From the NCBI RefSeq assembly GCF_036365525.1, contig NC_090372.1, forward strand, positions 107,920,380 through 107,984,379: a stretch of 64,000 bases of DNA, read 5' to 3'. Below are positions 1-64,000 of this stretch, piece by piece. The DNA is from Heterodontus francisci. Its lineage: Eukaryota. The notes under the pieces are model-generated. The model was not told where the DNA came from. It worked only from the letters and a program-made list of their open reading frames with translations, and did not search any database. Position 1 is the stretch's first letter, and each line of letters starts with the position of its first letter. The position numbers and the translations under genes were made by a program.

Positions 1-1360
1 TAATGCCTACAAACTTGATCTGAAACATGAGCTTTGACTGAAATGATTGGAAAAACCTTTCCTCAGCTGTACTGCTCAGAAAGAATTTTGTAAGTACTTT
101 TCAGCAGCTTCAGTTAGGTAAATCTTTTTCTTCCCACTTATCCAGGCCAATGTGATCTCCTGGATTAGTTTTGATCAACTACGGGTGGGTGGAGAGGAAT
201 TTTCTAATTTCCCTCCCCCGCACCCCCCCCCACCCCCGTAACTAAATTGCATGAATGTTAATCTTTTTTTGCCTCTCCCAGGAGATAATATGACTTTGGG
301 TGGATGGAGAGTGTATGTATGTGAGGTATAAGGCATTGCAACAGTGTGAGACAGGCTGGATGGACCAGGAGGTCTTTTTTGTCTGTCATTTTCGTATGTT
401 CTGTCACGGAACCCATAACATGAAACTCACTATGGGAGTTCTCATATAAAACCTTATAATGGAAGCAGAACAGGAGCAGCAAGAGGAAGGCAAGATAAGG
501 CAAAACACCAAAGGAGAAGACGATAACTAGGAGGTACCTGCTGTCTTAGTAATGTCTCAGAAGAGGTATGTTCAAGAAGAAGGCATAGAAGGAACTTTGT
601 ATGTCATTGCAAACTGACCTCAAAACATCCTCTCAAAACAAAGATCCAACTTAAATCAGAACACTGAACTTCATATCACAAGTAGTTTTGCTGTGCAAAT
701 ATATATTTCCAGCAGGTGCTTCTTATTACTACTTTGCCTACCCCAGTGTCTCTATTTGCTGTTCTTAAACCTAGTGCTCTATCAAAGTGATACCTGAGAC
801 CCAGGGAACAGGTGGCCTAGAGGACTAGAATGCAAGGGGGTAGAAGTTACACTTCAGCTATACAAAGCCCTGGTTAGACCACACCTTGATCACTGTGAGC
901 AGTTCTGGACACCACAGCTTAGGAAGGATATATTGGCTTTGGAGTGAGTGCACCGTATATTTACGAGAATTATACCTGAGGCTGGACTTTAAGATCCCAC
1001 TGCTGATTTCGGTGACGAGCTCTAAAAATGGTGGCCCGCCCACGCAGGCTGCAAGCCAAAGAGCCGCCGCAATCTCCTGCGCAGCGGCTCATTTAAATAG
1101 CCGGGGTGGTCCTCCAATCATGTGGAGGGGGCAGGCTGTCCGTCACTGGCCATGGCGTCAGCTGCTTGTGCGCAGGCACTGGCGCCATTGTTAAAGGGCA
1201 GCTAGCCCTGCTGGCAAATTTAAATTTTAAATTTTTAAAGAAGTCACCCCCAAAATTAAATAAATAAATTTATAATGCCCTTTTCCAACCCCCCAAATAA
1301 TAGTTACAGTAACTATTTGCCCTTCCCCCACAAAACACTTAACTTTTACATCTGACCTTC

Positions 1361-4135
1361 GCATTGCACTGTTGAACTACAAGAAAGCCCCCAGCGAGTT
1401 AACATCCGTAGCACTTAAAAAAGCCAGAAGTGCTGCACAAAGAACAGCCAGGTGTTGCGCAAATGACTACTGGCAACACCTATGCAGTCATATTCAGCTG
1501 GCCTCCGACACCAGAAACATCAGAGGAATGTATAATGGCATTAAGAGAGCTTTTGGGCCAACCATCAAGAAGATCGCCCCCCTCAAATCTAAATCAGGGG
1601 ACACAATCACTGACCAACGCAAGCAAATGGACCGCTGGGTGGAGCACTACCTAGAACTGTACTCCAGGGAAAATGTTGTCACTGAGACTGCCCTCAATGC
1701 AGCACAGTCTCTGCCAGTCATGGATGAGCTGGACGTACAGCCAACAAAATCGGAACTCAGTGATGCCATTGATTCTCTAGCCAGCGGAAAAGCCCCCGGG
1801 AAGGACGGCATTACCCCTGAAATAATCAAGAGTGCCAAGCCTGCTATACTTTCAGCACTCTACGAACTGCTTTTCCTGTGCTGGGATGAGGGAGCAGTAT
1901 CACAGGACATGCGCAATGCCAATATCATCACCCTCTATAAGAACAAGGGTGACCGTGGTGACTGCAAAAACTACCGTGGAATCTCCCTGCTCAGCTTAGT
2001 GGAGAAAGTCTTCGCTCGAGTCGCTTTAAACAGGCTCCAGAAGCTGGCTGAGCATGTCTACCCTGAGGCACAGTGCGGCTTTCGAGCAGAGAGATCCACC
2101 ATTGACATGCTGTTCTCCCTTCGTCAGCTACAGGAGAAATGCCGCGAACAACAGATGCCCCTCTACGTTGCTTTCATTGATCTCACCAAAGCCTTTGACC
2201 TCGTCAGCAGATGTCTCTTCAGACTACTAGAAAAGATCGGATGTCCACCAAAGCTTCTAAGTGTCATCACCTCATTCCATGACAATATGAAAGGCACAAT
2301 TCAGCATTGCGGCACCTCATCAGACCCCTTTCCTATTCTGAGTGGCGTGAAACAGGGCTGTGTTTTCGCACCAACACTGTTTGGGATCTTCTTCTCCCTG
2401 CTGCTCTCACATGCGTTCAAGTCTTCAGAAGGAGGAATTTTCCTCCACACAAGATCAGGTGGCAGGTTGTTCAACCTTGCCTGTCTTAGAGCGAAGACCA
2501 AAGTATGGAAAGTCCTCATCGGGGAACTCCTCTTTGCTGACGATGCTGCATTAACATCTCACACTGAAGAGTGTCTGCAGAGACTCATCGGCAGGATTGC
2601 GTCTGCCTGCAATGAATTTGGCCTAACCATCAGCCTCAAGAAAACGTACATCATGGGGCAGGACATCAGAAATGCTCCATCCATCAATAGCGGCGACCAC
2701 GCTCTGGAAGTGGTTCAAGAGTTCACCTACCTAGGCTCAACTATCACCAGTAACCTGTCTCTCGATGCAGAAATCAACAAGCGCATGGGAAAGGCTTCCA
2801 CTGCTATGTCCAGACTGGCCAAGAGAGTGTGGGAAAATGGCACACTGACATGGAACACAAAAGTCCGAGTGTATCAAGCCTGTGTCCTCAGTACCTTGCT
2901 CTACGGCAGGGAGGCCTGGTCAACGTATGTCAGCCAAGAGCGATGTCTCAATTGATTCCATCTTCGCTGCCTCCGGAGAATCCTTGGCATCAGGTGGCAG
3001 GACCTTATCTCCAACATAGAAGTCCTCGAGGCGGCCAACATCCCCAGCATATACACCCTACTGAGCCAGCGGCGCTTGAGATGGTGTTGTGCCTAACACG
3101 CACTTAATCTTAAAGAATCCATGGAATCTGATTGGTGAAAGGTATATCAATATTTTATTCACACACTAAATCATCAAGTACAAGCTCTCACTACTTGCAC
3201 AGTATACTACCCGTCAAGACACGAGGTGATCAGTCTCGGACTTGCGGCTGACCTTCTGTTCTCTGAGCCCCTGGCTCAGGGTATCTTCTCGTGTGTTCTT
3301 CCCCGGGATTCTCGTATCTTCCTCAGTTTCAGTCAGGGGTTATATCTTGTTTCCAAGGTCCGCCCCTCTTACTTACTCATAGGGATCTGGTATAATGACA
3401 TAATGATAATTCCTTATTTGGCTCAGTGAGAACCTGTTCAAAATTTCACAATTTCCCATTGTCTATTATGAGTTTAATCATTTCTGGTGTCCATGACGAC
3501 TCCTAGTTTCTGGGATCCTCCTCAATACCTTTTCTATAATCATATCTACAATTCCTTGGCTATCTGTGTGCTGTGCCCCTTTGTACTCATCGCGCATCAA
3601 CACACTGTTCATTGATGTGTAACTGGCCCCTTTGTTTCAGCTAAGTTCTCATGTGTTTTTACTATATATGTTTTTACTGGGTTTACAATGGCTTGGCCAT
3701 GTGAGCCGCATGGAAGATGGCAGGATCCCCAAGGACACATTGTACAGTGAGCTTGCCACTGCTATCAGACCCACCGGCCGTCCATGTCTCCGCTTTAAAG
3801 ACGTCTGCAAACGCAACATGAAGTCCTGTGACATTGATCACCAGACGTGGGAGTCAGTTGCCAGTGATCGCCAGAGCTTGCGGGCAGCCATAAAGGTGGG
3901 GCTAAAGCGTGGCGAGTCGAAGAGACTTAGCAGTTGGCAGGAAAAAAGACAGAAGTGCTAGGGGAGAGCCAACTGTGTAACAGCCCCGACAACCAATTTT
4001 ATCTGCAGCACCTGTGGAAGAGTCTGTCACTCTAGAATTGGCCTTCAGAGCCACTCCAGGCGCTGCTCCACAAACCACTGACCACTTCCAGGCGCTTACC
4101 CATTGTCTCTCGAGACAAGGAGGCCAAAGAAGAAG
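1361..4135 (+). mobile_element. RTE-clade LINE, 5' truncated, interrupted by a solo LTR
   Basis: 527-aa RT ORF (YRGISLL, FIDLTKAFD, GVKQGC, LLFADD), then WLGHVSRMEDGRIPK and a (GAA)n tail. Roughly 50-bp target-site duplication at 1311-1360 / 4136-4184. Confidence 0.92.
3085..3687 (-). mobile_element. Solo LTR (603 bp) inserted in the RTE
   Basis: TGT...ACA termini with an exact 4-bp TSD (ATGG); the RTE frame resumes across it (RRLRW|LGHV). Minus-strand AATAAA near 3155. Confidence 0.85.
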
Positions 4136-4600
4136 AACTATTTGCCCTTCCCCCACAAACACTTACCTTTTACATCTGACCTTCCCCCCACAAACTGCAC
4201 AAAGTTTAAAGTTCAACCCTCCCCACCATCCCCTACACCCATTACCTTTATTTGACCCCCGTTCCTCCCCACCCCGCACTGAAAAGTTACCTCCTCCCCC
4301 TTCCCCACCAGTGTGGCGCTGCATTTCCCCGGACAGTGATTTGAAGGCACAGGAGTGCCGGCCTACCACGCCGAAAGTCTGGCAGACGCTCCAGATCATA
4401 GGTTAAGCTACAAGTAGAGATTAAACAAACTAGGGTTGTATTCCCTGGAATTTAGAATCTTAAGGGGTGATTGATTGGAAATTTTCAAGATATTGACGGG
4501 AAATGATAGAATAGATGGGGAAATATTCTGCTGGTTGGGGAGTCTAGGGCTAGGGGGCACAGTCTAAAGATTAGAGCCAGACCTTTCAAGAGTGAAATTA

Positions 4601-5375
4601 GGGCCTGAACTTTACCAGCCCTCCGCCTTCGGGGGTCATGGCGGAATGGCTTGGAAAATTCTTCTGGGAGAGGTCTGCCATGACCCCTGATGCCGGGAAG
4701 ACCCCACCGAATTTTACCGGTGGCGGCGAGGCCTCGGTGCAGACCCTGGCGGCCAGGCCTTCATTTTAATATTAAAATGAATTGAAATTAATGCACATCA
4801 ACTTACCTTGCCCCGGCATGCGTCCCACAACGATATTCCGGTCACCAGCTGGAACCCCCATGCCTTCTGAGGTGTGACGCTGGTAGGGAGGGGGGAGGAG
4901 TGAAAATTGCAGGGTGGGGGGAGCAGGGAAAACATTTTGTATTGGTTGTGGGGACAGTGGGAAGGGGTTGAAGGGCAAAGGTAATGAGGTTGTGGGGTGG
5001 GCGGGTGTTAGAGTTGGGAATAAAGTTAATTTTGGAGTGATAGGCCCAAAAACAAACACTGGAGGGGCTGGTGTGGTGTGGTGGTGGGAAAGGGCCTCCA
5101 GCTTTTATTTAATTTTTTAACAACAACATTAAACAGTGTGCCTTTAAAAATTCAAATTTCTCCTAAGGGCTTGAAGCCCTTTAAAAATGGCCCCAGCACC
5201 TGCGCAGTGGCTCAGGTTGCCATTGTCAGGGATGGAGTGGCTGCCCCCTCTACGTCATCGGGGGCAACTGCTCCGCCCCCTCCATTTAAATGAGCCCCCA
5301 CACGGAGGCTCAGCGAGGCCCACCGAGATCAAAGCAGCCACCGCGATTTGCGGTAGGCTAGTAAAATTCAGGCCC
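4601..5375. mobile_element. Harbinger-like non-autonomous TIR element
   Basis: TIRs gggcctgaactttaccagcc / ggctagtaaaattcaggccc (18/20 match); interrupts the CR1 fragment. Confidence 0.75.
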
Positions 5376-6499
5376 AGGAAATACTTCTTCATGCAGAGGG
5401 TGGTAGAAGTTTGGAACTCTGACAAATGGCAATTGATACTGGATCATTTGTTCAATTTAAAATTGAGATTGACAGATTTTTGTTACCCAAGGGTATTAAG
5501 GGATATATGGCGGGAAATGGCGGGTATGTGGAGTCAGGTTATAGATCGGCCATGATCACATTGAATGCTGAAGCAGGCTCCAGTAGCTAAATAGCCTACT
5601 CCTGTTCCTGTATTTGGCTGGGAAGTAGTTTGTGAGCGATATGCAAAGTGTTTGCTGATTGTATCAAATTTCTCAGGATCCAAAGAGACATTTATGATAA
5701 CAGCCACATCTGAATGCAATTGACTGGACTTTTTTATACACAGGTAAGCAGTATTATTAAAGAGTATAGCATAACTGTCTAAGGACCAAAAATTAATGGT
5801 GGGGAAGGCTATCTTCTACTTGTTGCCAGGAGGCATTAAATCGCACACTTTTGGACCTTTTGAAGTTCACAGGGTCAAATGGGGAGTCCATGAGAGGTGA
5901 TGCATGTGATGCATCCTCACATTGAAGAAGCCAGAAATGCCAGCATAAGTATATCAGCACATGGGGGATGTTCCGCCTTCGAAAGCGGAAGAGGCTTTCG
6001 CAGTGGCTCCCTGTGCTAGGTATTGTTTGTAATATGAAAAATTGTTCCCCTCTCTCCTCCGATTTTTCTTGCCAGCCTGGATCCCCAGGATGTTGTGGAT
6101 GGAAGGCAGACATATTTTATGGGTGTTGGGTGAGGTATGCCTGATGAGACCAGAAGCCATACAAAGTAACGATCTAAAGAATAAGTAGTAATATTCTTTC
6201 TATTTCTTTGGCTCCATAAGCTTTGGTTAAATTGTTAAATATCACTCCTTTATGGTGCCTGTTAAATCTTTTTTCTTTTATGTTAATAATTGATCAGTGG
6301 GGTTCTGATATGTAACCTTAGTGTGCTTGACACCTTGAATTTTTACATTATTTCTATGTAATATTGCTCTCATCTTTTTAAAGTAGTCATGGTAATACCA
6401 AAAACTTCTAGACTTTTTTATTCGAAATGATGGTTTTTACAATTTAATCAGTGACGTCCAACAAAAGATTAACAGTTTACTTAAAAAAAATTTGTATTA

Positions 6500-8557
6500 C
6501 TAACAGCCCATGGCATGTAAAATCAAGGAAAACCCAAAGATATTTTATAAATACATAAAGAGCAAGAGGATAACTAAGGAAAGAGTAGGGCCGATTAGAG
6601 ACCAGAAAGGTAACCTGATGGAAGACATGAGCATGGTTCTTAATGAATACTTTGCATCTGACTTCACAAATGAGAGCAATTTTACAAAGCTGAAATGTGA
6701 TTTGCAAAGGACTGGGAACAAGAAGGTAAATCAATGTCAGAGCACTGGGGGGCATTCAAGGAGGAGATAGAGAGAGTTCAGAACACATATGTTCCCACAA
6801 AGAAATATGGTGGGACTCCCAAATCTAGAACCACCTAGATGTCAAAGAGCATACAGAGTTGGATAGGACTAAGAAGGAAAGTGTATGTCCGATGTCAAGA
6901 GCTTAATACTGCAGACAGCTTAGAGGAGTATAGAAAGTGCAGCAGTGAAATTGAAAAGGAAATTAGAGAAGCAAAGAGAGGGCATGAAAAAATATTGGAA
7001 AGTAAAATCAAGAAAAACCCAAAAATATTTCATAAATACATGAAGAACAAGAGGATAACTAAAATATTGGATGGGATAAACATAGTGAGAGAGGAAATAT
7101 TAAGGTGTTTAGCATCTTTGGAGCTGAATAAATCACCAAGCTGGATGAAATGTATCCCAGGCAGCTAAAAGAAACAAGAAAATAAATAGCGGAGACTCTG
7201 ACCATGATTTCCCAATCCTCTCTGGCTACAGGCATGGTGCCAGAGGGCTAGAGGACTGCTCATGTTGTAGCATTACTTAAAAAGGGAGGAAGGGATAACC
7301 TGAGTAATTACATACCAGTCAGCTTAACTGTGGTGGTGGGCAAATTTATTGTAAAAAAAACTGACAGCCAAATGGACTGAATTCTATAAGCTCGCTGCCG
7401 AAATCGGCAGCGGGCGGAAAAGATGGTGGCTCACCCACACGGGCCACACGGCAAAGGGCCGCCGCAATTCCAAGCATGACAACTCATTTAAATAGCCAGG
7501 GCGGGCCATCAGCCCCCCCCCCCACTACCCCTCCGATCACGTAGAGGGGGTGGGCTGTCTGTCCCCGGAAATGGCATCAGCTGCCTGTGCATAGGCACTG
7601 ATGCCATTTTCAGCCCTACTGGGACATTTAAATATTTAAAGTGAAATTGAATTTAAATAAATCAATACATTTCTTTTGCCCCTCTCCCACGCCACCCCCC
7701 CATATCAATTAAATTAATTATTGGCCCTTCTCCCCCCAAAACACTTACACAATCCGACCTTCCCCCCCACCCCCAACCGCAAAACTGCACAAACTTTAGA
7801 CTGTAACCCTTCTCACCATTCCTATGTGAGGTTCATTTGACCCCGTTTTCCCCACCCCTCCCCATTGCACTGAGAAACCTACCTTACCTCATTCCCCCCG
7901 CTTCCCACCAGTGTTGCACCTCGTTTCCCTGGACAGGGATCCGAAGACACAATAGTGCTGACCACCATGGTGAAGATCATGGCGAGACTCATTAATACAG
8001 GTGATTTAATTTATTTAAATGTTTAAAGGGCGGTTCCGTCACCGAGTGACGGGGCCACCATGAGGCCTCGCCGCCGCTGGCAATGACTGGCCGGGCTCTG
8101 CTGGCATTGAGATCCGTGGCAGGCCTCATCTGGGGCCATCTTCATGTCATGGATCTCGACGTCAACGGCTCTTTAGAATCCAGCCCTATAAATCAGCATT
8201 TAGAAAAGCATGAATTAATCAAGGACAGTCAGCACGGATTTGTTAAAGGAAGGCTGTGCCTGACTAACATAATTGAATTTTTTTTAGGAGGTAACAAGGA
8301 GGGTCACTGAGGGTGACATGTTTGATGTAGTCTACGTGGATTTTTGCAATGTTTTTGACAATATCCCACATGGCAGACTGGTCAGAGAATTAAAAACTCA
8401 TGGGATCCATGGGAAAGTGGCAAGTTAGATCCAAAATTGTTTCAGTGGCAGAAAGCAAAGGGCAATAATCAATGGGAGTTTTTGTGACTGTGAGGCTGTT
8501 CCAGTGGGGTTCCGCATTGCTCAGTCCTGAATCTCTTGCTGCTCGTGGTATATATCA
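6500..8557 (+). mobile_element. Decayed CR1 ORF2 fragments, interrupted by a TIR element
   Basis: KENPKIFYKYIKSKR, SLEEYRKC, HGFVKGRLCLTNIIEFF motifs with many frameshifts and stops. Confidence 0.8.
7374..8187. mobile_element. Harbinger-like non-autonomous TIR element
   Basis: Termini ggactgaattcta / tagaatccagccc; interior closely resembles 34807-35577. Confidence 0.7.
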
Positions 8558-9884
8558 GTGTATATCTCCGGATTACTCCCAAGGCCACATGCTAATGAGT
8601 ATAGAAATAGGAGAATGTATCAGATGAATGCGTTGCTGGAGAGATGGTGTGGGAGGGAGGGCTTCAGATTTCCGGGGCATTGGGACTGGTCATGGGGAAG
8701 GTGGGACCTGTACAAGCCAGACGGTCTACAGCTGAACAGGATTGGGGCGAATATCCTTGCAGGAAGGTTTGCTAGTGCAGTTGGGGACAGTTTAAACTAG
8801 ATTGGTGGGGGATGGGAACCTGAGGGCCATTTCAGGTAGGAAAAATTCAGAGCAGGGAACGGGAGGCAGAAAATTAGCGAGTGACTCTGAAAGATAGAAG
8901 AAGCAAAGGTTAAAAATTGTACAGCACAGGAACTTGGCTGTATTAAAAGATATTTATTTAAATGCAAGGATTCTAGCAAATCAAGCGGATGAGCTGAGTG
9001 CACAGATAGACACATGGCAGCATGATATCATTCCTGTAACAAAAACTTGGCTTAAAGAAGGGCAAAAATGGCAGCTTAACATCCCTGGATATAGAGTTTT
9101 CAGGCAGGATAGAGAGGGGGATAAAAAAAGGAGGGGGTGTAACATTATTGGTTAAGGAATCAATAACAACTATGAGGAGGGATGATATGCTAAATGAACC
9201 ATCAAATGAGGCCATATGGGTGGACATCAGAAATAAAAAAGGGGCAGCCACACTATGAGGAATGTATTATAGACCCACAAATTGTGAGAGGGAGATAGAA
9301 AAACAAATATGTAGGCAAATATCTGAGTTCAAAAACTATAGGGCAATAATATTTGAGGATTTCAACTACCCTAATATCAACTGGGATACAAACAGTGTGA
9401 AGGGCACAGAGGGCACAAAATTCTTGAACTGCATTCAAGAGAACCTTTGTAGCCATCACGTAACAAGCTCAACGAGAGGGGGCACAATTCTAGATTTAGT
9501 CTTTGGTAATGAAGCTGGGCAAGTGGATGACGTAGCAGTGGGTGACCATTTTGGAGATAGCGACCATAATAGTTAGTTTTAGCATAATCATGGAAAAGGA
9601 CAAAGATAAAATAGGAGTAAAAGTTCTAAATTGGGGGAAGACAAATTTTACGAAACTGAGAGGTGATCTGGCAAAAGTAGACTGGATACAGCTACTTGAA
9701 GGAAAATCAGTGGCAAACCAGTGGGAGGCATTCAAAAGCGAGATTCCACAGGCAAAGTGTAGGCATGTCCCCACAAAGATAAAGGGTGGTACGGCCAAAT
9801 TTAGAGCCCCTTGGTTATCTAGAAGCTTACAGGGTAAGTTAAAGCAGAACAAGAAAGTTTATGACTATCACAAAAATCTTAATA
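8558..9884 (+). mobile_element. CR1 LINE 5' half: ORF1 SGNH-esterase C-terminus plus ORF2 endonuclease
   Basis: SGLLP...WCGREGFRF..HW...DLYKPDGLQLNRIG (ORF1); YLNAR, TWLK, YYRP, DFNYPNINW, ILDLV, GDSDHN (APE endonuclease). Confidence 0.88.
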
Positions 9885-9943
9885 AAAGCAAAATACTGCG
9901 GATGCTGGAAATCTGAAATAAAAACAAGAAATGCTGGAACCAC
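9881..9943. mobile_element. Short Penelope-like terminal-repeat fragment
   Basis: gatgctggaaatctgaaataaaaacaagaaatgctggaaccac; the last 27 bp are identical to 17378-17404, which continues into a degenerate hammerhead-like sequence. Confidence 0.6.
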
Positions 9944-11544
9944 TGATCCCAACTGATCCCAAAATTCAATGAGGGAGACGTGGAAGTGGCTAGCTAAGAC
10001 TTGAACTCTCCTGATACAAAGCAGGCTAACAAGAAAAGCCCATGAGGTTTATTCCCTCTTGCCAGATGACAGTTCATCAAATTATGAACTGACAAAAAAT
10101 GTTATCCTTGGGGCACATGAGCCAGTACTGGAAGTTTACTGCCAGGAATTTCGAACCTTCAAGAAGCAAGCTGATCAAGCTCACCTGGAGTTTGAGCAAA
10201 ATAAGCAGCTGGCTTTTGACCAGTGATTGAGGCTCTTAAAGTGCAGACCAGCTATAAAATCTCAGAGAGGTAATTTTGCTAGGGGAATTTAAACACTCTC
10301 TCCGACTCTCCATAAATACTTGTGGAAGAACAAAAAGTTCATAGAGCCAGGCAAGTCACAGTTCTGGCTGATGAGTCTGCTTTAATATACAAGTAGGTTC
10401 CCCAGCGGAAAACCTTTCCAAGTCACCCCCACAAATCCGAAAAGGACTAAGGGTGGGAAGATGATAGAAGCCCAAGCAGTCTTGGGAGAAAGAGAAAAGC
10501 AGGAGATACAGCGGGCCCTCCTCCAGCCAAAAAGGAAGGTGCTGGAGGTAGGTGTGAGACCCGGAGACCTATGTGCTTCCATTGTAATAAAGCAGGTCAT
10601 CTAAGAGCTGACTGCTGGAAACTATGGGGAAAACCTGTAGGGCTAATCAGGGCACACCCGCTCAGTGAAGGAGAAAGGGCCCTGATGGAAAGCACAGATG
10701 AACAAGCTGTGGCTTTAACTGCAGACATAGTAAGGCCCAGGAAAAAAACTGCTGTAGGTGCAGGAAAATTGAATAGAATTCCTGAAGGTTATCAGAATTT
10801 TGTGTCTAAAGGAAAAGTAACCCCATACCCCTCGAGCAAGCAAGCCCAAAGTAATCCTCAGGGACACAGGGGCCACTAGATCTTTTTTACTGGGAAAAGG
10901 CCTGACCATTCCCCCAAAGAGTGTAATAAATACCAGAATGGTGGTAAATAGTATTGGAGGGCAGTGGATGCCTGTACCTTTACTTCGGATGTACTTGGAG
11001 TGCGACCTAGGTTCGGGACTGGTGACCGTTGCGATTGTCCCTAGTTTGCCTGTGGACGGGGTTGACCTGCTCCGAGACAATGATCTGGCACGGGGCAAAG
11101 ATGGTAGCTTCCCCAGTAGTGAAAGAGAGACCGCAGGAGGTCAGAGAGACAGGGCAGTGGTGGGAGACAGTCCCCTGCAGTTTCCCTTCATGTGTAGTGC
11201 ATCAGGCCATGATCAAACCAGCTCCCCCAGAGGAGGCTGAATTGGTATTGCAGGAAGATGACCATGAGGTCTGTCTGTCTGAGACTTTCTTTGGAAAGTC
11301 AGAAGATCCAGGGAATGAATTAAATGAATCTTCTCTAGCTGAGGCTCAGCAAGCTGACCCAGTACTAAGAGAGTTAGCACTGGCTGCCCAGACTGAAATT
11401 GAAGCAGTGGGAGTCCCTGATTGCTATTATTTAAAGACTGAGGTACTGATGAGGAAACAGAGTTCTCCTCACAGACCTGAGAACAAAGAGTGGACAGTGG
11501 TTTACCAGTTAATGTGCTGCAGAGGCACCGGTGAGAAATATTAT

Positions 11545-11856
11545 ATATATTTTTTTATTTAGAGATACAGCACTGAAACAGGCCCTTCGGCCCACCAAGT
11601 CTGTGCCGACCAACAACCACCCATTTACAGTAATCCCATATTCCCTATCACCTCCCGACACTAGGGACAATTTACAACGGCCAATTTACCTATCACCTGC
11701 AAGTCTTTGGATGTGGGAGGAAACCGGAGCACCCGGCGAAAACCCGCGCAGACACAGGGAGAACTTGCAAACTCCGCACAGGCAGTACCCAGAATCAAAC
11801 CCGGGTTCCTGGAGCTGTGAGGCTGCGGTGCTAACCACTGCGCCACTGTGCCGCCC
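11545..11856 (-). mobile_element. tRNA-derived SINE (HE1-like)
   Basis: Minus-strand head gggcggcacagtggcgcagtggttagc (A box) and gggtttgattc (B box); CR1-like tail gggccgaagggcctgtttcagtgctgtatctc; TSD ATTA. Confidence 0.88.
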
Positions 11857-12970
11857 ATTAAGAATGGCCCACGAGATTACAGTGGCTGTACATGTCGGTA
11901 TACGGAAAACAAAAGCCTGCATAAGACAGCAGTTTGACTGGCAAAAACTCCACAAAGATGTAGTAGTGTACTGTAAGAGTTGCCACATGTTCCAGGTTGA
12001 GGGGAAACCCCAACCTACAATGAAATCTGCACCCCTAAGTTCTGTATCGGCGTTTGGAGGACCCTCCAGCAAAGGGCTGGTGAACTGTAAGGGACCCCTG
12101 CCGAGAACAAAAGGGGATAGACAGGCACAAGGCTGGCAAAAAGTTAGAGAGGAAAGAGGAAAAGGGGACAAAGTGGACAGGTTACAGAGGATCCGAGAGG
12201 ATTCGCAGATGAAAACCCCAACTGTCCAGTCAGCCAACTCCGAAATGTTGGAAAACGTAGACCCCATATTCTCCTATGTAAATGCAGACACCAGAAGCCA
12301 CCCAGTGATGCCTCACCTAGTCAAAGTGTCGCAGGGACATGCAGTAGAATTTGAACAAATAACTGCAAGCAGGAGTGTCCCAGAGGATAAATGGAAGATT
12401 AGCAAAGGATCCTTCCCTATAGTCAGAAGAAAAGGGAACCAACCCTCCCCGTAAAGTGAAAAGCCCTAGCATGACTCATCCGAACACTGTAAGAGAGTTC
12501 AGAGTGAATCACCCACTGCCAACTTCCATAATCAGCACTCCAAACCAGGGCTAATTAAATTTAACCCTTCCCCTGCAGATCTCAACAGGAACAAAGGCAC
12601 CCGAGATAGTCATGGAAATATGCAACCTGCAAACCTCCCCAAAAATCACATGTTTATTGGGATGCCAAAAGGGCAGTGTAAAGCAGCACTGCTACCAAGA
12701 CAGGCTGTAACAATCTTTAGGATTTTTGAATGAGTGAGAATGAATGAGAGAAATGCATGTGTGCTTTCCTGCACTTTCTCTCCTTTCTTTTTTTTTATTG
12801 AAAACGCTCTTCTAAAACTGCATGTCATTCCGCTTGATGTGGAGGTGTAATGAAATCCACACCTGCCAAAGTGAGACATGTTGGTTTCGTCATATGGAGC
12901 ATTCATTTTAAACTGTTACAGGCCTGAAAAAAAAGCTTTCTTTAAAAGAGCACTGAAACACGACGGCTTG

Positions 12971-13322
12971 TTTTGTTTAGTTTAGAGATACAGCGCTGAA
13001 ACAGGCCCTTCGGCCCACCGAGTCTGTGCCGACCATCAACCACCCATTTATACTAATCCTACACTAATTCCATATTCCTACCACATCCCCACCTGTCCCT
13101 ATATTTCCCTACCACCTACCTATACTAGGGACAATTGCTAATGGCCAATTTACCTATCAACCTGCAAGTCTTTGGCATGTGGGAGGAAACCGGAGCACCC
13201 GGAGGAAACCCACGCAGACACAGGGAGAACTTGCAAACTCCACACAGGCAGTACCCAGAATTGAACCCGGGTCGCTGGAGCTGTGAGGCTGCGGTGCTAA
13301 CCACTGCGCCACTGTGCCACCC
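12971..13322 (-). mobile_element. tRNA-derived SINE (HE1-like) inside the Gypsy LTR
   Basis: Same head, body and tail as the 11545 and 43418 copies. Confidence 0.88.
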
Positions 13323-14309
13323 ATGAATTTGCATTGTAAAAGACAGTTGAAAAAATAGAGACAATGGGAACTGCCCACTGATTCAATTAACAAAGATTGG
13401 TCTGTGCACCGTGATCCACATCTTGTTTGTGTAAGAGACAGCACTACATCCACCCACCCACCACCCCACTGAGAGCTTTGAAATTCACACCACAGGAGAG
13501 GTTGTCCCAAATAAGGGGTTAGTCACATGACTAACCTACTGGCCAACTTGGAGTTTTGAATTGTGCTCACGGAACAGTTGGAAAAGAGACTGCAATTTGA
13601 AGACAACTGAGAAGGAAGGTCTCTTCCTCGCTCTCTCTCTCACAAAAGTTTCAGGGACCCTCAGAAGTAACTCAAGCCTCAAGAGAGAAGACTCCTGCAG
13701 CTAAACAAGTGAAAGTGTGCACTGGGCAACAACAAGAATGGCAAGACTTAACTGCAGTCGAAGACTCTACATCCAACTCAAAACGAGTAACTGAACTCCA
13801 TATAACTTTAAACCTTTCTCCTTCCTTCTCCTCCTCTGTCTCTATTTGCATGTGTGTTTATCTCGTATGCTTGCTAGTGTGGTCGTGTCGCGTATTTCTA
13901 GTAGTTTTAATCGAATTAGAGTTTTAATGTTATTAAACTTATACCTTTCTTGTTTAAATCTAAGAAAACCTGTCTGGTTGATTTCTTTGCCACTACAATT
14001 AGAGAACGGTGAACAAAGATTCACTGAAGGGAAGCTTAAAACACAGTGTTTTAAAAGTTAAACCCTGTTCTGACCAAACCAGGCAAAGGCTCACCTGCTC
14101 GTAACAAAAACAATGATTTGTTTTTAGTTGAACTGAAATATCTCTGATATTTAATGTTGCAGCTGATTTCTACAGTGTAAATTTAGATCAATTTGGTTTC
14201 AGAAAACATCATGAAACCTTAATCTTGATTTCAATAGCAAAATATGTTTTGCTTAATGATAAAGTCCTGGATGTTAAGTTCACCACTTCTGATGAAAGGA
14301 ATTAGACAT

Positions 14310-17300
14310 ATGGAAAAATAGAAAAACTTACCGCACAGAAGGAGGCCATCTGGCCCATTGTGTCTCTGCCAGCTGAAAGTCATTGAGCCTAATCCTACTT
14401 TCGAGCTCTTGGTCCATAGCCCTGTAGGTTGCGGCAGTTCAAGTACGTATCTAAGTATTTTTTAAATGTGATGGGGGTTCTTACTTCAACTGGCCTTTCA
14501 GGCAATGAGTTCCAGACCCTACCACCTCTGGGTGAAAACATTATTCTAAATCTCCTCTCTAATCCTTCCACCAATTACTTTAAATCTATGCCCACTATAC
14601 GGAAAGTCCTCATCAGGGAACTCCTCTTTGCTGACGATGCTGCATTGACATCCCACACTGAAGAGTGTCTGCAGAGACTCAGCGACAGGATTGCGGCTGC
14701 CTGCAACGAATTTGGCCTAACCATCAGCCTCAAGAGAACAAACATCATGGGACAGGACATCAGAAATGCTCCATCCATCAATATCGGCGACCATGCTCTG
14801 GAAGTGGTTCAAGAGTTCACCTACCTAGGCTCAACTATCACCAGTAACCTGTCTCTCGATGCAGAAATCAGCAAGCGCATGGGAAAGGCTTCCACTGCTA
14901 TGTCCAGACTGGCCAAGAGAGTATGGGAAAATGGCACACTGACACGGAACACAAAAGTCCGAGTGTATCAAGCCTGTATCCTCAGTACCTTGCTCTATGG
15001 CAGCGAGGCCTGGTCAACGTATGTCAGCCAGGAGCGACGTCTCAATTCATTCCATCTTCGCTGCCTCCAGAGAATCCTTGGCATCAGGTGGCAGGATCGT
15101 ATCTCCAACACAGAAGTCCTCGAGGCGGCCAACATCCCCAGCATATACACCCCACTGAGCCAGCGGCACTTGAGATGGCTTGGCCATGTGAGCTGCATGG
15201 AAGATGGCAGGATCCCCAAGGACACAATGTACAGCAAGCTCGTCACTGGTATCAGACCCACCGGCCGTCCTGGTCTCCGCTTTAAAGACGTCTGCAAACG
15301 TGACATGACGTCCTGTGACATTGATCACAAGTCGTGGGAGTCAGTTGCCAGTGATCGCCAGAGCTGGCAGATAGCCATAAAGGCGGGGCTAAAGTGTGGC
15401 GAGTCGAAGAGACTTAGCAGTTGGCAGGAAAAAGACAGAAGTGCAAGGAGAGAACCAACTGTATAACAGCCCCGGCAACCAATTTTATCTGCAGCACCTG
15501 TGGAAGAGTCTGTCACTCTAGAATTGGACTTTATAGACACTCCAGGCGCTGCTTTACAAACCACTGACCACCTCCAGGCGCTTACCCATTGTCTCTTGAG
15601 ACAAGGAGGCCGAAGAAGAAGATGCCCGCTGTTTAATGACTTCCTTGCTAACAGAAATTGGTCCTTTTATCCACTCTAGCTAAGCCCCTGATAATTTTAT
15701 ACACTTCAGTTAAATCTCCCCTCAGCCTCCTCCGTCCAAAAGAAAAAAACCTCTCCGCCAGGGGAAACAGTTCCTTCCTGTCTTCTCTATCTAGGTCCCT
15801 CATAATTTTGTACACCTCAATTAAGTCATCCCTCAGCCTCCTCCGCTCTAAGAAAAACAATCCTAGCCAATCCAATCTTTCCTCATAGCTGCAATTTTCA
15901 AGCCCTGGCAACATTCTCATAAACCTCCTCTGTACTCTCTCAAGAGCAATTATGTCCTTCCTGTAATGTGGTGACCAGAACTGTACACAATACTCCAGCC
16001 ATGGCCTAACCAGCATTACATTTCTGCTTTTGTATTTTATACCTCGGCCAAAAAAGGAAAACATTCCATATGCCTTCTTCACCACTTTATCTACCTGTCC
16101 TGCCACCTTCAGGGACTTGTGGACATCCACACCAAGGTCTCTCACTTCCTCTACCCCTCTCAATATCCTCCCGTTTATTGTGTATTCCCTTGCTTTGTTT
16201 GCCCTCCCCAAATGAATTACCTCACATTTCTCCAGATTGAATTCCATTTGCCACTTTTCCACCCACTCAACCAAATCATTGATATCATTCTGGAGTCTAC
16301 AGCTATCCTCTTCACTATCAACCACACAGCCAATTTTTGTGTCATCAGCAAATTTCCCAATCATGCTTCCCATATTTAAGTCAAAATCATTAATATATAC
16401 CACAAACAGCAAGGGACCCAATACTGAGCCCAAGGAACACCACTGGAAACTGCTTTCTATTCACAAAAACATCCGTCGACTATTGCTCTTTGTTTCCTCT
16501 CAGAACCAATTTTGGATCCAACTCGCCACATTTCCTGCATCCCATGGGGTTTTACTTTTCTGACCAGTCTGCCATTTGGGACCTTGTCAAATGCCTTACT
16601 AAAATCCATATAGACAACATCCACTCCACTACCCTCCTCAATCCTCCTTGGTACTTCCTTAAAAAAACCAATTGTTGGTCAGACACGATCTTCCCTTAAC
16701 AAATCCATGCTGACTATCCCTGATTAATCCGTGACTTTCTAAGTGACAGTTTATCCTATCTCTCAGAATTGATTCTAATAATTTGCCCAACACTGAGGTC
16801 AGACTGACCAGCCTATAATTATTTGGGCTATCCCTCGCACTCTTTTTAAACAATGGTACAATGTTTGCAGACCTCCAATCTCTGGTACCTCACCAGTATC
16901 CAGTGAGGATTTGAAGATGATCCTCAGAACATCCGCTTTTCTTCCCTGGTTTCCTTTAACAACCTGGGATGCAATCCATCCGGCCCTGGCAATTTATCCA
17001 CTTTCAAGGATGTCAGACCCTCTAGTACTTCCTCTCTCATTATGCTTATCGTATCTAATACTTCACATTACTCCCCTTTAACTACAGTGTCGGCATCATC
17101 CCTCTCCTTTGTGAAGACAGAGACAAGAAACTCATTAAGAACCCTGCCCATATCTTCTGCATCCACGTGTAAGATCCCTTGTACATCTCTGATAGACCTA
17201 CCCTTTGCTTAGTTATCCTCTTGCTCTTAATGTACTGATAAAACATCTTTGGGTTTTCCTTGATTTTACTTGCCAAAAACTTTTCATGTCCTCTCTCTGC

Positions 17301-17377
17301 TTTTCTAATTTCCATTTTTACTTCACCCCTACATTTTCTATACTCCTCTAGGCTTTGTAAAGTATTAAGATTTTTGT
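14310..17377 (-). mobile_element. CR1 LINE 3' half (RT and 3' UTR), interrupted by an RTE
   Basis: SVLGPLLFVVYIND, KFADDTK, WQMEFN, LEYCVQFWSP on the minus strand. Its 5' end continues the protein of the + strand CR1 ending at 9884. Confidence 0.9.
14597..15621 (+). mobile_element. RTE-clade LINE 3' fragment, same family as 1361-4135
   Basis: LLFADD...FTYLGS...WLGHV, (GAA)n tail, 9-bp TSD atgcccact/atgcccgct. Confidence 0.92.
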
Positions 17378-17475
17378 AATAAAAACAAGAAATGCTGGAA
17401 CCACAGCAGGTCTGGCAGCATCTGTGGAAACAGAAGCAGACTTAACATTTCGGGTCAGTGACCCTTCTTCGGTTC
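17378..17475 (-). mobile_element. Penelope-like terminal fragment with a degenerate hammerhead
   Basis: Minus strand reads CCGAAGA-AGGGUCACUGACCC-GAAA-UGUUA (stem II GGGUC/GACCC, altered core). Confidence 0.55.
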
Positions 17476-17479
17476 CGAC

Positions 17480-18060
17480 TGAGGGAGAGGGAGGGGGGAG
17501 AAAGAGGGAGGGGGGAGAAAGAGGGAGAGGGGGGAGAAAGAGGAGAGGGGGGAGAAGAGGAGAGGGGGGAGAAAGAGGGAGGGGGGGGGAGAAAGAGGGA
17601 GAGGGAGGGGGGAGAGGGAGGGGGGGAGAAAGAGGGAGAGGGAAGGGGGAGAAAGAGGGAGAGGGAGGGGGGAGGGGAGGGGGGAGAGGGAGGGGGACGG
17701 GGGGGAGAGGGAGGGGGGGGAGAANNNNNNNNNNNNNNNNNNNNNNNNNNNNNNNNNNNNNNNNNNNNNNNNNNNNNNNNNNNNNNNNNNNNNNNNNNNN
17801 NNNNNNNNNNNNNNNNNNNNNNNNNNNNNNNNNNNNNNNNNNNNNNNNNNNNNNNNNNNNNNNNNNNNNNNNNNNNNNNNNNNNNNNNNNNNNNNNGAGG
17901 GGGGAGAAAGAGGGAGGGGGAGGGGAAAGGGGGAGGGGAAAGAGGGAGGGGGGAAAAAGAGGGAGGGGGAAGGAGGGAGGGGTAAAGAAGGGGGGAGGGG
18001 GAGAGCTGGGGGAAGTGGGGGGGAGGGGGAGGAAGGGGAGAGAGTAGGGGGGGGGAGCAG
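17480..18060 (+). repeat. G/A-rich low-complexity tract containing a 172-N gap (17725-17896)
   Basis: Directly visible in the sequence. Confidence 0.95.
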
Positions 18061-20126
18061 CAGAACGGAAGGGGGAGTGCCTTTTTCTGTGCATGCGCCA
18101 TAAACACAACAGCAAAAGACTTACTGGCCATTCCCTGGACCCGGTGATACCAAGGTCTTCGCACGCTCGCTCCCCGCGGCTCTCTACGGCCTCTCGCTTC
18201 CAGCCCTCTCCATTCAGCCGTTCCTGCAGCTGCGGATGCCCAATCCTGTTGCTTTCTCTACTTCTCCTCAGTACTTCAGGCATTGCAACTGTCTGGTCCC
18301 TGCATTTTGCATGCTCCCTCTCCCCACCCCTCCCTGCTCTCCCCACCCTCCCCCTCTTCACCCACCCCTCCCTCCACCCCCCTCAATCTACCTCCCCACC
18401 ATAGTTGAATATCTGAAGTGCAGTTGCAAAGTCGGGGAAATAGCATCAAACAAAACCTCAACAATTCTGGGTTTAATTATTGAAAAGTTTTATTAAGTTC
18501 ATTAAGTATCCGAGGAACTGCTGTGCATGGATACATGAGTGTTGTGTCCAGCATTCCCGTTAGACAGACAGGCCGAGTCTGCTATGCACAGCTAAAGAGA
18601 TTGTTCCTGGAGAGCCTTGTGGTGAATGAACGCTTGACTCTCTATTCCACTACTGTATTGTCCATGTGAAGAAGGCAAATTCACAAGAGTCTGAGCTCAG
18701 TCTATTCTTGGTGAATGTTCCCCAAGCGCATCCCAATGTGCACTCCCAATTCATCCATAAATGCAATGTTCCTTTCCACATCATGATGAGCTCCGCAGCA
18801 TGATCCAGTTGCCTTCGTTGCTTGAATGCTGACCATAAGTCTCGAGGATTGTTTTCTCGACGGCATGTTTTACATGAAAAGAAGAAAAGCAAATCAGAGT
18901 CAGAGCTTGCCTCCCTCCTTCCACTGAAATTACTGTTGTGCACACCTTTTTAAGTTCTGCAGTGAAGGCACCAATTGATAACGTCGCCAATGAAGCACTT
19001 ATTACCCACCTCAGATGCAGGAATCAGCACATCCTTGCGTCCTCTCCTGCACTGCCTCCTTTGCTGGAATGCCGTCCTTAAGTCTCAAGGATTGTTTTCT
19101 CAAGGGCACATTTTACATGAAAGGAAATAATGAAAGAACATCAGTGTCAGAGCTTCCCTCCCTCCAATGAAATTACTGTTGCGCATGCTTTATGCTCTGC
19201 AGTATAGGCCAATGAATCACTTAGTACCCAGCTCAGCTGTAGGAGTCAGGATGATGTAACTGCCCCTATCTCATGATGGTTCAATGCTGCTCTCAGGGAA
19301 AACATGAATGATGTGAGGTGCTGGAAAAAGAAGCACATTTCTTTTGGACTATGAACATAAAGCAGGCCATTTAGCTCAGCTGTTCCCTGCTAGTGGTTAT
19401 GTTACTCGTGCGTCTTCCCATCCATTCCATTTAATCCTGCCTACTACTATCAGCATCATCTTCCATTTCTTTCACTCTTATCTACCTTTGCCTTAAAGCA
19501 ACACTGAGGATGGAGAATGGTGTGGCTGCACTCCCACCTCACCAGTTGTGTACGCAGCAAGAGCATTCACATTTGTGCTACCACTGGACACGGCATGCTT
19601 GTTTCCTTTAGTGCTCAGTCTCTTCTTGCTGAATGTTCCCCAAGTGCTTGACCCTTTGGACGCCTTCTCTGCTTGACAGGCAGCAGCTGGCAATTGCGGA
19701 GTCTCACAAGGCTCTGCATGGTTGTTTCAAGGGCGGATGGGGAAACATGTGGCTGTGTGTCCACGTGCACTGCTTGGACGGGTGCAGGAACAGGTGACTG
19801 TGTGTCCATGTGCACTGCTTGGATGGGTGCAGGAACAGGTGACTGTGTAACTGAACAGCAAGGAGAGGGTACCCGCAGGTGGGGGAAGTGGAGCTGTGAA
19901 CAGGCGGGCGTACGTATGGTCCATCAGCTCTTTAGGCCAGGGGGTGAAACGCTCAGGATCCATGGATTGTGGCACGCAACTGATGTCCAGCGCGTGGCCA
20001 CCTCCATCCGAAGGTGCTTCCGGGCAATTGTTGGGCAAATTAATTGGCTCCATCTCATCAGCCAGTCCTTGTGTTTATGGCGCATGCACAGAAAAAGGCA
20101 CTCCCCTTCCGCTCCGCTGCTCCCCC
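18051..20126. repeat. Inverted repeat pair (perfect 38-bp core at 18072-18109 / 20069-20106) bounding ~2 kb
   Basis: ggggagtgcctttttctgtgcatgcgccataaacacaa and its exact reverse complement. Confidence 0.9.
19753..19848. repeat. 45-bp tandem repeat, just over 2 copies
   Basis: ctgtgtgtcca(c/t)gtgcactgcttgga(c/t)gggtgcaggaacaggtga repeated. Confidence 0.9.
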
Positions 20127-20432
20127 CCTCCCCCCCGACCTCCCTTCCCCCCCCCCCCCCCCCCCCGACCTCCCNNNNNNNNNNNNNNNNNNNNNNNNNN
20201 NNNNNNNNNNNNNNNNNNNNNNNNNNNNNNNNNNNNNNNNNNNNNNNNNNNNNNNNNNNNNNNNNNNNNNNNNNNNNNNNNNNNNNNNNNNNNNNNNNNN
20301 NNNNNNNNNNNNNNNNNNNNNNNNNNNNNNNNNNNNNNNNNNNNNNNNNNNNNNNNNNTCCCCCCTCCCTTCCCTCCCTTCTTCCCCCCTCCCTTCCCTC
20401 CCTCCCTCCTTCCCCCCTCCCTTCCCTCCCTT
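20120..20432 (+). repeat. C/T-rich low-complexity tract containing a 184-N gap (20175-20358)
   Basis: Directly visible in the sequence. Confidence 0.95.
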
Positions 20433-20564
20433 GAAATGTATTTTCAGAGCAACTTACCTTGGAACAATCTCCTCTGTCTAATAAAAATGAAGCAAATGTC
20501 CAAAATGACTAAATAATTGAGATAAAATGCCCGACGAAACCTCTCCTCCTTCCATTTTCAAAAA

Positions 20565-20825
20565 CTCGCGCCGAAGCTTTCGGAAGATTGACGCACATGC
20601 GCACACGGGCTTTGGTCATCTGCGCATGCGCTGCGGTCCGGATTGCCAGGACCAGTTTGCGCATGCGCAAAGGCCAACCTGGCGTGTTCCCCGAGGATGA
20701 CGTTACGCGATGACGTCATCTGCGCATGCGCAAACTGGTCCTGGCAATCCGGACTGCAGCGCATGCGCAGAGGGCCTGAGACCGTTTGCGCACCGCGGCG
20801 CATCCTGATGACGTAGCGTTGTCAT
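20565..20825. promoter_or_regulatory. CpG-rich palindromic cluster of NRF1-like (TGCGCATGCGCA) and CRE (TGACGTCA) motifs
   Basis: 51-bp arms at 20619-20669 / 20721-20771 with one mismatch; four GCGCATGCGC motifs; TGACGTCA at 20711. Regulatory function is inferred only. Confidence 0.45.
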
Positions 20826-20944
20826 CAATCACTTTGATTTTCAAATGAATATTGTTGGCTGTGTAATTGACAAATTATAACATTGATAAAGTTAATTGTT
20901 GAAATCAAGTAATTACTTGGCCAGCTGCAATGAACTGTTACTAA

Positions 20945-21154
<210 letters not shown>

Positions 21155-21562
21155 TAGTGTTCCAAAATGGCCAAAGCATTGACATTCCAAGAACAAAAGA
21201 GATAAGTCCATTTTCACATGGTGCACTTATTTGCATAGAAACAAGTTTATCGTTTAACAAAGCTGTCCTAGTGGATGGAAAGATATATAAAACAACTACA
21301 GTCCAGCAATGCTAAGTTTAGAAAGACTTGATGAAAAATATCTGGAATTAAAATGATCCTTGCTAAGATCTGACTCAGTAAACCCGAAGGCCTCATTTTT
21401 AATCATGCTCTGTTCTGAGTTAGTTGATTTTATTTGGCAGAGCAGTGCGGCATTATATAAGTGGTTTCAGTAACCATGGGCCCAGGATGGGAAATGGCTC
21501 ACTCCTAGTCGTTATCTGTTGACCCCTGTGGAAAGGTAGCAATCTTTCACCCAAAGAAAGAT

Positions 21563-22346
21563 GGCCGGAATATTATGTTGGGCGGGATGCTCCGCCTACT
21601 GGGCAAAAGGTTGGAGGCGAGCCTGCCTCTGCCGGGCCTGAGGAGCCACACTAGGATTTTACACTCCCCAGGCCCTTAATTGGCACAGGTGGGACTTCCG
21701 CCCCTCTGAGGCAGGTCGTCCCACCTCCAAGAGCTGTCAGCAAATCAGCGGATTGGCAGCTCTCAGTCCCAGCAGTGTCACTGGGAGCGATGGCCACTGC
21801 TCGGACTGCACCCAGTCACAGCAGGATCGTGGATGACGGATGGAAAGAAAGGTAAGTCTCTGGGGCTTTGCTGGAGACAATTGGCTGGGTTCCAGTGAGG
21901 CAAGGAGGGCAGTTGGGGGGTGGGGAGAGAGTGTTGTGCAGTGGGGTGGTTGGGTCGTGGAGGGGGGGCCCCTCCGCGGGGCACAGGGTGCCCGATTTGG
22001 AGCGCGCCCCCAGCCCACAAGGAGCCTGCCAGGTTTTACTAGACAGCTTCCTTGCGGGCCTGAGCCGCCCGCCTGCTGCTGGTATTTTACCAGCGGCGGA
22101 GGGCGGAGGCACTTAAGTGACAGCTAATTGGCCAATTAAGGGCCTTAATTAGCCAGGGGCAGTCGGGCTAATTCTCGCCGTTGCCGCCCCTGGTAAAATT
22201 GCAACGGGGTGGGAAGGCATCGGGAACAGCCACCCCCCAACCCCCCCTCCCCTGCCCACCCCCCCCCCCCCCCCAACTCCCACTCAATTTTACGACATCC
22301 CTGCCACCAGCCCTCTCCTGTGGGGGGGGTGGGTAAAGTTCCAGCC
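21563..22346. mobile_element. GC-rich non-autonomous TIR element (Harbinger-like)
   Basis: Termini ggccggaatatta / taaagttccagcc; sharp GC contrast with the AT-rich intron. Confidence 0.6.
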
Positions 22347-23223
22347 TATGAGTTTGAAAGAGAATGGATGGTTTCCTTACCTTTGGAACAGTACCCAACA
22401 TGAGGTGCAAGTCTCAGTTCTTGATTTTGGATGAAAATATTTTTTTTTTAAGGAAGTCTTTCCAAGGTGACAGTGTTCTACATTGCCATTAAATATGTTG
22501 TATGACTTGTATCTTATTAGCTTTTCAACTAAAACAAACTAAAGCATATTTACATAGCACCTCTCAGGATCAAAACCCTTGATAGCCAGTGATTTTTTTT
22601 TAATGTAGTCGTTGTTGTTTTGTAGGTCAACTATTAAGAATATTAGCTGCAATCAAAAACATTTGTGACTTTATCATAATCCCATAATAATTATCTCATC
22701 AAACTCTAAAATGTTCTAGTGTTGGAAAATTTGGTCCTAAATTCTGATACTTTTGGAATTGTAAATCAGTAGCCCATTAAATGTTGATATTTAGGCAGGC
22801 CTATAAGAGGTAAATCAGAGAATCCATTTCCCCAAAGCATTTCCACTAAGTACAATTTTATGAATGACAGATAATAACTTGCCATGGTTCCTGCTGAAGT
22901 GACAGTATGATAATGAAAGAATGCCATGTGGTCTTTCGATATATCCTTTAAGGAATGTTAACATACACTGTAAATAATGCATAGAGGACAAGGTCCATTT
23001 TTTGATCAAGAAGCCAAATAACTAAAGTAGCAAATGTTTGCGAGTGAAACCTGCTGGATAAGTGAATTACTTTTTATTTTTTGTCAGCTGGATTCAGACA
23101 GTTCCTCGCTGTGTTAAATGCAAATTCCTGGTCCATTTTATTCGCAAAGCAGTTGCATCAATTATGATAATAAAATAGTTGTATGTTGCCTTCCTTTTAA
23201 TCTTTCATATTTCCCCCCCTTAG

Positions 23224-23487
<264 letters not shown>

Positions 23488-23744
23488 TGATCTAAATAAG
23501 TGGCGATAGGAGCATTTATTCTTTAAAATTTCACAATGAAATATTACTAGAAATTTTCCACTGCATATTTTTTCTCTGTTTAATTATAATGAAGTTTTTC
23601 CAGTGATTCCATTAACAATGTATTTTTTACTGATTTGAAATTAACGTATTTCCTTAGGTTCTGGTGTGTTACTGATTAACTGCAAGTTTATACATTGAGG
23701 ATTTTGTACAGTTCATACATTTTTGTATTACAATGCATTGAGCT

Positions 23745-26700
23745 GAGGTAGGCAGTGGTGTAGTGGTATTATCACTGGACCAGTAACCCAGAAACCCAGG
23801 GTATTTCTCTGGGGACATGGGTTCGAATCCCAACACAGCAGAAGGTGGAATTTGAATTTAATTAATAAATCTGTAATTAAAAACTAGTCTAATGATGGCC
23901 ATGAAATCATTGTCGATTGTTTTAAAAACACATCTGGTTCACTAATGTCCTTTAGGGAAGGAAATCTGCTGTCCTTACCTGGTCTGGCCCACATGTGACT
24001 CCAGACCCACAGCAATGTGGTTAACTCTCACATGCCCTCTGAAATGGCCCAGCAAGCCACTCAGTTGTACCTAACCACTACAAAGTCAATAAAAAGGAAT
24101 GAAACCGGCACCGACCGAGGCACCGGAAACGACAACGGCAAACCCAGCCCTGTCGACCCTGCAAATCCTCCTTACTAACATCTGGGGGCTTGTGCCAAAG
24201 TTGGGAGAGCTGTCTCACAGACTAGTCAAGCAGCAGCCTGACATTGTCATACTCACGGAATCAAACCTTACAGACAATGCCCCAGACACTGCCATCACCA
24301 TCCCTGGGTATGTCCTGTCCCACCGGCAGGACAGACCCAGCAGAGGTGATGGCACAGTGGTATACAGTAGGGAGGGAGTTGCCCTGGGAGTCCTCAACAT
24401 CGACTCCGGACCCCATGAAGTCTCATGGCATCAGGTCAAACATGGGCAAGGTAAACTCTTACTGATTACCACCTACCGCCCTCTCTCAGCTGATGACTCA
24501 GTACTCCTCTATGTTGAACACCACTTGGAGGAAGCACGGAGGATGGCAAGGACACAAAATGTACTCTGGGTGGGGGACTTCAATGTCCATCACCAAGAGT
24601 GGCTCGGTAGCACCACTACTGACCGAGCTGGCCAGGTCCAAAGGACATAGCTGCTAGACTGGGTCTGCGGCAGGCGGTGAGGGAACCAACACGAGGGAAA
24701 AACATACTTGACCTCGTCCTCACCAATCTGTCTGCCGCAGATGCTTCAGTCCATGACTGTATTGGTAGGAGTGACCACCGCACAGTCGTTGTGGAGACGA
24801 AGTCCCGCCTTCACAGTGAGGAGACCGTCCATCGTGTTGTGTGGCCCTACCACTGTGCTAAATGGGATAGATTTCGAACAGATCGAGCAATGCAAAACTG
24901 GGCATCCATGAGGCGCTGTGGGCCATCAGCAGCAGCAGAATTGTACTCATCCACCATCTGTAACCTCATGGCCCAAAGTATCCCCCACTCTACCATTACC
25001 ATCAAGCCAGGAGACCAACCCTGGTTCAATGAAGAGTGCAGGAGGGCATGCCAGGAGCAGCACCAGGCATACCTCAAAATGAGGTGTCAACCTGGTGAAG
25101 CTGCAACACAGGACTATCTGCGTGCCAAACTGCGTAAGCAGCATGCGATAGACAGAGCTAAGCGATCCCATAACCAACGGATCAGATCGAAGCTCTGCAT
25201 TCCTGCCACATCCAGCCGTGAACGGTGGTGGACAATTAAACAACTAACTGGAGGAGGTGGCTCCACAAATATCCCCATCCTCAATGATGGGGGAGCCCGC
25301 ACATCAGTGCGAAAGATAAGGCTGAAGCATTTGCAACAATCTTCAGCCAGAAGTGCCGAGTTGATGATCTATCTCGTCCTCCTCCTGAAGTCCCCAGCAT
25401 CACAGATGCCAGACTTCAGCCAATTTGATTCACTCCACGTGATATCAAGAAATGACTGAAGGCACTGGATCTGCAAAAGCTATGGGCCCTGACAATATTC
25501 CGGCAATAGTACTGAAGACCTGTGCTCCAGAACTTGCTGCACCCCTAGCCAAGCTGTTCCAGTACAGCTACAACACTGGCATCTACCCTGCAATGTGAAA
25601 AATTGCTCAGTTATGTCCTGTACACAAAAAGCAGGACAAGTCCAACCCGGCCAATTACCGCCCCATCAGCCTAATCTCAATCATCAGTAAAGTGATGGAA
25701 GGTGTCATCAACAGTGCCATCAAGCAGCACTTGCTTAGCAATAACCTGCTCAGTGACGCTCAGTTTGGGTTCCGCCAGGACCACTGAGCTCCTGACCTCA
25801 TTACAGACTTGGTTCAAACATGGACAAAAGAGCTGAACTCAAGAGGTGAGGTGAGAGTGACTGCCCTTGACATCAAGGCAGCATTTAACCGACTTTGGCA
25901 TCAAGAAGCCCTAGCAAAACTGAGGTCAATGGGAATCAGGGGGAAAACCCTCCACTGGTTGGAATCATACCTCGCGCAAAGGAAGATGGTTGTGGTTGTT
26001 GGAGGTCAATCATCTGATCTCCAGGACATCACTGCAGGAGTTCCTCAGGATAGTGTCCTAGGCCCAACCATCTTCAGCTGCTTCATCAATGACCTACCTT
26101 CAATCATAAGGTCAGAAGTGGGGATGTTCGCTGATGATTGCATAATGTTCAGCACCATTCGTGACTCCTCAGATACTGAAGCAGTCCGTGTAGAAATGCA
26201 GCAAGACCTGGACAATATCCAGGCTTGGGCTGATAAGTGGCAAGTAACATTCATGCCACACAAGTGCCAGGCAATGACCATCTCCAACAAGAGAGAATCT
26301 AACCATCTCCCAATGACATTCAACGACATTACCATCGCTGAATCTCCCAATGTCAACATCCTAGGGACTACCATTGACCAGAAACTGAACTGGAGTAGCC
26401 ACATAAATATCGTGGCTACAAGAGCAGGTCAGAGGCTAGGAATCCTGAGGCGAGTAGCTCACCTCCTGACTCCCCAAAGCCTCTGCAAGGCACAAGTCAG
26501 GAGTGTGATGGAATACTCTCCACTTGCCTGAATGGGTGCAGCTCCAACAACACTCAAGAAGCTCGATACCATCCAGGACAAAGCAGCCCGCTTGATTGGC
26601 ACCCCATCTACAAATATGCACTCCCTCCACCACCGACGCACAGTGGCAGCAGTGTGTACCATCTACAAGATGCACTGCAGCAATGCACCAAGGCTCCTTA

Positions 26701-27018
26701 AACAGCACCTTCCAAACCCGCAACCTCTACCAACGAGAAGGACAAGGGCAGCAGATACATGGGAACACCACCACCTGCAAGTTCCCCTCCAAGTCACACA
26801 CCATCCTGACTTGGAACTATATCGCCGTTCCTTCACTGTCGCTGGGTCAAATTCCTGGAACTTCCTTCCTAACAGCACTGTGGGTATATCTACCCCAAAT
26901 GGACTGCAGCGGTTCAAGAAGGCAGCTCACCACCACCTTCTCAAGGGCAATTAGGGATGGGCAATAAATGCTGGCCTGGCCAGCGACGCCCACATCCCTG
27001 AATGAATTTAAAAAAAAA
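23745..27018 (+). mobile_element. Near full-length CR1/L2-group LINE with a tRNA-like 5' head and a single EN-RT ORF (decayed)
   Basis: A box TGGTGTAGTGG (23756), B box GTTCGAATCC (23821); endonuclease (NIWGL, ILTES, GDFNVH, LDLVLT, SDH); RT (ALDIKAAF, GVPQDSVLGP, MFADD); tail gggcaataaatgctggcc...cccacatccc followed by an A-run. Confidence 0.9.
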
Positions 27019-27869
27019 TTCCTTTGGTCAATCTGAGATGGATTATTTAGGCGTTTGCAGGGCAGTATATTTGGGTGGGTTTTGGACATTGTGTAATCCC
27101 TGTGGGTGGTTAGGTGGGCAGTGGGGTGCTAAGGCATCCTCATTCTGTCAGAGAATTATGACTTTTGACATATTATGTTTTGTTGAAATAATAAAAGTTA
27201 AACAACGCAGATGATAGGTGACCAACTGTATTTTTGGCTATAAACAATAAAATGTTCATTCTGAACTTAGGAGTATTCACTTTGCCCAGAATATTTGTGT
27301 TTGCTATGTGCTGTGGAGACAAAATTAGTCTGTGTCAGTGACGCAAAAAGGGCTCATCGTGAATTGACATGGTGCCTGATTTTCTTTCTCATTGATTTCA
27401 AAATTGGGCACTGTGTAAGATGTACTACTGATTTCCTATAAGCAAAGTGACCCAGCGAATGAAAGAAGATCCATTTTTATTTTCTGAAACACTGGAATCA
27501 GCATCAGAACAGGGAAGGACTCCAATCCCTGCTCAGATCAATGCGAGCCACCTAATAACAGATCCAGAGTATACGTAGCACAGGTGGATCTTTCAACCGG
27601 ACATTTTGGCTTCTGCTGCAGTTGAAGTTCAGACATCAGCCATCAGGCGGTGGTTGGGTCCACTAGTGTGAAAATCGAGTTGACCACCACTTCCAGGCTA
27701 GAAAGGATGGGCTTCAAGTTGTGTGCAAAGCCTCTGCCATGTTGCTGCCAGACGTCTCCACGCTCCTTGACTGTGACCACTGGTTTCTGTCAGGACTGTC
27801 AATGTACCAAGCATTTCATTTTTTCCAACTATCAGCCCTTTACTATAGGTCACCCCATAAATGCCCTAA

Positions 27870-28960
27870 TGTAAGTCCTCTGTAGCAGAACTCATTTGCG
27901 ACCTCATCCTCTGGCTGCAGGCCATTCGTGCCTGGTGAATCACCATGTGCAGATCCCTCCTCAAAGCTACCATCTAAAATATGCACCGTCAGTACCTGAG
28001 CTGGTGGTTATGAGCGAGAGCAAGTGATGCTGTTTCTTTCTCATCACTGTCTTTCTGCTCTTCACCTCCTCCTCTTCCACCACTGCCTGGCCAGGTTGAA
28101 ATTCTTGGGTATCTGAAAGGAGAAAGGCAAAAGGCAAGGGGAAGGGGGGAAATTAAGAGGTGCATTCTTACCCCAACTGCAGCTTGTAAATCAGAAGAGA
28201 TTGTGGAATGAGGAAATGGGATGTGAGAAGAGTATTATATATGAGAATACCATGTTCAGTGAATTCAGTGTTGCATCTGGCCATTCTGCAGACCTGGCCA
28301 CTCCAATGATGGTGAGCACCATCTCCTGCATGCGGGTGAGGACATGTAACCTTGTCTGACCCTTGCTGGTTAGCTCCTGCTGCCTCTGGTTATGCGCCAC
28401 CTTGTCCTGCAAGAGACAGGGAAGAGACAGTCAGTGATGTGGTGCAATGTGTTTGGCTAATGTGGCTGTCACAATTGAATAGCTGGCATTGTGTAAGCTG
28501 GGAGATGTGGGTATGAGGCTTTCAGCAGTGCCAAGTGGGTGAGGTGAGGCATATGAATGTTATGTTTGAGTCCAGATTGATAGAGATTTTTTGGTAGCTG
28601 AGTGATGGGGGAGCTGTACATTGAGTAGTGTGTAATCTGTCATGTTATGTCATCATTCAATGTTCTTCTTGCTTACATTTTCTTCTACAACCAGTTCCAG
28701 GATTTCTGTAGCCAGAAAGCACTTCCCCTTTAAAAGGTGCAGGCGGGCTTAATGTAGTATAGGTTAGTATTAAGTGGTGCTAGCCTCTCACGATTTTGCA
28801 CCCCCTGCTCACGCATGCATCCATTCAACAGCATGGTTAGTGCTGGCTGCACGCAGCAATCATTTAAGTGAGCAAGCAGCGCGAAGTTTGTGTGCTGCCT
28901 GCATCGAAATCAACTACCATGGGTTCATCACTCATCACGAGCCGTTTTGAAGCCTTATCG
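27870..28960 (-). mobile_element. Probable Harbinger Myb/SANT-accessory gene remnant
   Basis: Exon-like piece DKVAHNQRQQELTSKGQTRLHVLTRMQEMVLTIIG resembles the region following the Myb/SANT domain in Harbinger second ORFs; boundaries uncertain. Confidence 0.4.
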
Positions 28961-29143
28961 CGTTTTGAGACCGTTGTATCTGCTGTTGTGTCCAGGTGCC
29001 TTTCTAAGTCTGTTATCGGACTAATTCAATACCATCCATTGGGGGTAGTTTTCAACTTTACTACAAGAGTGGGTTGCCCAGCTGTTGTCGAATCTACCTG
29101 CTTTTACTTTTTGAAATCAATGGCATGACAATCTGACAGGTTC

Positions 29144-30297
29144 TATAACAACAACAGGATTGGCTCTGCAAGATTATCACCCATTCTGCAGAATTGAAAA
29201 TTACCCCCATTCTCTCCTGAAATCCCACATTTTGTTCATCTATTTGTGATCCTATACCTTTTTCAGTCATGGAACTGTTTTTTTTTTCTCCTCTGTTTGA
29301 AAACAGTGTTCCTTTAAGACTGAGACTCTGTTTAAAAAACAGTGTGCCTTTAAAAACTCGGGGGCAGTGTGCCAGCCACTGTACTCGTTTCCTAGGCAAC
29401 AGCAGGAGAGAGAGGAGGTCACATGGTGTATTGTAACTCTTGACTTTGTGTAGAGACTGGCTAAAACAGGTCTGATTTGGAGTCCAGCTAAATATGCTCA
29501 CTGAAGGAAGATTCCCTGAAAGTTAAACAAAAAGTGCTGGAAATACTCAGGATCTCTCTCTCTCAGCAGAAAAATCTACATTCCTACAAGCTCTGTTATT
29601 GCCTCAGGAAAAAGAAAATCCTGGAAGAGAACATTTGTATTGTTGGAGGTAGTAAATTCCTTTTTTTTCCCTTTCTCTAAGAAGTCTTTGCTTCAGGACT
29701 GACTCTCTGTTGCCTGTTGTGTTTCCTGGAATTCTCTGCAAACTTTCTACTGAAAGACTACCAACTAAAAAATCCAAATAGACCTGTTACTATACTCCTT
29801 GTTGAAAGAACTGTATGACGCCTGCAGCAACCAAAGTGCTTTGAACACCTATCCTAAAGACTGTTCGTCGAATTCGCCTGGAGACTTTGAGTGACATCTG
29901 ATTATTCTACTCTGGGACGCCTTCACTAACTTGGAACATAAATCACCAGGACTTACAACCCAGCTACTTACTTATTTCTAAGAAACATAATTTTAAAAAC
30001 CAGTTAACCATTGGTTTTTGAATGTATGTGTGTATGCATTAGGGTTAAGAGAAATAAAAAGTTATAAAGTCTTTTAGACATAGGTTTATCTCAATAGTGA
30101 GTAAGATTTAGTTGATGAATAAATAGTTAATTTGTTGTTGTTTAAAGATACCTGATTTGGTATGTTTTATTCTTGGGGTTAATAAAGTGTTTAATTTGGC
30201 TAATTTCCAGTAGGTGGGAAAACTTTAATAATATGCTATGACCTGTGGAGTAATGGAACTGAATTGACAGTGCATTGCTCCCACCTTAGTTGTAACA
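29144..30297 (+). mobile_element. Probable old solo LTR
   Basis: Ends in TGTAACA; layout resembles the 12846-14106 LTR (ggtcacatg, CT run, GT run, AATAAA). No TSD recognised. Confidence 0.5.
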
Positions 30298-30685
30298 AGT
30301 GTTAAATGTTGTTGAAACGCTTATTTTTCATTGCAAATTTTCCCAGTTGTGTAGCTGATTAAAAATACACTGCTACATTCTCTGTCTCGACTGTGCTGTC
30401 AACATGTACGTCATCAGCATGTACCAATTTGCTGCTTGGACTTAGCAGATCGTAGAATCCTTTGTTGCTCAAATATTTTGAGGTCAGGTCCACTGTTGTG
30501 TAAATATGATGTCACAGTGTGGCATATTTAGTGTCTTCTTTGAATACACATGCTTTTCATCAAGTGCAAGCATATCAAGTAAGGGGAGATCTGTGTTTAA
30601 GGGGAGATATGTGCTTACAACAAAATACAAGACTGTCTGATTATTGTGTTGTGAAGTTTTATTTTGGTGTTGAAGTATAATAGGT

Positions 30686-31800
30686 GGGCTGAAATTTCTG
30701 CCTGCAAACAATGGCAGCCTGCACGCGTGGGCTGAGCTTCGTGGAGCTGCCGCGATATTAAACATGGCAGTTCATTTAAATTGCTGTGGTGGATCATTCC
30801 ACCCCCCCCCCACCTCCCCAATGACATGGAGGGGGCAGGTGGTTTGACCCGACAATGGAATCAGGCGCCACTGCGCAGGCACCGATGCCATTTTATTTAA
30901 TTAAGATAGTTAAAGAAAATTGACTTTAAAAAAATTAAATAAAGTTATCACGACCCTCTCCCCACCTCCAATGACCATCAAATTCATTACTTGCCCTCTT
31001 CCCCCATAAAACACTTAGCTTTTGCTCCCAACCGTCCCCCCCAAAGTTCAAAAACTTTAAACTTTACCCCTTCCCACCACCCCCAGACTGATCAGAGATG
31101 TTTGACCTCCACTCCCCTGCTCCGCCCTGAAAACCTACCTGCTTCTCCCCTCCCCACCAGTGTTCTGCCTCAGGTCTCCGGATGGGGAGCTAAAGGCATG
31201 GGAGTGCCAACCACTGGCATGAATATCGCACTGGGAACAATGGTGGGAGCAGGTAAGTAAATAATTCATTCATTTTAATTAATTAGCATATTTAAATTTT
31301 GATCCCACCACCAAGTGGCAGGGTGGCTGCCGTGATAAAGGCCTCCTTGGGTCTGCAAAAAAAAACCCCGACCTGAGCCTGATAGAACCACATCTGACCC
31401 AACCCCGACCCGGCCCGAGTCCTCGCAATTTTTCTCGTGCCTGACCCGACCCGACCCGACCATCAGTTAACTTACCTTCCATTTTTCACTGTTGCTGATC
31501 TGTTCAGGCTTAAAATAACTGTAACAAAAGCACGTTTCTAGTCCAAAAATGTAATTAACAGTGGTGCCACTTATCTGTGATAGAGTGTGGCTGACCTGGC
31601 CTGACCCAAGCCAGAATGCCGGACCTGGAAGTGCAACCCGACCCGAACCCGACACGTCATTGGGTCCCGTTGGTTTTGGGTCGGGTAGCAGGCCGTTAAG
31701 CCATGAGGCCTCGCTGCTGCTGACAATATTGGGCCGGGCCTTCCTGGTGTCGAGGCCCATGGTGGGCCTCTCCTGGAGGTATTTTACGGATCTCCCTCCC
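30686..31800. mobile_element. Harbinger-like non-autonomous element hosting a hAT-like MITE
   Basis: Starts gggctgaaattt; body similar to the 7374 and 34807 copies. Confidence 0.6.
31336..31698. mobile_element. hAT-like MITE with ACCCG subterminal repeats
   Basis: TIR taaaggcc / ggccgtta; degenerate 8-bp TSD tgccgtga/agccatga; (acccg)n arrays. Confidence 0.65.
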
Positions 31801-32077
31801 CACCACGACTTCTGTACAGTAGTTTGTGCTGGTAAAAACAAGTTTCTTTAATTGGTTTTGACAGATGATCTTGAATGCATATTTGTTGATTTTAATATAT
31901 GTATATTGATGTAGACATTCAATAGTAGAACCACAATTCATATAAGGGATATAATTTGGGTCTATTGGATAGTGACAAATATAAGCAACATAATACCCGA
32001 GTCACTGCCATGGACAAAAATACTGGTTAATAAAATTTCATCATGTTATTCTTCCATAGGTGGTGATCTAGAAACCA

Positions 32078-32516
32078 TTTACTGGGATGTTGCCTGGTAT
32101 GGAGGGAAGGTCTTACAAGGAAAGGCTGAGGGACTTGAGGTTGTTTTCGTTGGAGAGAAGGAGGAGGAGAGGTGACTTAATAGAGACATATAAGATAATC
32201 AGAGGGTTGGATAGGGTGGATAGTGAGAGTCTTTTTCCTCGGATGGTGATGGCAAACACGAGGGTACATAGCTTTAAGTTGAGGGGTGATAGATATAGGA
32301 CAGATGTCAGAGGTAGTTTCTTTACTCAGAGAGTAGTAGGGGCGTGGAACGCCCTGCCTGCAACAGTAGTAGACTTGCCAACTTTAAGGGCATTTAAGTG
32401 GTCATTGGATAGACATATGGATGAAAATGGAATAGTGTAGGTCAGATGGTTTCACAGGTCGGCGCAACATCGAGGGCCGAAGGGCCTGTACTGCGCTGTA
32501 ATGTTCTAATTCTAAT
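32078..32516 (+). mobile_element. Young CR1 3' fragment
   Basis: 117-aa ORF2 C-terminus with only 3 aa differences from the 44656 copy; (ttctaa)n tail. Confidence 0.92.
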
Positions 32517-33024
32517 TGAGCAGGAGAACAATTAATGAAATGAAGATTTATGCACTTTCTATGTTGTAATTATTAACATCTGTAGACCAACATCAACTCC
32601 ACGACAAAAATCGATTCCGTTGGTATTAATTGCTCCCATTATAACAATTCTCAAAATTAATTGGGTTTTATTTGATGCAAAAGTTTGTTTTCTTTTTCAT
32701 TTCCTATACAATATAATTGTTCAGAAATTACAGTCCACTTATTTTTATAGTGAGCATACAAAGTTGTCAGTTGTAGCACATGCTTTTGAAAATAATATTT
32801 GCTTGTTTTGAGTGTGTCATTTGAATCATGGCCAGAAGCAATTACTGAGTTCCCCTGAAGGCTCAAGGGATAAATGAACTGCTTGATCCATTTAGAACAT
32901 GAAGGTTTTACGTTTGATCCCTTAATCTCCAATCTGATCTTCCATCTTGCTAGATGTGAGCATGTGTAGATGCCCAGTGAGAAGAGGATGAGTCTGAAAT
33001 GAGTAGCAGGCTCATGACCTGTGT

Positions 33025-33501
33025 CAATGATTCCTGGGATGGTGGGATTGTCCTATGAGGAGAGATTGAGGAGATTGGGCCTGTGTTCTCTGGATTTTAG
33101 AAGAATGAGAGGCGATTGCATAGAAACTTACAAAATTCTTAAAGGGATAGATAGGGTAGATGCAGAAAGAATGTTTCCCCTGGCTGTGGGATCTATAACA
33201 AGGAGACACGATCTCAGAATAAAGGGCAAGCCGTTTAGGACTGAGATGAGGAGGAACTTCTTCACTCAGAGGGTGGTGAATCTTTGGAATTCTCTGCCCA
33301 GAGTGTGGTGGAAGCTCAGTCATTGAGTAGGTTCAAGACAGAGATCGATAGATTTCTAGTTGTTAATGAATCAAGGAATATGGGGATAGTGTGGGAATAT
33401 GGCATTGAGGTAGTCTATCAGCCATGATCTAGAATGGCGGAGCAGGCTCGAAGGGCTGAATGGCCTACTCCTGCTCCTATGTTCCTATGTCGTATGTTCC
33501 T
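33025..33501 (+). mobile_element. CR1 3' fragment
   Basis: MIPGMVGLSYEERLRRLGL...FFTQRVVNLWNSLP and a cctatgtt repeat tail. Confidence 0.88.
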
Positions 33502-34209
33502 AATGGTGCTGTGTTCAATTTGAGTTAAAGCATCCAGGAAAGGACAGAAAATCTAGAATTCGAAAGTGAGTTAGTGAGACTAGGTGTAGGGGAGATAAGT
33601 TACTATTTATAGTGATACAGTCATTAGCTCAGGATAAATTAAGCCCATACTGTGGGGTGGAAATTGGTATGGGCCGCAGCTCTTTTTCAGGCATAAAATG
33701 GGTGCAAATTATACCAATTTAATGGCGGGACAGCCTGTGCTCAATCTATGCAAATATTACACCAAATATTAAAGTCCCGTGATTCATTCTTTCAACCACC
33801 CCAAATGGTTCAAATGGATGAAACATACATTGTGCATACTCTGCCGAATTGTACCAGGTGTTTAATGGCCTAACCAGTGGCTGTTAAAGCTTTTTTATTG
33901 TTTAGTAGACTTAGGGGGATTAGGGTGTTTCTTCTGGGCCCGCCAATAGTCTCCGGCTTGCTTTCAGTCCATCTAAGACCCTCCGTCTTCCCCCTTCCCA
34001 GGTTCTACCTGAGAGTCGGCTCAATGTGAAACCCGGTTGACACCCTCTCCGATCCTATGAGCAGCAGCTTTGCACAAACTTCAAGCTCGCTGGTAACATG
34101 CTAATGAGGCTCAGACATCAAAATGGCTTGGAGCTCATGCAGGCACTAAAGGGAAAGCAAAGTTATTGTAATACCAGCTTCTCCCTATTTCGTGCGTTGC
34201 TTTAATGTT

Positions 34210-37200
34210 GCCCTTTCTCTACTTTAAAAAGTTTCTGTGCAAAGCATTACATTGCAAGATGCCCCTCCTGAAGGACCCCAAACATTTCCTTTTGTAAAAC
34301 AATCCAACAGTTGATGACTTGCATCCATCCATTTAATTTTAGATATTTCCTTTCTCTCCAGCATTTGCTTCAATCCAACAACATCAATCCGTAACCTTTT
34401 CCCACTCTTGCTTTTTTTCAGAATGTATATTATCCCAAAAGGACGATTATCTACTGAACATTCAATGGGTAGACTGTCTTCACTACGCTAATTGTACAGA
34501 ATCTCACTTAAAATATTTGACAAATAGAATCCCATATTCACGAGTCAGTGTGTCAGCAGCCAAAGTACTTTTAACAGCCATTTTTATTTTCTCAGCTTCC
34601 CAAGCTAAAGGACAACATTTTCCGTTCTCATCCATCAGAAATATTATGAAATCAGCAGCACTAGAATACTCATCAGTAAGATTAGCATGTGAAGCAGCGC
34701 TAAAAATAACTAGCCTAATGTTCTTTGGGTCATCTAAGGATGGGAACTTATGTATACATTTATCCAGATTTAACTTCCTTAATGTTTTATTTGCCCTTAA
34801 AACATTGGGCTGAATCGGCGGCGGGAGGGGCCACACACCAAAGAGCCACCTGATTTCAAGCGCAGCAGCTCATTTAAATGGCCGGGGTGGGCCACCCCCA
34901 CCCCCGAACACGTGGAGGGGGCGGACTGTCCATCCCCGGTAACGGCGTCAGCTGCCTGTGCACAGGCATAACACCATTTCTAAAGCCATCAACCCTGCCG
35001 GTACATTTAAATATTTAAAGTGACATTGAATTAAAATAAATAAATACATTTCTTTTGCCCCTCTACCACCCTCCAATATCAATTAAATTAATTATTTGTT
35101 CTTCCCACCCCCCCCACCAAAACACTTAACTTCACCATCTGACCTTCCCCCCCGCCCCCCCCGCAAATTGTACTAACTTTAAACTGTAACCCTTCCTACC
35201 GTCCCCTACAGCCAAGACATTCATTTGACCCAGATCCCCCCCCCCCCCACACTGATAAACTTACCTCCTCCCCCACTCCGCACCAGTGTTGCCCCTTGTT
35301 ACCTCAGATGGGGATCTGAAGGCGTGGCAGTGCCGGCCGCCGGGGTGAAGATCGTGATGGGACTTCAGGAGGTGATTTAATTTATTTAAATATTTAAATG
35401 GCGGTCCTGTCACTGAGTGGTGGGGGGGGGGGCGGCCACCACGAAGCCTCGCCGCCATCGGCAATATCGGGCTGGGCCCTTCCGCCGCCGAGGTTCTTGC
35501 CGAGCCTCATCCGGAGCAATCTTCATGCACCCTCCCACCACCGATCCCGACGTCGAGGGCTCTATAAAATCTTGCCCATTCTCTACTTTAAGGTCTTTCA
35601 TCATTGTACTGAACTCCAACAGATCAAAACCAGCATCTGGTGTAGTGTTGAGTACACAACCAGTTCAACTGACCAATCAAGCTTCACAATTGCACTGTCT
35701 CTTCTTTAGATATAACATCATCTTTCTGTGGTGACTTAGTATGATTAGCTGGGATGGGAGTAACACTCACTAAATAGGAATGCTGATTTAAAGTTATTCC
35801 AGGCCTACTTTGCTTAACATCTAAACTAATATATTTAAAAGCCCCACAAGCCTGAGTCCCAATTTTAAGTACAACTCTAATCTTGCAAATAAAACATTTT
35901 TTCAAATTCCTCAGTAGCATCCCCTAAGAAAAGATGCATCCTGAAGATTTCCTTTTATGATACTAATAAAACATTGTGGGATCAGCTTTTAGTTGAACAC
36001 AACCTATTTTCAGCAAAACAGATCTCACCAAAAAATTCCACATCCTGGAAGCATCATTCAGGCCATAGACATATTTGTTTCCTTAGTTTTCTTCTGCATC
36101 TGCTGCTTCTTTTGCAGTTTCAGAAACACATCTCTCCAAAAGTATGAATATGTGACCAAAAGAGCTAAAACGATTTTTAAGAATTACTTACAGCTGTGGG
36201 TGAATCCACTCTAATATCTGCATCACCTAGTCAATATTCAAAACCCCTCACAACCAGCTTCACTTTAGCCTTATAAGTTTCATCTGCAAGAACCTTTTCA
36301 ATACAAATCCACTTATGTGACAAAGCTGATTGATCCTTATCAGGTACCTCAGAATAGATTCAAACTCTCTCCAACTATCTAATTCCCTTTGTTTTGCTAC
36401 TCTTATTAGTTTATCCTCAGTTTATTGGCAGCCACTAAATCTTCAGTCATGAGGTCAAGTTCAGTTGTGAGACTGTTCATTTATTTCATTATCTCATCTA
36501 TTCAAGCTATGGCCTCTACTTCCACTTTTACGTCTGCTGGGATTATTACTGCAAGATTTCCTACTTGCATTATCAGAGGCGCTTTCTCCAGTACGTGATT
36601 GTTTTTTGATGCAAGAGTCACTATTGGATTCACTATCAGTACTTGCACTGTGCTTTCTTATTCTCCACTTGTTCACCCCATTCCTCCAGTCCATGGACCT
36701 CACTTCTTGGCCATCATACTGAACATTCAGCCAGTGTTTAAACTTGCCAGTAGCTTTTCCTACACATCCCACAATTGTTGCATCTCTCAATTCACTAGAC
36801 CCCTCTGGAACATATGTTATCTGAGTATCTACTCTGGACAGTTGGCCTACGGATGTGATAGCTCTGTCCTGTGGGTCATGATCACTCTCCAGCCCTAGAC
36901 CTACTGGATTCTGTTCCTCAGGACGTTCCTCACAAAACTCATGAGCATTTGAGATACAAGGTGCCTTGTTTACTTTTATCGGCTGCTCAGAATGAGAGGT
37001 TTAGTAATTAATTCTGATTGATCGTGAGGAATGAACCTTAACAGTTGATTGTCATGTTTGCGAAGTGCTATCTTACCTTCATAATCTATTACCGAATCAG
37101 GGCCTTCCCATTCTCCATAACGCTCTTATTGATGGGGACGATACTCACCAACCATCTGGAGTGAATTCATGGGCGGTTGTCAATTGCAGTCTCGTTGGTC

Positions 37201-39440
37201 AGTTAAAATTTTATGCAAGATTTCATCAATCACTGCATGATTCTTTTCACAAGGTCCATGTCTGAAAGGATTTTCAGCTATGGTATTCATGACTATGAAG
37301 TTCATATTTTCACGTGTCTCTGAAATTGTCATTGGCAAGTTCCCCTTTCTTATCAGTAAGAAACTTTGCTGGCATCCCGAGTCTGGTCCCTATCCATTTC
37401 TTCATGATTTTGTCTGTAATAATCTTTTGTCCTTACTATGTATTATTGTAGAAAGACTAAATCTGCTTGCCAGGCCTATAAAATATAGAATGAAAATATT
37501 TCTGTCTTTGTCCTATGCCTTTAAATCCATGGCAACTACCTTGTTAAAGTCACATGAATGGAAGGCTTACAATAGGATGTGACGGCATTCTCTGATTTTT
37601 TTTTTACAGGTTTCATACTTCTCACTAATCTCTTCTATAATCTTTATATACACTTCATTAACTACACCTGCATCCTTTAGCAGGGTTTTTAACCTCGGAC
37701 AAGTAGGGTGAGCAAATTGTCTATGCACAATTTGTGTTTTGTCTCTGATTCTTATCAGCTGATGCCATTAATACTTATCTAACATATATGAGAAACATAA
37801 TGAGAAACATCATGTTTTGTTATTGGGATACAATAATGTCCTGAATGGGTAAACTGCAGATCAGCTGACTTTCCAAAAATAATTGTCTTATCATACACCA
37901 TATCCAGTTTCTTTTCTACTTTTTTCAGGGAAGTTTTATTCAACAGCAGAAGTTGAGTACACAGAGACTACATCAGTACTTATAAAAATGGCTTACTCCA
38001 AACCATGTTACATGGAATTACATCTCTCTTTAAGGACCTCAATTGCTAAACCTGAAACAAGTAGTACTTTTACATTCCTTAACCTTGTGCCAATCCTCAC
38101 TACTTAATGAATCAAGGTAACATTTTAACCAATTTGTCCCACATGTTGTTGAAGTATCAACACTACTTAGTACTGCACAGTTAAAGGTGACTGCGACTCA
38201 CACATTCATCACATGGACAAAACTCCTTGTGACCAGTATAATTTGTTCTAATTCATCGTTATCTTGATTCTCTTCCTTAGATTTCTCTTCATCATGTGTC
38301 ATTTTGAGGAGCCTGCCTCTTGACTTTGGGAAGTTCACTGCACAATGATATTTTGACTCACACCTGAAGCACCTATTAACTGTTCCTTGAGCCTTTCTAG
38401 GATTCATCCACTTATTATTGCTGTTCCAAGTTTGTCTTCTGCTGTTAAAGCCAGATCTGCCCAAGGTGCTTTCATTGTCATTCTGCCTGTCTTTTATTCT
38501 TACATTGTATTGACCCCTGTATCCAGCATCTGGACTATTTCAAAATCTGTCAGTCAGTGAGTCTTCTATTCTTTGTGTCACCACAGAATGTCTCATTTGT
38601 TCCATGAAAGCTGAAGCAAATGATTGTTTCCTTAGGATTTGTTTTTAAGACAGCAGACATCTGATCCAACAAAGTCACCATCTCCGAGAACCGAACACCA
38701 GGGAGAACCAATGGCCTGTCCATATGAGACACCTTTGGACAATGCAGTAATTTAAATACTAGTACCAATCCAGGGATCCTCAAATTGGTTTTTGTCAGCC
38801 TTTTATACAATCTGTTAAAGTTTTTATATATTCTTCCATCAAATTATGACCATGCCTCTTAGGCATTTAACAGATCATCTTTCATTTAGATTTCATCTAA
38901 GAACTCTAATAGAAGGCCCAAACCTTCACTACTATCCAACTAATGGGCATCCATCTCACAGCGTACTTCCGATTTTACCTCTTGTAGGAAACAACATTGC
39001 CAAAGCCACACCTTATTTTCTCTTTGGTAGGGACATAACCCGTGTTTACATATCCACTTTGTTCTTCCAATGATCGTATGATTCAGTCTTCAAGAACATC
39101 AGAGGGTAATCACACCCAACAATTTACACTTACTTTCTGCCACTCGGATTTTAGTTTTCTGTCTGAACTTTTTTTTTTAGTTTCCAACATTCACCTTTAG
39201 CCAACCATTCCCTGCTGCCATGTTCATTCCATAAAGCCAGGTGGTGTAGGATAGAAAAGGAGCCAATCTTTACACACATTTTATTTACGGAGAAACACAT
39301 TACAAACACACACCTCCTGACACAAAGAGACAGTTTTAGTCAGTTTAGGGGCACAAGTAAATTCCCAGTTAATGCCCACTATCTGCATGCAATTAATTAC
39401 AATTAATATACAATTAACAAGGGAGGGTTTCAACAGAAGA
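34210..39440 (-). mobile_element. Decayed Ty1/Copia-like LTR retrotransposon internal region
   Basis: On the minus strand, in Copia order: zinc knuckle CFRCESKYH (~38350), integrase-like HRQFAHP (~37715), RT-like ARGF region (~36250), RNase H FSAASHANL...PLAWEAEKIKMAVKSTLAADT (~34600). LTRs not identified. Confidence 0.7.
34807..35577. mobile_element. Harbinger-like non-autonomous element inserted in the Copia remnant
   Basis: Termini gggctgaat / atcttgccc with an exact 3-bp TSD (ATT). Confidence 0.78.
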
Positions 39441-39444
39441 TGAA

Positions 39445-41700
39445 CTGAGGCAGGGGTGGAGTCGGACAATGTAACAGAAGTGGAAACAGATGGATTTAGT
39501 GATGCTGTGAATATGTAGCCAGTAGCTCATCTCAAAGTCGAGTATGAACCAAGGTTGCAAACAATCTGGTTCAGCCAGTTGCCAGGGAGAGGGATGGAGT
39601 CGGTGACTAAGGAATGAAGACTGTGATGGGGACTAGAGACAATGGTTTCAATCTTCTCAATATTTAATTGGAGGAAATTTCTGCTCATCCAGTCCTGGAT
39701 ATCAGACAAACAGGCTGATGGTGTAGAAGCAGGAGGAGTTGGGAGAGGTGGTGGTGAGGTAGAGCTAGGTGTTGTCAATGTGCATGTGCAAACTGACATT
39801 CATTTTCAGATGATGATGCAAGGAGCAGCATGTAGATGAGAAATTGGGGGACCCCAACGATAAATCCTTGGGGGACAGCAGAGTGACGGTGCAGGAGCTG
39901 GAAGAAAAGTCATTACAGGCTAATCTGTGGCTATTATCAGATAAGAATGGAGCCAACCAACTGGAAGATGGTGGAGAGGCTTTGGAGGAAGATGGTGTGG
40001 CCAACAATGTCAAAGACTGCAGACAGGTCGAGGAAGATGGAGAGAGAAAGTTTACCTTTGTCATAGTCACATAGGATGTCGTTTGTAACTTTGATAAGAG
40101 CCATTACAGTACTGTGGCAGGTGCGGAAACATAATTAGAGGGATTCAGACGTACATTTCTGGGACAGATGGACATGGAATTGGAGGCACCAACACATTCA
40201 AGGACTTTGTAGAGGAAAGGGAGGTTGGAGATGCATGATAGATTTCAAGGACAGTGGCATCAAGGGTTTTTTGAGGTGTGGGGCCATGATGGTAGATTTG
40301 AAGGAGAGAGGGACAGTACCTGAAGAGGGAGACCCATTAACAGTCAGCTAACATGGGAACCAAGGACTAGGAAGGGAAGTTTAATGTTCAGAACTTTAGT
40401 GAGAATAGGGTCAGAGGAGCAAAGGGTGGGTCTCATGGTCTAGATGTGCTCGGAGAGGGCATGAAGGGAAATAGGAAAGAAACTAGAGAAAGACACGATT
40501 CCAGGGCTAGGGCGGGGGAATTTTTTTTTAGAGCTTTTTGTGGTTTGGTGGGTAAGGGGAAGGGAAGGAATTGGAAGAGGCAGCTGATCGGATGGCCTCA
40601 GTCTTAGTAACAGAGTCTATGAGCTTCTCACACTTGTGGTTGGAGGTGAGGTTGGAGGAGACGGAGAGGGGTTTAAGAAGACGGTTTGCAGTAAAGAGGC
40701 CCAAGATATCTTTGCATTCTAGGATGATCCTGGAATAGTGAGCAATTTTAGCAGATGAGAGCAGGACTCAATAGTGCTTTATGTGATCCAGCCAGATCTG
40801 ATGGTGAATGGTTAAATCAGTTGTCCTCCATATCCATTCAAGTTTGTGCCCCGGGACTTAAGGAAGTGGAGAACAGGGCCATACCTGGGGCAATGGCCAT
40901 GCTAAGAAGAAGTAGTGGTTTTAGTGGGGACTATGCGATCAAAGGTAAAGGTGAGGATGTGGTTATTGCCTCAGAAATGTTGTGCCAAAGGCTAGATATT
41001 TGGGACTTTGAAAGTGAGTTATCAGTGAATTGGGCGGAATCTTTTTCCAAGGGTGTACGTAGCAGGAAGTAGGGTTGAGACAGAGATGTTGGTGGAGAAA
41101 GATTCAAGAATGTGATCAGAGATGGCCTTATCTGTGATTGATATGATGGGAGTAGCAAGGCTACATGAGATGGTAAGGTCAAGACTGTGACCGTGAATAT
41201 GGGTTGGGGAGTTTACATCTGGAGAAAGATGAAGGGAGAATAAGAAAACAGAGGAAAGAGCTTGATGAGTTAAGATGAAGGTTGAAATTACCAAGGATGA
41301 GAAGGTGCTCGATGCAGAGGCTGATACAGGAAAGCAGGGAAGCTATCTCAGTGATAAAATTTTCATGGTACTTAGGGGTGGTAGAAAGTGAGATTTTTAA
41401 ATGAAAGGCGACAGGGATGGATCAAGGTCAAAGGAGGAGAAGGTACCAGAGGAGTATGGGGAAAGGCCAAGGTGTGATTTGGTGATGAGCCACCTCCCCA
41501 TCGTGATGATTTTGGGGCAAGTAGTGGAAGGGATAGCCAGGTGGGGAGGCTTCATTTAGGGGGAAGGTGTGATTACCCCTCATTCAGGTTTCTGGCAAAA
41601 CCATAATGTTGATGCAGTTATCCACAAAAAGCTCGTAGATGGCAAGGGCCTTATTCACAAGTGACTGGATATTCTAGAAGGAGATGTGGAGTGGAACGGT
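39445..41700 (-). mobile_element. Decayed L2-clade LINE
   Basis: ACLSDIQDWMSRNFLQLNIEKIE and THIHGHSLDLTIS...ISDH motifs; C/T-rich coding strand typical of L2. Confidence 0.75.
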
Positions 41701-43417
41701 GATAGCTGATCTGCTGGTAGAGTCCACAGGGAGGGGTGAGGTGCACTGGGAGGCAATTGACAAGATTAGCCCCCAGAAGACACACTGAGAGAGAAGGTTG
41801 GCGAGAGAGGATGGGCAGTTTTGGGTTGATGTGCATATTGAGGCAGTGCCAAGTGACTCGATGGGCCCTTGAAGGATGCCAACAGAGACACAGAGAGAAG
41901 CTGCATATAAGAGGAAGTCAAGCCTTGGGCAGCAACAGGAGAATAGGAAGTTCGAGGAGTACTGAAGGTTTGGGGTAGGGATTTGGGAGGGCTGAGTACC
42001 TGAGAAAGAAGAAATGAAAAGATGCATGATGACAAGAGAGAGGGTTCTAGGAGGCATAAAGAGAAAAGAAGTAAAAAAAAAGTAGAGAAAAATGTGGAAA
42101 TACAAGTGATGGACTTGGATCCAGAACAGCAACCAAAATGCGTACACGAATGGATACGGAAACTCAAGTTACTTAGGCCTGGTTACGCAACAATTTAAGA
42201 TATATAAAAAACTACTAGTAAACCAGGAATAGACTTGAGATAATAGGAGGGAGTCTAGAGTTAAAGTCAGAGGTCCCATGGTGGGATAAAGTTGACGTAG
42301 ATAGGGTGGAGTCAGCATGGAGTATCAACAAAATGTTGTCCAAGTTGAAAAGCTGGTGTAGTGAGCAAGTGAACTTCAGAAGCTGTTTGAGATCAGAATA
42401 TCAAAGGACATACTGATGGAGATGCTTCTGTGGGAATGAAGATCCAGGAGGAGTACAGAATTGGTTGTGTGGCAGAAAGATGACGGCAAAGTTGAAGGTC
42501 ACCATATGATCCAGAAGAGACAGAGAAGTCTTCTTCAGTCCAGGTGAGTCCCAGGCTTGGGAGGTGCTGTTGAAGAAGTTTTGGTGAGTTACTGCAGTGC
42601 ATCTTGTAGATGGTTCACACTGCAACCATGCCATACCTGTGCTGGAGCGATTGTTTAACTTGGTGGTTGGGATGCTGATCAAGCGGGTGCTTTGTCTTGG
42701 ATTGTTGCGATCTTCTTGAGTGTTATTGGAGATGCACCCATCCAGGCAAGTGCCTTGCAGACGATGGAAATGCTTTGGGGAGTCAGACGGTGAGTTAGAT
42801 GCCACAGAATAGCTGGCCTCTGACCTGCTCTTTTAGCCACTGTATTTATGTGGCTAGTCCAGTTATTTTTCTGCTCAATAGTGGCTCCTAGGATGTTGTG
42901 GGATTTGGTGATGTCAAGGGGAGATGATTAGACTTTCTCATGTTGGAAATGGTCATTACCTGGCACTCGTATGGTGCATGTGTTACTGACCACTTATCAT
43001 CCCACTCCTCGATACTGTTTGGATTTTGCTGTATTTGGACAGGGATTGCTTCACTATCTGAGAAATTGTGACTGGAGTTGAACACTACAGTCATCAGCGA
43101 CCATCACTGATTATGGAGGGAAGATCATTGATGGGACAGCTGAAGATGCTTGGGCCGAGGACACTGCCCTCGGGATCATCTGCAGCGATGTCCTGGGGAT
43201 GAGAAATTGGCCTCCAAAAACCAGAACTATCTTCCTTTGTGCTAGGTATGGCTCCAGCCAATGGAGAGGTTTTATTTCCCCCCCGATACCCATTGACTTA
43301 ATCTTTCATGAGCCTCCTTGGTGTGACACTCATTCAAATGTTACCTTGATATCACTTTTACCTCACCTCTGGAATTCTGCTCTTTTGTCCATGTTGGAAT
43401 CAAGGTTGGAAATAAGG

Positions 43418-43743
43418 TTTTTTTTTATTCAGAGATACATCACTGAAACAGGCCCTTCGGCCCACCGAGTCTGTGCCAACCATCAACATTCCTACATTCC
43501 TACCTCATCCCCACCTTCTCCATAGTCCCCTACCACCTACCTATACTAGGGGCAATTTATAATGGCCAATTTACTTATCAATCTGCAAGTCTTTGGCTGT
43601 GGGAGGAAACCAGAGCACCCGGTGAAAACCCACACGGTTCACAGGGAGAACTTGCAAACTCCACGCAGGCAGTACCCAGAATTGAACCCGGGTTGCTGGA
43701 GCTGTGAGGCTGCGGTGCTAACCACTGCGCCACTGTGCCGCCC
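43418..43743 (-). mobile_element. tRNA-derived SINE (HE1-like)
   Basis: Same family as the 11545 and 12971 copies; TSD AGGT. Confidence 0.88.
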
Positions 43744-44655
43744 AGGTCTGGACTTGAATAGTCCTGACGGAACCCAATCAGAGCATCGGTGAGCAGGTTG
43801 TTGGTGAGCTGCTAGATAGCACTGTCGATGACACTTGCTATCACTTTGCTGATGATCGAATGCAGGCAAATTACATGGTAATTGCCGGATCGGATTTGTC
43901 CTGCATTTTTGTGGACTGGGCAATTTTCCACTTTGTAGGGCAGATGCCAGTGTTGTAGCTGTACTGAAACAGCTTGGCTAGTGGTGTGGCTAGGTATGGA
44001 TCATCAGTCTTTGGCACTACAGCTGGGATATTGTCTGGACCCATAGCCTTTGCTGTATCTAGTGTACTCAGACAATTTTTGATGTCACAGATTGAATCAT
44101 ATTAGCTGAAAACTGCCATACGTGATATTGCAGACCCCAGGAGGAGGCCGAGATGGATCATGCACGCGTTGCTTCTGGCTGAAGATGGTTGCAAATGCTT
44201 CAGCCTTGTCTTTTGCACTGATGTGACAGATTCTGCCATCGTTGAGGATGAAGATATTTAAGGAGCTTCCTCCCATTAGTTGTTCAATTGTCCATCACCA
44301 TTCATGACTGAATGTGGCAGGATTGCAGAGCTTTGATCTGATACATTGATTGTGGGATCATTTAGCTGTCGATTGCATGTTGCTTCTGATGTTTAGCATG
44401 CCGGTTGTCCAGTGTTGTTCCTTGACCAGGTTAGCACCTCATTTTCAGGTATGCTTGGTGCTGCTCCCGGCAGGCTGTTCTACACTCCTCATTGAGTCAG
44501 GGTTGGTACCCCAGCTTGTTACTAATGGTAGAGTGAGGGATATGCTGGGCCATGAGGTTAGAGATTGATTGAATACAATTTTGCTACTGCTCAGTTTTGA
44601 GCTGCTAGATCTGTTTAGTCATTTAACTCATTGGCCACAATACAAAGAGGGTATT

Positions 44656-46342
44656 AGAATTAGAACATTACAGCGCAGTACAGGCCCTTCGGCCCTCGAT
44701 GTTGCGCCGACCTGTGAAACCATCTGACCTACACTATTCCATTTTCATCCATATGTCTATCCAATGACCACTTAAATGCCCTTAAAGTTGGCGAGTCTAC
44801 TACTGTTGCAGGCAGGGCGTTCCACGCCCCTACTACTCTCTGAGTAAAGAAACTACCTCTGACATCTGTCCTATATCTATCACCCCTCAACTTAAAGCTA
44901 TGTCCCCTCGTGTTTGCCATCACCATCCGAGGAAAAAGACTCTCACTATCCACCCTATCTAACCCTCTGATTATCTTATATGTCTCTATTAAGTCACCTC
45001 TCCTCCTCCTTCTCTCCAACGAAAACAACCTCAAGTCCCTCAGCCTTTCCTCGTAAGACCTTCCCTCCATACCAGGCAACATCCTAGTAAATCTCCTCTG
45101 CACCCTTTCCAAAGCTTCCACATCCTTCCTATAATGCGGTGACCAGAACTGCACGCAATACTCCAGGTGCGGTCTCACCAGAGTTTTGTACAGCTGCAGC
45201 ATGACCTCGTGGCTCCGAAACTCGATCCCCCTACTAATAAAAGCTAACACACCATATGCCTTCTTAACAGCCCTATTAACCTGGGTAGCAACTTTCAGGG
45301 ATTTATGTACCTGGACACCAAGATCTCTCTGTTCATCTACACTACCAAGAATCTTCCCATTAGCCCAGTACTCTGCATTCCTGTTACTCCTTCCAAAGTG
45401 AATCACCTCACACTTTTCCGCATTAAACTCCATTTGCCATCTCTCAGCCCAGCTCTGCAGCCTATCTATGTCCCTCTGTACCCTACAACATCCTTCGGCA
45501 CTATCCACAACTCCACCGACCTTCGTGTCATCCGCAAATTTACTAACCCACCCTTCTACACCCTCTTCCAGGTCATTTATAAAAATGACAAACAGCAGTG
45601 GCCCCAAAACACATCATTGCGGTACACCACTAGTAACTAAACTCCAGGATGAAGATTTGCCATCAACCACCACCCTCTGTCTTCTTTCAGCTAGCCAATT
45701 TCTGATCCAAAGCTCTAAATCACCTTCAACCCCATACTTCCGTATTTTCTGCAATAGCCTACCGTGGGGAACCTTATCAAACGCCTTACTGAAATCCATA
45801 TACGCTACATCCACGGCTTTACCCTCATCCACCTGTTTGGTCACCTTCTCGAAAAACTCAATAAGGTTTGTGAGGCACGACCTACCCTTCACAAAACCGT
45901 GCTGACTATCGCTAATGAACTTATTCTTTTCAAGATGATTATAAATCCTGTCTCTTATAACCTTTTCCAACATTTTACCCACAACCGAAGTAAGGCTCAC
46001 AGGTCTATAATTACCAGGGCTGTCTCTACTCCCCTTCTTGAACAAGGGGACGACATTTGCTATCCTCCAGTCTTCCGGCACTATTCCTGTCGACAATGAT
46101 GACATAAAGATCAAGGACAAAGGCTCTGCAATCTCCTCCCTAGCTTCCCAGAGAATCCTAGGATAAATCCCATCTGGCCCAGGGGACTTATCTATTTTCA
46201 CACTTTCCAAAATTGATAACACCTCCTCCTTGTGAACCTCAATCCCATCTAGCCTAGTAGTCTGAATCTCAGTATTCTCCTCGACAACATTTTCTTTCTC
46301 TACTGTAAATACTGACAAAAAACTTTCTCTACTGTAAATACT
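44656..46342 (-). mobile_element. Young 5'-truncated CR1 LINE
   Basis: RT ORFs 45614-46516 and 44729-45607 share a frame with one stop after GVPQ; (ttctaa)n tail. Confidence 0.95.
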
Positions 46343-46943
46343 ATCCTCACTGTGAAGACAGAACTTGGCCTCCAAAACATCTGTACAGTGGTCACTTCCT
46401 ACCAATATTATCATGGACAGATGCATCTGCAACAGGTAGATTGGTGAGGACAAGGTCAAGTTGGTTTTTGCCTCGTGTTGGTTCTTTTGGCACCTGCCAT
46501 AAACCCAGCCTGGCAACTTTGTCCTTCAGGACTGTTCCAGCTCTGTCAGTGTTGGTACCACCAAGCTACTCTTGGTGATAGATATTGAAGTCCCTCACCT
46601 AGAGTACATTCTATGCCCTTGTGCTTCTTCCAAATGGTGTTAAACATGGTGGAGTACTGATTCAAAGTGGTAGGTGATAATCAGGAGGAGGTTTCCTTGC
46701 CCATGCTTAATTTCATGCCATGGAACTTCACAAAGTCCAGACTGTACACCACTGCGCCACCGCTTCTGTTAGGTCATATACAGGGCTGGTGATGGAGGAG
46801 TTTGCAACGTTGGCTGCTATGATTTTCAAAATATGACAATTTCAGCTCTGACTAGACTGTGAGACAGCTTTCCCTACATTGAAACAACCCCCCAGATCAG
46901 GAGGACCACACAGGATTGATAGGGTTGGTTGAGTCTTTGCCTT

Positions 46944-49779
46944 AGAACAAAGAACAAACAAAGAACAAAGATAATTACAGCACAGGAACAGGCCCTTCGG
47001 CCCTCCAAGCCTGCGCCGATCCAGATCCTCTCTCTAAACATGTCGCCTATTTTCTAAGGTTCTGTATCTCTTTTCTTCCTGCCCATTCATGTATCTATCT
47101 AGATACATCTTAAAAGACTCCATCGTGCCCGCATCTACCACCTCCGCTGGCAATGCGTTCCAGGTGCCCACCACCCTCTGCGTAAAGAACTTTCCACGCA
47201 TATCCCCCCTAAACTTTTCCCCTTTCACTTTGAACTCGTGTCCTCTAGTAATTGAAACCCCCACTCTGGGAAAAAGCCTCTTGCTATCCACCCTGTCTAT
47301 ACCTCTCATGATTTTGTACACCTCAATCAGGTCCCCCCTCAACCTCCGTCTTTCTAATGAAAATAATCCTAATCTGCTCAACCTCTCTTCATAGCTAGCG
47401 CCCTCCATACCAGGCAACATCCTGGTGAACCTCCTCTGCACCCTCTCCAAAGCATCCACATCCTTTTGATAATGTGGCGACCAGAACTGTACGCAGTATT
47501 CCAAATGTGGCCGAACCAAAGTCCTATACAACTGTAACATGACCTGCCAACTCTTGTACTCAATGCCCCGTCCGATGAAGGAAAGCATGCCGTATGCCTT
47601 CTTGACCACTCTATTTACCTGCGTTGCCACCTTCAGGGAACAGTGGACCTGAACACCCAAATCTCTCTTGACATCAATTTTCCCCAGGACTTTTCCATTT
47701 ACTGTATAGTTCACTCTTGAATTGGATCTTCCAAAATGCATCACCTCGCATTTGCCCTGATTGAACTCCATCTGCCATTTCTCTGCCCAACTCTCCAGTC
47801 TATCTATATTCTGCTGTATTCTCTGACAGTCCCCTTCACTATCTGCTACTCCACCAATCTTAGTGTCGTCTGCAAATTTGCTAATCAGTCCACCTATACT
47901 TTCCTCCAAATCATTAATGTATATCACAAACAACAGTGGTCCCAGCACGGATCCCTGTGGAACACCACTGGTCACACGTCTCCATTTTGAGAAACTCCCT
48001 TCTACTGCTACTCTCTGTCTCCTGTTGCCCAGCCAGTTATTTATCCATCTAGCTAGTACACCTTGGACCCCAAGCGCCTTCACTTTCTCCATCAGCCTGC
48101 CATGGGGAACCTTATCAAACGCCTTACTGAAGTCCATGTATATGACATCGACAGCCCTTCCCTCATCAATCAACTTTGTCACTTCCTCAAAGAATTCTAT
48201 TAAGTTGGTAAGACATGACCTTCCCTGCACAAAACCATGTTGCCTATCACTGATGAGCCCATTTTCTTCCAAATGGGAATAGATCCTATCCCTCAGTATC
48301 TTCTCCAGCAGCTTCCCTACCACTGACGTCAGGCTCACCGGTCTATAATTACCTGGATTATCCCTGCTACCCTTCTTAAACAAGGGGACAACATTAGCAA
48401 TTCTCCAGTCCTCCGGGACCTCACCCATGTTTAAGGATGCTGCAAAGATATCTGTTAAGGCCCCAGCTATTTCCTCTCTCGCTTCCCTCAGTAACCTGGG
48501 ATAGATCCCATCCGGACCTGGGGACTTGTCCACCTTAATGCCCTTTAGAATACCCAACACTTCCTCCCTCCTTATGCCGACTTGACCTCGAGTAATCAAA
48601 CATCTGTTCCTAACCTCAACATCCGTCATGTCCCTCTCCTCGGTGAATACCGATGCAAAGTACTCGTTTAGAATCTCACCCATTTTCTCTGAGTCCAAGC
48701 ATAACATTCCTCCTTTGTCCTTTAGTGGGCCAATCCTTTCTCTAGTTACCCTCTTTCTCCTTATATATGAATAAAAGGCTTTGGGATTTTCCTTAACCCT
48801 GTTTGCTAAAGATATTTCATGACCCCTTTTAGCCCTCTTAATTCCTCATTTCAGATTGGTCCTACATTCCCGATATTCTTTCAAAGCTTCGTCTTTCATC
48901 AGCCGCCTAGACCTTATGTATGCTTCCTTTTTCCTCTTAGCTAGTCTCACAATTTCACCTGTCATCCATGGTTCCCTAATCTTGCCATTTCTATCCCTCA
49001 TTTTCACAGGAACATGTCTCTCCTGCACGCTAATCAACCTCTCTTTAAAAGCCTCCCACATATCACATGTGGATTTACCTTCAAACAGCTGCTCCCAATC
49101 TACATTTCCCAGCTCCTGCCGAATTTTGGTGTAGTTGGCCTTCCCCCAATTTAGCACTCTCCCTTTTGGACCACTCTCGTCTTTGTCCATGAGTATTTTA
49201 AAGCTTACGGAATTGTGATCACTATTCCCAAAGTAGTCCCCGACTGAAACTTCAACAACCTGGCCGGGCTCATTCCCCAACACCAGGTCCAGTATGGCCC
49301 CTTCCCGAGTTGGACTATTTACATACTGCTCTAGAAAACCCTCCTGGATGCTCCTTACAAATTCTGCTCCATCTGGACCTCTAACACTAAGCGAATCCCA
49401 GTCAATGTTGGGAAAATTAAAATCTCCTATCACCACCACCCTGTTGCTCCTACATCTTTCCATAATCTGTTTACATATTTGTACCTCTATCTCACGCTCG
49501 CTGTTGGGAGGCCTGTAGTACAGCCCCAACATTGTTACCGCACCCTTCCTATTTCTGAGTTCTGTCCATATTGCCTCACTGCTCGAGTCCTCCATAGTGC
49601 CCTCCTTCAGCACAGCTGTGATATCCTCTTTGACCAGTAATGCAACTCCTCCACCCCTTTTACCTCCCTCTCTATCCCGCCTGAAGCATCGATATCCTGG
49701 GATATTTAGTTGCCAATCATGCCCTTCCCTCAACCAAGTCTCAGTAATAGCAATAACATCATACTCCCAGGTACTAATC
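46944..49779 (-). mobile_element. Young CR1 LINE with nearly complete ORF2 (EN+RT)
   Basis: 295-aa and 557-aa ORFs in the same frame, separated by a single TGA at 48846; tgttctt-like repeat tail. Confidence 0.95.
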
Positions 49780-50654
49780 TGAATTCAGTGCCTCGGTCGA
49801 GGCTGATTGGTCCGTCCGATTTTATTCTTGTGATGTTTATTTCTAGCTGTTTGATTGGCTTGGTAGGTCATTTCAGATGGCAGTTTAGAGTCAGCTGTGC
49901 TGCTGTGGGGCCTGAGTCACTTTGAGGCCAGATTGCATAAGGAGCGCAGGTTTGTTCCCTAAAGGGCATTAATGAATCAGTTGGGTTTTTATGACAATCA
50001 ATAGCTTCATTGATACCATTACTGATGCCAGCTTTTGATTACAGATTTAGTCTTTTTTAACACTATCCTAATTCATAAAGTGTTATGGTGGGATTTTAAT
50101 TTAAAGATTATTAGTCCAGGCCTCTGCGTTGTTTGTCCAGAAACATAATCACAACACTAATGTAACCTATATGTAGTTATTTAAAAGAAAATGCATGGTT
50201 TTAAGAGAGACAAGAAGTTGATGGTGGTAATATCCAGTAACTTATAAACTCAACAGACAAATGAAATCTGATAAATTATCATATAATTTATATATATTGT
50301 CTATGACACAGTTCAGTGCAGCACAACATGGAAAAATAAGTTATGAGTTTCTACTTCAAATCCAATCTGTGCAAAAGGAAAATTGAACCCACTACTCACC
50401 TGGATGATTTAAATCTATTAATCAAACTGGCGTCAGGGATCATGAAGATAAAGTGACCACTCTTAGCCCTGAAAGACAAGCAGATAGGCTATAGTTTCCT
50501 CATTGGGCTATGCTGCACATGATGAAAGAGATGACATTAGGTTGAAGGACTAATTCAGTTCAGAGTATGCTGGGATACATTACTACAACTGGACATAAAA
50601 CTGGACCGTAAAAATACTGGAATTTTTAAAAAATGACCGAATTAATTTGAGAAT

Positions 50655-51390
50655 ATTGCTGAAAAAAGAGACATGCTAATGAAACTTTCCATCTTGCCCT
50701 CATCAGGGCAGGCACAAGAATGGCAAATTTCAAAGGGAGCAGCAATTTATACTGCATGAGAAAAGGGTGCTGATTGTTTGGCAAGTCGACTCTGGTCGAG
50801 GCATTGACATGGTGAATGCACCAGGGAACTATTGTCCTCCGCGCTTTTGTTTAATTCAGAAAAGGCGTATGTCCCAATGACTGGTGAATTGTATCAAACA
50901 ACATGTTCCTTCGGCTGTTCACAACAGGCAGAGTACTAACTGTACTCAACCAGCCCGTACTTGCAAAACTCAGAATACATTGTCTAACATTAGATGTGAT
51001 TCCGCGATTGGACAGCACGTACAGAAAAATCCTGAGTATGCTAAGAGTTTGCACTAACAACAAACTAAGAATTATCAGTCAGGCTCACAATGTGGCTTAT
51101 TTATTCTTGCTAGAAGCTACATATATTTATACGTAGGGACCTGTCCTCTCAAGGCAAAAGGAACATGGCCAGGCATTGCACCTTTTTTGAATTAAACAAG
51201 TATGATGGACAGTAGTTCCTTGCTGCATTCTGTATGGCAATGCCTCGACCAATTAGTGTGGACTTGCCAACCAATGAGCACCCTTTTCTCATGCAGGATA
51301 AATTGTTGCTCCCTTTGAAATTTGGCATTCTTGCATCTGTCCTGATGAGTGCAAGACGAAAAGCTTCGACAGCATGTCTTTTTCAGCAAT
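50655..51390 (+). mobile_element. Penelope-like element remnant: GIY-YIG C-terminus between inverted pseudo-LTRs
   Basis: About 210-bp diverged inverted repeats (50655-~50865 and ~51180-51390). The interior encodes frameshifted RCDSAIGQHV..NPEYAK and RIISQAHNVAYLFLLEATYIYT*GPVLSRQKEH, typical of the PLE endonuclease end. Hammerhead motif lies in the repeat. Confidence 0.8.
51337..51372 (+). ncRNA. Minimal type I hammerhead ribozyme motif in a Penelope-like terminal repeat
   Basis: CUGUC-CUGAUGA-GU(GCAAG)AC-GAAA-AGCU-UC/GACAG. Intact core boxes, perfect 5-bp stem I (CUGUC/GACAG), 2-bp stem II, palindromic stem III (AAGCUU), NUH triplet UUC. Confidence 0.8.
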
Positions 51391-51465
51391 GCCCAAGTTC
51401 TGTACTACCAAGTGACAATTTATTCGAACTTAAACCTCCATGATATTTATTTCGTTCTGTCCTAG

Positions 51466-51534
51466 TCGTGTCTGAAACAAAAGAACAAAGGAACTGTGGT
51501 TCAGAGGAGACTGAAATTGGAAACAGATGTAGAG
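51466..51534 (+). CDS. VWDE: VWDE small coding exon (probable exon 4), 69 bp, absent from the ORF track
   Basis: Acceptor ttctgtcctAG, donor AGAG|gtaagt. Phase 1-1 exon encoding (V)VSETKEQRNCGSEETEIGNRCR, similar to VWDE CGSDETETGGDCVR; preserves frame between the flanking exons. Confidence 0.88.
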
Positions 51535-51649
51535 GTAAGTGTCCACATAATTCATGTTATCATATCAGTAATATATATACATTCATTCTCATAACTTTGA
51601 ACCTGTCAGTTTATTTTAGTATTCAGAGCTAACATTACTTCAAGAGACT

Positions 51650-52324
51650 GGAAGTTAAATTGGCTTACCCCCAAAAATGAGTGGGGGTTAGCAGCACATG
51701 ATTAACCTGCTCTCATGCGTTGTATTGCAGGCAGCACATTGAATTTGTGCAACCTGTGGTTTCAATGTTTGCTGTGTGCAGCCAGTGTTACCACACAGTT
51801 AATTGGCTGCACACATCAGCAGAGAGCCCAGTATTGCGAGTGGCTAGTACTACTTGCAGGCAGCCTGTTCTTCTTAAAGGGGAGGTGCATTGTGGCTGCA
51901 AAAAGTGGGGGGATTTTTTTGAAACGTGAATCTGTGCTGCAACAGGTCAAAGAATAACTGATCATGTGACAGCATGTGCATCAGTGTTTTCTTAAAGTGC
52001 ACTGAAACTCTTGGTGCAAGATGTGGAGAGAAGGAGAGACATCCTGAGCAGCAAGGGGGCAAGTGGCCCTTCAGAAATGTGTTCAGGAGACGGTAGGGAA
52101 AAGTAGCTGTGGAGGTCAATGACAGGAGTGTTGTTCTAAAAACATGGATGCAGTGCAGCACGAAGTTTAGTGATCTCACATGAGTTGACAAGGTGATTGA
52201 GTTAATCTCCAAATGATGTTCCTGCACACTTCCCATCAGAAGTGTTGCCTGTGCAACTTGGGCCCCACTTTCAAGTGTTAGGTGCCACCCTAAAAATGGG
52301 CATTACAGAGCCCAATTTAACCCC
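51650..52324 (+). mobile_element. Harbinger-derived TIR element with a Myb/SANT-like fragment
   Basis: TIR ggaagttaaattgg / ccaatttaacccc; fragment KVAVEVNDRSVVLKTWMQCSTKFSDL. Confidence 0.6.
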
Positions 52325-52699
52325 AAATCTAAATCAGTTAAATTAAATTAAATCAAATTTATTTGATTAGCGACTGCCAATATTTACTGCCTGTAAACTA
52401 CTTTGTTTAATTATTTACACATCTGATTTTCATAATACAATGACATTAAAATTATTTTCTCTGTGTTTATGTATTAATATTCTTTTATATTTTCACCAGT
52501 TGTATCCTTTTCTTCCCATTCCTGAGCTTTTTGAGGATAATTTAAATTGTTATTTGTGGGCAAAATGGGGGAAAAGAAGATCAGATGAAATATAAATCGG
52601 GCTGCCAATTAACTATCACCCATTTTTCGCCTTTGGATAAAAGTCAGAATTAACCCCTCTGATTCCTTGTGATTCTTGTAGATTTATTATATTCTTTTG

Positions 52700-54487
52700 T
52701 TTTCACCCGTTGAGGGAGATTCTTTTCCCATAGGGTGGCAGGAGGAGGCCACCTGGTCATGCAGCAGGGTCACCTCTCTGTTCAGTGGTATCTCCCACTT
52801 CCCCCCTCTTCCTCCTTCTCTCCTACCTCTTGTTCCTCCCCCAATGAGCTGTCTCCTTCCAGGCCCTCACTTTCCTTAAGGTCCACACCTCTCTGGAGGA
52901 CCATGTTATGGACAGTGCAACAGATCACCACAATGACCGAGACCCTTGCAGGAGGACATTGGAGGATGCCACCTGGCCAATCCAGAACCAGATTCACGTC
53001 CTCAGAAACCTATGGGGATTGAGCTACGGAGTGGGACTGGCGGCATAGCTCCATGGAGAGCCGGCATGGACTTGATAGGCCGAATGGCTTCCTTCTGTGC
53101 CGTAAATGACTCAGTGACTCTGACTCTTTGATGGCCTGCTCAATGGTTGGCCTGCTGAGCAGATGACATTGGTTGTTTCATCTCTATGCCTCTGTCTGGG
53201 GCTTTTGTGGAGGGGTCAGTCGTCATCTCATCACTGGATTTCCCTTGTCCACTTGGATCTATTCATGCAGTTTGTGGGATAGAGTGAAGTACCGAGGCAG
53301 CCTGACTGGCAGCTGCCAGGAAAGTGAGCGCGTACATAGAGGAAGTTCTTGTTGTGGTAGAGGACCAGCTGGACATTGAGGCAGTGCAAGCATTCTTGTT
53401 GATGGATCTCACTGGCTGGTTGCAAGGTACCTTGATGGTTACATGGGTGCACGCAATGATGCCTTGCACTTGGGGGAATCCAGTGATGGAGACTGAACCC
53501 AATGCCCCCTGTTCCTGTGCAGGGCCATCTGTATCAATGTGGGTGTAGTCCCTACCCTTCTGAAAAGGGCATCCGTGACCTGCCCGATGGCCTATTGAGA
53601 TTCTGACTGTGAGTTGCCACCTAGGTCCACGGCTGATCTCTGGAATGACCTGGTTGCACAGAAGTTCAGGGCATCTGAGACATTGACGGCTGCAGGTAGG
53701 GGACTGCTTTGGGGGCTGTGAAGCATCAGGTCATCGTGGATCAGAGCACACAGGACCAAGATAGGCTGGATGGCGCATGCCTCCTATGGTATTGGCACTC
53801 AGTCATTTGCAGGTAGCTGACTTTTGGGCTGGGCACTTAATGTCTTGGGTAGTGCCTTCCTACCCTTGCAGCCCCCGCTGTGCTCCTCTGGCCTCCAGCT
53901 GTCCAGGCGGTTGCATCTGCTGAAGCTCATCCTAGCTGCTCTGTCCAATGTCAGAGTAGCCTGTTCCCATCCAAACTCCCTCTGCTGTCCTTTGTGCATT
54001 CACCAGGCCTTCCCATGCCAACCCCAGGTGCCACAGTGATGTTAGTGGGCTCACTTCCCTATCCGGTTTCATCGCACTCTCCAATGTAATATTTAACTCT
54101 TCCAGCTTCAACAGTATCCACACTGAGACACATCTGAGACAGCTAAGCTTTATTTACTGCCTCTGCTTTAATTAAATCTGCCATTCCCATAGCCCTCATG
54201 TCCCTCCACAATCCTCACATCTTCACGACGCTGTCGTGTTCCTTGTGGCTTTTTCCCATTCCCAGACTTTAAAAATAGTTTCCTGCTCCTGACAAGCCTG
54301 TTAATGAACACTTTAATGAGCTCAACAGGCAATTAATTGGACACAGGTGCCTGACCCGTTCCCTCCCTGCCAACTGCAGTTTAAAAATAGCATCGTGCTC
54401 CAGAGGACCAATCGCTGACCTCAGAATGTGATCTTCAAATCGCACTCGCTGCCGTTAATGGTCTCAGCGAGGTTTGAAAATCTGGCC
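52700..54487 (-). mobile_element. Harbinger transposase (HARBI1/DDE_Tnp_4-like) pseudogene with one terminus
   Basis: GFPQVQGIIACTHVTIK, LNVQLV, VRAHFPGS, CCTVHNMVLQRG; terminus gaaaatctggcc. A short CR1-tail fragment is inserted at ~53010-53130. Confidence 0.8.
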
Positions 54488-54877
54488 AGGATGATGCTTG
54501 CCCACAATGCCATCATGATCAAATTGCCTACTGACATTTATGACATTTATCACATGCGGTCACATGTGAAGTATGGGCCCTTTTGCAAAGTACTTGATGG
54601 TAGTTGGTGCACATGGAACCATACTTGAGGGCAAAGAGTCAAAGCCATCAAGAGGATAGAAGAGAAGAAAAGCAGACCAAAAGAAGAAATACTATTAAAA
54701 AAAACTGAATCCTTTAATATGTGTGTTTGAGTATTACAATGGTCACAAGTATCAAGACCTGAAAAGTTGAATGGGGCTTCCATGTTGTGTAGTAAATGAA
54801 CATTGCTCAGTCAATTAATCTGAGAATATCTATCATTAATTTTTATAATATTAATGCCGTATGTTTTTATTTACCAG

Positions 54878-55110
54878 CTAAACGTCCACCATCTCCAGCT
54901 GCTCTTGAAGTTGTGGCTGAATTAGATAATGGCAGTATTTACCTGAAATGTTCCTTTGAGAGCCCAGTCGTAAACAGTTCTCTTGGATTCATTATCGCTT
55001 GGTTCCGACTGGCACCTGATGGAACTAAAGAGGAGCTACGTCAGGAAACAACAGTCCAGACATTTTCTTTCATAGAATTGGATGGAGTAAATCTCAGGCT
55101 TGGGGACAGG
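54878..55110 (+). CDS. VWDE: VWDE coding exon (probable exon 5), 233 bp
   Basis: Acceptor tttaccAG, donor AGG|gtatgt. Encodes (A)KRPPSPAALEVVAEL...KCSF...AWFRL...KEELRQETTVQTFSFIELDGVNLRLGDR, matching VWDE [27 protein letters not shown]. Confidence 0.95.
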
Positions 55111-55121
55111 GTATGTTACAT

Positions 55122-55122
55122 T

Positions 55123-55161
<39 letters not shown>
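55122..55161. repeat. (TA)n(CA)n microsatellite just after the exon donor
   Basis: tatatatata...cacaca, directly visible. Confidence 0.9.
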
Positions 55162-55162
<1 letters not shown>

Positions 55163-57309
55163 AAAGAATGCTTTGAAGCCATTGCTGTCACTTTTTGAAA
55201 TTGAAGCTCTGAAAATGCACAAGCTGTTAGGCCAGGATCGTTCCTACAAGTATTGTTTCTGATGGAGTTTGCCGGGTCATTGGGAGGACACCTCACTTCC
55301 AAGATGCTGTCAGATACCCACCCCACTATGAGTACATCTTGGGTGACTGCCCACCTCCATGCTGTTTGACACATCGGCACCTCCTGTATAATCCAGACAT
55401 TTTCTTTTTAGATCACCCATCTTTCAGCCCCAGATCACTTCCCTCACCTTCAGTGGGGCCCATCTCTATCATTTTCGAGGCTGGTACATCTCACCTAATA
55501 GATCAGCCTCAGGTATTACACTGGGTCCCTTTGGGAACATCACTGGGAGTTCTTGCCCTTCGCCACTTTCACAGCTTCTCCCTCACATATGTGGCCTTTT
55601 AAGGGACTACCAGTGGCTGTGTCAGAAAGCTAAATAGCAATTCACAACTAAAGTTGGGAGCTAGGTCCTGGCCTTGATCCAAGCTGTTCTGCCAAACTCC
55701 TGTTGCAGTTACAACAGCCAAGGGAATTTGGCCTCAGGCATTATTGAAACCGCTAGCCTTTTTTCATGGCCTTATTTACGAAACACAACTGAGATCAGTT
55801 TTGATGAACAAAATTTGTTTGAGGATTGACTTTTTGCTGTGTTTACTGATGTTCCAAACCATCAAGTCAGAGTGTTGTGTTAGTTAGGGAAAGGTGAATG
55901 CTGTGGGAGACTTAAAGAAGGAAGAAAAATATATTTTAAATTGGAGGGGAAAGAAAGCATCATAAAATAGTGACCTTTCTAAAAAACATTTCCAACTATA
56001 AGATTTCTCTTTCAGGGATCATAAAATAGATGACATGATTGAACAACTCAATTTCCTTTGATCCATGCTTACAGATTTAGCTCTCAGCACATGCTGACAG
56101 TTTGCATGACTGGTAGCAGTTTTTTGTTAAATGTCAGCTGTAGCACATTTAGGCAACATTTTACCGAGATCTTCTTTGCCAGAGAAATTGTTTTTGTTTG
56201 CCCTTTGGTTGATAAAATAACATGAACACCTGACTCTATTGAGATGGGATTGGAAAAGGAGAATCAAATGAGTATGTATGTGCGTGAACATTTCAGAATG
56301 AAATATAGATATTGAAAATTGGAAAAGTGGTATCTTCCAATAAGGGAGACAGCTCTATGCACCCTCGCCTACAAATAGCCTAATGACTGCTAAAACTGTT
56401 CATGTGTACACATTTGCAGAAATGGGAAGTACATACAAAGATAGGAAAGAGGGGCAAGTATAAACATGGGACAAAAAAATACAAAGACAATGCAAAAGTA
56501 GGAGAAAGGAAAGGAAATAAGCATTTACAGCGAGCTTTCAACAGCACATATATTTTGAAAACAAGTTTTACAACGCAAATGAGCTATTCGAAGAAACTGC
56601 AACGAAGCAGAAATTGGAAAAAGACAAAATACATTCAAAAATATACAGATATACAAAACTGGTATCTCCGATTCCAAGTCCTCGGTGTGCAGAATTTCAT
56701 ACTGCTGCTTGAGTACCCACTAACAAAATTACAGCAGTCCATTTTACATGTCTAGAAAGTTCCTATTTGGGAACTATCTCCAAATTCTTCGCACAAAAAA
56801 GGAAAAACAGTACATATGTATGGCATTAGAAATTGTCAAACATGAATTGTCCTTCAGCAAACATCCAGTATGACTTTATTGAATAAGATAATGGAAATTG
56901 GTCTTTGGTGAGAGTGCAAAATGGACGATAGTGAATTGGCAGCCCATTTTACAACACATCCATTTTCTTTTTCTTGAAGTTAGTGGAAAAGAAGATTGAG
57001 TGGGGTAAAGAAACAAGTTGCTGATTTGCTGTTGCTCAATTTGCATGATTACCTGAGGCTAATTTCACCTCCAGTCAATGTTTTCCCGAATTTTTTTTTG
57101 GAATGCACGAGCGAATCGTTTAAATGTGCGGCCCCTTTAAATTTTTTGTGCAGCCGCCCATGTATGGTAATTTAAAGGGGCTGACTTGTGTGCGGCCCAT
57201 GTGGGGACTTTCAGGCTGCTGTGTGCTTCCAATGTGTTTCAGTTGCACATTTTAGATATGGCACAATTTTCTATGTTCAACCCAAGATGCTAAATTACTT
57301 CATTTATTC

Positions 57310-60300
57310 GTTTGTGGGATGTACGTGCACTATCAAGGCCAATGTTTATTGTCCATTCCTAATTGCCCATGAGAAATTGCTGAGCCACCATCTGGAAGCA
57401 GTGTGGTCCATGTAATGTAGGTACACCCACAGTACTGTTGGGAAGGGAGTTCCAGGAATTTGATTGAGCAACAATGAAAGAATATAGAAAATATATTTCC
57501 AAGTCAGGATGGTGGATGGTGTGTGACTTGGAGGGAAACTTGCAGGTGGTGGTATTTCCTTGCACCTGTTGCCCTTGTCCATCTAGGTGGTAGAGGTTGT
57601 GGGTTTGGAAGATGCTGTTAAAGTAGCCTTGATGAGTTGATGCAGTGTATTTTATAGATGGTACATACTGTAGCCATGGTGCGCTGTTGTTGGAAGGATT
57701 GAATGTTAAGCTGATGGATTGGGTGCCAATCAATATGGCTGCTTTGTCCTGGATGGTGTCAAGCTTCTTGAGCTTGCACTCTTGAGCTGCACTCATCCTG
57801 GCAAGTGGAGAGTATTCCATCACTTCTGACTTGTGCCTTGTAGATGGTGGAAAGTCTTTGGGGAGTCAGGAGGTGAGATACTTGCCCAGAATACCCAGCC
57901 TCTGACCACTGCTGTAGCCAAAATATTTATGTGGTTGGTTCAGTTAGGTTTCTAGTCAATGGTGAGCTCCATGATGTTGATGGTGGGAGATATAGCAATG
58001 ATAATCCTGTTGAATGTCAAGGGGAGGTGGCTCAATTCTCTCTTGTTGGAGATGGTCATTACCTGGCACATATGTGGCGTGAATGTTACTTGTAACTTAT
58101 CAGCCCAATCCTGAATGTTGACCAGGTCTTCCTGCATGCAGGCACGGACTGCTTCATTACCTGAGGAATTGCGAATGGAACTAAAGATTGTGAATCATCA
58201 GCGAACATCCCCACTTCTGGATTTAAGATGGCAGGAAGATCATAAAGCAGCTGAAGATGGTTGGGCCTAGGACACTGCTGTGAGGAACTTCTACAGTGAT
58301 GTCCTGGGGCTGAGCTGATTGATCATCAACAAATAGAACCATCTTCCCTTGCGCTAGGTAAGACTCTAGCCAGTGGAGAGCTTTCCCCTAATTCCCATTG
58401 ACTTCAGTTTTAGTAGAGTTCCTTAATGCCACACTTGGTCAAATGCTGCCTTGATACAAAGGGAGCCACTCTCACCCCACCTCTGGAATTCAGCTCTTTT
58501 GTCCATATTACTTACGGACCAAGGCTGTAAAGAGGTCTGGATCCGAGTAGTCCAAGCGGAACCCAGATAAGGCTGAAGCATTTGCAACAATCTTCAGTCA
58601 GAAGTGCCGAGTGGATGGTCTATCTCTGCCTCCTACTGAAGTCCCCAGCATCACAGATGCCAGTCTTCAGCCAAATGGATTCACTCCGCGTGATATCAAG
58701 AAACGACTGAAGGTACTGGATACTGCAAAGGCTATGGGCCCTGACAACATTCCGGCAAAAGTACTGAAGACCTGTGCTCCAGAACTTGCCGCGCCTCTAG
58801 CTAAGCTGTTCCAGTACAGCTGCAACACTGGCATCTACCTGGCAATGTGGAAAATTGCCCAGTTATGTCCTGTACACAAAAAGTAGGACAAATCCAACCC
58901 GGCCAGTTACCGCCCCCAATCAGTCCACTCTCGATCATCAGTAAAGTGATGGAAGGTGTCATCAACAGTGCTATCAAATTTCACTTGCTTAGCAATAATC
59001 TGCTCATTGACGCTCAGTTTGGGTTCTGCCAGGGCCACTCAACTCTTGGCCTCATTACGGCGTTGGTTCAAACATGGACAAAAGAGCTGAACTCAGGAGG
59101 TGAAGTGAGAGGGACTGCCCTTGACAGCAAGGCAGCATTTGACTGAGTATGGCATCAAGGAGCCCTAGCAAAACTGGAGTCAATGGGAATCGGGGAAAAC
59201 ACTCCGCTGGTTGGAGTCATAACCTAGCACAAAGGAAGATGGTTGTGGTTGTTGGTGGTCAATCATCTGAGCTCCAGGACCTCCCTGCAGGAGTTTCTCA
59301 GGGTAGTATCCTAGGCCCAACGTCCTTCAACTGCTTCTTCAATGAACTTCCTTCAATTATAAGGTCAGAAGTGGGGATGTTCGCTGATGATTGCACAATG
59401 TTCAGCACCATTCTGAAGTACTGAAGCAGTCCATGTAGAAATGCAGCAAGACCTGGACAACATCCAGGCTTTGGGCTGATAAGTGGCAAGTAACATTAAC
59501 ACCACACAAGTGCCAGGCAATGATTATCTCAAACAAGAGAGAATCTAACTATTTCCCTTTGACATTCAATGGCATTACAATCAACATTCGCGGGCTTACC
59601 GTTAACCAAAAACTGAACTGGAGTAGCCATATAAATACTGTGGCTACATCAGAAGCTAGGAATCTTGCGGCGAGTAGCTCATCTCCTGACTCTCCAGAGC
59701 CTGTCCACCATCTACAAGACACAAGTCAGGAGTGTGATGGAATACTCTCCACTTGCCTGGATGGGTGCAGCTCCAACAACACTCAAGAAGCTCAACACCA
59801 TTAGGACAAAGCAGCCCACTTGATTAGCATCCCATCCACAAACTCTCTCCACCACCAACGCACTGTGGCAGCAGTGTGTACCATCTACAAGATGCACTGC
59901 AGCAACGCACCAAGGCTCCTTAAACAGCATCTTCCAAACCCACGACCTCTACTAACTAGAAGGACAAGGGCAGCAGTTGCATGGAAACACCACCACCCGC
60001 AAGTTCCCCTCCAAGTCACACACCATCCTGACTAGGAACTATATCGCCGTTCCTTCACTGTCGCTGAGTCAAAATCCTTGAACTCCCTTCCTAACAGCAC
60101 TATGGGTGTACCTACCCCACATGAACTGCAGCGGTTCAAGCAGGTGGCTCACCACCACTTTCTCAAGGGCAATTAGGGATGGGCAATAAATGCTGGCTTA
60201 GTCCGCGATGCCCGCATCCCATGAATGAATAAAAAAAATTAAACTGAGCATTGATTAGCAGGTTATTGGTGCGTAATTGCTGCTTGATCGCACTGGCAAT

Positions 60301-61370
60301 GACATTTTCCATCAGTTTGCTAATAGTTGAGGGTAAACTGATGGGCAGTAATTGGTTGAATTGGATTTGTCATGCTATCTGTGGACAGGACATACCTGGG
60401 CAATTTTCCACATTGATGCCAGTGTTGTAGCTGTACTAGAACAGTTTGGGTAGAGGAATGGCTAGTTCTGGAGTACAATTCTTCAGAATCACAGCAAGGA
60501 TGTTGTCGAGAGCCATAGACTTTGCTGTATCCAGTATGCTCATCTGTGATGGTGTGGACCTCAGGAGGAGGTTGAGATGGATCATGCACTCGTCGCTTCT
60601 GGCTGAAGATGAATGCAAATGCTTCAGCCTTGTCCTTTGCACTGACGTGCTGGGCACCCCTGTCATTGAGGATGGGCATGTTTGTAGAGTCCACTCCTCC
60701 TGTTAGTTGTTTAATTGTCCACCACTATTCATGACAGGATGTGGCAGGACTGCAGAGCTTTAATCTGATCGGCCTTGTGCTGCTTCTGGGATGCTTTCCT
60801 GCACTCCCCATTGAACCAGGGTTGGTTACCTGATTTGATCGTAATGGAAGAGTGAGGGATATGCTGGGACATGAGGTTACAGATTATGGTTGAATACAAC
60901 TCTGCTGCTGATGATGGCCCACAGTGCCTCATGGATGCTCAGTTTTGAGTTGCCACACAACGTGATAGAAGGTGTCCTCAGGAGGAGGCTCAGTGGGAAG
61001 ATGGGACTTTGTCTCCCCATGGACTGTACAGTCGTCACTTACACCACTGCTCTCATAGATAGATGCAAGATAGGGCAGTTAAGATTTTCCACAATGCTGT
61101 GGGCCTGGAGTCGGATATAGGCTAGATGGGTAATGACAGCGGATTTTCTCCTCAAAAGGACATTCATGAACCGGATGCAATTTTACGACAATCCGGTCAT
61201 TTCATAATCACCATTACTGCTACTGGCTTTTTATTACAGATTTATTTTAAATAACTGAATTTAAATTCCTCATTTGCCATAGTTGGATTTGAATGCATGT
61301 CTCAGGATCATTAGTACAAGCCTCTGGCTTATTAGTCCAGTAACATAACTGCAATGCTGCTGTATCTGTA
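57310..61370 (-). mobile_element. Older copy related to the tRNA-headed LINE, split by an opposite-strand copy; head at ~61070-61370
   Basis: The host resumes across the insertion (cggaaccca|aactgagcat); the head is similar to the reverse complement of 23750-24030. Confidence 0.78.
58566..60238 (+). mobile_element. 5'-truncated copy of the 23745-27018 LINE family
   Basis: Collinear with 25315-27018 (KAMGPDNIPA, WTKELNS, MFADD) and has the same tail plus A-run. Confidence 0.9.
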
Positions 61371-62305
61371 TTACAAAATACTCAGCTTTCTCATATGAAA
61401 ATCAATCCCACAGAGGTGCCAACTCATATGTTATTTTAAAGATGTGGAATTTCATTTAATATTTTTCCTGTTATTAAACAACATGGGTAGAGTTTCTGCT
61501 TATTTTCACTCATAATATCAACGCATTCTGGGCAGAATCAGCTGAACCAGCACAATAGTGAGTTGCGCCCAAAACCATTGACCTTTGTGTTGTCGAGGAT
61601 CTTTTCCACTGATTCAATTTTCAATTTGCCTGGATCAGGCCCTGCCCACAAAACTGGCCAAGCCACGGGTTGAAATAAAGAGATTTGACTGATTGCGCTG
61701 TTGTGGGAAGTCACTTCAAATGGCACTCATTTTCTTCGATGCACAGATATTAGTAGGCATGTTTTAGAAGTGTTTTCATATCAACAGATATTTACTAGGA
61801 AACTGACTGGTGTACATCAATTAAGCTATTAAATGATTCCTTTTTGTAGCTGTTTTCAATAGTTTTAAATGTGGTTACTCACAGGTGGAGGACTGGACAC
61901 CCTGATGAAAATGTTTTAACCTATTTCAGTAACACTGCACCAGGTTACCACTTTTAAATACATGAAGGAATATGCTTAAAGGAAAAGAATTTTTAAAAAT
62001 GACATTCCGTTGCACTACCCAGTTATACTGGTTCATGGATGGTTTTATGGCTGTGATTCTGCAAATGAATTTTAGCAAAAACTTGAACTGTAATCTAACC
62101 AGTACATTTTGGAGACAGGTTCCTGATTGTGTCCAAAGCAGAAACTCTACCTCACATGTTCAATGGAACAGTAAATTTTGTTCAGTTGCTTAGATCCTCG
62201 CAGAGCAATGATAAAAGCAAGTTTATTCACATTTTTAATTTTAGTCTTACCTGAACTGTACTTATGTTAACTATTATCATGTGTTTTCTCTTCTTGAATT
62301 CACAG

Positions 62306-62395
62306 ATTTACTGCAGGAGTTTAAGTTTCTACTTGGATAGTCCAGATATTCAAGGACCCTCTGCTGAAAGCAAAGAATTTTTTGCTGGTATCAAG
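62306..62395 (+). CDS. VWDE: VWDE coding exon (probable exon 6), 90 bp
   Basis: Acceptor ttcacAG, donor AAG|gtatat. Encodes IYCRSLSFYLDSPDIQGPSAESKEFFAGIK, similar to VWDE IFCSASVFF...ESQEFFAGIK; phase 0-0. Confidence 0.93.
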
Positions 62396-64000
62396 GTATA
62401 TGAAAAAATTACATTAATGTCCAGTCACCACAAGCTTTTATTTTATCCAGCTTTTTTTAGTAACATTCTGCTGGAAAGCTTTATGAGTTCTACGAAAAAA
62501 AACACTAAACTGTGGTATGACAGTCAGTTATTGGAATGCTCTTGGCAGTTTAAAAATGCTATCAAACCTGCAAAGATATAAAACAAAAATACCCCATACT
62601 GTAGATTACAAGATAGGTGGATTAAGATAAAGGTACCATAATAGAAGTTTGGGGAATTAAAGCACAACTTCAAAGTGCAGATGAAATTAATCTGCTGGTG
62701 ATTGAAAGTTAAGACTAAAGCCTTGAATTTCCTCAAAACTTTTGTCAAAACATAACTATCGGGAATTTTCTTGATCATTTGCACAGCCCCCAAGTACCTC
62801 CACTGAAACCCCACTTAGAAAATTTTCCACAATTGCATTTTCTTAAACATCTGTGCTATGTGATGGTTTGATAGTTTTACATTTTAATTTTTGTGACACC
62901 AAGATAAAGAGGGACTTAATGGAGGAAGTTGGCATATGTTCCATGGTTTCCTTGGCCCTGCTTGTTCCTACTTGTTTTATGCCAGTTGAAGGGAACTGAG
63001 TTCATTACTCAGTCCATTACTTGCACAAATGAAGGGAAATATTTCTAAGTTTTGGAAGGAAATAGTGCAATAAGTTTTCATTTACATGTCACAGGTGCAG
63101 CTGTATGGTACAAAAGAAAGAATTGATAAAACTGTATGTTTCATAATTAACAAATGCTTGTCTAATAACATAATTTATTGCATTTCATTAATGAAAACCC
63201 TGTTTCCATATGGTGTTATTTTGCATTTCTTCATTTCCTTTCTGCCAGAATTTTTTTTATGCAACATATGTTAGCTCACACCAGCTATGATTAAAGATCC
63301 CTTAACAGCTCTGTTCAGAAACTGGGCAATCAATGTGCAAAAATATTGATACATAGCTTTTAATTCTATCGAACCAAAGTGATGCTGAACATGAAAGAAA
63401 AGTGGGGCTAGGTTTATTTCCATTTTTATGCACTATGTTTCAATTCCATAATTTCAACAGTTTCACTCATATGCTTTGAAATTAAAGTGGAAAAACCTTT
63501 CTCCAAAAATCTTGCAATAATATAGTACAATCGCAAGATCAGTGACTCAGACCTGTATACCAAACACGTTTGTAGAAAGTCTGAACTACCAGTGTAATTT
63601 TGTTTCTGGTGACCCTCTTGGCCATCTCATGGAACTGGTAGAATTCAATCTTGTTCAGACCTTTGAGGTGCAAAATTCAATTGCACACAAAAATGGGCGC
63701 AGAGATCATGATGCACGATTAACGCGCACCCATTCCTTCCATTGCAGGCCGCATGCAAACTTCGTACTGCCAGCTGATTAATGTGATAGCTTTTGAGTGG
63801 CTGTATGCCTTAGCAGGGGACCGAAGTTTGTGCAAAATTAGTACCATTTGAAGCTAGCCAGCAGTTACATGAAGCCATCCGGCTCCTCTTGAAGGGGAGG
63901 TGCACTTTGGCTGGAGCAGGTGCTGGAAGTGGCTGGGGCAGACTTTCTGAACAGGAAGAACATGACTAATGACACAACAATATAGAGAGCATGCTCCAAG

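Follow-up and report, generated by a model that had tools for sequence, protein, structure and literature searches.

A complete hammerhead ribozyme motif near the end of a long intron, on the strand from which the pre-mRNA is transcribed, raises the question of whether the host gene makes any use of it. Such a motif lies on the plus strand at 51337-51372 of the window (the whole stretch of 64,000 nucleotides of Heterodontus francisci DNA analyzed here), inside an intron of VWDE. The gene was recognized on the plus strand through exon peptides that matched the D8C_UMOD and Ig_VWDE models above the Pfam cut-offs. A donor after 23455 and an acceptor before 51466 delimit an intron of 28,010 nt, and the next acceptor is found at 54878; all three splice sites are phase 1, and the 69-nt exon at 51466-51534 (plus strand, phase 1-1) therefore preserves the reading frame. 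The AG/GT boundaries of this exon, its open frame, and the VWDE domains of the neighboring exons assign it to the host and not to the element discussed below. The predicted cut site precedes the exon by 98 nt, so these splice sites agree with the earlier note on this DNA, which had placed the motif on the VWDE strand, 98 nt before a 69-bp exon, at the end of a 28-kb intron. Our best explanation, to which we give a probability of roughly 84%, is that the motif is a family-majority hammerhead ending a broken Penelope-like insertion, that it is likely silent in the VWDE pre-mRNA, and that it is intact by chance.

Other repeats were seen in the window. A 195-nt near-palindrome at 20598-20792, shortly before a VWDE exon, is probably a fold-back repeat; its match to the Rfam model MIR918 was far below the cut-off. 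Long LINE-type ORFs for reverse transcriptase (RT) and endonuclease, together with broken ORFs, occupy 1276-2955, 44729-49784, and 10451-12454, and the broken ORFs look, by eye, like the remnant of an LTR element.

The letters of the motif bear out the complete core and perfect stem I that had been claimed for it. The CUGAUGA core occupies 51342-51348 and GAAA 51358-51361; stem I is formed by 51337-51341 with 51368-51372 (5/5 Watson-Crick pairs), stem II has 2 bp (51349-51350 with 51356-51357) and a 5-nt loop II (51351-51355), and H17 is C51367, which sets the predicted cut between 51367 and 51368. The 6-nt palindrome AAGCUU (51361-51366, plus strand) would supply stem III only between two ribozymes and could thus act as a dimer gate. 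With CUGANGA, GAAA, UH, and three stems, and with its ends in stem I, the motif is a type I hammerhead; all 36 of its 36 positions carry the family majority, and stem I covaries between families. A search pattern made of the core and the 2-bp stem II had 3,101 matches in the genome compared to 2 for the reversed control, and the motif is therefore not a product of chance. An Rfam scan of the window returned three matches at E ≤ 1 and no hammerhead, with models that may not cover minimal forms. Nested-pair folding of the motif in four contexts never gave the hammerhead as the minimum-energy fold. We did not hold this against the ribozyme, since the competing helix that was chosen is the helix of a predicted pseudoknot, and the folding model is blind to pseudoknots and to co-transcriptional kinetics.

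This pseudoknot had been overlooked by the earlier note. Its predicted 5' strand, 51330-51334 on the plus strand, sits two bases 5' of stem I and is complementary to loop II, the extended helix reaching -7.9 kcal/mol, and the true 5' boundary of the ribozyme probably lies about 8 nt 5' of 51337, to take in this strand. The pairing is possible in 26/30 sampled genome loci. A scan of metagenome contigs yielded at least 121 loci, of which at least 78 belong to a single repeat family that shares the core, the 2-bp stem II, and the palindrome of the present motif but differs from it in stem I and loop II. Among the matches listed, the upstream strand complements the main loop in 61 of the 62 metagenome copies with enough flank. 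The metagenome family is a homologous element, whose endonuclease shares 47% identity over 62 aa (E 3e-17). In a 10-row alignment, which holds two lineages and, misaligned, a third family (L192), both sides had changed in 2/5 pseudoknot pairs and in 3/5 stem I pairs, and pairing stood at 93% compared to 31-39% in slid controls. Stems II and III were invariant in this alignment, partly because the search pattern had fixed both, and a search of the shark genome for a family in which the second pair of stem II had changed found none, with 31 matches compared to 25 in the control. The covariation corresponds to about one evolutionary event between two lineages, and on these sequences it gives moderate support to a contact between stem I and stem II. 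Pseudoknots of this kind are known from PMC3088659 (in excerpt), where they brace a stem II with one or two pairs; the example tested there depended on its knot for speed.

Two further hammerhead-like repeats came to light in these searches. The element at L192:416-476 (minus strand) is a third related one, with a longer linker, G-U pairs in the putative knot, and an extra base before the cut site. Eight of 30 loci (L112, L117, L121, L122, L129, L130, L135, and L139; about 1501-1526) hold another repeat with a hammerhead-like core, in which the loop is different and stem I lies three bases off the expected cut site.

The motif belongs to an insertion. A 5'-truncated Penelope-like element (PLE) at 50866-51420 on the plus strand, collinear with other genome copies, comprises the end of an ORF, a pLTR, the hammerhead, and a tail, and departs from the family majority at 55 of its 555 positions. 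Translation against other copies identified 50866-51190 (plus strand) as a decayed C-terminal GIY-YIG endonuclease ORF with stops and a frameshift. This fragment alone had no Pfam match; a better-kept genome copy matched PF01541 (GIY-YIG) at E 0.002, below the cut-off, and of five decayed ORFs tried, two had Pfam matches, to RVT_1 (E 0.0003) and to GIY-YIG (E 0.002), neither of which reached the cut-off. Longer genome copies encode an RT followed by a C-terminal GIY-YIG domain, with cysteines between the GIY and YIG motifs. No CX2-5CxxC linker finger was found by eye in these longer copies, and by the criterion given in the excerpts of PMC8557442 a finger-free linker would point to Penelope/Poseidon as the putative clade. 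The tail of about 30 nt (51391-51420, plus strand) is present in the sense arm only, the inverted arm aligning just to 51390, and the 3' ends of other copies range from 51383 to 51420.

The inverted arm (50655-50865, minus strand) is a second copy, more strongly 5'-truncated and joined to the first at their 5' ends, with 81% identity over 215 nt. Its hammerhead (50676-50711, minus strand) is broken: 8 of 36 positions are changed, A13 and the 3' side of stem I among them, as had been noted when the antisense partner was said to have lost its core and stem I. A search of the 6.0-Gb genome with 51181-51395 produced 3,491 candidates, 40 of which were scored and had 86-90% identity; a second element search gave 3,825 first-look candidates. 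The locus thus displays 5' truncation, an inverted copy, and a one-sided tail, traits of endonuclease-bearing (EN+) Penelope-like insertions, which in the excerpts of PMC8557442 likewise share a C-terminal GIY-YIG, 5' truncation, an adjacent inverted copy, and a one-sided tail of 30-40 bp. The motif lies in a repeat downstream of an RT-EN ORF, the location of PLE pLTR hammerheads, and both the sequence and the genome copies support the previous reading of it as a type I hammerhead from a Penelope pLTR, palindromic in stem III. A non-LTR retrozyme was ruled out, as the motif is a single sense unit from an ORF-bearing element and its partner is inverted and not tandem. The AT-rich 8-mers at 50640-50647 and 51417-51424, which flank the insertion and are identical at 7/8 positions, weakly suggest a target-site duplication. 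Elsewhere in the genome, two opposite-strand core motifs 32 nt apart at C1:50255520-50255603 form a miniature inverted insertion.

In an active element, tandem transcripts would be cut by the hammerheads and element RNA would be released, which is the model proposed for tandem pLTR ribozymes in PMC4209133 and PMC6765202 (both in excerpt). Two neighboring ribozymes would pair through the 6-nt palindrome and so complete stem III, and the short stem II (2 bp) would be braced by a pseudoknot between loop II and the nucleotides immediately 5' of stem I, as the covariation and the published hammerheads suggest. In the folding calculations the intermolecular palindrome duplex had -4.3 kcal/mol, and intramolecular stem III had a probability of 0.0. 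In the VWDE pre-mRNA, the ribozyme would be a lone monomer; no second family motif was found on the plus strand of the window. The inverted arm, transcribed 500-700 nt earlier, would pair with the emerging motif and zip through it as it is transcribed, leaving cleavage negligible and splicing unaffected by catalysis. When folded in its 791-nt context, most bases of the motif were paired with the inverted arm at a probability near 1, and the proposal that the inverted repeats would sequester the motif is thus also predicted by the fold. The lone monomer and the predicted sequestration together make silence likely. In the excerpted reports, single PLE hammerheads showed no cleavage and dimers cleaved at low rates (PMC4209133), single axolotl hammerheads were 6-22% cleaved per hour (PMC7229834), and one of nine Xenopus dimers cleaved (bioRxiv 10.64898/2026.07.22.740005). 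Hammerheads in which a pseudoknot accompanies a tiny stem II can be fast (PMC3088659), so the low rates seen elsewhere in PLEs may not transfer to this family.

Given a family of this size, the intactness of one copy has to be judged against the decay of the others. Among the first 30 distinct core matches (contig C1), stem I was kept in 17, the pseudoknot in 26, and all helices plus the palindrome in 13, which gives an estimate of about 1,300 motifs with all helices in the genome if the 13/30 share holds. Most of the contig C1 set belongs to a sister family that is about 75% identical and in which a stem I pair has changed from C-G to U-A, a compensatory exchange (18/32 rows). With about 1,300 complete motifs, a sense-strand intact motif near some exon is expected many times, and an intact hammerhead core is expected in this genome about every 2 Mb, which calls for caution over intronic finds. 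Of the motif itself, the genome holds 16 exact copies, 210 within one mismatch, and 1,400 within two. These counts imply about 5,300 subfamily copies, and from the one-mismatch class about 29 exact ones would be expected compared to the 16 observed (P = 0.006). The shortfall is partly due to sister-family variants; by hand count, 12 of 84 one-mismatch rows change position 1, among the matches listed. Inflation by the sister family or selection against active copies could each produce such a shortfall.

A further count was made on copies retrieved with queries that excluded the motif. These gave 56 alignments over the motif, or 53 after removal of 3 duplicates, of which 1 was exact, 16 had the core, and 7 had the core and stems with G-U allowed; a single deletion-bearing copy (17 differences) was excluded from the per-site rates. 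The chance of an exact motif was 1.1% per copy by a joint CpG estimate, which supersedes the 1.5-1.9% obtained with independent sites. Copies retrieved with a motif-containing query (core in 25/34) were set aside as biased toward intact ones. Non-CpG divergence of the motif in these copies was 0.064, much as in the endonuclease part (0.072) but lower than in the upstream pLTR (0.083), and the gap between the motif and the upstream pLTR may reflect subfamily structure or alignment-end bias. Exact copies are no commoner than neutral decay predicts. The suggestion that the motif cuts the intron or influences exon inclusion therefore finds no support at the level of the genome, where intactness is no better than neutral (16 exact copies vs about 29), and a role in VWDE splicing is highly unlikely.

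The copy in VWDE is nevertheless clean. It has 0/36 changes in the motif compared to 55/519 in the rest of the element, and its perfect run of 93 nt (51298-51390), which includes the pseudoknot strand, compares with a maximum of 92 in 47 other long copies. Between the two arms, the changes are 0 vs 8 inside the motif and 13 vs 16 outside it (Fisher p = 0.03), a gap that exceeds those of all 19 other two-copy loci (largest gap 4). The copy is a mild outlier, at about 1% per copy, and this is weak evidence, since scans flag intact copies and hence sample the tail. In organisms B, C, and D, contigs pile deeply on the element, which shows the family to be abundant in all three, and swamp the alignment with paralogues; the unique flanks have scattered cover, and among the pieces listed none bridges the motif and its flank. 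Run X20 (organism D; RNA by guess) has contigs over the exon bins.

The clean 3' end might instead have been refreshed by gene conversion in an otherwise neutral relic, possibly with slight, inconsequential leaky cleavage. The absence of changes in 51298-51390, compared to 10% in the rest of the copy, would fit such an event, and potential donors exist in the thousands. However, the sampled donors are all decayed (1/53 exact) and would bring changes in, and perfect runs of 85 and 92 nt also occur in other copies, which makes conversion improbable.

The sense orientation, the 93-nt perfect run, and the 0-vs-8 asymmetry are also what one would see if the ribozyme had been domesticated, i.e., if selection had kept this copy to cut the VWDE pre-mRNA and tune either how often the 69-nt exon is included or the output of mRNA. 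Between the element and the exon, the final 45 nt of the intron would stay with the exon after the predicted cut, and intronic ribozymes on the sense strand have precedents in amniotes, namely the HDV-like ribozyme of CPEB3 (PMC10274809) and the hammerheads of RECK and C10orf118 (PMC6155905, PMC3088659). In the excerpts of these sources, however, the precedents show conservation between species and cleavage by the monomer, whereas the motif here is one copy of an abundant repeat. About 1,300 equally complete motifs exist genome-wide with no excess of exact copies, the window holds no dimer partner in cis, the inverted arm is predicted to sequester the motif, and stem III shows none of the strengthening that a monomer would need. 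We therefore consider domestication very unlikely.

An effect of the inverted repeats without catalysis, with the duplex altering access to the splice site or undergoing ADAR editing, appeared equally doubtful. The predicted duplex of about 210 bp ends 75 nt before the acceptor, and the 791-nt region folds at -363.5 kcal/mol. The arms are, however, at 81% identity, only 2 of 13 sense-arm changes coincide with changes in the other arm and none of them is matched, and insertions of this type routinely carry such inverted pairs. Least likely of all, and scarcely to be expected, is a gated intronic ribozyme in which a fast, knot-braced hammerhead, repressed by the inverted arm, is switched on by the palindrome of Penelope RNA acting in trans and cuts VWDE, which, if true, would couple host splicing to transposon RNA levels. 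As a control element of VWDE, the motif is most likely of no importance.

The probably silent relic still documents a family that differs from known PLE hammerheads. Those in the excerpts of PMC4209133 share the type I form, a location in the pLTR after RT and GIY-YIG, the full core, G10.1-C11.1, and a palindromic stem III; as here, the opposite strand often bears a second motif, at a distance of 100-700 bp. In contrast, helix II has 2 bp here compared to at least 3 bp in the supplement rows of that paper, and the extra base that its min-HHR consensus has between positions 9 and 10.1 is missing; the motif is therefore a variant and not a strict min-HHR. The loop II pseudoknot, which covaries here, is not a feature of the hammerheads in the excerpts of PMC4209133, and cartilaginous fish are absent from the table given there. 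The pseudoknotted hammerheads of PMC3088659 (in excerpt) likewise have a knot between stem I and stem II that braces a stem II with just one or two pairs, and such forms make up about 40% of that set and include types I, II, and III. The example tested there was a type II metagenome ribozyme, whereas the present knot lies in a Penelope pLTR and accompanies a stem III that requires a dimer. No shark or pseudoknotted PLE hammerhead appeared in the titles and abstract openings searched, though Lunse et al. 2017, on dimeric PLE hammerheads, may cover one. At the family level, the union of dimer gate and pseudoknot is a modest departure from known forms, and its value lies in a testable design, a Penelope hammerhead whose stem III would need a dimer and in which a pseudoknot would take over from a long stem II. 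Published PLE hammerheads show poor cleavage, dimers included, and the braced variant may be a fast case for testing their role in transposition. The tail also carries a shared stretch: 17 of the 18 positions of 51394-51411, downstream of the motif, are common to the shark families and the metagenome family (compared at the window, L193, L194, and L208), whose endonucleases are just 36-47% identical, making it a candidate recognition signal for the RT or endonuclease.
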